Shown here piece after piece: positions 1-64,000 of a stretch of 64,000 nucleotides of DNA. The DNA comes from Bdellovibrionales bacterium. Its GTDB lineage: Bacteria > Bdellovibrionota > Bdellovibrionia > Bdellovibrionales > UBA1609. Position 1 is the stretch's first letter; each line of letters opens with the position of its first letter. The DNA is taken from assembly GCA_041690295.1 (NCBI GenBank), contig JAWLHR010000003.1, positions 32,001-96,000 on the forward strand. The letters run 5' to 3'. A program made the position numbers and the translations under genes. A model generated the notes under the pieces. The model worked only from the letters and a program-made list of their open reading frames with translations. It ran no database searches and was not told the origin of the DNA.

Positions 1-183
1 AAAGTTATGATGCTTCCGGGTCAATACGAAATGGCTCAGGAAGCCAGTGAACGGCTTCGAAAAATAGAAGGCTTTGTTGAATACTGCGGGTGGAGCATCG
101 CGCCCATCCGGGTTAAGCGCATCGTGCGGTCCGACTACGACCCGCGGGAAAAATCGATTTTCGGCACCCGCGAGTGGTGGTGA
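1..183 (+). CDS. 3' end of a hypothetical protein (runs off the window start)
   Basis: Frame 1 is open from base 1 to TGA at 181-183 (KVMMLPGQYEMAQEA...IFGTREWW*). It converges on the next gene with a 5-bp gap. No motif recognised. Confidence 0.45.
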   Translation, partial: KVMMLPGQYEMAQEASERLRKIEGFVEYCGWSIAPIRVKRIVRSDYDPREKSIFGTREWW

Positions 184-188
184 TCACC

Positions 189-1445
189 TTAGCGCCAATT
201 TTCCAGTTCGCTTAAACGTTGCCTATAGACGGAATCCAGGCAGTCGACGTCATTGGAACACGCATCTCTTTTTCGCAGCCACGCGCGCTGCTCCTGGAGC
301 AGTCGGTTTTGTAAATTCCGCGGCAGAGCGTGTCGGAGTCTACCCAGCTCCAAAGCCATTCTATTGTCTTGAATCGTTAACATCACGTCGTCACAAATCG
401 CTTTTTCAGCAAGTTTGTTGGCTGTCCGGCAATCAAAGCTCGGTGAAGAGTAGTACGAGTATGTTTCGAAAACTTCGGCATCTTTCGTGTAAGGCGCGGT
501 GACTCCTTTGACGAAATCAATGTGCGCCGCCAAGTTCACGAAGTAACCTTCGAGTAGCGAGCCATAGCTGGTGATCCCAAGAAGAACTGGATTCCCCTTA
601 CGATCGAAGACGAATACCGGACCACCACTATCGCCGCCTCGCGTGTCATGCACGGTGACTGTCCGGTCGAGAATTGGAGTCGTGGTCTCATCCGCCGCGG
701 AGCGGACGCAAAACAGCTCCTTGGGCTCAAGAAAGCTGGCGCTCTCTTTCGTGCACCGGCCCCATTTATGACCCTTTTCCCCATTGTAGATGTATTTTCC
801 AATGTATTTGGCGTCACCGTAGAGTTCGCTGCAACCTTCTCGCCGGCAATCACCCAGTCCGAAACCAGCGATGAGCGCGCTAACTCTTCCGTCCTCGTGC
901 CTGTAAAGGACTTTATGGAAGACCTGCAGGAGCGATCCGTTATCCACGGAGTCGATGAAGTCCGGGAACCACACCCGCTGGTTATTCTTCTTCGCCCGCC
1001 ATTTGTAGATCTGCCACATATACTCAACCGCGGTGAGCGCGACGTATGGATTGTCCCGATCCCTCTCATCATCAAAAACCAAGGCGGCTAAATCGTATTC
1101 CGTCCAATTGTTCTTACCGTCGACGCGCCTGGCGTAACCTTTATGAACATAGGCGAGGCTGGCATTGATCGGATTCGGGTCGCCTTTATAGAGTTTGATT
1201 TTAACTTTCTGGACACGACCATTGTCGTCGATCACGCAGTGGGCGGCGGTCAGGATTACATCTTTCAAAATCCGCACGCCCGTGCAGGCTCCAGTTTTGG
1301 TCTGGAGAAACCTCAGAAATCCGAACTTTGACCCCTGGACAAATTCAATGGGAACCCCGCCGCTGATCGCACTGGCGGGCAATGGAGCCATCGATATCAT
1401 GAAAGAAAGGCAGGCCAATTTCATGCAGTCATAGAAGATTTTCAT
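189..1445 (-). CDS. Secreted trypsin-like (S1) serine protease with C-terminal LprI/DUF1311-like domain
   Basis: Signal peptide (..PLPASA). LTAAHC (His), YDLA (Asp) and GDSGGP (Ser) motifs. C-terminal PSFDC..AEKAIC..EQRAWL..RDAC..CL..Y..R is typical of LprI. SD GAGGA upstream. Confidence 0.85.
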   Translation of the reverse strand: MKIFYDCMKLACLSFMISMAPLPASAISGGVPIEFVQGSKFGFLRFLQTKTGACTGVRILKDVILTAAHCVIDDNGRVQKVKIKLYKGDPNPINASLAYVHKGYARRVDGKNNWTEYDLAALVFDDERDRDNPYVALTAVEYMWQIYKWRAKKNNQRVWFPDFIDSVDNGSLLQVFHKVLYRHEDGRVSALIAGFGLGDCRREGCSELYGDAKYIGKYIYNGEKGHKWGRCTKESASFLEPKELFCVRSAADETTTPILDRTVTVHDTRGGDSGGPVFVFDRKGNPVLLGITSYGSLLEGYFVNLAAHIDFVKGVTAPYTKDAEVFETYSYYSSPSFDCRTANKLAEKAICDDVMLTIQDNRMALELGRLRHALPRNLQNRLLQEQRAWLRKRDACSNDVDCLDSVYRQRLSELENWR

Positions 1446-1491
1446 CTGGAGTCCTCTAAATTTATTGGTAATTATCGAGATACGGAAACCT

Positions 1492-1507
1492 TGCGAATTT
1501 TATGCCT
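1492..1507 (-). promoter_or_regulatory. Possible sigma-54 promoter of the protease gene
   Basis: Minus strand AGGCATAAAATTCGCA gives GG-N10-GC, an imperfect match to TGGCAC-N5-TTGC. Confidence 0.35.
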
Positions 1508-1623
1508 TTCAAGCAACCGACGGCACGGTGGAATAGTCCGTGGAAGGTCTTTGGCGAATTTGCGTTTTGTTTCATATATCCGTACAATTTGACCGACACG
1601 TTAGAACTCAGATTGGGGGGCCG

Positions 1624-1943
1624 ATGAAATTGTTTTTGGCGCTGAACTTTTTTTCCGGGTTAAATTGTTTCGCCGCCACTCCTAACGAGTGCTTGGACGG
1701 GAATTTCGCCGCGGCAAAGAGATTTTCAATAAATACGGAAGCACTTCAGATAAAACCGGCGCCGTCGAGCTCTTTACGAAGGCTTGCGCGTCCCAAAGGC
1801 TCCGAGTTGTTTGTCAAATTACTTCAACCGAAAAAGCTGAGACCCTGAAAAAGAGTCTCGATTTAGCGAAGCCTGAAATGGCGCTTTTCGTGATCAACGG
1901 TAAGGACCTCGACAAAATCTATCAAATCAGCCAAGCAAGGTAG
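1624..1943 (+). pseudogene. Frameshifted small secreted Cys-pair (Sel1/Hcp-like) protein
   Basis: ATG at 1624 after a G-rich SD gives signal peptide MKLFLALNFFSGLNCFA and ECLDGNFAA. The reading continues in another frame as KEIFNKYG..AVELFTKAC. Adding one T at ~1714 restores GNFAAC-KEIF. Confidence 0.55.
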
Positions 1944-1990
1944 GGTTCGCGGATTTTCGTTTTTCCTCCCCAAGTTACCTTTCGCTCGCG

Positions 1991-2015
1991 CCGAAATCGC
2001 ATCCTGCGATTTCGG
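1991..2015. repeat. Perfect 11-bp-stem hairpin in the tRNA 3' trailer
   Basis: CCGAAATCGCA-TCC-TGCGATTTCGG. Confidence 0.8.
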
Positions 2016-2061
2016 TCGAACTCCGCGATGCACGCCGGTCGTTCTCAATTCCCCCCCTCGT

Positions 2062-2105
2062 CGCCAAATAAAAAAGGACCCGTTTGGGTCCTTTTTTATT
2101 TGGCG
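2062..2105. terminator. Bidirectional intrinsic terminator / 20-bp perfect inverted repeat overlapping the tRNA CCA end
   Basis: CGCCAAATAAAAAAGGACCC-GTTT-GGGTCCTTTTTTATTTGGCG, with T tracts on both strands. Confidence 0.85.
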
Positions 2106-2190
2106 GAGAGGGGGAGATTCGAACTCCCGAGGGCCTTACGACCCTGCCGGTTTTCAAGACCGGTGCAATCGACCACTCTGCCACCTCTCC
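2101..2190 (-). tRNA. tRNA-Ser (anticodon TGA)
   Basis: Reverse complement GGAGAGGTGGCAGAGTGGTCGATTGCACCGGTCT-TGA-AAACCGG...GGGAGTTCGAATCTCCCCCTCTCCGCCA. 90 nt, long variable arm, G discriminator, encoded CCA. Confidence 0.97.
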
Positions 2191-2205
2191 AATGTGGCTT
2201 AACGC

Positions 2206-3477
2206 TTATAGCGAATCAAAATACTTCTTGAGCGCTCCCGGGACAACCACAGAGCCGTCTTCCTGCTGATAATTTTCTAAAATGGCGATCAAAGTACGGC
2301 CAATCGCCAGCCCAGAGCCATTTAAGGTGTGGACAAATTGCGGCTTTTCTTTAGGTCCTTCACCCTTGAACCGGATATTGGCCCGTCGAGCTTGGAAATC
2401 CTCGAAGTTCGAACAGGAGCTGATCTCCCGATAGGCGTTCTGCCCGGGCAGCCAAACCTCTAAATCATGACACTTGGCCGCAGCAAAGCCGATATCGCGG
2501 GAGCACAAACTCACCACACGATAGGGCAGCTCCAATAACTGTAAAACCCTTTCCGCGTGATTGGTTAATTGCTCATGAAGCTCGTAGGATTTGTCCGGAT
2601 GAGCGAAGATCACCAATTCCACTTTGTTAAACTGATGCTGGCGGATCAAACCTCGCGTGTCTTTACCGTAACTTCCCGCTTCGGAACGAAAACAAGGTGA
2701 ATAGGCCACGAACTTCACCGGCAAATCACTTTCTTTCAAAATTTCGCCGGCATAATAGTTGGTCACCGGAACTTCGGCGGTCGGGATCATGTGGTAATCC
2801 GTTCCTTCCAGATGAAAAACATCGTCGCGGAATTTTGGAAATTGACCCGTACCGAAAAAGGTTTTCGAGTTGGCGATGAACGGCGGAATCATTTCCTCGT
2901 ATCCGTGTTCACGGGAATGAAGATCCATCATGAATTGAATCAATGCCCGCTCAAGTCGCGCGGCGAATCCGCGCAAGAAGGCGAAACGCGCGCCAGCCAC
3001 CTTTCCGGCCCGCTCGAAATCCAGAATTCCCAATTTTTCGCCGATTTCAAAATGCTCTTTGGGTTTAAATGAAAAACTGCGTTTCACTCCTTCAGCACGA
3101 AGAACAACGTTGTCTTCAGCGCTTTCACCCACCGGCACGGACGAGTGAAGTTTGTTCGGCAATTTCGCGACGACTTCTTTCAGTTCTTCCTCGGCCTCGG
3201 AAACTTTTTGATCCAGTTGCTTCACCTCGGCGGCCAGCCCCTGCATCTGCTTGAGCAGTTCCGAGGCGTCCTCTTTATTGCGTTTTAACCGTGCGATCTC
3301 CTCGCCGACTTTGTTTTGATTGGATCGCAAAGATTCTTGCTGGGTGATGATCTGCCGGCGCTTTTGGTTAAGCGCCAGGATCTTATCGACCCAAGCGGGA
3401 TCCTCACCTCGGTTTTTAAGGGATCGACGGTATTCGTCGGCAAATTCAGGTTTTTCGAGAGCTCGGACATCAATCAT
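2206..3477 (-). CDS. serS: Serine--tRNA ligase
   Basis: N-terminal coiled-coil arm; [36 protein letters not shown] and HTLNGSGLA motifs. Confidence 0.98.
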
Positions 3478-3505
3478 GTACGCTTCTACCTTTGACCCGG
3501 AGCGG

Positions 3506-3799
3506 TTAGCCCGGGGCGATCAGAATGTACATGCGAAGCAAGAGCCCGATCAAGACACAAATCAGGTTGAAAATGAGGACCTGAGCCCAACTCCAGGCTC
3601 TCATGATACGCAACAGGGCGCCGCAGACCGCGACAATCACGAAAATGAAGGAAAACCATCCATAATCGATGATTTCATCGCCGATCAACGCCAGCGTGAG
3701 CCCCAAAAACAGGCCCGTAAAGATCTTTAGACTTAATAACCCCATCGCATTGGTTGAGGTTTTCATCTTGTCTTGAAGAGTGCCGATCATATTGGACAT
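3506..3799 (-). CDS. Small 3-TM membrane protein
   Basis: Three hydrophobic segments; in operon between the TPR gene and serS. Confidence 0.75.
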
Positions 3800-3808
3800 A
3801 AGGACATT

Positions 3809-6601
3809 TTAAAGCCTGCGCCCGCTCTGTAAAGCTGAAATTCGATCTTCGATCTGCTGGCGGTCCGGCGCATCCGGATCCAACGCGAAATACTGGCGAT
3901 AGGCTTCGATCGCGTGAGCCGTGTCGCCTTTCACCTCGTAAATCGCACCCTGTTCTTTATAGATTTCCGCCAAACCCGACTCTTTGGTGGCGGCCACATT
4001 CAACATCGCCATTGCGGCATCCAAGTTACCCGCTTTCCGGTAACATTGGGCGAGCTTTACGTAAATATTCGCCTGCTGGGGACGAAGTTTGATGGCCTTT
4101 TGATACTCGGAGGCGCAATGGCTGTACTGTTGCATCAGCGAGTGCGCCTCGGCCGCGAGGAGATAGGCATCGGCCAGGTTCGGATTGGCCTTTTTCTCCT
4201 GCTCCGTGTAGGTTAACGCCGCCTTGGGATCGTTTTCCAGGAGAGCCGCCCGGCCCAATTGGTAATGCACGCGGGGATAAAGCTTATTGATGGTTAACAC
4301 CCGTTGAAACTGAACGGCCGCTTCCCTCGGGCGCTTCAAGTCCAGGTAAATCGCGCCGGCCATGAACAACGGTTCCGCATCCGCCGGATCAAGCACGGCG
4401 GCTTTCAATAAAAGGTCCAAGGCTTCTTCAATCTGACCCTGGGCACGAAGCACCTTGGAGAGCTCCACGTAAGCTTCTTTGGGTTTTTCTTCGAGTTTAA
4501 TGATTTGCCGGAAGATTTCCTCAGCCTGAGCGTATCGTTCATCCGCCAAATGCATTTTTCCGAGAGCCAAACGATATTCCGTCACGAGCGAATAGTTGTT
4601 CACGAGGCGCAAAAGATAATCGATGCCCACATCAACGCCTTGAAGCCCGGCTAGTGCCTCGGCATAGGCCACTTGGGCTTTACGATGATTCACGTCCATC
4701 TCAACGGCTTTGGATGCGTAATTGAACGCCATCTTGAAATCGCGCAAAATGATCGAGGCTTGCGCCATCAAGATTAAAGTTTCCACATCGTTTTCGAAAA
4801 GCTGCAAAGCTCTCTTGCCAAAGGAAATCACGCCTTTCGCGTTATTGCGCTTGAGTTCAAGCATGGCGTAGCCGCGATACACTTCATGGCTTCGCGGATT
4901 CACTCTTTTGGCGGATTCAAGAACCCGGGCCGCGGCCAAGAAGTTATAGCGTTGAGCCTGATAATCGGCCAGAGTCACATAGGCTTCGATCAATTTGGGA
5001 TCGGTCTTGATGGCCCGGTTTAACCATTCGATGGCTTCCGTACTGAAACTCAGCTTCCATAAACATTGCGCGGCTTTCAGCGCGGCGAGAGGATTGTTTT
5101 CCTGTTCGAAAGCGGCTTTATAGTGAGCTTGAGCCGCGTGATAGTCTCCCTCGCGAAAAAACTGATCCCCTTCATGCATCAACTGACCGGTTTTTGTTTT
5201 TTGTTTTTTAAGCGTTTTCACGCCACCGATCTGAACGATCAGGTTCTTGGCCATGTTGTTCGAGGAGTTCAATGAATACGCCTTTTCGGCATATCTGAGC
5301 GCGGTGGCATTATCTCCGCGATTCAGCGCGATCTCGGCCAAACCAAAAAATCCACGGGAGAGTACGCTTCTTGGCGCGTTGTCGTTTTCCAACGCCTGCT
5401 TAAGGTAGCTTTCTCCTTGTTCGTTGCGGTTGAACTGCTTGTATTCGAGCAGACCCAGTTCAATTCGAGCCACCGTGTGCGCCGGATTGTTTCTTAGAAT
5501 ATTGCGATAGAGGTTTCCCGCATCATTGTAGCGTTCAAGCTTGGTGAGCGCCTGAGCTTCGAGCACGAAGGGCAAAATCCACTGAGGCCAGAGTTTCTGC
5601 GCCGATTTTAAGTATCCTATCGCCGGCATGTGCTCGTTGGTGTTCTCAAGCAGCTGACCTTTCAAATAGTAAAACAAGATCGGCGGTTGGCGGGTGTGGG
5701 ACCAGGAATCGAGCACGGACTCCACCAAACTTTTCGCCTCTTGATAACGATTGCGAACAGCGAGGTCGACGGCACGGCACGCGGCGGAGTTGGCGCCGCC
5801 GGGATCCACGGCCGAACTCATCTGCACGACGGACGCGATCACCTTCGAGTCCGAAGTGTCCTGATAAGCGTAGGGCCAAAGTTGCAGATAAGTGACGCAC
5901 AACAAGGCCATCGCTTCGGAATTTTTGCTGTCCCGTTCGATAATATAAACAAAATCGTTTTGAGCCTTGAGATAACCGTCCAGAGTGTCTTTGAGGAATT
6001 CCGTAAAACCACGATGCACGCGGCCCCGTAAAGTTTCCGGAGCCACTTGCGCTTGATTCCTTTGCGGGGCGATCAAACGGATGCGACCCTTCTCTTGAGT
6101 GGCTGAAAAGAACACGCCGGCTCCGACGGCCAGACCCACCATGATCACCAGCAAAGGAAGTCTCGCGCGACGAAGAACGGCTTTCATCACCTGCGGCCGC
6201 ACGTCGACAAGTTCAATGTCCTCGGGGCGCTTCTTTCGTTTCTTGCGCTTTGGTTTCGCCTCTTCGATGGTTTCAGAAACCGGGCCGGGCTGGGTGGTGG
6301 CTTGATCGGGTGGAACCACATTCATGGAGCTGGTGACCGGCCGAGTGAACTCCAGCACGCTTGTTTCCTCACTCATTTCACGATTTGGATCTTTCGAAAG
6401 GACTTCGAGCAACTTGTCGTAGAATTGAGGATCCTGTGAAATCGGAATCCACTTCCCATCCGGGTAAAGAGCGATGTACTCCTCACCCGAGAATTCCCCA
6501 CGACCGATTTTGTAAAGGACCTTTTCGGTCGTGAACGGGCCTTCCAGCTGGCCCGCTGCATCGCGAATGATCCACCGTCTGTTGCCTTGTTCCATCCCCA
6601 C
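3809..6601 (-). CDS. GYF_2-like domain + single TM + extended TPR array protein
   Basis: N-terminal W.I.D..G..EGPF...G.F...W pattern (GYF_2/DUF4339-like). Basic patch, TM at ~aa 149-166, then many TPR repeats. Confidence 0.85.
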   Translation of the reverse strand: MGMEQGNRRWIIRDAAGQLEGPFTTEKVLYKIGRGEFSGEEYIALYPDGKWIPISQDPQFYDKLLEVLSKDPNREMSEETSVLEFTRPVTSSMNVVPPDQATTQPGPVSETIEEAKPKRKKRKKRPEDIELVDVRPQVMKAVLRRARLPLLVIMVGLAVGAGVFFSATQEKGRIRLIAPQRNQAQVAPETLRGRVHRGFTEFLKDTLDGYLKAQNDFVYIIERDSKNSEAMALLCVTYLQLWPYAYQDTSDSKVIASVVQMSSAVDPGGANSAACRAVDLAVRNRYQEAKSLVESVLDSWSHTRQPPILFYYLKGQLLENTNEHMPAIGYLKSAQKLWPQWILPFVLEAQALTKLERYNDAGNLYRNILRNNPAHTVARIELGLLEYKQFNRNEQGESYLKQALENDNAPRSVLSRGFFGLAEIALNRGDNATALRYAEKAYSLNSSNNMAKNLIVQIGGVKTLKKQKTKTGQLMHEGDQFFREGDYHAAQAHYKAAFEQENNPLAALKAAQCLWKLSFSTEAIEWLNRAIKTDPKLIEAYVTLADYQAQRYNFLAAARVLESAKRVNPRSHEVYRGYAMLELKRNNAKGVISFGKRALQLFENDVETLILMAQASIILRDFKMAFNYASKAVEMDVNHRKAQVAYAEALAGLQGVDVGIDYLLRLVNNYSLVTEYRLALGKMHLADERYAQAEEIFRQIIKLEEKPKEAYVELSKVLRAQGQIEEALDLLLKAAVLDPADAEPLFMAGAIYLDLKRPREAAVQFQRVLTINKLYPRVHYQLGRAALLENDPKAALTYTEQEKKANPNLADAYLLAAEAHSLMQQYSHCASEYQKAIKLRPQQANIYVKLAQCYRKAGNLDAAMAMLNVAATKESGLAEIYKEQGAIYEVKGDTAHAIEAYRQYFALDPDAPDRQQIEDRISALQSGRRL

Positions 6602-6749
6602 TCATTATTTTATATAGATTCACTGACACGAGATACCCCTTTTATGGAGCGCCGCGCGCCCAGTTCCACATTGGGTCTTTGGTCTCAGTTTGGTTCCCAT
6701 CTTATAAATTGTTGAAATTTCAACGGTAATGAACACCCTCTCGATGTTC

Positions 6750-6764
6750 GTCTCAATTTGAGAC
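6750..6764. promoter_or_regulatory. Palindromic operator/UAS GTCTCA-N3-TGAGAC
   Basis: GTCTCAATTTGAGAC, ~42 bp upstream of a sigma-54 promoter; extra half-site at 6682-6687. Confidence 0.55.
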
Positions 6765-6805
6765 CGACTGACCAGCCTTAGGCTCAATTGAATGGCTGCT
6801 CACGA

Positions 6806-6821
6806 TGGCACCTCGCTTGCT
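6806..6821 (+). promoter_or_regulatory. Sigma-54 (-24/-12) promoter
   Basis: TGGCACCTCGCTTGCT is an exact TGGCAC-N5-TTGC match, 38 bp before the ATG at 6859. Confidence 0.75.
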
Positions 6822-6858
6822 CTAGTGGTTTGTCATGTCTGCACGCCGGGGGGCTTTA

Positions 6859-7296
6859 ATGAAAACCATTCTTTTCACAATCTACGTTGTAACTGTTCTT
6901 CTTTTTTCGGGTCTTGCTCGCGCCAACACGATCATGAGCGTCTTGCCGGTTCAAAAACCGAATTTCAACTCAGCCGTGATGGTTCAACATGTGGCCATTG
7001 ATCAATTCCGTCTGGCCTTGCTTGTTGACGGCCGGATGCCGAATCCGTGTTACCAGGATCCGTCGGCGGTTCTTGTTTTGGATAAAAATGCTCCCAACAC
7101 TTTGATCCTCCGCCTGATCTCTCCGTCCCCCTCCACAAACTGCATTGCGAAAATCAAAGAGTTCCGCACTTTGGTTGATCTTCGCCAATTGGCCCAAGCC
7201 TCGGAACTTCCGCTGGACAATAAGTCCATGTACGTGATCAAGACCGAAGGTTTTGACTTCGCGATGGAAGTTTCCGGCCAAGATTTGATGATGTAG
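6859..7296 (+). CDS. Secreted hypothetical protein with a Cys pair
   Basis: Signal peptide MKTILFTIYVVTVLLFSGLARA; GRMPNPC...TNC. G-rich SD before ATG 6859. Confidence 0.75.
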   Translation: MKTILFTIYVVTVLLFSGLARANTIMSVLPVQKPNFNSAVMVQHVAIDQFRLALLVDGRMPNPCYQDPSAVLVLDKNAPNTLILRLISPSPSTNCIAKIKEFRTLVDLRQLAQASELPLDNKSMYVIKTEGFDFAMEVSGQDLMM

Positions 7297-7313
7297 TTGT
7301 TGTAATGACCTTT

Positions 7314-7356
7314 AGCCCGAGTTCGGCCCCCTCCGACTCGGGTTTATTTTTTTTTT
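7314..7356 (+). terminator. Intrinsic terminator
   Basis: GCCCGAGTTCGG-CCCCT-CCGACTCGGGT followed by a long T run. Confidence 0.75.
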
Positions 7357-7365
7357 CGGCCTTGT

Positions 7366-8619
7366 TTAATTCACTCTGCGGATGTCGGCGCCAAGTTTTG
7401 AGAGCTTGGCTTCCATGTTTTCGTAACCGCGATCCAGATGGTAAATCCGATTCACCACGGTTTCGCCTTTCGCCACGAGACCGGCCAAAACCAGACAAGC
7501 ACTGGCCCGTAAATCGGTGGCCATGACGGGAGCGCCTTGCAAACGCCCCGGAGTGCCGCGCACAACCGCCACTCGCGTTTTGGGCGTGATGTCCGCATTG
7601 AGTCGCACCAATTCCTGAACATGCATAAAGCGGTTTTCGAACACGGTTTCCGTGATCACGCTGGTTCCCTGCGCTTGGCACATGAGGGCCATGAACTGAG
7701 CTTGAAGATCGGTGGGAAAGGCCGGGTGCGGTGAAGTGGTTATGTCCACACCTTTCCAACCCGAACAGGAGTGCACGGTCACCGCATTTTTCTCCTGCGT
7801 GATTTGAAATCCGCTCTCACGCATTTTACTAATCAAAGCGTCCACATCCTCGGGCTGACAGTCAGTCACGGTCACTTCACCACCCGTGATCGCACCGGCG
7901 ATCATCAGTGTTCCCGTTTCAATGCGATCAGGGATCACCGTGTGCTCGGCCGGGCGCAAACGATCAACACCTTGAATGTGAATGATACTTGAACCCGCGC
8001 CGCTGATTTTAGCGCCCATTTTGTTCAGATAATTCGCAAGATCGACGATCTCAGGTTCTTTGGCGGCGTTCTCGATCCAAGTTTCGCCATCCGCGAGTGT
8101 CGCCGCCATCATCAGATTTTCAGTTCCGCCCACGGTGGGCGATTCAAAGAGAATCTTCGTTCCACTTAAACGCGAAGTTTTGCCGAGAACGTAACCGGAA
8201 TCCACGTTGATCTCGGCGCCCATCGACCTTAAGCCTTCGATATGCAAATCAATCGGTCGCGTTCCAATGGCGCAACCGCCGGGCAAACTGACTTTGGCTT
8301 CCTTGTAGCGCGCCATAAGCGGTCCTAAGCAAAGAATACTGGCGCGCATTTTTCGAACGATGTCGTAAGGCGCCTCGATATTTCGTTGACCGCTTACAAA
8401 CACCCGTAATGTGTTTTGCTGGTGGGACACTTCGCAGCCAAGAACTTGCAAAAGCTGCGCGGCGGAGCTGACGTCCGCGAGGCGAGGAACATTATGAAAA
8501 ACGTGCTCACCCTCGGCCAGGAGGGTGGCGAACATCAACGGCAAGGTTGAGTTTTTCGCCCCACTGGCTCTCACTTCACCGGACAACTTTTTTCCGCCTC
8601 GCACCGCCATTTTATCCAT
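7366..8619 (-). CDS. murA: UDP-N-acetylglucosamine 1-carboxyvinyltransferase
   Basis: [23 protein letters not shown] (catalytic Cys), FPTDLQAQ and TDLRAS. Start MDKM after SD GAGGTG. Confidence 0.97.
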
Positions 8620-8623
8620 GAAG

Positions 8624-9475
8624 TCACCTCTCTTTAAAACCCGATATGACACGGACGATTCCCGAAAGATCTTGATGGGATTCCACCCGTGTGAACCCGG
8701 CTTCCGACATTATCGCCGTCACTTTCCCGCTTTGACCAGCCCCGATTTCCATCACCATTAATCCACCCGTCTCGAGCCAGGAGAAAGCCTTTGGGATCCA
8801 GCGCCGAATGGCTTCCAAGCCATCTTGCCCGGCGAAGAGCGCCGCACGCGGTTCGTATTTTTTAACCGCGCGCTCAACTCGCGGATCGCCTTTGGCGATA
8901 TAGGGCGGATTCGCCACGATCAAATCAAATTTCACCTTGGGTTCATATCGTTCAACGCTGGCATTCACGACTTTTGTACGGCTCGAGATTCCCAACTGCC
9001 GGGCATTGACCCGAGTTAAAGCGCAGGCGGTCTTCGATTTATCAATGGCGATCAAACGGCTGTTGGGCCATTCGAAGGCGAGAGACAAACCGATGCATCC
9101 GCTTCCACAACCGAGATCAGCGATATGGCGAACGTGAAGGCCCGCGTGCGCGGCCCGCCTGATCGCCACTTCGACTACAAGTTCCGTCTCGGGCCGCGGA
9201 ACCAAAACTCCAGGTTTGACTCGAAAAACGTGTTTGAAAAATCCCTTTTGTCCGCTCAGATACGCCAGGGGCATGCCCTGCTTTCGCTTACGTAACCAAG
9301 AGCGAAATTTCCGGATTTGCGCTGGAGTCAGTTTTTTTGACTCACGCAATATCAGATCGGCACTGGATAAACCTAAAAGTGCTTCGACCAATTGGCGGGC
9401 TTCATACAAAGGCTGGTCGAATCCGACGGATCGTAATTCGGCGGCGGCCACATTGATGGATTCACCAATCGTCAC
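8624..9475 (-). CDS. prmC: Release factor glutamine methyltransferase
   Basis: [16 protein letters not shown] and NPPY motifs; directly follows prfA. Confidence 0.95.
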
Positions 9476-10554
9476 GAGGCCGTGCCATTCGCGCTCTTCT
9501 TCAGCGCTTCGGTTTGATAGTGGGTGACCAAGGCGTCAATGATCGGATTGAATTCGCCGTTCATTACCGCATCGATCGAGTGCAAGGTCAGACCGATCCG
9601 ATGATCGGTGACGCGTGATTGAGGAAAATTATAGGTGCGAATGCGTTCGGAGCGGTCCCCGGTCCCGATTTGCGCCAGACGGGCGTCCGACGCTTCTTTC
9701 ATCGCCTTTTCTTCCTCCATCTGCTTGAGCCGCGAATATAAAATCTTAAGAGCTTTTTCGCGGTTGGAGTGCTGCGACTTTCCTTCCTGACAGTAAACCA
9801 CGATGCCCGTCGGAATATGCGTAACCCTCACGGCGGATTCAGTCCGGTTCACCGATTGTCCGCCGGATCCACTCGCCCGCATCACGTCTATTCGTAATTC
9901 CGCCGGATTCACTTTCACTTCCGCTTCTTCAGCTTCCGGAATAATCGCCACCGTCACGGTGGATGTGTGAATGCGGCCCGAAGCTTCCGTCTTCGGTACA
10001 CGCTGAACCCGGTGAACGCCGCTTTCGTACTTCAACAAAGAGTAAACTTTGTCGCCGCTGATTGAAGCGATGACTTCCTTGTATCCGCCCACATTTCCCT
10101 CGGAAATCGACATGATTTCCACGTTCCAACCTTTTGAGGCGGCGTAATGGGTGTAAGCGCGAAAGAGCTCCTGCGCGAACAAACTGGCCTCATCCCCGCC
10201 CGCACCGGCGCGGATTTCCATAATGATGTTCTTGTCGTCATTCGGATCCTTGGGCAGTAGCAGGATCTTCAACTGCTTTTCAAGCGCCGCGACCTTTTCT
10301 TCCAGGGCGCCGATTTCCTCTTTGGCCATCTCACGCAAATCCGGATCACTCTCGGTTTCCAAAATTTGCTTATTGCCTTCGAGATCCGATTTCGCCTTCT
10401 TGTACTCGCGAAAAACGTCGACAACCTCCTTGAGGTCCGACATCTCTTTCATCATCGAACGATAGCGTTTCTGATCATTCGCGATACCGGGTTCCATCAA
10501 GGACTGCTGGATCTGTTCGTATCGCTTTTCGACTTCAGTGAGTTTGTTAAGCAT
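9472..10554 (-). CDS. prfA: Peptide chain release factor 1
   Basis: GGQ motif, PxT tripeptide (VPKTE), RTYNFPQ. Confidence 0.97.
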
Positions 10555-10567
10555 GGCGGGGCGGCAG

Positions 10568-12190
10568 CTAACCGCCCATGGACGCTAAGAATTCCGAGTT
10601 GGTCTTGGTGTGTTGGAGTTTATCCAGCAAAAACTCCATGCTATCGACCACGTTCATCGGTGCGAGAACTTTTCTCAGAATCCACAAGCGGTTCAATTCG
10701 TTTTTGTCGATCAAAAGGTCTTCTTTACGGGTTCCCGATTTGTTGATGTCCATACACGGGAAGATCCGTTTTTCCATGAGCTTGCGATCCAAATGGATTT
10801 CGGAGTTACCGGTTCCTTTGAACTCTTCGAAAATAACTTCATCCATTCGCGAACCGGTATCGATCAAGGCGGTGGCGATGATGGTCAAGCTTCCGCCTTC
10901 TTCGATATTCCGGGCGGCACCGAAGAATCGTTTTGGTTTATGAAGCGCGTTTGAGTCCACACCACCGGAGAGAATCTTGCCCGAGGGCGGAACCACCGTG
11001 TTGTAGGCGCGGGCCAGACGTGTAATCGAGTCAAGCAAAATCACCACGTCGTGCTTGTGCTCAACCAAACGTTTGGCTTTTTCAATCACCATCTCAGCCA
11101 CTTGCACGTGTCGAGTGGGCGGTTCATCGAAGGTTGACGAAATAACCTCGCCCTTCACCGTGCGCATCATATCGGTCACTTCTTCGGGCCGTTCATCGAT
11201 CAGCAACACGATGAGAATGACTTCCGGGTGGTTCTTGGCGATGGCATTGGCGATGTTTTGCATCAGCACCGTTTTACCGGTGCGCGGAGGAGCAACGATC
11301 AATGCCCGTTGTCCTTTCCCAAGCGGAGCCATGAGATCCACAACCCGAGTTGTGAATTCTTTAGGATCGTATTCCAACTTCAGGCGCTCGTTCGGATAAA
11401 GCGGCGTCAAGTTATCAAAAAGAATCTTGTCCCGCGCTTTTTCCAGCGGCTCGTGATTGAGCGTATCGACTTTCAATAAAGCAAAGTAGCGCTCACCTTC
11501 TTTAGGGGGGCGAACCGTACCACTGACCGTGTCACCGGTGCGAAGCCCGAAGCGGCGGATTTGCGAAGGGCTGACGTAAATATCGTCGGGCCCGGGTAGA
11601 TAGTTGTAATCCGGAGAGCGCAAAAAGCCGTATCCATCCGGCAAAATCTCCAAAACACCATTACCGTAAATGTCGCCCAACTGAGCGGCGCGCTTGAGAA
11701 TTTCGAAAACCATATCCTGGCGACGAAGCCCGGCGGCGTTTTCGATCTTCAGTTTCAACGCCAACTGCGTCAGTTCGCGAATGTCTTTGGATTTAAGGTT
11801 TTTCGAATTGAGTTCTTTACGCTCTTCCTCGGTCAGGTTGATCTCGGAAAGATCAACTGGCTTGGTTTCCTCATGATTTTGCTCATCCCCATTTAAATCG
11901 GGGCGATGGTCCATTCCGTTCATAGGCGGTTGCGCGTTCTGATATCCTCCCCGGTCACCGTTACGATCGCGGTGTCGGTGGTTTTGGTACTGCTTTTTCC
12001 CCCCACGGTGATCATTCCGGTCACGGTGGTGGCGTGACTTGAACTGTCTGCGTCCCCCTCCGTCCTCTCTCTCGGTTTGCGCGGGTTCAGCGGTGGCTTC
12101 CACCGTGGCCGTTCCTGAGGCCTTAGGTTTTTCATCCGCGGTAGGTACTTCTATCACTTCACTTTTGGTTTTCGGGTTTTGGTTATCCAA
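10568..12190 (-). CDS. rho: Transcription termination factor Rho with long N-terminal extension
   Basis: [35 protein letters not shown] and FKGTGN. About 125 extra low-complexity residues at the N-terminus. TTG start is uncertain. Confidence 0.96.
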
Positions 12191-12363
12191 AGGATCTCTT
12201 TTGTAAGGGTTAGGTTTATTTTATTTAAAACGTCTGATTTGACCTATTTGACCTGAAACTGATGTTTCGAGGATTTACGCAGATCTATTGTTAGTGAACA
12301 CCTTCTATTTATGAAGCATAGGGTGATTTTGTCAACCCAGTGCCTTAATCAGGCACGTTTTGC

Positions 12364-12378
12364 GTCGCACAATGAGAC
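12364..12378. promoter_or_regulatory. Second copy of the GTCTCA-N3-TGAGAC palindrome (1 mismatch)
   Basis: GTCGCA-CAA-TGAGAC in the divergent rho/PilZ intergenic region. Confidence 0.45.
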
Positions 12379-12454
12379 TGTTTTAAAACCGAACAGTATT
12401 TTCTCAAAACCGTTCAATTGGTTGACGCTCAAAGCCGTAAATTGGGGAGATCCC

Positions 12455-12481
12455 TCAACTTTTTACAAATCAAGCCGATCT
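12455..12481 (+). promoter_or_regulatory. Sigma-28 (FliA)-type promoter of the PilZ gene
   Basis: TCAACTTT-N11-GCCGATCT versus consensus TAAAGTTT-N11-GCCGATAA. Confidence 0.6.
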
Positions 12482-12505
12482 ATTAAGAACGGAGACGGAG
12501 GACCT

Positions 12506-12877
12506 ATGGACACCAAGCAAGATAAGGTACCGGCACCGCGGATTCCTCTGCAAATGACTGTTGAGTTCCGCAAGAGTTACGGCCGTCAAAATTCAAAGGG
12601 CATCCTTAAGAATATCAGTCTCACCGGCGCTTTCCTTGAAACCAACAACGCCGAGTTGGCGCCGACCGATAAAGTTGTTTTGGAAATCGTCGTCAGCGAA
12701 CGTCGCCGTAAAATGCCCGCCACGATCATTTGGAAAAATTCTTCAGGATGCGGCGTACAGTTTCATCCCTTTAACCGTCGTGATGTGCAGATTGTGGATG
12801 ACCTGATGTATTTCGTCCAGAACCGCCGGGAGTTCCGGCGAAACATTCTGGACGATATCTTTAAACAAGCGGCTTAA
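12506..12877 (+). CDS. Stand-alone PilZ domain protein
   Basis: NISLTG matches D/NxSxxG; the RxxxR switch is degenerate (VPAPR). SD GGAGG before ATG 12506. Confidence 0.85.
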   Translation: MDTKQDKVPAPRIPLQMTVEFRKSYGRQNSKGILKNISLTGAFLETNNAELAPTDKVVLEIVVSERRRKMPATIIWKNSSGCGVQFHPFNRRDVQIVDDLMYFVQNRREFRRNILDDIFKQAA

Positions 12878-12881
12878 TTGA

Positions 12882-14288
12882 TCATTCAATCTGGGTCTGC
12901 GTCGTCGTATTGAAATCGATTTGGCGACGCGCCCGTTTCTTGCGAATCGAGATAAAGAGCGCGGCGGCCATCAATAACAGAATCGCGCCTAATCCCAGCA
13001 TCATTGTTTGATCTTCCTGCGATTCCATCATTCCCATTTCACCGCCCGTCGCGCCTGTGTCAGTTGGCGGCGGTGGTGGCGGTGGAGGAGGAGGCGGTGG
13101 CGGCGGCGGTTCAACCGAGCCCGCCATGGCCGGATCCGGAGATGGCGGAAGATCATTTTGCGCCATCTGATCAGGTGCGGGTGGTGGTGGTGGAGGCGCA
13201 TTCATATCATCCATTGGTGGAGCCGCGCCATCCTGGAGCATTTGATCCGGCATTTCCGGCATTGGTGGTGGCGGTGGAGCCGCGGCGGCCATATCGGGCG
13301 CGGGTGGAGTTTCCTCGGCTTGCGCGATCGGAGGAGCCGCCACGCTCGAATTCGGCCAGTATCTCAGTTGTGTTCCTTCTTCGAGTTCCTGCTTGGACTC
13401 CACATCGTTGGTGGCCCAAATTTCCATCCAACTTCGATCATGACCCAAAAGTTCCTTGGCGACCGTGCGGATATTATCACCGGCTTTGGCGGTGTAAATT
13501 TCCGGCGGGATCCCTTGGTCTTCGTAATATGTCCTTACAGTCTGATCGTCGTCGGGACGCTGCGGGGAATTGTAATAGTATTTGTCGCCGACTTTGATCC
13601 CACGCGAGCAATTGTATTTGTTGATCGTACAGATCTGATCCACCGTGGAGCCGACTTTTTGGGCGATGCTTTCAACGGTATCACCCTCGCGCGCGATGTA
13701 AATCGCGTTCACCAGGATCTTTCCATGTCTGTAAGGCGTGCTGTTGACTTTCTTCAATGATCCGACCGGAGTCGAAACACCCGTATCTCCCGAGGGTTCA
13801 GGAACGATTGGCGGCATCGATTCCGCCATGGACGCTGGTTCAGGTTCGGGAATCGGTTCAGAAGCGCCCGTATCACCGGCGTCAGAGTCGGCCGCATCAC
13901 TCATCGCGAATTCGTCGCCACCCGTATCGGCCATTCCCGAATCCAAACCGGCGTCACCGCTGGGCTCGGGCGTGGGCGATCCCGCATCGGCAAAATCGCC
14001 GGCGTCATTGGGCGTGACCTCACCGCCGCCCTCCGCGACCGCGGCATCGGATTCCAAATCACCGCCAAGATCATCTCCGAAGTCAGCGGCCAGAGAACCA
14101 TCGCCTCCTTCGCTACTGGCTTCTAAATCGGTGCTTCCACCATCCTCGAATGATCCCGAGTCATCTAGAGAGGCGTCGCCCGCCACTTCAACATCGGCGC
14201 CTGCTTCTTCTTCACTGGGTTTGGAGCTGCAGCCGGCTAAGGCAAGGCCCATGACGGCGAGGGTGAGAATCACATACTTCCTGAACAT
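12882..14288 (-). CDS. LysM-domain lipoprotein with acidic and poly-Pro linkers and a C-terminal TM anchor
   Basis: Lipobox LAGC; two LysM-like repeats (YIAREGDTVESIA, YTAKAGDNIRTVA); PPPP runs; C-terminal hydrophobic helix followed by RKKRARR. Confidence 0.85.
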   Translation of the reverse strand: MFRKYVILTLAVMGLALAGCSSKPSEEEAGADVEVAGDASLDDSGSFEDGGSTDLEASSEGGDGSLAADFGDDLGGDLESDAAVAEGGGEVTPNDAGDFADAGSPTPEPSGDAGLDSGMADTGGDEFAMSDAADSDAGDTGASEPIPEPEPASMAESMPPIVPEPSGDTGVSTPVGSLKKVNSTPYRHGKILVNAIYIAREGDTVESIAQKVGSTVDQICTINKYNCSRGIKVGDKYYYNSPQRPDDDQTVRTYYEDQGIPPEIYTAKAGDNIRTVAKELLGHDRSWMEIWATNDVESKQELEEGTQLRYWPNSSVAAPPIAQAEETPPAPDMAAAAPPPPPMPEMPDQMLQDGAAPPMDDMNAPPPPPPAPDQMAQNDLPPSPDPAMAGSVEPPPPPPPPPPPPPPPTDTGATGGEMGMMESQEDQTMMLGLGAILLLMAAALFISIRKKRARRQIDFNTTTQTQIE

Positions 14289-14389
14289 GACGTTACCTCA
14301 ATGGAGTTAGACTTCCAGATTTAATTACAGCACACACTCGAAATCAGAGAAAAGATTTATTCGAGCGAGCCGGACGTAGGTTGGACCGA

Positions 14390-14884
14390 CTATTGTCGGG
14401 CGTCTTTGGCCGGTTTCAAGCTTTTCATCAAGAGCTTCGAACCGGTTTTCGAGATCAGCTTAAGCTCGGCGCCCAGCTTGATCTTTCGGCGGCTAAACCA
14501 ACCTTTATTCATCTCCAGGGCGAAAAGCGCGGGCTTTCGGCTTACGTAAGAAGGCAGAGTCACTCCGGTTGCCACTTTCATTTCCTGGATGTCGACCAAC
14601 TCGCCTTTGGCATTGATAAAGCCGATGCTGAGCGGGATCAATGTGTTTTTCATCCAGAAAGAAAGATGGTGTTCCTCTTCAAAAACAAAGAGCATTCCGG
14701 TGTCCTCAGGTAATTCCCGGATGAACATCAAACCTTTCGCGCGACGATCATCCGTGTCCGCGATGTACGCGTGGAACTTTTGCTCACCTAATTTGAACTC
14801 GGCCTTTTCATAGTTGGACGATAGATCCCGCGCGAAAACCCGCGGAAGACTGATCAGGATTAACGCGATAAGAATTCTTGCCAT
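14390..14884 (-). CDS. DUF192 family protein
   Basis: ADT...GLMF, GMLFVF, FWMKNTLIPLSI and ALEMN motifs; signal peptide. Confidence 0.9.
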   Translation of the reverse strand: MARILIALILISLPRVFARDLSSNYEKAEFKLGEQKFHAYIADTDDRRAKGLMFIRELPEDTGMLFVFEEEHHLSFWMKNTLIPLSIGFINAKGELVDIQEMKVATGVTLPSYVSRKPALFALEMNKGWFSRRKIKLGAELKLISKTGSKLLMKSLKPAKDARQ

Positions 14885-15771
14885 GCTAATGCCACCCCAT
14901 AACGAACTCCGCGCGTGGACACCGTCAACTCTTCCCGCCGCAACGCCCGCAGCGCGCTCGCCAGAATCAGCGATCCCGCCACGATAACATCGGCGCGCTT
15001 CGGTTCCATTCCGCGCAAGGACTCCCTCTCTGCCACCGACATACCAGCCAATTTCTCGATCCACCGCTCAATGCGCTCGAGCCGCAGTTTATACCCGTTC
15101 ACTTTTTCTTCACTGAAATCGCAAGCCTGGTCCAGCATCGCCAGCGTTGTGGGCGTGCCCGCCACGGCGATCACTTCTCCGGTTTCGATTTGACCAAGGC
15201 CGGCCTCGGAAAATTTCTGAGCGCTGTATTCCCTGGTCCTTTGAAGTTCATTCGCTTTTACTGGATGCGCACTGATGAACATTTCCGTGAGCCGCACGCT
15301 CCCCACATCGACACTGACTCCATTCACGCGATTCCGATCTCCATGAATGATTTCCGTCGAGCCGCCGCCCACATCGATCACGGCCATTTGACCCCATGAA
15401 GCGCGATCCGATAGAGCGCCCGCGAATGTGAGCCGGGCTTCACGCTCTCCATCGATAATGTGAATGGGAATAGAGAACTCGCGCGCGAGATCGATCAATT
15501 CTTGGGAATTGGAAGCATCACGCGCGGCACTGGTGGCCACGGCAATCACATGTTCACACGCGAATTTTTTAATGAACCGGCTGTATTCTTCGAAACAGGA
15601 GCGCATTCGGGCCAAGGCTTCGGGATGAAACCGGCGGTTGGCGTGCACACCCTGACCTAAACGAGTCACACGCGATTCATCGGCCAATACATTCGTTACA
15701 CGGTTGCCGTTCACATCCGCAATCAGCATTAAGGATGTATTGGAGCCTAAATCCAGTGCGGCAACCCGCAT
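14860..15771 (-). CDS. ppx: Ppx/GppA family phosphatase
   Basis: DLGSN, ATSAARDA, DVGGGSTE and GSVRLTE motifs. Confidence 0.9.
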   Translation of the reverse strand: MRVAALDLGSNTSLMLIADVNGNRVTNVLADESRVTRLGQGVHANRRFHPEALARMRSCFEEYSRFIKKFACEHVIAVATSAARDASNSQELIDLAREFSIPIHIIDGEREARLTFAGALSDRASWGQMAVIDVGGGSTEIIHGDRNRVNGVSVDVGSVRLTEMFISAHPVKANELQRTREYSAQKFSEAGLGQIETGEVIAVAGTPTTLAMLDQACDFSEEKVNGYKLRLERIERWIEKLAGMSVAERESLRGMEPKRADVIVAGSLILASALRALRREELTVSTRGVRYGVALAWQEFLSR

Positions 15772-15772
15772 G

Positions 15773-17206
15773 TCACCCCTTGAGCTTGGCTTGTAGAATT
15801 TGATTCACGATCTCCGGATTCGCTTGCCCCTTGGACGCCTTCATCACTTGTCCAACAAAGAATCCAAACAACTTCTGCTTTCCGCCCCGATATTCAGCCA
15901 CCGCGCTGGCGTTTTTTGCCAAAACTTCGTCGACGATTTTTTCAATGGCGCCTTGATCCGTGATCTGGGCCATCCCTTTTTCTTTGACGATGTCTTTGGG
16001 CGGCTTTCCTGATTTCCACATCTCAGTGAAAACCTCTTTGGCCATTTTTCCGGAAATCTCCTTGGAGTCGATCATCACGATCAACTGAGCTAAATTTTCA
16101 GCCGAGATCGGAGATTGATCCACTTCCAGTTTGGCTTCGTTCAATTCCCTCAGCAGCTCCACCATGATCCAATTGGACGCCGCCTTGGGATTCTTCGCGC
16201 CGGCCGCCACCTTTTCAAAGTAATCCGCCAATGACTTCTCCGCGGTCAGCACGAAGGAATCGTAGGCGGGGAGACCGAATTGCTCTTGAAACCTTCGCGC
16301 CCTTGCCAGAGGAAGCTCGGGCAAGTCGGAGCGCAGGCGTTCGATAAAACTTTTTTCCAAACGTAACGGCAACAAGTCGGGATCCGGAAAGTAGCGGTAA
16401 TCGTGCGCTTCTTCTTTGGACCGCATCGAGAAGGTCCGATTTTTGGTGGAATCGTAAAGCCGAGTTTCCTGAATCAGTTTTTCACCGCTTTCCACCGCAT
16501 CAATTTGTCGTTGAATTTCGTATTCCAATGCTTTTTCGATGAAGCGAAACGAGTTGATGTTCTTTAATTCAACTTTGGTTCCGAATTTATCCGTACCTTT
16601 CTTGCGCACACTCACATTGCAATCGCAACGCATGGAACCTTCTTCCAGGTTCCCGTCGCAAACACCGAGGTAGCGCAAAATCTTACGAACGGTGCGCGCG
16701 TATTCCGCGGCTTCCGCGGGTGAACGCATATCCGGTCCCGAAACGATTTCGAGAAGCGGGATTCCGGCGCGGTTCAGGTTGATCAAAGTGAAATCACCCG
16801 AATGCAACGACTTGCCCGCATCCTCTTCCAAGTGGGCGCGTTCAATACGAACACGCTTGATTTCCCCATCCAAAAAGTAATCCACGTATCCGTTTTCACA
16901 GATGGGCTCGTCGTATTGGGATATTTGATAGCCCTTGGGCAGATCCGGGTAAAAATAATTCTTTCGTGCGAACACCGACTTTTCGCGGATTTGACAATTC
17001 AACGCCATGCCGGTCCGAATCGCGAACTCAACCGCGCGGGCATTTAATGTCGGCAAAGCTCCGGGCATTCCAAGACTCACGGGATTCGTATTTTCATTGT
17101 CACCGCCGCCAAACGCGGTCGAATCCGAGGAAAACATTTTGCTCTCGGTCAACAACTGCGCGTGGATTTCAAGACCGATCACCGCTTCCCAATCACTGTA
17201 AGACAT
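15773..17206 (-). CDS. gatB: Asp/Glu-tRNA amidotransferase subunit B
   Basis: IGLEIHAQL, YFYPDLPKGYQISQ, HLEEDAGK and YRYFPDPDL. Confidence 0.98.
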   Translation of the reverse strand: MSYSDWEAVIGLEIHAQLLTESKMFSSDSTAFGGGDNENTNPVSLGMPGALPTLNARAVEFAIRTGMALNCQIREKSVFARKNYFYPDLPKGYQISQYDEPICENGYVDYFLDGEIKRVRIERAHLEEDAGKSLHSGDFTLINLNRAGIPLLEIVSGPDMRSPAEAAEYARTVRKILRYLGVCDGNLEEGSMRCDCNVSVRKKGTDKFGTKVELKNINSFRFIEKALEYEIQRQIDAVESGEKLIQETRLYDSTKNRTFSMRSKEEAHDYRYFPDPDLLPLRLEKSFIERLRSDLPELPLARARRFQEQFGLPAYDSFVLTAEKSLADYFEKVAAGAKNPKAASNWIMVELLRELNEAKLEVDQSPISAENLAQLIVMIDSKEISGKMAKEVFTEMWKSGKPPKDIVKEKGMAQITDQGAIEKIVDEVLAKNASAVAEYRGGKQKLFGFFVGQVMKASKGQANPEIVNQILQAKLKG

Positions 17207-18665
17207 GCGGACGCTCCTTGATGGCCATGGCTTCTTCGATCACCGCGGCGACGTCGAACATCATCTGCTCATTGAAATGAGCGGTCAGGATCTGCACGCC
17301 GAGTGGGAGGCCTTCAGCGGAAAGGCCGCCAGGCACACTGATTCCCGGAATTCCAACGAGATTCGCACTCGTGGTGTAAATGTCATTCAAATACATTTTG
17401 AGCGGATCATTGATCCGAGCGCCCAGTTTAAAGGCGGGTTCGGTGGTCACGGGGCCGATCAGAAAATCACATTGCTTGAAAACGTCGATGAACTGCTGTC
17501 GCAACAATCGCCGAACCTGACACGCTTTCTTGTAGTACGCATCGTAATATCCGCTTGAGAGCGCATAGGTCCCAAGAATAACCCGCCGTTTGACTTCCGT
17601 GCCGAAACCTTCGCCCCGGGTTCGACTGTAAAATTCAGCCAGATCTTCCGCCGGCCGTTTCGTAAAGTCCGCCCGGTAACCGTAGCGAACGCCGTCGTAA
17701 CGGGCGAGATTGCTTGAAGCCTCACTGGTGGCGACCAGGTAATAAATCGGAACCGCCATGTCAGTGAGAGGTAAAGACACTTCCACAATTTCAACACCCG
17801 CGCCTCGCACCACTTCAATGGCGCGCTCAACGACTTTACGCATCTCAGGGCTCAAAGCATCCGAAAAGTATTCTTTCGGCAAGCCCGCTTTCTTGCCTTT
17901 CAAATTTTTGTTGATGTTCGAACTCCAGCGCGGCACCGGAACATTGGCGCTGGTGGAATCCAAAGGATCACGGCCGGCGATTGTTTCTAAAACAAGGGCC
18001 GCATCCTCAACGGTTCGGGTGATCGGACCCGCTTGATCCAAACTTGAAGCAAAGGCCACAATGCCATACCGGCTCACGCGTCCATAAGTCGGCTTGACGC
18101 CCACTAAACCACAAAAACTCGCCGGCTGGCGAATCGAGCCACCGGTGTCCGTACCGATCGCGGCACTCGCCATACCCGCGGCTACGGCCGCCGCCGAACC
18201 CCCACTGGAGCCGCCGGGAACGTATTCTAAATTCCACGGATTGCGAGTGGTTCCGAAATAGGAAGTTTCATTACTGGAACCCATGGCGAACTCGTCTTGA
18301 TTGGCCTTACCAAGGGTGATCGATCCCGCGGCTTCCAATCGCTCCACCACCGTGGCGGAATAGGGTGGGATGAAATTTTCCAAAATTCTGGAGCCGGCGG
18401 TCGTACGAAGACCTTTCGTACAGAGCATGTCCTTGATGGCCAACGGCACACCCGCGAGCGGCCCGGGATTTTCTCCGCGAGCGATTTTCTGATCGACTTC
18501 TTCCGCCGCGGCCATCGCTTTTTCATTCAAAGTGATGTACGCGTTGATCTTACCGTTCCATTTTTCACTTTGCGCGAGGAAAGCTTTCGTCACTTCAGTG
18601 GCGGAAACTTTCTTACTTTGAACCGCGTTCACAATGGCTTTTAAACTGGATGTCAGGAGTTCCAT
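17193..18665 (-). CDS. gatA: Asp/Glu-tRNA amidotransferase subunit A
   Basis: Amidase signature PGGSSGGS..GTDTGGSIRQPAS; SNLARYDG. Confidence 0.98.
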   Translation of the reverse strand: MELLTSSLKAIVNAVQSKKVSATEVTKAFLAQSEKWNGKINAYITLNEKAMAAAEEVDQKIARGENPGPLAGVPLAIKDMLCTKGLRTTAGSRILENFIPPYSATVVERLEAAGSITLGKANQDEFAMGSSNETSYFGTTRNPWNLEYVPGGSSGGSAAAVAAGMASAAIGTDTGGSIRQPASFCGLVGVKPTYGRVSRYGIVAFASSLDQAGPITRTVEDAALVLETIAGRDPLDSTSANVPVPRWSSNINKNLKGKKAGLPKEYFSDALSPEMRKVVERAIEVVRGAGVEIVEVSLPLTDMAVPIYYLVATSEASSNLARYDGVRYGYRADFTKRPAEDLAEFYSRTRGEGFGTEVKRRVILGTYALSSGYYDAYYKKACQVRRLLRQQFIDVFKQCDFLIGPVTTEPAFKLGARINDPLKMYLNDIYTTSANLVGIPGISVPGGLSAEGLPLGVQILTAHFNEQMMFDVAAVIEEAMAIKERPHVLQ

Positions 18666-18952
18666 TATCCCACCACCGGCGGAACTTTAAACAAATGCCC
18701 AACGGCTTCGGGGGCGTTTTCAACCGCCGCTTCGGCGGCACCCGGCCAGGTTTCAACTTTGTCTTCGCGCCAAATAAATTCCATGTCCGTGGGAGTCACC
18801 AAAGGCTCAACGCCCGTGGTGTCGATTTTGGCGACCTGCTCGAAATGGTTCAACACCGTTGATAACTGGGCGGCGAGAGTTTTGGATTCCTCTTCACTCA
18901 ACGACAAACGTGCCAAATGGGCGACACGGGCCACTTCTTTCTCGGAAATCAT
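18665..18952 (-). CDS. gatC: Asp/Glu-tRNA amidotransferase subunit C
   Basis: MISEKEVARVAHLARL...REDKV...NAP...FKVPPV. Confidence 0.93.
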   Translation of the reverse strand: MISEKEVARVAHLARLSLSEEESKTLAAQLSTVLNHFEQVAKIDTTGVEPLVTPTDMEFIWREDKVETWPGAAEAAVENAPEAVGHLFKVPPVVG

Positions 18953-18974
18953 AATAGCTTTTCCTGTCTCATAG

Positions 18975-21068
<2,094 letters not shown>

Positions 21069-21277
21069 GGCCGGTCAATTAGGCCGACGCTTCAGGGAAA
21101 AATGATATCCGATCGCGATGCCCGAGAACGCGGATTTTATATCTTCCACGTTAAGTCCGTTGTCACCTGCGACTTCCCGTATGGCTTTCTGCGGATAAAG
21201 CAGCTCTATTTCAGGACGTGATCTTCTGCGGACACGCACGAAACCCGGCGTGTGCCCCACAAGTTCACAGCGGCGCC

Positions 21278-21310
21278 AAAAGCAAGGGAGCCCATAAGGC
21301 TCCCTTTTTG
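21278..21310. terminator. Bidirectional intrinsic terminator between ligA and the histone gene
   Basis: AAGGGAGCC-CATAA-GGCTCCCTT with T-rich tails on both strands. Confidence 0.8.
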
Positions 21311-21338
21311 AAGTCGCGATTCAAAGTTCGAACATCAA

Positions 21339-21533
21339 TCAAAGGTGATCGATTACGATATCCCGAGCCATCACGGTTTTGCGACCATCGGCTTTTGCGG
21401 AATCAATGCCTTTTTGGCACAGCCGTTCCACGGCTTTACTCAAAATATCGATGGTTTCGGCCGAAGTGTTGCAACCGCCCTTTTCTTTAATGAACTTCTT
21501 AACTTTGCTGGTAACTACCAGAACGTCTGCCAT
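21339..21533 (-). CDS. Bacterial histone (singlet histone fold, Bd0055/HBb type), 64 aa
   Basis: MADVLVVTSKVKKFIKEKGGCNTSAETIDILSKAVERLCQKGIDSAKADGRKTVMARDIVIDHL. Three helices and the A...GRKTV...D histone L2/alpha3 signature. Strong SD GGAGGAG 5 nt before ATG, so the true start is 21533, not 21575. Confidence 0.93.
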   Translation of the reverse strand: MADVLVVTSKVKKFIKEKGGCNTSAETIDILSKAVERLCQKGIDSAKADGRKTVMARDIVIDHL

Positions 21534-21670
21534 GTGTTCTCCTCCACGCGGAATTCGAAACAAGATTAGCGTCATCTCAAATTAAAGGGAACGCCATTTG
21601 AAATTAGACACTGTGCCCAACAGCGGCGATGGGCCGTGGGAAGTGACAATAAAGGGCTCTTCAAACTAGC

Positions 21671-21723
21671 TAACTCATTGATTTGGGACATTAAATCCAC
21701 ATTTGGCCGGGCCTACATATTGC
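21671..21723 (+). promoter_or_regulatory. IHF-like site plus possible sigma-54 promoter of the transglycosylase
   Basis: 21671-21683 reads AATCAA-TGAG-TTA on the minus strand (WATCAA-N4-TTR). GG-CCTACATATT-GC lies at 21710-21723. Confidence 0.4.
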
Positions 21724-21736
21724 TCAGCGTTACGGC

Positions 21737-23104
21737 ATGTCAAAAAGAAAGCAGCTTGTTGGCCAATTCGGTCTTATGGCCCTGATTGCCTTAAGTGCGG
21801 GCATTCCCCAGGTTTTCGGGGCCACGCCCAAGCGGGCCACACCAACTGAATATTTCCCTTTGCTGCAGTTGCCCTTGGATGAACCCCAGGTCCAACCGCC
21901 TCGCACGGACCCACCCTCCGCGGAGGACCAGCGCCGCTGGCTGGAATTAAAAAAGTATATCTTAAACGATTCACAACAACGAATTTCCCCCCAGTTTTCC
22001 ATTCCCCATGGACTTTATCAGCGCACCTCTTTTTGGTTCGACATCTATACCCGGTACGGTGAAAACCATCATGTCATTCATCACGTGCGCTATCCGTGGA
22101 TCATCTATCAAGTTTTCGATACAACCCGCACCTTGCAAAACGGTCTCGGACCTCTTTGGCTCAGGCGCGACCGCGCGGAAAAGCTCGCCAGGAAGCAAAC
22201 GGAAAAAATCCGATTAGCGCTCAAGCGGCTCGCACGAAAACGGAATTACCGCCGACTGAAAGGTTTGGAGAAATCTCTTTACGACAAGCTGGCTCATCTT
22301 CCAGGGCCGCGCCAAAAAGTATTTCGGGAAGCCGCGGAAAACGTGCGCTCCCAACTGGGACAAAAAGACTTCTTTTTGCGGGGACTCGCCAATTCCACTC
22401 GCTATTTACCGCATATGGAAGCCGAGTTCAGACGAGCCCAGCTTCCCGTGGAGCTGACTCGACTTCCATTCGTGGAAAGCAGTTTCAATGAGAACGCATA
22501 TTCAAAGGTTGGCGCCAGCGGTATATGGCAGATCATGCCGGAGACCGGTAAGTCCTATTTGATTGTGAATAAATATGTGGATGAACGAAATTCTCCGCTG
22601 AAGGCCACGCAAGCCGCGGCGAAAATTTTGCGTTCCTACTCGCGAGCGCTTGGCGATTGGGCGCTCGCTGTAACGGCCTATAACAACGGAATCGGTAATA
22701 TCCAAAAAGCCATAAAGCACGCCGGCTCTAGGGATTTGGCCACCATTATCGCTCGCTACCATCGCGGCGACTTCAAATTCGCGTCAGGGAATTTCTACAC
22801 CTGCTTTCTCGCGGCACTGCACGCGGAACGCTATCACGAATTGCTTTTTAGAAACTTGCTGCGAAATCCCGTGATCAAACGAGACATCATCCGGTTGGGC
22901 AAGAAAACCCGTGCGCGAAAATTGCCTTCACTTGTGGGTGTGAGCAAAGACGAACTTCTGGAATACAACCGTGATTTGAAAGCGGCTTACCGCCATAATG
23001 CCGTGTTGCCGAAGGGATTTAGACTTTTCGTGCCACCGGCTTCCGATTTGAACCGGACCCGGGCGGTCGGAACTCAAGCCAACCGCCGAGATTCGAAATC
23101 CTGA
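21737..23104 (+). CDS. Lytic transglycosylase (SLT/MltD-like)
   Basis: Catalytic VESSF, GASGIWQIMP, VDER and AYNNG motifs; signal peptide; degenerate C-terminal LysM-like segment. Confidence 0.9.
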   Translation: MSKRKQLVGQFGLMALIALSAGIPQVFGATPKRATPTEYFPLLQLPLDEPQVQPPRTDPPSAEDQRRWLELKKYILNDSQQRISPQFSIPHGLYQRTSFWFDIYTRYGENHHVIHHVRYPWIIYQVFDTTRTLQNGLGPLWLRRDRAEKLARKQTEKIRLALKRLARKRNYRRLKGLEKSLYDKLAHLPGPRQKVFREAAENVRSQLGQKDFFLRGLANSTRYLPHMEAEFRRAQLPVELTRLPFVESSFNENAYSKVGASGIWQIMPETGKSYLIVNKYVDERNSPLKATQAAAKILRSYSRALGDWALAVTAYNNGIGNIQKAIKHAGSRDLATIIARYHRGDFKFASGNFYTCFLAALHAERYHELLFRNLLRNPVIKRDIIRLGKKTRARKLPSLVGVSKDELLEYNRDLKAAYRHNAVLPKGFRLFVPPASDLNRTRAVGTQANRRDSKS

Positions 23105-23110
23105 TCGGCC

Positions 23111-25258
23111 TTATAAGCCCGCGGACCAGGTGAGAACCTGAACGTACTCGGGTTCCGCGACCACAATCTGAGCATGTGAATTTTTGGAATTGAGCGGGTG
23201 AATATAAACTGTTTGTAATCCTTTGGGGGCATTGAAAATCACGAATCCACCGCCCGCAATTCCGTGGCGCGATTCCACCACCGCGCCCTGTGCATCAAAG
23301 AACACGATCTGCAACGGTTCGTTGGGAGCCAGACCGGTCATCTCGACTTCATAATCCTGATCATCAACGAAACCCACGACGATTCCGCGGCCGGGAAGGG
23401 CCATTATATTATGTTGATTAAATAGATTCGCCAGCCAATCGCGACGAATCACCGGCACAATAAGGTTCTGGGGTCGACCTGTTAATGTCATGCGGGTGAC
23501 TTCGTATTCGTATCCCGCTTCCGCCTCGACCATAAAAGGATTGGCGCCATTCGCGTACTGGACCAGTCCCTCATTTTGAATGGATACGATGTCATCCGTG
23601 CCCACTAAACGGATTCGCGCTTCGGGGATTTGCGCGGAGCCCAGAAGATCAACCACTTTGAAATGGGTGACATTATTCTCTTCAAGTTCAATATCCACGT
23701 AAGACACGTGTTTCTTTTCCGTCGGGAAAATCTGCGCCGGATAGATCCGGTTGTTCGCGCGCACTCTTAACGCTTGAACGCCCGCTCGCACGTTAACGAA
23801 CGCGAACAAGCCGTTGTTCGAGGTGGTTTTTAGTGAAGAGTCGGGGAGATAGAGTTCATTAAAGTAAACCGGTTTGTAATCGCCCGCCATTTCAACACTC
23901 ACGCCAGCCAAGACTTTACCGTTTCGGCGAACCTGCCCCCAGACAACGGCCGCTTGCGCCGCTTCCTTGCGATCGGTCATCGTCGGCGATTCCAAATTGA
24001 TCAAAGCATCGACCAGTTTATTGGAGAACAGGCGGATATCCTGTGATTGATCAGTGTGGCCAACCACCAACGAAGCCCAATGCTTAGGGGCCGTCGCCCT
24101 GGCCACGAAGCTGGACCTCGCGCTTAAGGCGGAGTTGTTATAAAAACCCTCATCATTCACTTTTTGCGGCTTGGTAAAATTCTCGATTTCAACCTTTGCC
24201 GTACGAACCGGAATTTTGTGTTCGCCATGCGAGTAGCCCGAGATCGCGCGGAAGTTGGCACCCTCGGCGGTTGGCCGTAGGGCTAAACGGATATCCGCGA
24301 TCCGGTTATCTTTCGTGGGGATCGTCTGCAATTGGACAAGATTCAATTCACCGCGACCGAGCACTCGACCATCGCGAGTGGTTAATTCCGCGACCAATTG
24401 TCCCAGCGCACTCTTCACATAGATCTCGAATCGGCCCTCACTGACCCAAATTTTTCCTTTCTCATGGGTCTCGCCGTTCAACACACGTTTCACCACGATT
24501 TCGCTTTCAGGTCCGATGAACGCCAATCCACCGGTCATCTCCACGTGTCCCTGTAACCATAACGGTCGCATAGCATCGGGATTGGGGCGAAAGCTCATCA
24601 CACTGGCGATTGGGTTCGGACTCGTGTCTTCAACGGGTTCCTCAACCGGTGGTGGTTCCTCCTTATGATTATCCGCTTTGGCCACAATGATTTTCGTTCC
24701 CGTGACGGACGGGATGACCTTTTGATCCGGTTTCAAAATCGCTTCCTGGACGAGTTTTTTAGCCCGCGCGGCCGGAGTTTCGAAACTTTCGCGCTCCCGC
24801 GCCAATTGTTGAGCCAGAATTTCTTTGCGCTGTGCGAGAGGGAGTAAGTTTCCTTTTGAATCGGTTAAAGATAATGATGGTGCTGATCGAGTTTTGAATT
24901 CAGTTTGTCCCGCGACATAAAAAGGTTGCGGCGAATCGGCCTCTTGTTTTCGAATCGTCAAACCAGCCATGCGGATCATTCGGTATCCGCTATCCATCTT
25001 GAACGGAACGAACTTTTCCCCGGCGGTGAGTAATTCGCTTTCTTTCGGCCAATTCCGGTCGGGCGGATTGTAATCCTTATTAATATCTTCGAAGGCCGCG
25101 TAAGCCGGTGAGGCCTTATAAGCGGAGACGGAAAGTCCTCCGAAGGTTCCGCGGAAATCAACTTTGTGAATAGTTAAGGGAAAGAGTGTGACCAGCAACG
25201 CGGCTAATCGAGGTGTCCAATAAAAGCGAGCCGGATGGCGAACGTCGTCCCTGATCAT
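23111..25258 (-). CDS. Hypothetical exported beta-rich protein (carboxypeptidase-regulatory-like domains)
   Basis: N-terminal hydrophobic segment; VWGQV...AGVSV...TSNNGLFAF-type prealbumin-like motifs. Confidence 0.7.
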   Translation of the reverse strand: MIRDDVRHPARFYWTPRLAALLVTLFPLTIHKVDFRGTFGGLSVSAYKASPAYAAFEDINKDYNPPDRNWPKESELLTAGEKFVPFKMDSGYRMIRMAGLTIRKQEADSPQPFYVAGQTEFKTRSAPSLSLTDSKGNLLPLAQRKEILAQQLARERESFETPAARAKKLVQEAILKPDQKVIPSVTGTKIIVAKADNHKEEPPPVEEPVEDTSPNPIASVMSFRPNPDAMRPLWLQGHVEMTGGLAFIGPESEIVVKRVLNGETHEKGKIWVSEGRFEIYVKSALGQLVAELTTRDGRVLGRGELNLVQLQTIPTKDNRIADIRLALRPTAEGANFRAISGYSHGEHKIPVRTAKVEIENFTKPQKVNDEGFYNNSALSARSSFVARATAPKHWASLVVGHTDQSQDIRLFSNKLVDALINLESPTMTDRKEAAQAAVVWGQVRRNGKVLAGVSVEMAGDYKPVYFNELYLPDSSLKTTSNNGLFAFVNVRAGVQALRVRANNRIYPAQIFPTEKKHVSYVDIELEENNVTHFKVVDLLGSAQIPEARIRLVGTDDIVSIQNEGLVQYANGANPFMVEAEAGYEYEVTRMTLTGRPQNLIVPVIRRDWLANLFNQHNIMALPGRGIVVGFVDDQDYEVEMTGLAPNEPLQIVFFDAQGAVVESRHGIAGGGFVIFNAPKGLQTVYIHPLNSKNSHAQIVVAEPEYVQVLTWSAGL

Positions 25259-25272
25259 TCTTGGATAGTCTG

Positions 25273-25746
25273 TTAGAATACTCGAAAATCGTCAATGATG
25301 TTGCGATCTTCGCGACGTTTGGCAAGTTCGTCCTCAATAATCCGGGCGATGTCCTTGGCTAGCATATGGTCGTAATAATCAATCACGTAACGAAAACTAT
25401 CTCCGCGCAAAACGCGCTTTTCATGTGCCACCAAGACTTCGATCGAGTAAGGACGGCGATCTCCCAGTATGAGAATTTTCACGAAATATCGCTCAAGTGC
25501 GTGGCCCGCCGGCTTAATGCTGTTATCACGGCGGTTAACTAAAAAATGTTTGGAGAGAATTTCCCGGCCATTTCCGCTGATGGACCGGTAACCCATGCGC
25601 AAAGCCGCCAATACAGCTGAACGAACGTCTGATAAGGGTGCTTCTACATCGTTGATGTAGACCGTTTCTCTTGGCTTCCCAATGTTACTGAACGTCGAGC
25701 AACCAACCAACAAGCCGAGCGATAGGATAGCAAGATGTTTAAACAT
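25273..25746 (-). CDS. Hypothetical lipoprotein
   Basis: Lipobox LVGC; in operon after tal. Confidence 0.8.
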   Translation of the reverse strand: MFKHLAILSLGLLVGCSTFSNIGKPRETVYINDVEAPLSDVRSAVLAALRMGYRSISGNGREILSKHFLVNRRDNSIKPAGHALERYFVKILILGDRRPYSIEVLVAHEKRVLRGDSFRYVIDYYDHMLAKDIARIIEDELAKRREDRNIIDDFRVF

Positions 25747-25750
25747 CTCG

Positions 25751-26395
25751 CTATTTTGGCACGTTTTGAGCGTCTTTCAAGAATTGCGCGATGCCTTTAT
25801 CAGTTAATGGATGATTCACCAACTGCTGCATGACTTTATAGGGGCAGGTCACAATGTCCGCGCCAACCATTGCCGCTTCCAGAACATGAATCGGATGTCT
25901 GACACTCGCGACTAAGATCTGAGTATTCAGTGAGTAGTTATGGAAAATCTGAGTAATCTGAGTAATCAAATTCATTCCATTGCTGGAAATATCGTCCAAG
26001 CGCCCGACGAAAGGACTGCAAAGAGTCGCTCCCGCTTTGGCCACCAAGAGTGCTTGCAGAGGTGAGAAGATCAACGTGACATTGGTCTTAATGCCTTCCG
26101 CTGCTAAGCGACGTACCGCGATCAGTCCGTCTTCACTCATGGGAATTTTAACCACGACGTTGTCAGCGATCTTGGCCAGCTCCATGCCTTCACGAACCAT
26201 CTCTTCCGCTTGCAATGAAACCACCTCGGCGGAAACCAGACCTTTGACCTCTTTGCAGATGTCTTTGATCACATCTTCGTGACGACGACCGGTCTTGGCG
26301 ACAAGCGTTGGATTGGTGGTGACGCCATCCACCCAACCTCGACGATTGGCTTGGCGAATTTCTTCTATGTCCGCGGAATCGATATAAAACTGCAT
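25751..26395 (-). CDS. tal: Transaldolase / fructose-6-phosphate aldolase family
   Basis: [13 protein letters not shown] (Schiff-base Lys), SPFVGRLDD and HPLTDKG. Confidence 0.92.
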
Positions 26396-26416
26396 GGCCT
26401 AAGGGCTCCTATATAT

Positions 26417-27112
26417 TCAATCAACTTGGTAAAGGTCGCTTAATTCATAGAGTCCGGGTTTACCTTTGTCAAATAACCACCATGCGGCCTGGATCGCTCC
26501 ACGGGCAAAGACCCGCCGATGATGGGCTGTATGCCGCAACAATAACGACTCTTCCGGGCCCTCAGCTTCGATCTGATGAACCCCCGGGGAATTTCCGATG
26601 CGGTAACTTCGAATCTTGGGTATGGGTCGATTCAACTGTCTGGCCAGTTCTTCTCCCAGTAACTTAGCGGTTCCGCTAGGTTTATCTTTCTTGTGGCGGT
26701 GATGGGTTTCTTCCATGTGGAAACGCCAATCCCTGATCCTTTTGAACTGCCGAAGCATCGCGGCCATCACCGCAATACCAAGACTCATGTTGGCGGAATA
26801 GAGGAGCGGAATTTGCCGCGCCGCTTTTTTCATTAAGCTCCGGTCACTCGGCTTCAGTCCAGTGGTTCCGGAAACGAGAGGGACTTTATTCCGTCGGCAC
26901 CATTCAACGGCGGCGCGAAAACCCTCCGGCGTGGAGAAGTCGACAACCAAATCCAATTCCCGCGATCGCCCTTTCGGCCAATCTTCCGGCGCATCCACTT
27001 TCTTTATGATTTGGATTCGCGATTTGGAGGCCAAGCGCGTGATCTCACGCCCCATCCTTCCTTTCGCTCCAACCAAAATGATTTTCAGAGTTTTCCGATG
27101 GCGGCGAGGCAC
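26417..27112 (-). CDS. dapB: 4-hydroxy-tetrahydrodipicolinate reductase
   Basis: GAKGRMG, VDFS, SGTTG and ETHHRHKKDKPSGTA. Start uncertain. Confidence 0.93.
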   Translation of the reverse strand: MPRRHRKTLKIILVGAKGRMGREITRLASKSRIQIIKKVDAPEDWPKGRSRELDLVVDFSTPEGFRAAVEWCRRNKVPLVSGTTGLKPSDRSLMKKAARQIPLLYSANMSLGIAVMAAMLRQFKRIRDWRFHMEETHHRHKKDKPSGTAKLLGEELARQLNRPIPKIRSYRIGNSPGVHQIEAEGPEESLLLRHTAHHRRVFARGAIQAAWWLFDKGKPGLYELSDLYQVD

Positions 27113-27948
27113 GTTCTAAAATCCTTATGATAACGCTCATCCAATGCCACGAGCGGCGGGCGCAGTTCCGGACTGTTGAAGATCCCCATCCAATGAAGCG
27201 CCATTTTGAGGGGAATCGGATTGGCTTCGATGTAGAGCAGTCGGAAAAACTCCGCATATTTCTTTTGGTAATCAGCGGAAGAACGGGCGGCGATATGCTC
27301 CTTCATTTCCGCGCCGATAATGTGCGAACTCACGGAAATCACTCCATGACCGCCAAGTCGGCAAAACTCCACGGAGCTGGCGTCGTCACCTGATAACAAA
27401 ATAAATTCCTCGCTCACCAGGCTTTTGATTTTGGCGAGGAGATCCATATTCCCCGTGGCTTCCTTGATGCCCACGATATTCTTGTTCCGAGCTAATTCAG
27501 CGATCGTTTCCGCTTCAAGTCCCGCCACCGTTCGCGAAGGCACGTTGTAGAGAATGACCGGAACGGATGAAGCCTCGGCCACCGCTTGAAAATGACGGAG
27601 CAATCCGCGCTGTGGGGGCCGATTGTAATAAGGAACCACCGAAAGCACCGCGTCCGCTTGCAAACGGCTCGCGCGGGCTGAAAGTTCACAGGCGTTTTGG
27701 GTGTTGTTGGATCCGGTCCCAATGATCAATGGCACTTGTCCGGCCACTTCATTCTTAGCCAAATTAAAAAGATCTTCGACTTCATTCCACGTAAGCGTGG
27801 GACTTTCCCCCGTCGTGCCGTTGATGACGAAACCGTCGACACCTTGATCCAATTGTGACTTGATCAAACGAACGAATGAATTCTTATCGACCTGGCCTTC
27901 CTTAAAAGGAGTGGCGAGAGCCGTGATCACACCAGTGAATTTGGTCAT
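27085..27948 (-). CDS. dapA: 4-hydroxy-tetrahydrodipicolinate synthase
   Basis: GTTGESPTL, LYNVPSRT, GIKEA, SGDD and NPIP. Confidence 0.96.
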   Translation of the reverse strand: MTKFTGVITALATPFKEGQVDKNSFVRLIKSQLDQGVDGFVINGTTGESPTLTWNEVEDLFNLAKNEVAGQVPLIIGTGSNNTQNACELSARASRLQADAVLSVVPYYNRPPQRGLLRHFQAVAEASSVPVILYNVPSRTVAGLEAETIAELARNKNIVGIKEATGNMDLLAKIKSLVSEEFILLSGDDASSVEFCRLGGHGVISVSSHIIGAEMKEHIAARSSADYQKKYAEFFRLLYIEANPIPLKMALHWMGIFNSPELRPPLVALDERYHKDFRTCLAAIGKL

Positions 27949-28178
27949 CTCTCATCTTCCTCGGGTTCGGTTTCATTGACCTCTTCTTCGTCGTGGATGG
28001 AGCGATGTTGCTGGATTTGAATCCCCTCGGTGGCACGCCGGTAAGTCGGACGACCCCGACCCAATTCGACGGGCCGTTCAGGCGGGAGCGGATCACCTTT
28101 AACGCCACAGCCGATCAACAACAGACTCCACAGAAGCGGAAGCCGTTTAAATATCGCTTTTGTTCGCGGCCAATTCAT
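27945..28178 (-). CDS. Small lipoprotein, LptM/YifL-like
   Basis: LLIGCGVKGDPLPPE matches CGxKGxL/PxP; acidic tail; adjacent to DAP genes. Confidence 0.65.
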   Translation of the reverse strand: MNWPRTKAIFKRLPLLWSLLLIGCGVKGDPLPPERPVELGRGRPTYRRATEGIQIQQHRSIHDEEEVNETEPEEDER

Positions 28179-28974
28179 CGTCCACTTCTTTCACCCGAGT
28201 GCAAAGATCGGGCTCATAGGAGAAACGCTTCCGTTCACGCAACGTCAGACTTTTGCAAATCATCGAGTATTTCTGTAACCACGGCGTGGTTTCTCGTTCC
28301 AAGACCCGGGCCGCCGACGCCAGATGATAGTAAGCCTCGGGAAACTGGGGAAACTCGTCCACGATTTTTGTCAAAGCGTCGAAGGCTTTGCCGCTTGAGT
28401 TCTGGCGGATCTGTTCTTGCGCCATCAAGTATTGAACGAACGATTGATCCCACTTCTCACTGAGATTCAAGCTTTTCACTTTCTCCCGGAAAAGATCATA
28501 TTTTTTCGCGCAGAGAAGACCGCGCAATTCCAGAACCGCCAACTCCGGCGCATGAGGGTTTAGTCCACGGGCCATTTCCAAATTCACCAAGGCCGCATCG
28601 CAATCACGCTTGATCATCTGCGCGCGAGCCAAATTCGCGAGAATCAGTACGTTTTCATCTTCCAGATTTTTCGCCTCGCGAAGTTGCGTGAGCGCCATGT
28701 CGGGGTTTTCAAACAAAAGGACCTGACCCGATTCAAAAAGCTTTTGCCCTTTGTCGGTGAAAAAAACTTTTGAAACCTGATTGAGACTTTCGATCAACTT
28801 GGAGCGTCCGCGCACCTGAGGTGCGGTGGATTTGTAAGCGCGATTCAAAACGGCGCAAGCTTCCTTGCGGTTCTTTTTCAAGGCGAGAGCCTGGGCTTGC
28901 TCGATCGCGGCTGTAATGGAGTCGCTGGGCATCGCCGGCAGGTGCAGCGACATCATCAATATCATCCAGATCAT
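28147..28974 (-). CDS. Exported TPR protein
   Basis: Hydrophobic N-terminus; TPR-like helices (FPQFPEAYYHLA). Confidence 0.75.
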   Translation of the reverse strand: MIWMILMMSLHLPAMPSDSITAAIEQAQALALKKNRKEACAVLNRAYKSTAPQVRGRSKLIESLNQVSKVFFTDKGQKLFESGQVLLFENPDMALTQLREAKNLEDENVLILANLARAQMIKRDCDAALVNLEMARGLNPHAPELAVLELRGLLCAKKYDLFREKVKSLNLSEKWDQSFVQYLMAQEQIRQNSSGKAFDALTKIVDEFPQFPEAYYHLASAARVLERETTPWLQKYSMICKSLTLRERKRFSYEPDLCTRVKEVDDELAANKSDI

Positions 28975-29011
28975 GACCGATTAATTGACCAGCTTCGTCG
29001 TAAGAAGGCAA

Positions 29012-31327
29012 CTATTTCGGCATTTCACGCACTAAGACCTGACGCGGCTTGGATCCATTGGCTGGTCCCACCACGCCTTCGGCCTCAAAAATTTCGATCA
29101 TGCGCGCGGCGCGGGGATATCCCAGCCGGAACTTTCGTTGCAAAAGAGAGGCGCTGACTTCGCGCTGCGATGCCACCCAGGCGAGGACTTCATCGTAACG
29201 CTCATCCTTGATTTCATCGTCGTCAAAACCATCGGCACCGTCTCCACCCACCGAGGGATCCAGATCATAGCCGCCGCCTGAACCCTCGATCGCACGCATG
29301 GCGAGCGGATCATATTCCGGTTCTCCCTGGCGCTTCCATTCGCGCACCACCTGGGCGATCTCGAACTCACTTAAGAACGGTCCGTGATGACGTTCCGGTT
29401 TTGAAACACCTGGTGCAAGAAAGAGCATGTCACCACGCGCCAGCAAACGTTCCGCGCCACTCTCATCAAGAATAATGCGCGAATCCATTTTGCTCGCCAC
29501 CTTGAAGCTGATCCGGCCTGGAATATTGGTTTTGATCAAACCCGTAACCACATCCTTGCGCGGACTCTGCATCGCCAACACCAAATGAATTCCACAGGCG
29601 CGCGCCATCTGGGCCAAGCGAACAACCGCTTGTTCCACATTGACCTTGTCCACCGCCATCAGATCACCGAACTCTTCCACGACGATGACAATGTAGGGGA
29701 GCGGCTGAAAGTAGTAGGACTCGGGGTGGTACGCTCCTTCCAAAGAGGCGGTGAACTCGGAGTGAAGCGCCACTTGTTCGGCGGATAAATTTTCCACGAG
29801 TTCGTTGAATGATTCCAATCCCCGCGCGCCGAACTTGGACATGGATCTGTACCGCTTTTCCATTTCGCGAATCGCCCAACGAAGCGCGCCCACCGCTTTT
29901 TTCGGTTCGCGAATCGGGGGCATGACAAGATGGGGAATATCATTGAAGGCGGCCAGATCCACCTGCTTGGGATCAACCAGAATGAATTTCAGTGTCCGAG
30001 GCGAATGACGGAACAACAGTCCCGTGATCATTGAAACAACGAAGACCGATTTACCGGATCCCGTGGAACCCGCCACAAGCAAGTGCGGCATTTTTCGTAA
30101 ATCCACGATGCGCGGTTCTCCGTCCGCTTTTCTTCCTAAGGCCACGGGAAGTTTAACGTCATCGTTCCAAAAGGGCTCTTGCGAGATGATGTCCTTGAGA
30201 TAAACCGATTCTCTTTGGGAGTTCGAAGTTTCTATACCCACGACATCACGCCCCGGAATGGGCGCGATGATACGCACGGATTCACTGCTTAACGCCAATG
30301 ACAAATCATCCGCCAGTTCCGTGATCTTGCTGATTTTCACGTCGGCGGCGGGTTTGAATTCGAACATCGTCACGGCGGGACCCGGCTTAATTCCCACGAC
30401 TTCCCCGCGCACGGAAAATTGCGCGAGCTTTTCAACCAGGAGCCGGGCCTTCATCTTGATTTCACGTTCATCCAAACGGGTGCCCGAGTGGGGCGGATCC
30501 TCAAGAAGAGAAATCTTGGGCAATTCCCAATTGGCCACCCGGCGGGAAATCCGACCGAGAGAAATCCGTTTCGATTTCTCCTTCCGCTTACTGATTTGCT
30601 CGGTTAAAAATCCGCTCAGCGGCGCTTTGAAATCTTCTTCGGGTTCATCGATTTCATCGTCCTTTTCCGCGGACTTCGTTTGCGTGATTTTAAAGAATGT
30701 CTTGTTGGGAGCGGGCGTGGCCGGCGGTTGAACACGAACCTTGACCGGGGGCGAACTGAACCAGGCCGCCAGTTTTCTCACCTTCGCGGTCAAGACGTGA
30801 ATCGCGTCTTGGATTGTCCGGACCGGGCGGCTGAGAAGTTCCAACCAGGATTGTTCAGTGTAGATGACGATCATGGCGGCCAACCACGACCACAGGATGA
30901 TCGCCAGCCCCACTTTGTTGACCCCTTTGACCAGCACCGAAGACAGCATGGCACCGATCCAACCTCCCACACGCACATGGCCATTGAAAAATCGCCATTC
31001 ACCCCAATGGAGCGCGAGGAGCGCGGTCACGTTGATGATTAACAAAAGTTCAAACCACCATCGCGAGGACATGTTCCGGCTACGGGTGCGGCGAAGCGCG
31101 CCCCATACAAGCAGCCACGCGGGAAGTCCGAAAGCTTGATAAAAAAGGTCGGCCATGAATGAGCCGAAGTAACCGCACCAATTTTTTGGTCGCACGCTTG
31201 AGATCAAGGAATTAAACGATGGATCTTCAGGTGTGTAACTGGCCAGGGACGCACCTATGAACACCGCTACCGCGAGCCAGAAAAGAGCCTTCAAATCATT
31301 GTGAAATTTTTCGAATATACGTTTCAT
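29012..31327 (-). CDS. ftsK: DNA translocase FtsK
   Basis: 4TM N-domain, PHLLVAGSTGSGKS, QMARACGIHL, and gamma domain SASLLQRKFRLGYPRAAR. Confidence 0.97.
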   Translation of the reverse strand: MKRIFEKFHNDLKALFWLAVAVFIGASLASYTPEDPSFNSLISSVRPKNWCGYFGSFMADLFYQAFGLPAWLLVWGALRRTRSRNMSSRWWFELLLIINVTALLALHWGEWRFFNGHVRVGGWIGAMLSSVLVKGVNKVGLAIILWSWLAAMIVIYTEQSWLELLSRPVRTIQDAIHVLTAKVRKLAAWFSSPPVKVRVQPPATPAPNKTFFKITQTKSAEKDDEIDEPEEDFKAPLSGFLTEQISKRKEKSKRISLGRISRRVANWELPKISLLEDPPHSGTRLDEREIKMKARLLVEKLAQFSVRGEVVGIKPGPAVTMFEFKPAADVKISKITELADDLSLALSSESVRIIAPIPGRDVVGIETSNSQRESVYLKDIISQEPFWNDDVKLPVALGRKADGEPRIVDLRKMPHLLVAGSTGSGKSVFVVSMITGLLFRHSPRTLKFILVDPKQVDLAAFNDIPHLVMPPIREPKKAVGALRWAIREMEKRYRSMSKFGARGLESFNELVENLSAEQVALHSEFTASLEGAYHPESYYFQPLPYIVIVVEEFGDLMAVDKVNVEQAVVRLAQMARACGIHLVLAMQSPRKDVVTGLIKTNIPGRISFKVASKMDSRIILDESGAERLLARGDMLFLAPGVSKPERHHGPFLSEFEIAQVVREWKRQGEPEYDPLAMRAIEGSGGGYDLDPSVGGDGADGFDDDEIKDERYDEVLAWVASQREVSASLLQRKFRLGYPRAARMIEIFEAEGVVGPANGSKPRQVLVREMPK

Positions 31328-31407
31328 TACGACAGTTTATGAGAGCCTCTCCAGTAATGAAAGTCTGGATTTCGGACCGGCTCTAGTGTAAGTCTCAAGG
31401 CCAACGT

Positions 31408-32061
31408 ATGGCCGGCGAACCCCGAATCAAGATCAATGAGATTTTCTTTAGTATTCAAGGTGAATCCTCATGGGTGGGGCGTCCGACCGTTTTCGTTCGC
31501 ACTTCGGGTTGTCATCTGCGTTGCACCTACTGCGACACGACTTACGCCTATCATGAAGGCGAATACATGACGCTAGATCAAATCATCGAGAAGGTCAGAA
31601 GTTACTCGGCCGAATATGTTTGTGTCACGGGCGGTGAACCGCTTTTACAAACGGGCGTCATGCAACTGATGTCGAAACTTTGTGATTTGGGGTTCCATGT
31701 TTCTTTGGAAACAAGCGGCGATAAGGACTGCACGAATGTCGATTCCCGTGTCAAAAAAATAATTGACGTGAAAACTCCTGATAGCGGCGAGGCCGGAAAG
31801 TTTGACTTCAATAATTTACGCTTTGCCGACACCGACACGGAATTCAAGTTCGTGATTTGTTCGCCGGCCGATTTCGATTGGGCGGAAGAGTTCGCGCATA
31901 AAAATAAACTTTTTGAAAAATCAAATGTTTTATACAGCCCATCATTCAAAAATACCGATCCCCGGTGGCTTGCTGAAAAAATATTAGCGTCCAAGTCAAG
32001 GGCTCGTTTGCAATTGCAGCTTCATAAATTTATTTGGCCGAATGAAGCGCGCGGTGTTTGA
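31408..32061 (+). CDS. queE: 7-carboxy-7-deazaguanine synthase (radical SAM)
   Basis: EIFFSIQGE, CHLRCTYCDT, TGGEPL and QLHK. Confidence 0.88.
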   Translation: MAGEPRIKINEIFFSIQGESSWVGRPTVFVRTSGCHLRCTYCDTTYAYHEGEYMTLDQIIEKVRSYSAEYVCVTGGEPLLQTGVMQLMSKLCDLGFHVSLETSGDKDCTNVDSRVKKIIDVKTPDSGEAGKFDFNNLRFADTDTEFKFVICSPADFDWAEEFAHKNKLFEKSNVLYSPSFKNTDPRWLAEKILASKSRARLQLQLHKFIWPNEARGV

Positions 32062-32122
32062 CCGCACTGTTCTTTTCCTTTAGATACATTGTCTCTCAAA
32101 AACAATGGGGGACATAAGAACA

Positions 32123-32428
32123 ATGAACCCGGTGGCAAACAACAACTCTGATAATCTTCTCGTAGCTAACCTGCAGACCGTGAGTCTTGAAAAGCTCGTA
32201 CGCAGCAAGCTGGAGGTCTTGTTTCAGCAACAGCAAGAAGCTCAAGTGGAACTGGACGGCCTCCATAAAATCGTTCTTGAGCAAGTGGAAAAGCCTCTGA
32301 TCGAGCTGGCCCTTCGCGTTTACAACGGTAATCAGGTCAAAACAGCCAGGATGCTAGGTATCAATCGGAATACATTAAAGAAGAAGATCGATACCTACAA
32401 AATTCGCCCCCGAAACAAACCTCAGTAA
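32123..32428 (+). CDS. Stand-alone Fis-family HTH DNA-binding protein
   Basis: VLEQVEKPLIELAL..NGNQVKTARMLGINRNTLKKKI closely parallels Fis helices B-D. Alternative start at 32105. Confidence 0.85.
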   Translation: MNPVANNNSDNLLVANLQTVSLEKLVRSKLEVLFQQQQEAQVELDGLHKIVLEQVEKPLIELALRVYNGNQVKTARMLGINRNTLKKKIDTYKIRPRNKPQ

Positions 32429-32588
32429 TAGCCTTTAAAAATTCAAGCTCCGTGACAAGCGCTGTGGCAATTTCAAAGAGTGCTAGGATCGGAGCCGATT
32501 TTGTGGTGTGATTCAGGTATAGTTACGGCATCGGCGGGTCATCGTAGTTCTACAGCTTGTCTAAGACCCGCTTTTTATTTGGGTGCAC

Positions 32589-34007
32589 ATGGATAATCGG
32601 TTACCTCCTCAGAATATTGACGCCGAGAAGTCTATTCTTGGCGGATTGATGTTGGAACAGGAGGCTTGGGATGAAGTTTCCGAGCTCCTGATCGAGGATG
32701 ATTTCTATAAACCAGCGCATAAAAAGATTTTCGCCGCCATACGGGAACTTCACCGGCGTGAAATGCCATCCGACCTGGTCACCGTTTCCAACCTTTTAAT
32801 GGAAAAGGGTGAACTCGAAAGTGTCGGCGGAGCCGTTTATCTGGCTGAAATGATCGATCAAACACCGTCCACGGCGAACATCGGTTCTTACGCCAAGATC
32901 GTTCAAGAAAAGTCCCTGCTTCGCAAAGTGATCCAGGCCGGCCAGGAGTTCGTTGAGAAAGCTTACAATCAAGATTTCGAGAACATGGATTCCTTTCTGG
33001 ATGGAATCGAAGCCAGGGTCTTTCAACTGGCGGAAAACAAATCCTCGGTGGGTTTGGTGGACGCCAGCGAATTGGTGAAGGTGAGTCTGGAAAAAATCGA
33101 AAGCCTTTATTCCAATCAACTCGCGGTGACCGGGGTCCCATCTGGCTTTACCGAACTGGATGAATTGACGGCCGGTTTTCACCCGGGAGAGCTGATCATC
33201 CTCGCGGCCCGTCCCTCAATGGGGAAAACCGCTTTATCATTGAACATCGCCATGCACGCCGCTTTGAAAGAAAAGAAGAAAGTGGCTTACTTCTCGGTGG
33301 AGATGGGTAAAGAGCAGGTGATGATTCGGATGCTGGCCAGTACGGCGAAGATCCGATTGAGTGATCTGCGAATCGGTAAGATCGATGATCAGGCCTGGCC
33401 GCGATTGATTAACACCGCGGCCGCCGTGAGTGAATCCGGGCTTTTCATTGACGATACATCCGGCATTTCACCGTTTGATATCCGCGCGAAAGTGCGGCGG
33501 ATGAAAGCCAAACACGGCCTGGATATGATCATGATCGACTATCTTCAGTTGATGTCGATGAAACAGAAATTCGAAAACCGCGAGCGCGAAGTTTCGGAGA
33601 TTTCAAAATTGCTCAAATCGGTGGCGAAGGAGCTTGAGGTTCCGGTCATCGCTCTGGCCCAGTTGAATCGCGGCGTGGAAGGCCGGTCCGATCGCCGACC
33701 CATGCTTTCCGACCTGCGCGAATCGGGCTCCATCGAACAGGACGCCGACGTGATTATGATGATCTATCGGGAAGATTATTACGATCGCGACAATCCGGAA
33801 ATTAAAGGCATCGCCGAAGTCATCGTCGCCAAGCAACGGAACGGGCCGACCGACACGGTTAAACTTCGCTGGGTTCCGGAATATGGCTTATTTGATAACT
33901 TGATCCGCGGACCTGAAGCACCCATGCCCGACGGTCCCCATCCGCCGCCTGTTCGCCGCCCCTCAGGCAAACCCATGAATTTCGCGCCCGGCGCCGGTAA
34001 TGCTTAA
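32589..34007 (+). CDS. dnaB: Replicative DNA helicase
   Basis: PPQNIDAE, AARPSMGKT, IDYLQLM, DLRESGSIEQDAD and KQRNGP; Pro-rich C-tail. Confidence 0.98.
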   Translation: MDNRLPPQNIDAEKSILGGLMLEQEAWDEVSELLIEDDFYKPAHKKIFAAIRELHRREMPSDLVTVSNLLMEKGELESVGGAVYLAEMIDQTPSTANIGSYAKIVQEKSLLRKVIQAGQEFVEKAYNQDFENMDSFLDGIEARVFQLAENKSSVGLVDASELVKVSLEKIESLYSNQLAVTGVPSGFTELDELTAGFHPGELIILAARPSMGKTALSLNIAMHAALKEKKKVAYFSVEMGKEQVMIRMLASTAKIRLSDLRIGKIDDQAWPRLINTAAAVSESGLFIDDTSGISPFDIRAKVRRMKAKHGLDMIMIDYLQLMSMKQKFENREREVSEISKLLKSVAKELEVPVIALAQLNRGVEGRSDRRPMLSDLRESGSIEQDADVIMMIYREDYYDRDNPEIKGIAEVIVAKQRNGPTDTVKLRWVPEYGLFDNLIRGPEAPMPDGPHPPPVRRPSGKPMNFAPGAGNA

Positions 34008-34105
34008 GATCACGACGTTAGACCAATTCCGTCTCAATGAACCTTACATTCCTCTAACCGATTTGATGCAATTTTACTGTCTAAGAACACGATCCAGGAG
34101 GGATC

Positions 34106-34306
34106 ATGGACGGCTTGAGTCTATTACGTCTATTGATTGAAGCCACGGGACTTCCACCTGAGTCCATGGAACGTGAACTCAGGCGGGTGATTGAAGAAAA
34201 CGGTCTCGATGTAAAAACGCTGACGCTGGATCAGGTGCGTGAGGTGATGGCGACTTACCTGCAGGATGTCCTGGTCGAGGCCAAAGACAACCTGCGGGTG
34301 GTTTAA
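34106..34306 (+). CDS. Small acidic helical hypothetical protein
   Basis: Strong SD AGGAGG; 66 aa. Its stop abuts the rplI stop with no gap. Confidence 0.7.
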   Translation: MDGLSLLRLLIEATGLPPESMERELRRVIEENGLDVKTLTLDQVREVMATYLQDVLVEAKDNLRVV

Positions 34307-34753
34307 TTAAGCTTTCTCAACAACGATCGTCAGCTCGGCCTCGAGTCCTTCACCCATGCGAACGAAGGCCTTATGTTGGCCGAGAATTTTGATCTGCTCT
34401 TCCAAATAGATATCTCTTTTGTCCACTTCAAAACCATGGGTTTCAAGCGCCTTGGAGATGTCCATGGTTGTCACCGAACCGAATAATTTTTCTGAATCGG
34501 CGGCCGCTTCCATTTTGAAGTTCAGAGTCAGGCCTTGCATCTTCTGGATCAATTCCTGGCGTCCCGCCATGGCCTTTTTCTTTTTAATCTCGGCCACCTT
34601 TTTAAGGTGATTCCACTCACTCACTCTGTTTTCCGTCGCGAGCACCGCAAGCCGGCGCGGAAACAGAAAATTGCGTGCATATCCCTGCTTCACATTGACC
34701 AGGTCGCCAACCTTTCCCAGATTCTTGACGTCCTTTTGTAAAATCACCTTCAT
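34307..34753 (-). CDS. rplI: 50S ribosomal protein L9
   Basis: [37 protein letters not shown]. Confidence 0.98.
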
Positions 34754-34769
34754 AACACCCTCTCTTTCT

Positions 34770-35675
34770 TCAAACTTCGCTATTAAATTCCTGAGGACGC
34801 TTGTCCAAGCGCGCCCTAAAATTAAACCAATAATCGATCAAGCCCAGCAGGCTGACGAATAAAAACAAGTGAACGATCACCAGAACCATGAAAATGAGCT
34901 GCCAAAAAGGACCCATTTTCAAGCGCTCAAAAAATCGCGCCACCACGGCTATTCCTTGGAAAAAGAACAGGACGAAGCTCACGTTCAGCACATTTATGCT
35001 AACCGGCTCAACGATGTTCTTATCAAAGCCGCCAAAGGCTCCGAGCAACGCGAGAATAAAACCCCAGACCACAACATCGGGCATCCTGAGCTGCATGAGC
35101 TGGGCACGCATAGTCGGCCGCTCGGCATTTTCCGTGGCCGTCTTTTTTGCCGGCTCCAAGCGTCCTTCAAGGAGAACCGCAAGGTATAAAGACGACATCC
35201 AGAGAATCAGCGCGATCGATGGGATCTGAAGGACCAAATCCATCGCCTGAATTTGCATATTGTTTCCCATCTGTGGGAGCAACTTCAACAAACTGTCGAT
35301 CCCCGCCAATATCTGCGATAACCATTTCGGTCCCACGCGGGAAACCCAAAGCGCGAAGGCACCACCACTGATCAACGAACTGATGAGCAGGGTGAAAAAA
35401 GCGCTCCAGAGGAAATTCAGGCCCAACTCTTCGAGCTCGCAAAAAACTCCAACGAGAATCACCAAACTTAAAAAGGCGATCCCCAGAGGAAGGGTTTTCG
35501 CGCTCAAGCAGAAGGCGAGCGCGATCAAGCCGCTCCATGCCCAGTAAATCGCACGGCCATGTTTGGCGCGCAAAATTCTAAGCGACACCGAACCTAACAC
35601 GTAGGTCAGAGCCGTCATGAAAACGGCCCAAAACGTGTAGAAAATGAAGCGTGTGACCCGTTGGCTTTGTGACAT
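34770..35675 (-). CDS. DUF2232/YybS-like membrane protein
   Basis: Multi-TM; FFQG and [11 protein letters not shown] motifs; canonical position before rplI. Confidence 0.85.
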
Positions 35676-35683
35676 CGTCCGTC

Positions 35684-36127
35684 TTATGCGCGAGCGCGAG
35701 CCGCTTCACTGCGGGCGGCTTTGCGCTGTTGGCTTTTGATTTCACGTTCACGTTCGCGATTCGCCGTCTCAGCCAAAGCATCTTTGAATTTCTCAACAAA
35801 CTTGGGAAGGCTGATCCGGTCATCCAATCGGGTGTGTTGGAAACGCAGGACCTTGTCATTGATCCGCATCGTGCGCTCCAACTCGTGAATCGAGTCACCA
35901 GTGGCTTCAAAAGTCATATGGAAATAATTGCCGCGAGCCAGACGTTTAATGGGATTACCCAACTTACGTTTGCCCCACGTATCCAGGTGATTGATCTTTC
36001 CGTTAAAAGACTGAATGGTTTCGCGAGTTTTACGGAAAAACGCCTTTTGCTCTTCTTCAGAAGCATCCGGGTGTAAAATCACGACCAATTCGTATTTACG
36101 CAGTACTTTTGAGCTGGTTCCAGCCAT
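35684..36127 (-). CDS. rpsF: 30S ribosomal protein S6
   Basis: RKYELVVILHP, WGKRKL..PI and INDKVLR; charged helical C-extension. SD AAGGA before ATG 36127. Confidence 0.93.
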   Translation of the reverse strand: MAGTSSKVLRKYELVVILHPDASEEEQKAFFRKTRETIQSFNGKINHLDTWGKRKLGNPIKRLARGNYFHMTFEATGDSIHELERTMRINDKVLRFQHTRLDDRISLPKFVEKFKDALAETANREREREIKSQQRKAARSEAARARA

Positions 36128-36268
36128 TCGGACATCCTTTCGGTTAAAAGCCCCGGCCTTTGGGCGGAGCAAGGAATTTACTAAAGACTAAGCGTTTAGC
36201 ATGGGAGGCTCCCGCCGGACAAGCGAAAGCCGGACTTTCTCCTCTACCGGAATGTATGGGAAAATCGA

Positions 36269-36985
36269 ATGGTTATGAAAATTGCTCTAAAGGCGGTTGA
36301 AGGGCCCTTGGCCGGTCAGATTTTCCCCATTGAGAAGCCCATGACGATCGGTCGCCAGGGCGATATCGCCCTCGATGATATAAAGATCTCCAGCCTCCAT
36401 GCCCGAATCGAGCCAGCGAAAGACGGTCAATTTTTGCTGATCGACAATGATTCGAAGAACGGAATTACCGTCAATAATCAAAAAATCCAGTCAATTCAGT
36501 TGGATCCCGGCCTGGTGTTCACTATCGGCAGCTCAAGCTTTGAGGTCATCAAAGTCGCTACAGCCGCGGCCCCCGCGGCCTCTTCCCCCGCGAAACCGCG
36601 ATCTGAGCGCAAATCCTGGTATCAGATTTTGGCTGACTTTCTAACCACCCATCAAAACGTATTCGAAGACCGAGCCCTGCCCTTGGTTCCGCTCCGGCCC
36701 GCGCTGGTCCTTGAGTTCGTGCGCGGCTTACAAATGAATTCCAAATGGGTCATCGGCTATGGACCGCGCAAGCTGGGCTCCGCGAGCATTGATCTTCCCA
36801 TCTGGGAACCGGATGCCCCCAAGGTGTGCTTCGAAATTCATCCCACGGCCGACGGCATTCTGTTCAAAACCGCCCACCCCGACATCGTGCAGTTGAACCA
36901 GCAATCGGTGGACAGCCGTATTCTCCGTATGGGAGACACAATTACAATCAATGAAACATTGATCGAGGTGGATTTCACGGAATGA
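36269..36985 (+). CDS. FHA domain protein (intact N-terminal FHA plus degenerate second FHA)
   Basis: IGR, SSLH and SKNG phospho-Thr-binding residues; second beta domain ends LRMGDTI. Confidence 0.85.
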   Translation: MVMKIALKAVEGPLAGQIFPIEKPMTIGRQGDIALDDIKISSLHARIEPAKDGQFLLIDNDSKNGITVNNQKIQSIQLDPGLVFTIGSSSFEVIKVATAAAPAASSPAKPRSERKSWYQILADFLTTHQNVFEDRALPLVPLRPALVLEFVRGLQMNSKWVIGYGPRKLGSASIDLPIWEPDAPKVCFEIHPTADGILFKTAHPDIVQLNQQSVDSRILRMGDTITINETLIEVDFTE

Positions 36986-37884
36986 GTCTTGTGCCGAAAA
37001 CAACCGGTTCCTTCCGCAGCTTCGATGGAACCCGGATTTATTACGAAGTGCGCGGCGAGGGCTTGCCGATCGTGCTCAACTACGGGATCGGCTGTCTGTT
37101 GAACCACTGGCGCCATCAGATCAAATACTTTTCTCAGAACTACAAAGTGATCGCCTATGATTACCGGGCCCACCACCGCTCGGAAATTCCCGAGGACCGG
37201 GGCCAGCTCACAATCGATGCGCTGGCCGAAGACTTAAAAGCGCTTCTTGATCATCTTGAGATTCAAAAAGCCAGCCTCTGGGGTCACAGCTTCGGCGTGC
37301 AAATGCTCGTGCGGCATTACGATCTTTTTTCCACTTTCGCGCACAGTTTGGTCTTCATTAACGGATTCGTGAGAAATCCATTGCAGGGAATGTTCGGCAG
37401 CGAGATCACCAGTTCCATTTTCAATGTGATCAAGTCGGGATATCAGGTTTTGCCTGAGACGATTTCCTATGTTTTTCGGCAATCCGTGCAAAACCCGCTG
37501 GCCATTCAATTGAGCGCGCTGGCCGGCGGATTCAATTTACAGTTAACAAGTCTTAAAGACATTGAGATTTACGCTCGCGGCATGGCTTCAATGGACTTGA
37601 ATTCCTTTTTGCAACTTTTCGAATCCATGCTCAATTACGACGGCCGGCCCGTCTTGAACCGCATTCAGGTGCCCACGATCATCATCGGCGGAATGAAAGA
37701 TTCCGTGACGCCGCAAAAGCATCAAGAGGACCTTCACCACGCCATCAAAGGCAGTGAGTTCTTTATGGTTCCCTACGGATCCCATTGCACTCAGCTCGAT
37801 ATGCCGGAATTGGTGAATTTGAAAATCGAGCGCTTTTTGCAGTCGGTGAAACAAAAAAACCCCGCCGATGAGGCGGGGTCTTAG
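36982..37884 (+). CDS. Alpha/beta-fold hydrolase
   Basis: GHSFG nucleophile elbow, Asp in GMKDS, His in GSHC. ATGA overlap with the FHA gene. Confidence 0.9.
   Translation: MSLVPKTTGSFRSFDGTRIYYEVRGEGLPIVLNYGIGCLLNHWRHQIKYFSQNYKVIAYDYRAHHRSEIPEDRGQLTIDALAEDLKALLDHLEIQKASLWGHSFGVQMLVRHYDLFSTFAHSLVFINGFVRNPLQGMFGSEITSSIFNVIKSGYQVLPETISYVFRQSVQNPLAIQLSALAGGFNLQLTSLKDIEIYARGMASMDLNSFLQLFESMLNYDGRPVLNRIQVPTIIIGGMKDSVTPQKHQEDLHHAIKGSEFFMVPYGSHCTQLDMPELVNLKIERFLQSVKQKNPADEAGS
37853..37879 (-). terminator. Intrinsic terminator of the protease gene, embedded in the hydrolase 3' end
   Basis: Minus strand ACCCCGCC-TCATC-GGCGGGG-TTTTTTT. Confidence 0.75.
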
Positions 37885-37904
37885 ATTACTAATTTTAATC
37901 TCAA

Positions 37905-39542
37905 TTACTTGTAAGCGATGCCACTGATGTCAAAGCCGTATCGTTGCACGCTGCCATCGGTGCGGAAAGTGATCACAACCGTGTCACCATCAATCGTCGG
38001 GCCAAAAGTTTCGCCTTGGTTGCCGCTCAGAGTGCCGTAAACTTTTCCGTCGGCATCGGTGAAGGTCACCACGTCATAACCACGTTCCGTCTCGAACTTC
38101 GAGAAGTAAACCGCCACTTTGGTCGCACCGGGTACCGTGAACGTCCAAGTTTGCGTGAAGTTGTCCTCGTACGGATGGTCGGTGGAAACTTCCTCAGTCA
38201 TCTTTTGCCAATAGAACGGATCGTCGAGATCGATCGGCGCCACTTGGTTGGTCAACGCGTAGTAAGCGTTGAGCAATCCCGATTGGACTTTGTTACGCAA
38301 AGTCGCCATCGGACGAGCGGACGCCATCATTCGATTCTTCAGCACGTCATAGGTTTGCTCCATATCTTGCGAAAGCAAGAGAGCCGCCACGCCGGACACA
38401 TGGGGTGCGGCCATCGAGGTACCAGACCAGCTTTCAAGACCGTTTTTGGTGTAGCTCAAAATGTTCGCGCCGGGGGCCGCGATATGCGCGCCGACTCTTC
38501 CATAGTTGGAAAAGCTGGCCAGGGCACCGGTGGGTTCGATCGCCGCCACGGCCATGACATTTTCAACCTCATAGCTCGCCGGATAAGTGGGAGTCTGATC
38601 AAGGTTCGAACCGTTGTTACCGGCCGCCGCGACAAAGAGAATTCCCGCGTCGCGAGCCCGCACGATCGATTCATACAGAGCCTGCGAGTAACCGCCGCCG
38701 CCCCATGAGTTGTTCATGATGTGCGCGCCCATGGTTGTCGCGTAGTCGATCGCTTTGATCGCATCGGCGAGGCTACCGCCACCGCTGTTACCCAAGAAAC
38801 GAACCGGAAGGATTCTCACATTCCAAGCGACACCAACTACGCCGAGTCCGTTATTGGCCGAGGCGCCGATCGTTCCCGAAACGTGGGTTCCATGACCGTG
38901 TCCATCTTGCGGATCACCATCGTTGGCCGAGAAGTCACAACCATGGATGTCGTCAATGCAACCATTCCCGTCATCGTCAACACCAGGCTCACCATTCAAT
39001 TCCGCTTCATTGACGAAAATGTTGGCGGCGAGATCGGGATTTTCATAATCAACACCCGTGTCGATCACGGCCACGATAACTTCTTTGGAACCGGTTTCCA
39101 CGGCCCAAGCTTTATCGGCATCGATGTCGACATCGGCCTTACCGGTGATATCGCCCATGTCGCCGTTGGTGCCCTGACCATCATTGATGAGGCCCCAGAG
39201 GCGTCCCAATTCCGGATCGTTCGGAAGCTGATCGGCGCTACCGATGATGTGATAGATGAAGTTGGGTTCGGCGTACTCGATGAGCGGGTTGTTATTCAGT
39301 GTCTGAAGCGCGTTGGATCGCGTTTCGATCACCGGGCGTTGCGCGAGTACCAACCCGTGTTTCGCGTTAATCACACTCACCTTACCCAAGCTGTTGAGTG
39401 AGGAGGGATTCGAAGCGAGCACTGCCGCATTTTTCAGCTTCACGACATACTCGCCCGGAACCGCGGGGAATTCATTCGCAACAGCCGAAGAAGAAAACAA
39501 CATGAGGGCGATGACCGCCCCTAAGAGTCGTCCATGAGTCAT
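37905..39542 (-). CDS. Secreted S8 subtilisin-like protease with C-terminal CUB domain
   Basis: Signal peptide and propeptide. VIDTG, HGTHVSG and GTSMAAP triad. CUB-like HPY....WT...F..FETE.GYD....F.TDGS..RYGF. SD GGAGG. Confidence 0.92.
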   Translation of the reverse strand: MTHGRLLGAVIALMLFSSSAVANEFPAVPGEYVVKLKNAAVLASNPSSLNSLGKVSVINAKHGLVLAQRPVIETRSNALQTLNNNPLIEYAEPNFIYHIIGSADQLPNDPELGRLWGLINDGQGTNGDMGDITGKADVDIDADKAWAVETGSKEVIVAVIDTGVDYENPDLAANIFVNEAELNGEPGVDDDGNGCIDDIHGCDFSANDGDPQDGHGHGTHVSGTIGASANNGLGVVGVAWNVRILPVRFLGNSGGGSLADAIKAIDYATTMGAHIMNNSWGGGGYSQALYESIVRARDAGILFVAAAGNNGSNLDQTPTYPASYEVENVMAVAAIEPTGALASFSNYGRVGAHIAAPGANILSYTKNGLESWSGTSMAAPHVSGVAALLLSQDMEQTYDVLKNRMMASARPMATLRNKVQSGLLNAYYALTNQVAPIDLDDPFYWQKMTEEVSTDHPYEDNFTQTWTFTVPGATKVAVYFSKFETERGYDVVTFTDADGKVYGTLSGNQGETFGPTIDGDTVVITFRTDGSVQRYGFDISGIAYK

Positions 39543-39677
39543 TGGGCCTCCGCTCATCTTTGAGCAAAAAATTTTTGTGACTTTGGTCAGTCGTGCTAAC
39601 CAGTTCCAAAATGGTACCAAGGCCTAGCAACTAAGCAAGTTATTTTTACAGACTGAAGTCGCTCGACTTACGTCTAA

Positions 39678-39708
39678 TGTGGATAAGTCTGTGGGTTGAT
39701 GTTCATAA
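39678..39708. promoter_or_regulatory. Cluster of tandem DnaA boxes outside oriC
   Basis: TGTGGATAA (perfect, 39678), TGTGGGTTG (39690, 3 mismatches) and TGTTCATAA (39700, 1 mismatch), all in the same orientation. Confidence 0.55.
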
Positions 39709-39783
39709 CTATCTACTGGTGGTACGAGACTAAGGGCGTAACCCTAGATCTAGGGATGGTAATGCTTAATCAAGCAGCAGATG

Positions 39784-40521
39784 TTAAATCGATGATTTTA
39801 GATAATCCCGATTCATCAAAGCGATGACATCCTGTCCTATTTCTTTTGGACACACCGCCGAACAAGCTCCGGTGTTGGTGCAGCCACCAAAACCTTCCGC
39901 ATCCATTTGCGCCACCATACGCTGAGCCCGCTGATCACGTTCAGCTTGTCCCTGAGGAAGCATTGCCAGATGCGCGATCTTGGCGCCGACAAAAAGCGAA
40001 GCTGAAGCATTTTTGCAAACGGCCACACAAGCGCCGCAGCCGATGCATGCAGCGGCACCGAAGGCTTTATCCGCATTTGGTTTGGGTACGGGCAATGTAT
40101 TCGCATCCGGCGCGGCACCCGTATTCACACTGATGAATCCGCCCGCTTGCTGAATGCGATCAAACGCTGAACGATCAACGACCAAGTCTTTAATCACCGG
40201 AAAGGCGCGCGCACGGAACGGTTCAATGATGATCGTGTCGCCATCCTTAAAACGGCGCATGTACAATTCACATGTGGTGGTGGCGCGATCCGGTCCGTGG
40301 GGATTACCGTTGATCACCATTGAACAGGACCCGCAAATTCCTTCGCGACAATCGTGATCAAATTCAACCGGCTCCTGACCTTGATGAATCAACTGCTCAT
40401 TCACAACATCCATCATTTCAAGAAAAGACATATCCGGACTCACATCTTTGACGTCGAAGTCCATGAAATGTCCTTTGTCCTGAGGTCCGGCCTGGCGCCA
40501 AATTTTTAAATGAAAATTCAT
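39784..40521 (-). CDS. sdhB: Succinate dehydrogenase/fumarate reductase Fe-S subunit
   Basis: [16 protein letters not shown]...C and CTNTGAC...CPK clusters. Confidence 0.95.
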
Positions 40522-40532
40522 CTTCCTTACAC

Positions 40533-42467
40533 CTATTTGTAACTGCGTTGAGTCGGTTTCACATATTCGAATTCCAGAGGTTCCTTATACGCTTTCCACT
40601 CCGGCGTATCCCCGTTGCCGACAAAGCTCCAAGCCGTCACGTGACAGAAATTTTCATCATCACGCTTCGCCTCGTTGTCCGGCGTCTGATGTTCCTCGCG
40701 GAAATGACCGCCGCAGGATTCTTCGCGCTGTAAAGCATCCATCGCCATCAACTCACCAAGTTCAAGGAAGTCCGCGACCCGGCCGGCTTTCTCAAGCTCA
40801 CTGTTCTTGAAGTTTCTTTCTCCCGTCACCTTCACTTCGTTCCAGAATTTGGCGCGCAGGTTTCGGATATCATCAATCGCTGATTTGAGTCCGGCCGCAT
40901 TTCGTGACATGCCCACTTTGTTCCACATGATCTCGCCCAATTGCTTATGCAATTCATCGACCGAGTACTGACCTTTGATGGAGAGAAGTTTGTTCAACCG
41001 GTTCGTCACTTCTTCACGGCTGGCCTTGAAGGCGTCGTGATTGGTGTCGACTTTCGGCAGTGGATGGGACGCGAGATAATCGCCGATCGTGTAAGGAATG
41101 ATGAAGTATCCGTCGGCCAAACCCTGCATCAGAGCCGAAGCGCCCAAACGATTGGCTCCGTGATCGGAGAAATTCGCCTCACCCAAAACATGCAGCCCCG
41201 GAACCGTGCTCATCAGGTTGTAATCCACCCATAAGCCACCCATAGTGTAGTGCACCGCCGGATAGATCCGCATGGGAACTTCATAGGGGTTTTCACCGGT
41301 GATCTTGTGATACATGTCGAAGAGGTTGCCGTACTTTTCTTCGATTGCTTTCCGACCCAACCGCTTAATGGCATCGGCGAAATCGAGGTAGACCGCCTCA
41401 CCGGTGGGACCTACGCCACGGCCTTCATCCACTCGAAACTTCGCCTGGCGGGAAGCCACATCGCGCGGAACCAAGTTCCCGAAGCTGGGGTAAATTCTCT
41501 CAAGGTAGTAGTCCCGTTCAGATTCAGGGATTTCCTGAGGCTTGCGCTTATCACCTTTGTTCTTGGGAACCCATACCCGTCCGTCGTTGCGCAGCGACTC
41601 GGACATGAGAGTCAATTTCGATTGGTATGATCCCGATCGGGGAATACACGTCGGGTGAATTTGAGTGAAGCAGGGGTTACCGAAGTAAGCGCCGCGACGG
41701 TGACAACGCCATGAGGCGGTCACGTTGGAGTTCATCGCGTTGGTCGAAAGAAAGTAAACATTTCCGTAACCGCCGGTGCAAAGCAGAACGGCGTCACCGG
41801 CATGGGATTCAATCTCACCGGTGATCAGATTCCGAACGGTGATCCCACAGGCCACGCCATCAATCACCACTAAGTCCAACATCTCGCGCCGTGGATACAT
41901 TTCCACCTGTTTGCGATCAATTTGTCGATTCAAGCTGGCATAGGCGCCGAGAAGGAGCTGCTGACCGGTTTGACCCCGAGCATAAAAAGTTCGCGAAACC
42001 TGAGCGCCGCCAAATGAACGGTTATCCAGAAGCCCGCCATATTCACGAGCAAAGGGCACACCGAGCGCCACGCAATGATCGATGATGTCGACCGACACTT
42101 GCGCCAGTCGATAAACGTTGCTTTCACGAGCCCGGAAATCGCCACCTTTCACGGTGTCATAGAACAAACGGTAAACCGAATCGCCGTCGTTGGAATAATT
42201 CTTCGCGGCGTTAATTCCCCCTTGAGCGGCAATGGAATGGGCCCGTCTCGGTGAGTCATGGATGCAGAACGCCTTCACCTTGTAACCCAGTTCACCCAAG
42301 CTGCTCGCGGCCGACGCGCCAGCCAATCCGGTGCCCACAACAATGATCGTGTGCTTGCGCTTATTCGCCGGATTCACCAGCTTCATATTGAATTTGTGTC
42401 GCTCCCAGCGAGTTTCAATCGGTCCGGTTGGACAACGGGAATTGAGCTTAGAATTAACTTCCGACAT
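40533..42467 (-). CDS. sdhA: Succinate dehydrogenase/fumarate reductase flavoprotein
   Basis: [20 protein letters not shown] (covalent FAD His), QIHPT, HYTMGG and HGANRLG. Confidence 0.96.
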
Positions 42468-42470
42468 GAA

Positions 42471-43151
42471 TCAGCCTCGGTAGATAAAATAAACGTAGAG
42501 CGGTTGAATAATGAATCCTATGCCGACCACCAACGCGTAGACCCAACTCGCTCGACGAACAGTTTTTTGATGGCGCGGAAAATGGACTCCGAAAGTCTGA
42601 AACGAGGACGCGATTCCATGGCTCAGGTGCAGAAGCAATGCGATGAGCGCCACGACATACCACATGACGTATCCCGGCTTCTGAAAGACCTCGATCACCA
42701 GCCGGTGGAGATCCCGGATTTCACCTTTGCCATAGTCGACCGTGTAGTAGGTGCCGTACTTGAACGTGGCCAAATGAAGCACCAAAAACACGAAAATTAA
42801 TAGCCCCTGCGGCCATAATGTTCTTTGAATCCAGGAAGTGCCTTTTTCGCCATGGGGAAGCACCGCATACCGAGTCGTGCGGGCACGAATGTTCTCGATC
42901 GAGATTTTGCTGGCCACCACCAAATGGCCGAGGAAGAACACCACCAAACCCGCTTCGGCCAGGTAAATCAGTGGATTGCTGATCAGCGCATGGGAGTATT
43001 CATTGTAAACCTGCGGACCGACCAGAATCAGGAGATTTCCCGCCATGTGCATGAGAACGAAAAAGCTTAATCCTAATCCCGTCAGTCCGATTATCTGCTT
43101 GCGACCGATGTTGGACGTGATCCATCGGTGCGATTGATTTTGTCTATTCAC
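42471..43151 (-). CDS. sdhC: Succinate dehydrogenase cytochrome b subunit (5-TM, diheme type)
   Basis: Five TMs with His ligands (LMHM, LGHL, VLHL, HLSHG). GTG start inferred. Confidence 0.9.
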   Translation of the reverse strand: MNRQNQSHRWITSNIGRKQIIGLTGLGLSFFVLMHMAGNLLILVGPQVYNEYSHALISNPLIYLAEAGLVVFFLGHLVVASKISIENIRARTTRYAVLPHGEKGTSWIQRTLWPQGLLIFVFLVLHLATFKYGTYYTVDYGKGEIRDLHRLVIEVFQKPGYVMWYVVALIALLLHLSHGIASSFQTFGVHFPRHQKTVRRASWVYALVVGIGFIIQPLYVYFIYRG

Positions 43152-43230
43152 CTTGTTGCCCCAACGATTGACTTTCTTCTGATTACCCCACAAAAACACA
43201 AGGTGTCCAGCCTACATCTCGAGGGATTAA

Positions 43231-44004
43231 ATGAAGATTTTTGTGTGTTTAAAGCAGGTTCCCGACACCGAGACAAGGATTCAGATCAAGTCTGACCGCT
43301 CCGGAATCGAGGAAACCGGAATTAAGTGGGTGATGAATCCATATGATGAGTTCGCGGTCGAAGAGGCCCTGAAACTGAAAGAGGCCAAAGGTGCCGGAAC
43401 CATCACTGTGGTTTCGGTGGGTCCGAAAGCGCGAGTGACTGAAGCGATCCGGACCGCGTTGGCGATGGGGGCTGATGACGGGCTTGTGATCGACACAACG
43501 GAGTATCTGGACACGTTCCAAACGGCGCAGGCTTTAGCCGGAGCGATCAAGAAGGAAGGTTCGTTCGATTACGTCTTCACCGGCAAGCTCGCGATTGATG
43601 ACAATGCGGCGAGCGTTCCCCAAATCCTCGCCGAATTCTTGAATGTTCCGCACGTGACGGTTGTTTCCAAATTCACTCCCGGTTCACCGACAGTGGTGGA
43701 GCGCGAAACCGAAGGCGGTACCCGCGAAGTTTTTACCATCGAAGGCCCGTGTGTCGTGGCCTGTAACAAAGGTTTGAATACGCCTCGCTACGCCAGCCTG
43801 CCCGGCATTATGAAAGCCAAAAAGAAACCGATTAAAGAGATGACTCTGGCGGACGCGGGTGTCGCACCCTCGCAAATCAAAGTGCGACTTAAAGATTTCC
43901 AACTTCCGCCGGAGAAGCCGCAAGTGAAGATGATCAGCGGCGATGCGGCCACACAAGCCAAGGAGTTGGTGCGGTTGCTAATGGAAGAAGCCAAGGTTTT
44001 ATAA
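43231..44004 (+). CDS. etfB: Electron transfer flavoprotein beta subunit
   Basis: VCLKQVPD, NPYDEFAVEEAL, ALAMGAD and NTPRYASLPGIM. Confidence 0.96.
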   Translation: MKIFVCLKQVPDTETRIQIKSDRSGIEETGIKWVMNPYDEFAVEEALKLKEAKGAGTITVVSVGPKARVTEAIRTALAMGADDGLVIDTTEYLDTFQTAQALAGAIKKEGSFDYVFTGKLAIDDNAASVPQILAEFLNVPHVTVVSKFTPGSPTVVERETEGGTREVFTIEGPCVVACNKGLNTPRYASLPGIMKAKKKPIKEMTLADAGVAPSQIKVRLKDFQLPPEKPQVKMISGDAATQAKELVRLLMEEAKVL

Positions 44005-44015
44005 AGGAAACCACC

Positions 44016-44981
44016 ATGTCGAAAGTCTTTGTTTTTATTGAAGGTCAAAATGAAATCAAAAAAGGTGGCCTTGAGCTCCTCACCGCCGGCAAAAATTCCG
44101 GCCGCGAAGTCGTCGCCGGCGCGGTAGGGGCGAGTGCGAAAGCTCTCGCCGCGCAAGCGGGGAAATACGGCGCCTCGTCTGTTTTCGTCTGCGAAGCGGC
44201 AGGTCTGGCGGATTACAATCCGGCTCAGTACGCCGACGTGCTGACCGCGATGATTAAAGAGTCGGGAGCGGAAGTGGTATTAGCGTCGGCGACCGCCTTG
44301 GCCCGCGATCTTTTCCCTCGCGTGGCCGCCCGATTAAATTCCGGTTTGGCCAGCGATTGCACCACGCTTGAAATGACGGCTTCTGAATTAAAAGTGCGTC
44401 GCCCGCTTTATGCCGGCAAGTGCACGGCGGAAGTGGAGTTCGTGGACAGCCCGATTAAATTCGTTTTGATGCGCGCCAATCAGTTGCCGGTGGGAACTCC
44501 GGATGAGGCGAAGTCGGCAAGCGTTCGTGAATTCCCTGCGCCCGCGGAAAGCGCCGCGATTAAAACCAAAGAAGTGGTGAAAGGCGCGTCCAGTAAAGCT
44601 GACCTCACGGAAGCTAACGTCATCGTGTCCGGCGGCCGGGGCATGCAAGGTCCGGAGCATTTCAAGCTCCTTGACGATTTAGCCTCAGTCATCGGCGCGA
44701 CAGTGGGTGCCTCTCGCGCGGTCGCGGATGCCGGTTGGGTACCCCATAGCATGCAGGTCGGCCAGACTGGAAAAACCGTCGCACCGAGTTTGTATATCGC
44801 CGTGGGTATTTCCGGCGCCATTCAACACTTGGCGGGAATGAGTGGAAGTAAGGTGATCGTGGCCATTAACAAAGACCCGGACGCGCCGATTTTCCAAAAG
44901 TCGACCTATGGTTTGGTCGGTGATTTATTTGAGATCGTTCCCAAACTGACTGAAGAGTTTAAGAAAGCTCTGCACAAGTAA
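44016..44981 (+). CDS. etfA: Electron transfer flavoprotein alpha subunit
   Basis: [21 protein letters not shown] and AINKD. Confidence 0.96.
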
Positions 44982-44986
44982 TTTGA

Positions 44987-45628
44987 ATGATCCGTCGCTA
45001 CATTTTGCCCCGGATCGCTTGGGCCTTCTATCGTATCTGGACCGCCACATGGCGAGTGAAGTTGATTGAATCTCCGGGGCTCGTCGCCGCGAAAAATGCC
45101 GGTGAAAGATTGATTTTCGCCCATTGGCATGGCCACGAGCTGGCCATTTTGCCTCTTGTCAGACCTTATCGAATCGCCACCATGACTTCGACGAGTAAGG
45201 ATGGAGAAATCATCGATTTTGCGATTCGTCGTTTCGGTGGAGCTACCAGTCGTGGCTCCAGTACACGAGGTGGAATCAGTGCGTTGAAAGGACTCATTCG
45301 TCTGATGGGCGAAGGCTATCGCGCTTCAATGGCCGTTGATGGACCAAAGGGCCCTTTGCATGTGGTGAAACCCGGCGTGTTTGAAGTTTCCCGTTTGGGT
45401 GGAGCGCGCATTGTTCCCATGGCCGTGGCGACAGATCGAGCCATCGTGTTCACCAAGTCGTGGAATAAAGCGATCTTGCCAAAACCCTTCGCGCGCGTGA
45501 CGGTCTTTTTCTCCGAACCTTGGCCCGCGATCGATAAATCGACATCACCCAAGGATCCACAACTCGCGCAACGCTTGGCCAATGAGATTGCAAGCGCTTG
45601 CCAGACCGCATCAGGTCACCTACGATAA
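44987..45628 (+). CDS. DUF374 / lysophospholipid acyltransferase-like protein
   Basis: WHG, SKDGE, RGSS, DGPKGP and SW...P.PF motifs. Confidence 0.88.
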   Translation: MIRRYILPRIAWAFYRIWTATWRVKLIESPGLVAAKNAGERLIFAHWHGHELAILPLVRPYRIATMTSTSKDGEIIDFAIRRFGGATSRGSSTRGGISALKGLIRLMGEGYRASMAVDGPKGPLHVVKPGVFEVSRLGGARIVPMAVATDRAIVFTKSWNKAILPKPFARVTVFFSEPWPAIDKSTSPKDPQLAQRLANEIASACQTASGHLR

Positions 45629-45633
45629 TCTCC

Positions 45634-46443
45634 ATGAAAAATTTAATATGGATTGGCCTGCTGTCGATATATTCCGCTCAAGCTCAAACCCTGGCCACCG
45701 TTGGCAATGCCAAAATCACCGCCAGTGAATTCAAACGAAAATTGCAAGAGATAGAAAGTCAGGCGATCAACCCACCGAGCGCCGAACAATTCCTGGAAGA
45801 TTTGATCCGGTTTGAAATCGGCGTGCAGGAAGCCGAGAAACTCAAATTGCAAAACGACCCGCAGGTAAAAGAGCGAATTCGCCAAGTGCTGTACAACGCG
45901 CTTCTTGAAAAACAAGTGGGCGCGAAAGTGAATAATATCAAAATCACCGAAAGGGAAATGCGCGAGTTTTACAAAAAGAACCCAGAGATTCGGCTCGCGC
46001 ACATCTTGATTGATGTTAAAGAGAACGCCAAGCCGGAAGAGCGGGAGTTGGTGCGCAAAAGGGCACTGGAAATCCTCGGTGAAGTCAAAAAATCCAAACG
46101 ACCGTTCGAGGATTTAGTGAAACTGTACAGTGATGACGTCGCCACCAAGGAAACGGGCGGCGATATCGGATTTCAGTCGCGTGTGACTCTGGCACCGATG
46201 ATTTACGAAGAAGCCGTGGCCATGAAGCCGGGGGAAATCAAGGGGCTCATCGAAACCCGTTTCGGTTTTCATATCATCAAGGTTCTCGACCGGCGTTCCT
46301 ATGATCTCGCCGATAAGCATCAAGTCAGGGCCGCGCTCTTTGATGAGAAGCGCGCTCAAGCCTTTAACAACTATTTTGAACAAGTTAAGAAGAATTACAA
46401 TATCAGTATCAACAAAGACAGTTTGAACTCTTTGGCCAAGTGA
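45634..46443 (+). CDS. Parvulin-type periplasmic PPIase
   Basis: AHILI, YSDD..GGDIG and ETRFGFHII; signal peptide. Confidence 0.9.
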   Translation: MKNLIWIGLLSIYSAQAQTLATVGNAKITASEFKRKLQEIESQAINPPSAEQFLEDLIRFEIGVQEAEKLKLQNDPQVKERIRQVLYNALLEKQVGAKVNNIKITEREMREFYKKNPEIRLAHILIDVKENAKPEERELVRKRALEILGEVKKSKRPFEDLVKLYSDDVATKETGGDIGFQSRVTLAPMIYEEAVAMKPGEIKGLIETRFGFHIIKVLDRRSYDLADKHQVRAALFDEKRAQAFNNYFEQVKKNYNISINKDSLNSLAK

Positions 46444-47393
46444 ACTTGAAACTCGCTTACCTCATCCCTATTTTTGTTGTGAGCGCCTGTACGTGGAACA
46501 AGCCTTCGTTGAAAAACAAGGTGATTGTGGACATCAATGGCCACCAGCTGACCGCCGAAGCGTTCTCACGTGAGCTGGCCTTCCGTCTCCGCGATCAAGA
46601 CGCCCTGTCGGTCAAGAATCCCAAGAACCTGGCTCGTGTGAAGGCCAGCATCGTTGAAGATTTCATTGTTCAGGCGATCAATGAGGAATGGGCCCGTGAA
46701 AATAACATCATCGTTAAAGCCGAAGATTTAGAGAAAGAAATCAGGCTTGTACAAAACAGTTATCCGGATGACTTATCATTCCGGCAGGCGTTAGCCGAAC
46801 AAGGCCTGACCTTCCGCGAGTGGAAAGAACGTCTGCACCAAACCGTTTTACAAAAGCTGGTCTCCTATCAGGTAAGTAATGACCTCACGCCGCCGACGGA
46901 AGCGGAGATGCAGAACTATTACAAAGAAAACACGATGAAGTTCGCGGTGCGCGAGATGGCGCAAATCCGGCAGGTCGTGGTGGCGACGGAAAGTGACGCC
47001 ACCGCCATCGAAGCGGAATTGAAGCGCGGAAAGCGCATGACCGATCTGGCGAAAAAATACTCGATATCACCCGAGGGCCCGAAGGGCGGAGTCGTCGGCT
47101 GGGTCGAAAAAGGCCTCACGGAAATTTTCGAACTGGCGTTTCGCATGCGTCCGGGACAACGCAGCCCGATCGTAAAAAGTTCTTTCGGTTACCATATTTT
47201 CGAAGTGATCGGCCGCAAACCCGCGCACACACAGCCCTACAACGAGGCCAAAAACGAAATTAAACGCATTTTGATGGAAAAAAAGAAGCAATCCCTTTAT
47301 CTTTCGTGGCTGGAAGAGCGGGTTCGCAAGGCTCGCGTGTTCAAGGATCAAGCGTTTATTGACGCCATAAAAGTGGAGACGAAGATCCAGTGA
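46440..47393 (+). CDS. Parvulin-type PPIase lipoprotein (SurA-N + PPIase)
   Basis: Lipobox VSAC; AKKYS.SPE..KGG.VG and SFGYHIF. GTG start overlaps the previous stop. Confidence 0.88.
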   Translation: MNLKLAYLIPIFVVSACTWNKPSLKNKVIVDINGHQLTAEAFSRELAFRLRDQDALSVKNPKNLARVKASIVEDFIVQAINEEWARENNIIVKAEDLEKEIRLVQNSYPDDLSFRQALAEQGLTFREWKERLHQTVLQKLVSYQVSNDLTPPTEAEMQNYYKENTMKFAVREMAQIRQVVVATESDATAIEAELKRGKRMTDLAKKYSISPEGPKGGVVGWVEKGLTEIFELAFRMRPGQRSPIVKSSFGYHIFEVIGRKPAHTQPYNEAKNEIKRILMEKKKQSLYLSWLEERVRKARVFKDQAFIDAIKVETKIQ

Positions 47394-48343
47394 TAAAACG
47401 CTTATTAATTTTAGCGATGCTTGCCCCCTGGTGGCTTCATGCGCGCACCGTGGACAAAATCGTCGCGATCGTGAATGAACAGATCATAACGTTGTCGGAC
47501 GTGGAGAAATACCGAAAGCGCCTCGCGGGTGGTGGATTGGTCGACGATGCCCTTATCCGATTGAGCGACGCGAATCAGCTCCAACGGGACCGGAACGCCT
47601 TATTGAATCACTTGATCGACGAAAAGCTGCTTGATTCGGAAGTGAAGCGAAAGAATCTCGAGGTGACGATTGAGCGGGTTGAACAGGAGATCCGTAATAT
47701 CGCCAAGAACAATCAGGTTTCGCGCCAACAGCTTGTGAGCGCGCTCCGCGCGCGTGGCGTTTCCATGTCGGAGTATCAGGATTTCATTAAAACCAGTCTT
47801 GAGCGGCAAGCTTTGATCGAGCGGGAAGTGACCAGCAAGATCCGCATCACCGATGAGGATATCACAACTCATTATCTGGCCAAGAAGGGCGCTTCGGGCG
47901 CGCAGGTTTTTGAGTACACTCTCGCCCACATTCTCTTTTCGCCCAAAACCGGCGGTGAAGCCGCCGCCTTGGATCGCGCCAAGAAAGTGGAAGAAAAGCT
48001 TAAAGCGGGAAACACATTTGAAAAATTGGCCGAACAGTTCAGCGAAGATCCCAATTTTACCAAGGGCGGAATTCTCGGAACGTTCAAAGCGGGAGAGATG
48101 CTGAAGGAGTTCGAGGACACTGTCCGCAAAATGGGACCCGGAGATGTTTCACCAATCATCAAAACCGCCAATGGTTATCACATTTTGAAGGTCGTAAAAC
48201 GCACTCTCATTTCCGATCCCAAACTCGAGGAAGAGCGGCCGCGAATCCATGCCCAAATCTATGCGGCGGAATTCAAGCGGCAATTCCGGCTGTGGTTGAA
48301 TCAAAAACGTGATGAATCCTTCATCAAAATCAACGGCTTCTAA
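47390..48343 (+). CDS. surA: SurA-like chaperone/PPIase
   Basis: VDKIVAIVNEQIITLSD; AHILF, FSEDP..KGG.LG and NGYHIL; followed by pdxA. Confidence 0.8.
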   Translation: MIKRLLILAMLAPWWLHARTVDKIVAIVNEQIITLSDVEKYRKRLAGGGLVDDALIRLSDANQLQRDRNALLNHLIDEKLLDSEVKRKNLEVTIERVEQEIRNIAKNNQVSRQQLVSALRARGVSMSEYQDFIKTSLERQALIEREVTSKIRITDEDITTHYLAKKGASGAQVFEYTLAHILFSPKTGGEAAALDRAKKVEEKLKAGNTFEKLAEQFSEDPNFTKGGILGTFKAGEMLKEFEDTVRKMGPGDVSPIIKTANGYHILKVVKRTLISDPKLEEERPRIHAQIYAAEFKRQFRLWLNQKRDESFIKINGF

Positions 48344-49235
48344 ACCGATACGAATCGCCATCACCACGGGCGATCCCGATGGCATTGGTTGGGAGGTCAC
48401 GGCCAAGGCGCTCAACCAAATCGGGCCGCGCCGGGGAATTCATTATACGGTTTTTTGCCCTCGCGATCAGAACTTGCGGCCGAAGCTCTCGAAGGACTTG
48501 AAGAAAGTCATTTCTCTAGAAGAGGAGACCGAATCCGCGGCGCGATGGGTGGAGCGGGCGGCCGAAGGCTGTCTCGCAGGTGAGTTCGACGCGCTTGTCA
48601 CGGCCCCGCTTTCCAAAACTTCGATTATTGAGTCCGGGTTGCGGGATATCGGTCACACCGAAATCTTGGCGCGCATCAGCGGTCGCCATGATCTGTTCAT
48701 GGCTTTTATGGGCGCCAAATTCAATGTGATCTTGGCCACTGGCCATTTACCGCTCTCGGAAGCGCTAAAGCGAATCGATTCGGATTTGATGGAGAAAGCC
48801 CTTCATGCCGCCCGTGATTTTAAGAACGCTTTGTCCAAATCCAGACAAGCTCTTCCTTTTGCGCTTGTTGGCGTGAATCCGCATTCCGGTGAAAACGGTT
48901 TGATCGGATCCGAGGAAATCGCGCTGCGAGAATGGGTGTCCCGAACCAACGGGGAAGTGGTTGGCCCGCTTGTCCCTGACGCCGCTTTTCTACCAAAGAA
49001 TTGGCCATTGTACGCCGGTTACATTTCGCTCTATCATGACCAGGGACTGATCCCATTTAAAATGGCGCACGGATTTAGCGATGGCGTGCATTTGACTCTG
49101 GGTTTGCCCTTTGTCAGAACGAGCGTGGATCATGGAACAGCCAAAGAGCTGTTCGGTAAAAACAAAGCGGATCCAGGTTCAATGAAAAAAGCGATCTTAG
49201 CCGCTGTTCGCCTTGCGAGTCATCCGCGACACTGA
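48312..49235 (+). CDS. pdxA: 4-hydroxythreonine-4-phosphate dehydrogenase family
   Basis: ITTGDPDGIG, GHTE, NPHSGE, YHDQG and RTSVDHGTA. Confidence 0.9.
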   Translation: MNPSSKSTASKPIRIAITTGDPDGIGWEVTAKALNQIGPRRGIHYTVFCPRDQNLRPKLSKDLKKVISLEEETESAARWVERAAEGCLAGEFDALVTAPLSKTSIIESGLRDIGHTEILARISGRHDLFMAFMGAKFNVILATGHLPLSEALKRIDSDLMEKALHAARDFKNALSKSRQALPFALVGVNPHSGENGLIGSEEIALREWVSRTNGEVVGPLVPDAAFLPKNWPLYAGYISLYHDQGLIPFKMAHGFSDGVHLTLGLPFVRTSVDHGTAKELFGKNKADPGSMKKAILAAVRLASHPRH

Positions 49236-49248
49236 AAGGAGCGAAACG

Positions 49249-50622
49249 ATGAAAATGAACCCAGTGATTTTCCGCGAGTATGACATCCGTGGCGTATACA
49301 ATACCGACTTCGACCGCGAATTCGCCTTCAATCTGGGTCGCGCTTTCGTGACATATGTTCGCGTCCGCTCCAGCGTGCGCGAACCCCGATTGACCTTGGG
49401 ACATGATGCGCGCTTGTCATCACCGGAAATCGCCGGCGCTCTTAGCGAAGGCATCCGCTCTTCCGGCGGGCACGTGATCTTATTGGGATTGGTTACATCT
49501 CCGATCAGCTATTTTTCCACGTTCACGGTTGAAAACGTGCAAGGCGGAATCATGGTAACGGGTTCGCACAATCCTCCGGAATACAATGGCTTTAAAATTT
49601 CATACAATCGTTCCACCATTTTCGGTGATGAGATCAAACAACTTGAGAAGATCATTAACAGCGACGATTTCAGCAGCGGCTCCGGGAGCGAGGAATCCAT
49701 CGATATTCTGACCCCCTATGTTGAGCGGTACAAAAAAGAGTTCGGCCAGATGACGCCGGTTCCACTCGTGCTCGACTGCGGAAACGGTGCCGCCGGTTGC
49801 ATCGCTCGACGCCTTTACGAGGCGGTCGGACTTTCCCCCACGATTTTGTTTGAAGAACCGGACGGCCGCTTTCCCAATCATCATCCGGATCCCACAGTGG
49901 AGTCCAATCTCGCCGATTTAAAGAAAGAGGTTCAGCGTACCGGCGCGAAGCTCGGCATCGGATTCGACGGCGATGCCGATCGAATCGGACTGGTCGATCA
50001 CAACGGAAAGTATGTTCTTGGCGATGAAATGATGGTCTTGATCGCGCAGGATATTCTGAAAACGAATAAAGGCGCGAAGATCATCGGTGATGTGAAATGT
50101 TCGGACCGCATGTTTGAGTTCATCCGTCAGCATAACGGAAAGCCGATCATGTGGAAAACCGGGCACTCACTGATTAAAGAAAAAGTGAGAGTCGAAAAGG
50201 CGCCGTTCGGCGGGGAACTGAGTGGTCATATCTTTTTCGCCGATCGCAACTACGGTTATGACGATGCTCTTTACGCGGGCTTAAGGGTGGTCGAAATTCT
50301 GGGTCGAACCGGTTCAGATATCCCCAGCCTGCTGTCTTCTTTGCCACCATCTTATAACACTCCCGAAATCCGCATCGACACGACGGAGGAGAAGAAGCAC
50401 TTGATCGTGAATCGATTGAAGGAAGCGTTCTCACGTCCATCCACCGACTACTCGGTCAATTTGATCGACGGCATCCGGGTCAGCTTCGCTGATGGATGGG
50501 CCCTGGCACGCGCTTCAAACACACAACCGGTTTTGGTCCTGCGATTTGAATCCACTTCTGAAGAGGGATTGGCTCGGATTCGCGGACTGTTCGAATCGGT
50601 GGTGAATCCGCTTTTAAAATAA
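49249..50622 (+). CDS. Phosphomannomutase/phosphoglucomutase
   Basis: FREYDIRG, TGSHNP, FDGDADR, GELSGH and RASNTQP (AlgC-like). Confidence 0.95.
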   Translation: MKMNPVIFREYDIRGVYNTDFDREFAFNLGRAFVTYVRVRSSVREPRLTLGHDARLSSPEIAGALSEGIRSSGGHVILLGLVTSPISYFSTFTVENVQGGIMVTGSHNPPEYNGFKISYNRSTIFGDEIKQLEKIINSDDFSSGSGSEESIDILTPYVERYKKEFGQMTPVPLVLDCGNGAAGCIARRLYEAVGLSPTILFEEPDGRFPNHHPDPTVESNLADLKKEVQRTGAKLGIGFDGDADRIGLVDHNGKYVLGDEMMVLIAQDILKTNKGAKIIGDVKCSDRMFEFIRQHNGKPIMWKTGHSLIKEKVRVEKAPFGGELSGHIFFADRNYGYDDALYAGLRVVEILGRTGSDIPSLLSSLPPSYNTPEIRIDTTEEKKHLIVNRLKEAFSRPSTDYSVNLIDGIRVSFADGWALARASNTQPVLVLRFESTSEEGLARIRGLFESVVNPLLK

Positions 50623-50623
50623 A

Positions 50624-52420
50624 TTAAGCCGCGCGCTTGAACTCAATGATCAAGCCGGACAAGTAGCTCGTGGCAAGGTACTGGCGAAGGTTCTCCAGCT
50701 CCACACTTTTCGTGTAAAGCTTTTCAATGTGCTTTTTAATCAAGCGCTCTTTTTGTTCAGGCTGGAGCTGACGTCCGTTTCGTAAGTAAAGAAAGTAACG
50801 ACCGGTGTGCGGCAGTTTTATGTGGGCTTTAAATGAAACCGGTACTTCCGTTGAAACTTGATTTATGCTGATGGAGTACATTCCACTTCCGTCTTCGGTG
50901 GCCGCCGGATCGGGCAGAGGGCCCGGACTCTGGAAGAACGCCACACCGACGGTTCGTTTTTGATGTGCCGTCACGAAGTTGAACTTGGCCTTGTCATCCG
51001 CCCACGCCACGAAATCAACCGCGGGTAACATTGTCCAAAAACCTGATCCCAATTCTCCATCCACATTCATCGATTCAAACGCGCTTTGGATCTCCGCTTC
51101 GCAGCCGCGCAGAAAAGCTTCGCGCGCGCCAAGATCCGGCGCCTGCCAAACGACAACCAGATAACCCGGCATTCGCTTGGAATTGACCGGAAACACACCC
51201 ACATACGTGATTTCTTCGAGGGGAATCGGCAAAACACCCGGTACGGTTTTACAGTAGCGGCTCATTGCCGCGAAAACGGCGCGTTCAAAAACATCTTTTT
51301 CACCACCGCCGGCCTCACCCGAATCATCGCCTCCATCGGCACCTGAAGATTGTGATTTCATTTCCGGACTGTATTCCACGTTTGGATTCGGTGCCTTGCC
51401 GGGACCCTCACTTGAATCGGAGTATTCCACATTGGCCGACTTTTTCGCGAATTCCACGATGTTGTCCACATCGTCGGAAGAAGACTGTCCGCCGGCGGCG
51501 CCACTTATTTCTCCACTCGCGGCTTTTTCCACATCCGCGAAGTTTTCGGTTTCATCTTCAAAGAGCGACTTTTTAAGTTTGTCGACCAAATCCGGTGAAG
51601 GCGGCAGCGTCACGTTTTTACCCGTGCTTTTTTCGAGAGTTTTACCGAACAACATGTCACCTGAAGTGGAGGCGGGATCGTGACCTTCTCCGGTGAGCTC
51701 TTTCAAACTCACTTTCTTTTTGGTCGAACTGAATGATGCGTCTTCATCCGAGTCCGTTTCCAGATGAAGTTCATCTTCAGCGCCTTCTCCTTTCTTCGAG
51801 CCTTTCGATGAAAACAACGATTTTGGACCTTCAGGTCCGGACTGAAAATGGACGTTGCCACCACCGTCTTTCGCATTTCCGGCCACAATGTGAGCCTTGT
51901 CATCGGTAAAACGAGTGCTTCCTTCGATTTTCACGATATTCGAACCCGTGCTGGTGGATGAACTTACTCCTTTCGACCGCTCCGTGGTTTCAACCGCCAC
52001 ATTGAATCTTTCCGCCAGGATTTTACGAATTGTCCTGTGGATATTGGGTCCGCTCGGTAATCCCTGAAGTTTGTATCGAAGCCGCATTTGGTGAAGTCGA
52101 GCCGACGCAGTGGGATCCGTCGTTTCGACAAATCCGATACACGCGAGATTAAAAGTTTGCGTGATCAGATCCGGCAGCCTCGTAATCGCTGAGCTTTGAT
52201 GGCTCAAACTCACCAGAACGTAATCGGGCCTGTGTTCCGCTATGAATTCTATCGCTTTACTTAGATCGGTTAAGACCGTGGTCGGCCATCCGCGTTTGGT
52301 CAGGAATAAAGCAGCGTTGTTTAGTTCCGGGGCGTAGCGGCCGATGATGACAAGTTCGACCTCGATTTCATCGATATCAACCTGCTTGGGGTCGATGTCT
52401 TTGACTGCGCCTTCGGACAT
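50624..52420 (-). CDS. Hypothetical multidomain protein (pseudo-receiver-like N-terminus, acidic linker, conserved C-terminal domain)
   Basis: N-terminal alpha/beta region (KAIEFIAEHRPDYVLVS) lacking the receiver Asp; S/G/D/E-rich middle. Confidence 0.75.
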   Translation of the reverse strand: MSEGAVKDIDPKQVDIDEIEVELVIIGRYAPELNNAALFLTKRGWPTTVLTDLSKAIEFIAEHRPDYVLVSLSHQSSAITRLPDLITQTFNLACIGFVETTDPTASARLHQMRLRYKLQGLPSGPNIHRTIRKILAERFNVAVETTERSKGVSSSTSTGSNIVKIEGSTRFTDDKAHIVAGNAKDGGGNVHFQSGPEGPKSLFSSKGSKKGEGAEDELHLETDSDEDASFSSTKKKVSLKELTGEGHDPASTSGDMLFGKTLEKSTGKNVTLPPSPDLVDKLKKSLFEDETENFADVEKAASGEISGAAGGQSSSDDVDNIVEFAKKSANVEYSDSSEGPGKAPNPNVEYSPEMKSQSSGADGGDDSGEAGGGEKDVFERAVFAAMSRYCKTVPGVLPIPLEEITYVGVFPVNSKRMPGYLVVVWQAPDLGAREAFLRGCEAEIQSAFESMNVDGELGSGFWTMLPAVDFVAWADDKAKFNFVTAHQKRTVGVAFFQSPGPLPDPAATEDGSGMYSISINQVSTEVPVSFKAHIKLPHTGRYFLYLRNGRQLQPEQKERLIKKHIEKLYTKSVELENLRQYLATSYLSGLIIEFKRAA

Positions 52421-52476
52421 TAAAAAACCTCAGGCCGGGCTGGACGTTGGATTCAGCCCGGATTTTCCCAAGGTTC

Positions 52477-52504
52477 TTATCGGTTTACGTTTGAAGGCAC
52501 TATA
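52477..52504 (-). promoter_or_regulatory. Possible sigma-28 promoter
   Basis: Minus strand TATAGTGC-N12-ACCGATAA upstream of the 52420 start. Confidence 0.4.
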
Positions 52505-52519
52505 TAAAAAGAACTCGAA

Positions 52520-52831
52520 CTAGATCAAACCAGCCGCGACGATCAACCAGGTCAAGATGAAGAGCGATTCGATCAGCGCCAAGACGACCATCATAGGGGC
52601 AAACATGCTGCCGCGGGCTTGCGGGTTACGGGCAAGACCATCCATTGCGGAGCTTCCAACTCGACCTTGTGCCATGGTCGCGCCAAAAACGCCTAAACCA
52701 ACCATCAGACCAAGGCCAATTGTGTACAGACCTTTGTCTCCGGTCGCGGTAGCCGCCGCAGCCGCTTCTTGTGCGAAGGCCGGCAATGATGCGAACAATG
52801 CTGCCAATGAAACAAATAATGCTTTTCTCAT
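52520..52831 (-). CDS. atpE: ATP synthase F0 subunit c
   Basis: GxGxxxG helix, ARNP loop and LALIES carboxylate; signal-peptide-like N-terminal extension. Confidence 0.93.
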   Translation of the reverse strand: MRKALFVSLAALFASLPAFAQEAAAAATATGDKGLYTIGLGLMVGLGVFGATMAQGRVGSSAMDGLARNPQARGSMFAPMMVVLALIESLFILTWLIVAAGLI

Positions 52832-52855
52832 GTCACTTTCTCCCTTTTTTCTTTT

Positions 52856-53563
52856 TCAATGGTCGTGAGCTATAGCCATGGATACGTAAATCATCGACAG
52901 CAACGTGAAAACAAATGCTTGCATCGATGCGACGAAAATTCCCATCCCATAAAAGACCGCTGGGATTGGAATAAACCACATATTCTCGAACATTCCAATA
53001 AAGACGCTTAAGACCGTGTGGTCGGCAAGAATATTACCTTGCAAGCGCAAGCCCAAAGTCAGCGGGCGAACAATGTGAGAAATAAGTTCAATGATCAACA
53101 TGAGAGGCGCGAGCAAAAGAACCGGTCCCAAGAAATGTTTCAGGTAAGGCAGTCCGTGCTCTTTCAAACCGTAGTAGTTGTAAGCAAAAAAAGAAAACAA
53201 TCCGACGGCCAAAGTGGTGTTCAGATTGTCCGTGGCGGGTGTCATGCCGGGCAAGAGACCTATCAAGTTGTTCACCCAAATGAAAAAGAAGATCGTGGCG
53301 AAGACGGGCACGAATTTGCGCCCTTCCTCTCCGATCACCATGTCCACCAGGCCGACGATGAACTCCAAAATCAGTTCGTATATGCCTTTGATGGAAAATT
53401 TGGAGGCGGGAGCGATCGCCTGCGGGCCTTTCCCCAAAGCGAGACGACCGGCAATCGCGCCACCAACTAAAAGCACACCCACCGCTCCAGCCGTCGCGAC
53501 GTGTACATTGTCGTGAGTGACACCGGGAATGAGCTGCAACCAATTAAAGTGCGCTTGAGCCAA
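52856..53563 (-). CDS. atpB: ATP synthase F0 subunit a
   Basis: NLIGLLP, ELISHIVRPLTLGLRLQGNI (essential Arg) and QAFVF. TTG start after SD GAGGAG. Confidence 0.95.
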   Translation of the reverse strand: MAQAHFNWLQLIPGVTHDNVHVATAGAVGVLLVGGAIAGRLALGKGPQAIAPASKFSIKGIYELILEFIVGLVDMVIGEEGRKFVPVFATIFFFIWVNNLIGLLPGMTPATDNLNTTLAVGLFSFFAYNYYGLKEHGLPYLKHFLGPVLLLAPLMLIIELISHIVRPLTLGLRLQGNILADHTVLSVFIGMFENMWFIPIPAVFYGMGIFVASMQAFVFTLLSMIYVSMAIAHDH

Positions 53564-53939
53564 TTGAATCCACTCCTCGTTGGTAAAAGGCGACTTGCAC
53601 AAGCGAGCCACCCGCGAATGCGGCCATGCCCAGGCCAGCACTCACGACGTGAAACCACGCAGCTTGTGACATTAAGTAAATAGCGCCTAGTAAAACCGTG
53701 TACTTGATTACAATGATCATGACGGTCCAAGCAATGGGTTTTTTCGAAAGAATACGCCCCCAAATCCAAGCCAGAAGCACCAAATTCGCCAACATCATAC
53801 CGTAGCCAAGAACGAATGATGCACTAGGTCTAAGGCCCCAAATCGCGTGAACGAACAGGGTCAAAGCCAATGCACAAAGACATTGCCCTATAAAGAGGGA
53901 CTTAAGAGTGAGGACCTGGGCCGGTTTTAGGATCTTCAT
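53544..53939 (-). CDS. atpI: ATP synthase subunit I-like membrane protein
   Basis: 4 TM, directly upstream of atpB. Confidence 0.75.
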   Translation of the reverse strand: MKILKPAQVLTLKSLFIGQCLCALALTLFVHAIWGLRPSASFVLGYGMMLANLVLLAWIWGRILSKKPIAWTVMIIVIKYTVLLGAIYLMSQAAWFHVVSAGLGMAAFAGGSLVQVAFYQRGVDSIGSSAL

Positions 53940-54132
53940 CTTGTTCGAACTTCCGTATGAGATAGAACAAGTGAACGAACCAGCCAATGAGTAAAATTAA
54001 CACGAGAAAAACGGAAGCCCGCGAATTCCAACCCATGTATTCATCGATTTGGCGACCAAGAAAATAGCCGCCCACACACATCGCCACGAGTTCAAAGCCG
54101 ATTCCCAGGAATAACAGTCCTCTATCCATCAT
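53902..54132 (-). CDS. AtpZ/AtpI family small membrane protein
   Basis: GIGFEL...GYFLG..ID..G motif; 2 TM. Confidence 0.8.
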   Translation of the reverse strand: MMDRGLLFLGIGFELVAMCVGGYFLGRQIDEYMGWNSRASVFLVLILLIGWFVHLFYLIRKFEQDEDPKTGPGPHS

Positions 54133-54932
54133 CGTTTCCACCCCTGAGCGCCGGGCTGATTGATCTTACGGTCGCGGAGCCGTGATATCCGCATATTGAG
54201 AAAATCCGGATCCGGATAGTCATCTTTCATGCCTTCCAGGATCTCGATGGCCTTGGCGAAATCCTTAAGCTCTTCGTAACAGACAACCAGGTTCAACGCG
54301 ATTTTCTCCCGTTTGGATTGCTCCGGGAACTCCCGCAAAAGTTCTTCCCAGCTTTGCGCGGCCTGGGTCAGCTTTTTATCCGCCATGAAAATGCTGGCCT
54401 TAACCACTTTGGCGTCAAAGACCTGTTCCGGTTCAAGTTGCTCTTGGAGCAAAACATCGATTTCGTTGGCGGCCTGTTCAAGATTGTTCAATTGAAAGTG
54501 GCTTTTCGCCAGGTTCAGCCGGTAACGGAATTTTTCGGCGGGGAGCGAATCGAGTTTCAATAGCTTTTCGTATTCGATGACCGCGCGGTTGAAGTCTTGC
54601 AGATGCTCAAAATAGATTTGCGCCACTAAAGTTTGCGCGTTCTTTCGTTCTGAAGAGCTGGAAGACCTGATCACCAAATGCTTGTAAAAATCCACGGCGG
54701 CGGCGTAATCCTTGGCTTCCATGTGCGCCACCCGCGCGCCCCACCGGGCCCACTGAATGGAGCGCTGGTCGTCTGGATCTCGATCTTTGATTTCCCGGAT
54801 GATTTGAATCGCGCGACCGTAATCACCTTGTCCGATCGCGCGGCGGGCGCGAAATTTGTGATACCAATCAAGGCCCAGGGTGCATCCGCTTAAAACGATG
54901 GCCATCAAGGCCCAACAGATCGCGTTCCTCAC
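54129..54932 (-). CDS. TPR lipoprotein
   Basis: Lipobox LSGC and TPR repeats; GTG start overlaps the gyrA stop. Confidence 0.85.
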
Positions 54933-57417
54933 GCCGAGCCGTTAGCACCGCTTCCATTGGCGTGGCTGGGATCCTGACCGTCGCCGTTGTCATTTTCTTC
55001 TTCGATCAGAGCCACGCTGGTTACAAATTCGCCTTCTTTGAGTTCCATCAGCTTAACGCCTTGGGTGTTTCGGCTGATGACGGAAATATCCGAACAACGG
55101 ATCCGGATCGCCTGGCCTTTGTTCGTGGTGATCAGAATCTGATCCTTATCCGTGACCAATCGGGCGGAGACGACCGAACCCACTTTGTCCGTGGTCTTTT
55201 GAGTGATGATGCCGACGCCGCCCCGGTTCTGCGACCGGTACTCATCCATGCTCGTCCGTTTTCCAAAACCTTTTTCAGTGACGATAAGAATCGTTTCCTT
55301 GCTGTCCTTGGCGATGATTTCCATTCCCACGACTTTGTCGTTTTCGGCGAGGCTGACGCCCTTCACACCGCGCGCGGCGCGACCCATGGGTCTTACGTCC
55401 TCTTCGTCAAAGCGGATCGACATTCCCTCTTTGGTGACGATGAAAATGTCATCCTTGCCGGTGGAAATTTTGGCGTCGATCAGATTGTCTTCAAGCTCAA
55501 TGGTCAAAGCGATCAAACCGCTCGGGCGCGGTCTTGAAAACGCCTCCAGAGAGGTCTTCTTGATAATACCTTTTTCGGTGAGCATGACGACGTAGTGTTC
55601 GGGTTTGAACTCCTCAACCGGCAAGAGCGCGCGAACACTTTCACCCGGTGAAAGCTGAACCACATTGTTGATGGCTTTACCACGGCTCGTGCGCGAACCG
55701 AGGGGAAGCTCATGAACCTTGGTCCAATAAAGTTTTCCACGATCGGAAAACGACAAGAGCATGGTGTGTGTGTTGGCGGAAAACAGGCGGGACACATAGT
55801 CCTCTTCGCGCTGCTCGGCGCCTTTCAAGCCTTTACCGCCACGTTTTTGCAAACGATACTCGTCGACCGGAATCCGTTTGATGTATCCCGCCTGAGTCAT
55901 TGAGATCACCATATCTTCTTTGGCGATCAGGTCCTCGATCTGAAGTTCCTCACTGGTGCGTTCGATCTTGGTTCGGCGGGGATCGCTGTATTTCTTTTTG
56001 ATCTCTTCCAGTTCGGAAATGATGATCTTGTAGATTTCGTCGACACTGCCCAAGACTTGCTTCAACCAGGCAATGAACTTTTGCACCTCGGCCAGTTCGT
56101 CGAGGATTTTCTGCCGCTCAAGGCCTGTTAAACGCTGCAAGCGCATCTCGAGGATGGCCTGCGCCTGCTTTTCCGAAAAACCGAATTGGCTCATCAAAGC
56201 TTCGCGGGCCACTTCGGCTTCTTTGCTGGCGCGAATGGTGGCGATCACCGCGTCGATTTGATCCAAAGCCTTTTTGAGACCTTCGAGGATATGCGCGCGC
56301 GCTTCCGCTTTCTTGAGATCGAAGATGCAACGTCGGGTCACCACATCTTTACGATGGGCGATGAACGCCTCAAGCATCTGCTTGAGATTGAAAACCACCG
56401 GTTGGTTGCGCGAATCGAGCGCCAGCATGATGATCCCGAAACTCATCTGCAGCTGGGTGAATTTATACAAGCGATTCAGGATCACTTGGGCGTTTTCACC
56501 GCGCTTGACCAAAATCACGATGCGCATGCCTTCACGCGACGATTCGTCACGGATATCGGCGATGCCTTCGACTTTCTTATCACGAACCAAGTCAGCGATG
56601 CTTTCGATCAACTTGGCTTTATTCACCTGATAGGGAATTTCGGTGATGACGATTTCTTCGCGGTCTTTTTTGGGAACGATTTCCGCCACCGCTTTGAGCG
56701 TGATGATCCCTCTTCCGGTCTTATAAGCCTGTATGATTCCAGCCGCGCCCGCGATCACGCCCGCGGTCGGGAAGTCCGGTCCCGGAATCATGCGGATCAA
56801 ATCTTCAATGGCGAGGTTCGGATTCTTGATCAGGGCGATACAACCATCAATCACTTCGCCCATGTTATGGGGCGGAATATTGGTGGCCATACCCACGGCG
56901 ATACCCGCGCTACCGTTGACCAGAAGGTTGGGAAATTTCGCCGGCAAAACCGTCGGAATCAAGAGCGAGTCGTCATAGTTCCAGCCAAAGGGAACGGTGT
57001 CCTTTTCGATGTCGGCGAGAAGCTCCTCGGCTAGCTCGGTCATCCGCACTTCCGTGTAACGGGGAGCCGCGGGAGCGTCGCCGTCGATCGAACCGAAGTT
57101 TCCTTGGCCATCCACCAGCGGATAGCGCAAAGAAAAATCCTGCGCCATGCGCACGATCGTGTCGTAAACCGCCATGTCCCCGTGAGGATGGTATTTACCG
57201 ATCACGTCACCGACGATACGGGCGGATTTTTTGTACGGCTTATCGTGCGTGTTCCCCAGGTCGTTCATCGCGTAAAGCACGCGTCGGTGCACCGGCTTCA
57301 AACCGTCGCGAACATCGGGCAAAGCGCGCCCGACAATCACACTCATCGAGTACTGGAGGTAAGCCTCCCGCATCTCTTTGTTGATATCGACGTTTGATAT
57401 TCGTGAAACTTCTTCCA

Positions 57418-57418
<1 letters not shown>
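54929..57418 (-). CDS. gyrA: DNA gyrase subunit A
   Basis: [19 protein letters not shown] catalytic Tyr, GyrA-box QKRGGKG and beta-pinwheel repeats. Confidence 0.98.
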
Positions 57419-59841
<2,423 letters not shown>

Positions 59842-59857
59842 TTACCTCTTAAAGGCG

Positions 59858-60991
59858 TTAATCGGGACTGACGTTCCCCTCGTTCACTCGGAAAACGCTC
59901 ATCCTGAGATCGCCAAAATCCCTGGAAAATGACAGATCCGTCGTGGTTAAAAAGATCTGTGCCGGGATGTCTTTTAAAAAACTCACCAGACTTCCCCGGC
60001 GGATGGGGTCTAATTCCGATAAGACGTCATCCAGAAGCATGAGCGGGTAAATCTTGTGAGCTTTGTAATGATATAATATTTGGGCCATTTTGAAAGATAA
60101 AATTAGTGCTCTTTGCTGCCCCTGCGAACAAAAAAACCGTGAATCTTTTCCGCTAAATAGAACGCGAATGTCGTGCTTCTGAGGACCCACCAAAGAGGTG
60201 CCCGCTTGAATCTCGGCCCGGCGCAATTCCTGACTCCGTTTGTGCAATGCAGAAAGGACGTCCCCGCGACTCCAATCCTGAGCCGGTTGAGAGGAAATCA
60301 GGTACTCCACTGAAATATCCACAGACTCGTCGTTCAACACGAACTTCGACGTGCGATTAAAATCCTCCTGGAGGTCCCTCAGCGCCTGAATCCGCGCGAA
60401 GGTGAGTTCGGCGGCCAAAGGGAGATAATTGGGGTCTAAACTCTCGAGAACGAGCAAATTTTCACGCTCCGGCCGAACTTGATCCCGAAGGTCCTTTAAA
60501 ACCTTGTTCCTCGCCCTCAGGATTTTGCGAAAATCCTTATAGACCTTGAAGCTTCCGGCTGTGTGGGTGGTGATTAAGTCGTCCAGAAGACGCCGGCGTT
60601 GCTCAGGGCCGCTTTTGATGGCGGCGAGACTTTCCGGTGAAAAATGCACCACCGGAAACTCCTTCGCCAAAGAACTGACCGCGATTTTTCGATGGTTCCA
60701 ACGCGATGTCTTTTTTCCATCGGCCCAGGTGAGGGCCAGGTCGTTTTGCAAGCCGCTCCGGGTGACCGACGCCGAGATCGACATGGGCTCGGAGCGCCCG
60801 TCCTGGGTTTCCATGGTGGCGAAACTGGCCGGACGAAAACTTTCACCGCGGATTAGCACGTAGAGAGATTCAATGAGATTGGTTTTTCCCTGGCCGTTCG
60901 AGCCGTAAAAAACCACCACTCCCCCCGGCAGACTCAACTCGAGCTGCCGATAGTTACGAAAACGATGGAGTTTCAGGCGGTCAAATTTCAG
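59858..60991 (-). CDS. recF: DNA replication/repair protein RecF (probable CTG start)
   Basis: Walker A GSNGQGKT, SQGQQR and LLDDVLSELD. The conserved N-terminus LKFDRLKLHRFRNY lies upstream of the called TTG. Confidence 0.93.
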   Translation of the reverse strand: MKFDRLKLHRFRNYRQLELSLPGGVVVFYGSNGQGKTNLIESLYVLIRGESFRPASFATMETQDGRSEPMSISASVTRSGLQNDLALTWADGKKTSRWNHRKIAVSSLAKEFPVVHFSPESLAAIKSGPEQRRRLLDDLITTHTAGSFKVYKDFRKILRARNKVLKDLRDQVRPERENLLVLESLDPNYLPLAAELTFARIQALRDLQEDFNRTSKFVLNDESVDISVEYLISSQPAQDWSRGDVLSALHKRSQELRRAEIQAGTSLVGPQKHDIRVLFSGKDSRFFCSQGQQRALILSFKMAQILYHYKAHKIYPLMLLDDVLSELDPIRRGSLVSFLKDIPAQIFLTTTDLSFSRDFGDLRMSVFRVNEGNVSPD

Positions 60992-60996
60992 AGCTC

Positions 60997-62112
60997 TTAA
61001 ATCCTCATGGGCATGACGACACAGGTAAGACTGTTGTCGTCGTGCGGACGAATAATGCCCGGTGAAAGCTGATCATTGAGTTCAATGCGGACGATGTCGT
61101 CCTGCATGCTGTTCAAGACATCAATCACGTAACGGGCGTTGAAACCGATGCGAAGATCCCGGCCCTTGTAATCAATTTCGATTTCCTCTTTAGCGTCACC
61201 TAACTCGGGGTTGTTGGAAGTGATTTCCATTTTGCCCGAGCCAAGAGTGAAAGTGACGCCTTTGGATTTCGCATTGGACAAAAGCGAGACGCGCTTCAAC
61301 GAACTGAGCAAAGCCTCTCTTTGAACAAGCAGGTGCTCTTTCAGATTCTGTGGAATAAGTTGTTGATAATTGGGATATTTGCCTTCGATGAGGCGGACCA
61401 TCAGCATGGTTGAGTTATGCCGGACTACCAGTTGCGCTCCTTCAATCGCGATTTCCACAGAGTCTTCCACGGAATCAAGTAGTTTGCGAATTTCGTGCAA
61501 ACCTTTTCGCGGCACAATCACGCCCTGGGATGTTTTAAGTTTTACGGAATTGACCTTGCGATCCACCATGGCCAAGCGGTGTCCGTCGGTGGCGACCATA
61601 CGATACATGGCCGCATCATTGTCCGGACGCATTTCCAGATAAACACCGTTCAGATGATAGCGTGTTTCATCGTTGGAAACCGAGTAGATGGTCTTTTCGA
61701 TCATCTCGGCGAAAACCTGTCCATCGATGGCGACGAATTCCTGACTGGTGAACGCCGGAAACACGGGATACTCGTCCGGGCTGATCCCCACCATATTGAA
61801 AACCGCCCGGTTCTGCGTGATCTTGAGCCAGTTGTTTTCTCGTCGCTCCAGTTCAACTTTGCCTTCAGGTAATTCTTTGATGATTTCAAAAAGGCTTTTG
61901 GCATTCACAGCCACTTTGCCTTCCTGTTTCACGGAAGCTTTGATCTCATCCGTTAAGCTGACTTCCAAATCCGTGGCGAATGCCCTGAGCCCATCCTTGT
62001 TGGCTTCCAACAAAACGTTGATCAGGATCGGCATGGTGTTGCGCTTTTCGACAATGTTCTGTGCTCGGGCGATCACATTGAGCAAATCTTTCTTTTCGAC
62101 CGAGAGCTTCAT
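60997..62112 (-). CDS. dnaN: DNA polymerase III beta clamp
   Basis: ATDLE, ATDGHRL, GKYPNY, GFNARY and VVMPMRI. Confidence 0.98.
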   Translation of the reverse strand: MKLSVEKKDLLNVIARAQNIVEKRNTMPILINVLLEANKDGLRAFATDLEVSLTDEIKASVKQEGKVAVNAKSLFEIIKELPEGKVELERRENNWLKITQNRAVFNMVGISPDEYPVFPAFTSQEFVAIDGQVFAEMIEKTIYSVSNDETRYHLNGVYLEMRPDNDAAMYRMVATDGHRLAMVDRKVNSVKLKTSQGVIVPRKGLHEIRKLLDSVEDSVEIAIEGAQLVVRHNSTMLMVRLIEGKYPNYQQLIPQNLKEHLLVQREALLSSLKRVSLLSNAKSKGVTFTLGSGKMEITSNNPELGDAKEEIEIDYKGRDLRIGFNARYVIDVLNSMQDDIVRIELNDQLSPGIIRPHDDNSLTCVVMPMRI

Positions 62113-62343
62113 TTTTCCTCCAACGTTGGGGCCTATAATTAACTTCTTTCTATATAGAAATACCTAGTAATAGTGGTAGGCGTGTTGATTTCTATGATTT
62201 CGACCTAAGCTTCTGAAATCCCAAATCAAAACCTGTGGATTGTGGCCTGTAGAAGTGGGGGTGTAAAGCACGCGTTTTCGGGGGTAAATCGAATCCCCAA
62301 AACTATCCCAGGATAAATCCACACGGTTATACACAGTCCCCAT
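62113..62343. other. oriC: Chromosomal replication origin oriC
   Basis: dnaA-dnaN intergenic region. AT-rich stretch at 62134-62164, DnaA-trios TAGTAATAGTGGTAG (62165-62179), GCG, then box TGTTGATTT (62183). Further boxes TGTGGATTG (62234), AAATCCACA (62315) and TTATACACA (62327). Confidence 0.88.
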
Positions 62344-63732
62344 TCACACCCCTGTGATATTGTGGATTCGGCTCTCCAAATCCTCGATATCACGTTTGAT
62401 TTCTGAATCTTTATTCAGTTGATCTTCAATTCGACGCAAGGCGTTCATTACCGTGGTGTGGTCCTTTCCACCGAAGGATCGCCCGATGTCCACCAGGGAT
62501 TTATCGAGGTGTTTCTTCACCAGGTACATGGCCACTTGACGCGCAACCACCAAAGGTTTTGTACGTGTCTTGGATTTCAAATCGGGAATCCGAACTTTGT
62601 AGTGATCGGCGACAAGCTTTTGAATGTCGTCGATGGTGATCGTGGCGACGTCGTCATGGGTGGAGAGCACCCGCTTCACCAAGTCGAGATCGATGGGCAC
62701 GCCCTGAAGTTCGGAGAACATTTTGATCTTATTCAAGTTCCCTTCAAGTTCCCGAATGGATCGCTTGGAAATGCGGGCCACATAGGCCACGACGTCATTA
62801 CTCAAATAAATATTCTTACGCTCGGCTTTGTACTTAAGAATCGCCACCCGTGTCTCGATATCGGGCATTTGGATGTCGGCGATTAAGCCCCATTCCAGCC
62901 GGGTACGGATGCGATCTTCCAAACCTTTAATGTCTTTGGGCATACGGTCGGAGGCCACAATGACTTGTTGATCCTTCTCGAAGAAGTCGTTGAGCGTATG
63001 GAAGAATTCCTCTTGAACCGCTTCACCACGCCCCAAAATTTGGATGTCGTCCATCAGCAACACGTCACATTGGTGACGGTATCGCTGCCGAAATCGATCC
63101 ATTTCATTGCGCCGAATGCTCGAAATACATTCATTGAGAAAACGCTCCGCCGAGACGTAAAGAATGCGGGAATGTGGGTAATGCTCCCGGATGTGGTTTC
63201 CTACGGCGTTAAGGAGGTGTGTCTTCCCCATCCCCGTCGGACCGCAGATGAAAAGCGGGTTGTAGTTTTCCTGACCGGGTCTTTGCGCAATGCTGAAGGA
63301 TGCGGCATGTGCGAATTCATTATTCCGGCCGACCACGAAGGTGGAAAATGTATAGTCCGCATTGAGCATGTCCCGGTGGGATCCTGAACTCGAACCCGAC
63401 ACACCTGAATCTATAACCGGAACCGTGATTTCGGGTTCCGGCGTGGAATCCGGCGTCGTCGAGGCTCCTTGGCCGGTGACGACCAGCTCGATCTGAAAGG
63501 GATTCTGATAAAGCGCTGAAATTTCCGAGCAGATTCTCTCGAGTAAATTTTGCGAGATCCAAAATTTGTGCAATTCCGTGGGTACACCGAGAGTGAAACA
63601 ACGTCCGGAACTACGGTCCTCCACACTCACCAGAGAGGTGGGCTCAAACCACATCTGCAAAGGCTTATTATTTTGATTCTTCGCCTTTAAGCTGGATTTA
63701 ATTTGATGCCAGAATTCCTGCTGAGAATTCAC
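62344..63732 (-). CDS. dnaA: Chromosomal replication initiator
   Basis: YTFSTFVVG, GPTGMGKTHLL, QEEFFHTLN, RELEG and FGGKDHTTV; GTG start. Confidence 0.99.
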   Translation of the reverse strand: MNSQQEFWHQIKSSLKAKNQNNKPLQMWFEPTSLVSVEDRSSGRCFTLGVPTELHKFWISQNLLERICSEISALYQNPFQIELVVTGQGASTTPDSTPEPEITVPVIDSGVSGSSSGSHRDMLNADYTFSTFVVGRNNEFAHAASFSIAQRPGQENYNPLFICGPTGMGKTHLLNAVGNHIREHYPHSRILYVSAERFLNECISSIRRNEMDRFRQRYRHQCDVLLMDDIQILGRGEAVQEEFFHTLNDFFEKDQQVIVASDRMPKDIKGLEDRIRTRLEWGLIADIQMPDIETRVAILKYKAERKNIYLSNDVVAYVARISKRSIRELEGNLNKIKMFSELQGVPIDLDLVKRVLSTHDDVATITIDDIQKLVADHYKVRIPDLKSKTRTKPLVVARQVAMYLVKKHLDKSLVDIGRSFGGKDHTTVMNALRRIEDQLNKDSEIKRDIEDLESRIHNITGV

Positions 63733-63753
63733 TCGATGCCCCCACCTGAATTT

Positions 63754-63762
63754 TGTGGATAA
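63754..63762. promoter_or_regulatory. Perfect DnaA box in the dnaA promoter region (likely autoregulation)
   Basis: TGTGGATAA 21 bp upstream of the dnaA start. Confidence 0.75.
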
Positions 63763-63944
63763 GAGTTCAACTAGGTAGCATTGGTGGAAAAAACTTTCAA
63801 TGATTTGAAAGGTCTAGACGGTCGTGATGAAGTTTGGGGCAGTGCCAAAATATCCAGCAATTGAGTCAAGCTGTTAACTTGACTCGAAAATTGGCCTTGT
63901 GCTTTATTGGCGCGTCAGGTCGTTAACTCAATGGAGTCCGCATA

Positions 63945-64000
63945 ATGTCTAAACGTACGTATCAGCCGAGCCGTCGCCGGCGTAAAAAAACCCATGGTTT
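63945..64000 (+). CDS. rpmH: 50S ribosomal protein L34 (5' part, truncated by the window)
   Basis: MSKRTYQPSRRRRKKTHGF, divergent from dnaA, SD GGAG. Confidence 0.95.
   Translation, partial: MSKRTYQPSRRRRKKTHG

Follow-up and report, generated by a model that had tools for sequence, protein, structure and literature searches.

The histone gene and its surroundings

The stretch of DNA analysed here (the window) comprises 64,000 nucleotides of contig JAWLHR010000003.1 from a bacterium of the order Bdellovibrionales. On its minus strand, between the gene for NAD-dependent DNA ligase and that for a lytic transglycosylase with an SLT domain, lies a small gene whose translation gives 64 residues followed by a stop codon (Table 1). 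The product is rich in lysine (9 Lys and 3 Arg, pI 9.06) and contains the R51-K52-T53-V54...D58 signature of the histone fold. The open reading frame list gives the gene 78 residues from a start at 21575, i.e. 14 codons upstream of the true ATG at 21533. An earlier note on this DNA had judged that frame over-extended by 14 residues, and the later ATG is indeed preferred because it is preceded at 7 nt by the Shine-Dalgarno sequence GGAGG and yields an N-terminus shared with the Bd0055/HBb histone of Bdellovibrio bacteriovorus (8FVX) and with the congeners. Of the 90 loci examined, most have a Shine-Dalgarno match within 20 nt of the histone start. Comparison with 14 congeners, in pairs that share ancestry and are not independent, gives a total of 399 synonymous versus 47 non-synonymous codon differences, which argues for a real gene under strong purifying constraint. 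A search of 50,697 phage records at E 0.01 found no phage copy of the histone. The open reading frame is an intact, selected, monocistronic 64-codon gene with a histone-fold sequence and predicted fold, located near oriC.

Table 1. Features at the histone locus, in window coordinates
Feature	Position	Strand	Evidence
ligA, NAD-dependent DNA ligase; conserved convergent neighbour	18978..21068	+	profile match and synteny
Deletion scar of a ~470-aa lipoprotein-like gene; N- and C-terminal pieces joined in frame, no start	21099..21278	-	comparison with congeners
Hairpin resembling a bidirectional intrinsic terminator, between the convergent histone and ligA genes	21278..21309	.	folding versus shuffles
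Gene for the 64-aa histone, ortholog of Bd0055/HBb (bacterial-dimer class of alpha3 histones)	21339..21533	-	sequence, model, structure match
Shine-Dalgarno GGAGG	21541..21545	-	7 nt before the histone ATG
Genus-conserved 27-nt block, then TAATCT -10-like hexamer; probable promoter	21563..21599	-	16-locus genus alignment and matrix score
Another, shorter conserved element, reading TTGTCAC on the histone strand, between the divergent histone and SLT genes	21643..21649	-	genus alignment
SLT-domain lytic transglycosylase; divergent neighbour, patchy	21737..23104	+	profile match and synteny

dnaA (62344-63732) and, after it, dnaN-recF-gyrB-gyrA occupy the right end of the window, all on the minus strand. 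The cumulative GC skew of the contig is lowest in the 80-100 kb bins, and dnaA is flanked at window positions 62327 and 63754 by DnaA-box matches. These three features agree with the placement, already proposed, of the gene about 41 kb from oriC and co-oriented with replication: it is 41-42 kb distant from the origin region at dnaA and is a leading-strand gene of the fork that moves leftward. In 11 chromosome-scale contigs of a second family of the order (f2) the ortholog is a plus-strand gene 46-52 kb from base 1, which fits a conserved origin-proximal position provided that the f2 records start at dnaA.

Synteny of ligA, histone and SLT gene had been suggested as a check across the phylum, and it holds for the first pair and fails for the third member. 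ligA was found in the fetched flank of 43 of 54 own-family, 11 of 11 f2, 12 of 14 other order or class, and 0 of 10 outer-phylum loci, and the SLT gene in 31/54, 1/11, 5/14 and 0/10 of the same groups; all of these counts are lower bounds, the flanks being 1.5-3.5 kb long and some contigs ending early. The ligA-histone synteny is thus order-wide and the SLT neighbour patchy, and the SLT counts rule out a fixed ligA-histone-SLT module. Since ligA is convergent and the SLT gene divergent, the histone gene is a separate transcription unit, and nothing here implies a functional link to either neighbour. The small open reading frames between ligA and the histone gene might be taken for partner genes, a reading that was rejected since they are the remnant of a gene. 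That gene, lipoprotein-like with a weak PEGA match, is intact directly behind the histone terminator in six congeners (loci L004, L006, L008, L010, L012 and L016), and no other copy of it was found in this genome. The scar plays no part in histone function.

The conserved upstream block, given as lying 61-97 nt before the ATG, is kept in 15 fetched congeners (of 17) as well as here, and a matrix trained without this genome scores 33.9 bits at the histone's own site, the best in the genome and the only one to reach that score. The longer upstream block, which in this genome contains a short inverted repeat, is conserved above the level of the flanking intergenic DNA and fades outside the genus, where 74 loci yielded three weak scores only (11-17 bits). 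On the basis of its sequence conservation the block is probably the histone promoter, although it and the shorter element at 21643-21649 could also be sites for a regulator. A sigma-70 promoter scan returned 0 sites at the histone locus, and a search of mainly open-access literature found no relevant paper on the promoter of this histone family. A regulon sharing the block is not supported: 14 genome sites exceed 12 bits, the best being the histone's own, and of five inspected among the other 13, three lie inside long open reading frames, a fourth immediately follows a stop codon, and the fifth, with a weak score, is ~75 nt before an open reading frame.

The strong Shine-Dalgarno sequence and terminator ascribed to the gene are both present, the latter with a qualification. 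The core of the hairpin (21284-21306) is bordered on either side by T runs, and its folding z-scores against shuffles are -2.87 on the histone strand and -4.23 on the opposite strand; the U tract is imperfect on the histone strand, and a simple terminator scan did not list the hairpin. Similar hairpins follow the histone stop codon in most relatives among the 90 loci examined.

Relationship to Bd0055/HBb

Comparison by phmmer aligns the protein without gaps over all 64 residues to Bd0055/HBb (8FVX, 8FW7, 8CMP, 9EZZ, 9F0E), with 54 of 64 residues identical and E 2e-30. The ten substitutions, this protein's residue given first, are D3E, F14L, G20Q, C21M, I30V, V35I, R37Q, Q40L, I43V and D44E. 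The gene was thus correctly recognized in the earlier note as a Bd0055/HBb-type bacterial histone, but "nearly identical" overstates an identity of 84%, and the accompanying statement that the family is described in one model species does not stand, as the family has been surveyed across bacteria in work of which parts were consulted here (PMC10627809, PMC11390915). An AlphaFold2 monomer model of moderate confidence (pLDDT 75, pTM 0.49), built on an alignment of 48 close relatives only, places helices at residues 9-19 and 24-48 and a third helix of one turn at 56-58, in keeping with the lysine-rich three-helix protein and R51-D58 clamp noted from the sequence. When this model was searched with Foldseek, five HBb chains ranked first (E 4.8e-6 to 1.5e-5), followed by HTkC, HMfA, HLp and eukaryotic histones; superposition on 8FVX gives an rmsd of 5.6 A and a TM score of 0.61, and the Foldseek rmsds are near 5 A. 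The Pfam PF00808 score is 21.0 bits, just below the 21.4 cut-off, and that of NCBIfam NF043032 is 27.5 with a cut-off of 50, so that such genes are often left unnamed.

Residues R51, K52, T53, R57, D58, S9 and K10 are invariant in 90 of 90 sequences, and the alpha1 lysines K12 and K16 are also present here. Similarity to Bd0055, a shortened alpha2 and one-turn alpha3 in the moderate-confidence model, the RKTxxxxD motif with its RD clamp, and the lack of tetramer residues place the protein in the bacterial-dimer class of alpha3 histones, a class that the consulted part of PMC11390915 defines by sequence clustering. With Bd0055/HBb it shares a length of 64 residues, the RKTV motif, the R51-D58 clamp, S9-K10, the DNA-contact residues, S45, A48 and I61, and C39, as well as a stand-alone gene near ligA and the origin. 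It differs in that its host, although of the same order, is a member of a different family (the sequence identical to HBb is that at locus L062), in having upstream of it the SLT gene found at only one of the 11 f2 loci, and in that no second (ZZ-type) histone was found in the genome.

DNA contacts and the proposed mode of binding

Simulations of HBb name N22, R57, S9, T53, T8, S24, K10, K12, K52 and K16 as DNA contacts, to which the crystal structure adds T23 and A25 (PMC11317129, consulted in part); all ten simulation contacts as well as T23 and A25 are identical in this histone. In Bd0055, according to the part of PMC10627809 consulted, S45, A48 and I61 needed mutation before the protein wrapped DNA, and S45, A48, D49 and I61 of this histone are the Bd0055 residues. 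Since the HBb contacts are kept and the residues of archaeal and face-to-face tetramers are absent, a DNA-bending dimer is expected. On the strength of the 84% identity and the residue conservation, two chains would pair head to tail in a histone-fold dimer, which would grip the DNA backbone without sequence specificity through its paired L1-L2 loops (N22, T23, S24, K52, T53 and R57), with the alpha1 helices (T8, S9, K10, K12 and K16) presumably also in contact with the backbone. Like HU/IHF, such a dimer would bend DNA locally; with protein in high excess it may form a coat on the DNA, and it would not build nucleosome-like tetramers.

Abundance, essentiality and non-specific DNA binding and bending have been shown for Bd0055/HBb (PMC10627809, PMC11317129), although the two primary papers, in the portions consulted, disagree on the binding mode, coating versus bending, and a 2025 preprint (bioRxiv 10.1101/2025.09.24.678257), also seen in part, calls the in vivo function of HBb unknown. 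By analogy the present histone is probably an abundant, essential nucleoid protein, and a histone-based chromatin in this organism is a reasonable inference. Overall it appears, at a probability of roughly nine in ten, that this is the positional ortholog of the Bd0055/HBb gene and that its product acts as a DNA-bending dimeric nucleoid protein in which C21 and C39 have structural roles.

The cysteines of the histone

The L1 loop reads GGC here and GQM in HBb, a difference that the alignment with 8FVX bears out as first described. It had been taken to endow the protein with two cysteines, C21 and C39, open to redox or metal modulation. This proposal is not sustained: C39 is common to HBb, being present in 8FVX and in 82 of the 90 sequences examined, and C21 is the majority state of the order, exchanges only with bulky hydrophobic residues, and is uncoupled from C39. 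The sample of 90 loci, made up of the 30 best family matches and 60 loci hand-picked for spread over genera, has at position 21 C in 71, M in 15, F in 2, L in 1 and Y in 1, and never S or A; the 60 spread loci taken by themselves have C 41, M 15, F 2, L 1 and Y 1, and counting by genus (n=61) gives C 43, M 14, F 2, L 1 and Y 1. By group, C21 occurs in 55 of 55 own-family sequences, in none of 11 from f2 (all M), in 10 of 14 other sequences of the order or class and in 6 of 10 from the outer phylum. Among the best 120 of 1113 database relatives, a set biased toward the query, C is found in 98 and M in 22. The M21 of the model protein is the minority state in the order, and C21 as a species-specific novelty is ruled out by its presence in 43 of the 61 sampled genera.

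A redox-regulated variant of HBb, in which a reactive C21, alone or together with C39, would adjust DNA binding as a thiol or metal switch and could thereby loosen or tighten the nucleoid between free swimming and the prey periplasm, would be suggested by the position of C21 next to the DNA-contacting N22-T23-S24 (PMC11317129, in the part consulted) and by its retention throughout the own-family sequences examined. Bd0055, purified with TCEP and bearing M21, would have concealed such an effect from published work; if the switch were real, the work on HBb would have missed it because M21 is the exception. A search of the main texts of mainly open-access literature found nothing relevant on cysteine, disulfide or redox in this family, and three papers on these histones, whose supplements may show C21, held no discussion of C21 or C39 in the text. 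Against the switch, position 21 interchanges with M, F, L and Y, and the lack of Ser or Ala there suggests a hydrophobic site in the protein interior and not a thiol exposed at the surface. All six aligned ZZ paralogues have M at this position, and the two cysteines vary independently, e.g. C21 occurs with L39 in 6 of 6 f14 sequences and M21 with C39 in 11 of 11 f2 sequences. No CxxC-type motif is present; 18 residues separate C21 from C39, which lies 15 residues into the long alpha2, and helix geometry would put the two roughly 20 A apart in one chain. Moreover, conservation is high along the entire protein, so that retention of C21 needs no special function. A thiol or metal switch is thus highly improbable, and the pattern of substitution makes it most likely that C21 and C39 are structural, buried residues.

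Oligomeric state and other histone classes

HLp (PDB 9QT0) and HTkC (PDB 9F2C) resemble the protein in their short alpha2, truncated alpha3 and RKT..RD motif, but at 36-42% identity, and they form face-to-face tetramers in which a conserved Arg and Asn, located where alpha2/L2 ends, link one dimer to the other, whereas S45 and D49 are found here. The archaeal histones HMfA/HMfB and HTkA, which form hypernucleosomes, share the histone fold, the RD clamp and the L1-L2 DNA contact at ~27% identity, but their longer alpha2 and alpha3, sprocket arginine (R19) and tetramer histidine (H49) are missing here, where the helices are short and A48 stands at the histidine position; Bd0055 is likewise described as lacking the sprocket arginine in the consulted part of PMC10627809, and the present histone equals Bd0055 at N22-T23-S24. 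That the protein forms face-to-face or archaeal-type tetramers and wraps DNA is extremely improbable in spite of its homology to the tetrameric HTkC (42%) and HLp (36%), as R49 and N53 of the HLp face-to-face contact (PMC12701072, in part) correspond, when numbered from the RD clamp, to S45 and D49, each of the 90 sequences has D, Q or E at position 49, the histidine of archaeal histones gives way to A48 (PMC10627809), and HBb is described as strictly dimeric in the portion of PMC12701072 consulted.

The ZZ histones share the alpha3 histone fold at their C-terminus, 40-51% identical to this protein, but have 160-190 residues with an N-terminal Cys/His zinc-finger region and were not found in this genome, whose histone is a 64-residue stand-alone fold. 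A second histone match in a frame of 160-216 codons occurs in 17 of 17 congeners, and the six congener paralogues that were fetched have a Cys/His-rich N-terminal region followed by a histone fold, which is the ZZ layout of an N-terminal ZZ zinc finger plus histone fold given in the part of PMC11390915 consulted. Queries with these paralogues against the present genome (2.88 Mb, 99.89% complete, 30 contigs) returned the singlet histone only; the paralogue's N-terminal region has no match anywhere in it, and a PF00808 search gave, beyond the singlet, only a chance-level site. At the site syntenic to the ZZ histone of one congener (contig C27, near 2866-2943) 77 nt lie between the flanking genes. 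Loss of the ZZ-type histone in this genome is likely on these sequence comparisons, and is unsurprising in that Bd3044, a longer histone, is reported in 37% of Bdellovibrionota genomes (PMC10627809, in part). The absence of the ZZ histone together with the lipoprotein-gene scar hints at genome reduction.

Distribution of the family

Matches are found in 102 of 109 genomes of the window's own family at E 0.001 (81 of 83 among the high-quality genomes), counting weak ones of 33-46% identity, and in 255 of 301 genomes of the phylum sample at E 1e-8; the latter include all 80 of 80 genomes of the class (one, G033, only via its longer paralogue). The protein database holds 1113 relatives at E 1e-10, and the names among the 120 listed include "histone H3/H4" and Bdellovibrionales hypothetical proteins.

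Within the window's family, genera g18, g29 and g30 (e.g. genomes G080-G094) have genomes of 1.2-2.5 Mb in which the only match is a divergent histone-like frame of 33-46% identity; on their sequence these frames could be fast-evolving orthologs in reduced lineages. Locus L051 (G068:C5:141979-144554) contains two equally scoring singlet histones ~2.4 kb apart on the same strand, by local duplication or an assembly repeat. Some orthologs (G011:C1:240785-240976, L042, L082 and L085) end 2-3 residues early, without the C-terminal DHL tail.

Significance

The histone belongs to a known family that has been both crystallised and surveyed, is ordinary within it, and is expected in its order; with a match in every one of the sampled class genomes its value as a discovery is small. 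The near-complete genome seems to make do with just the singlet histone and would offer a natural case of loss of the ZZ-type paralogue. The one fact added to the family is that the methionine at position 21 of HBb is a minority state, atypical of the order, so that an ortholog with C21 is the better representative for the chemistry of the L1 loop.
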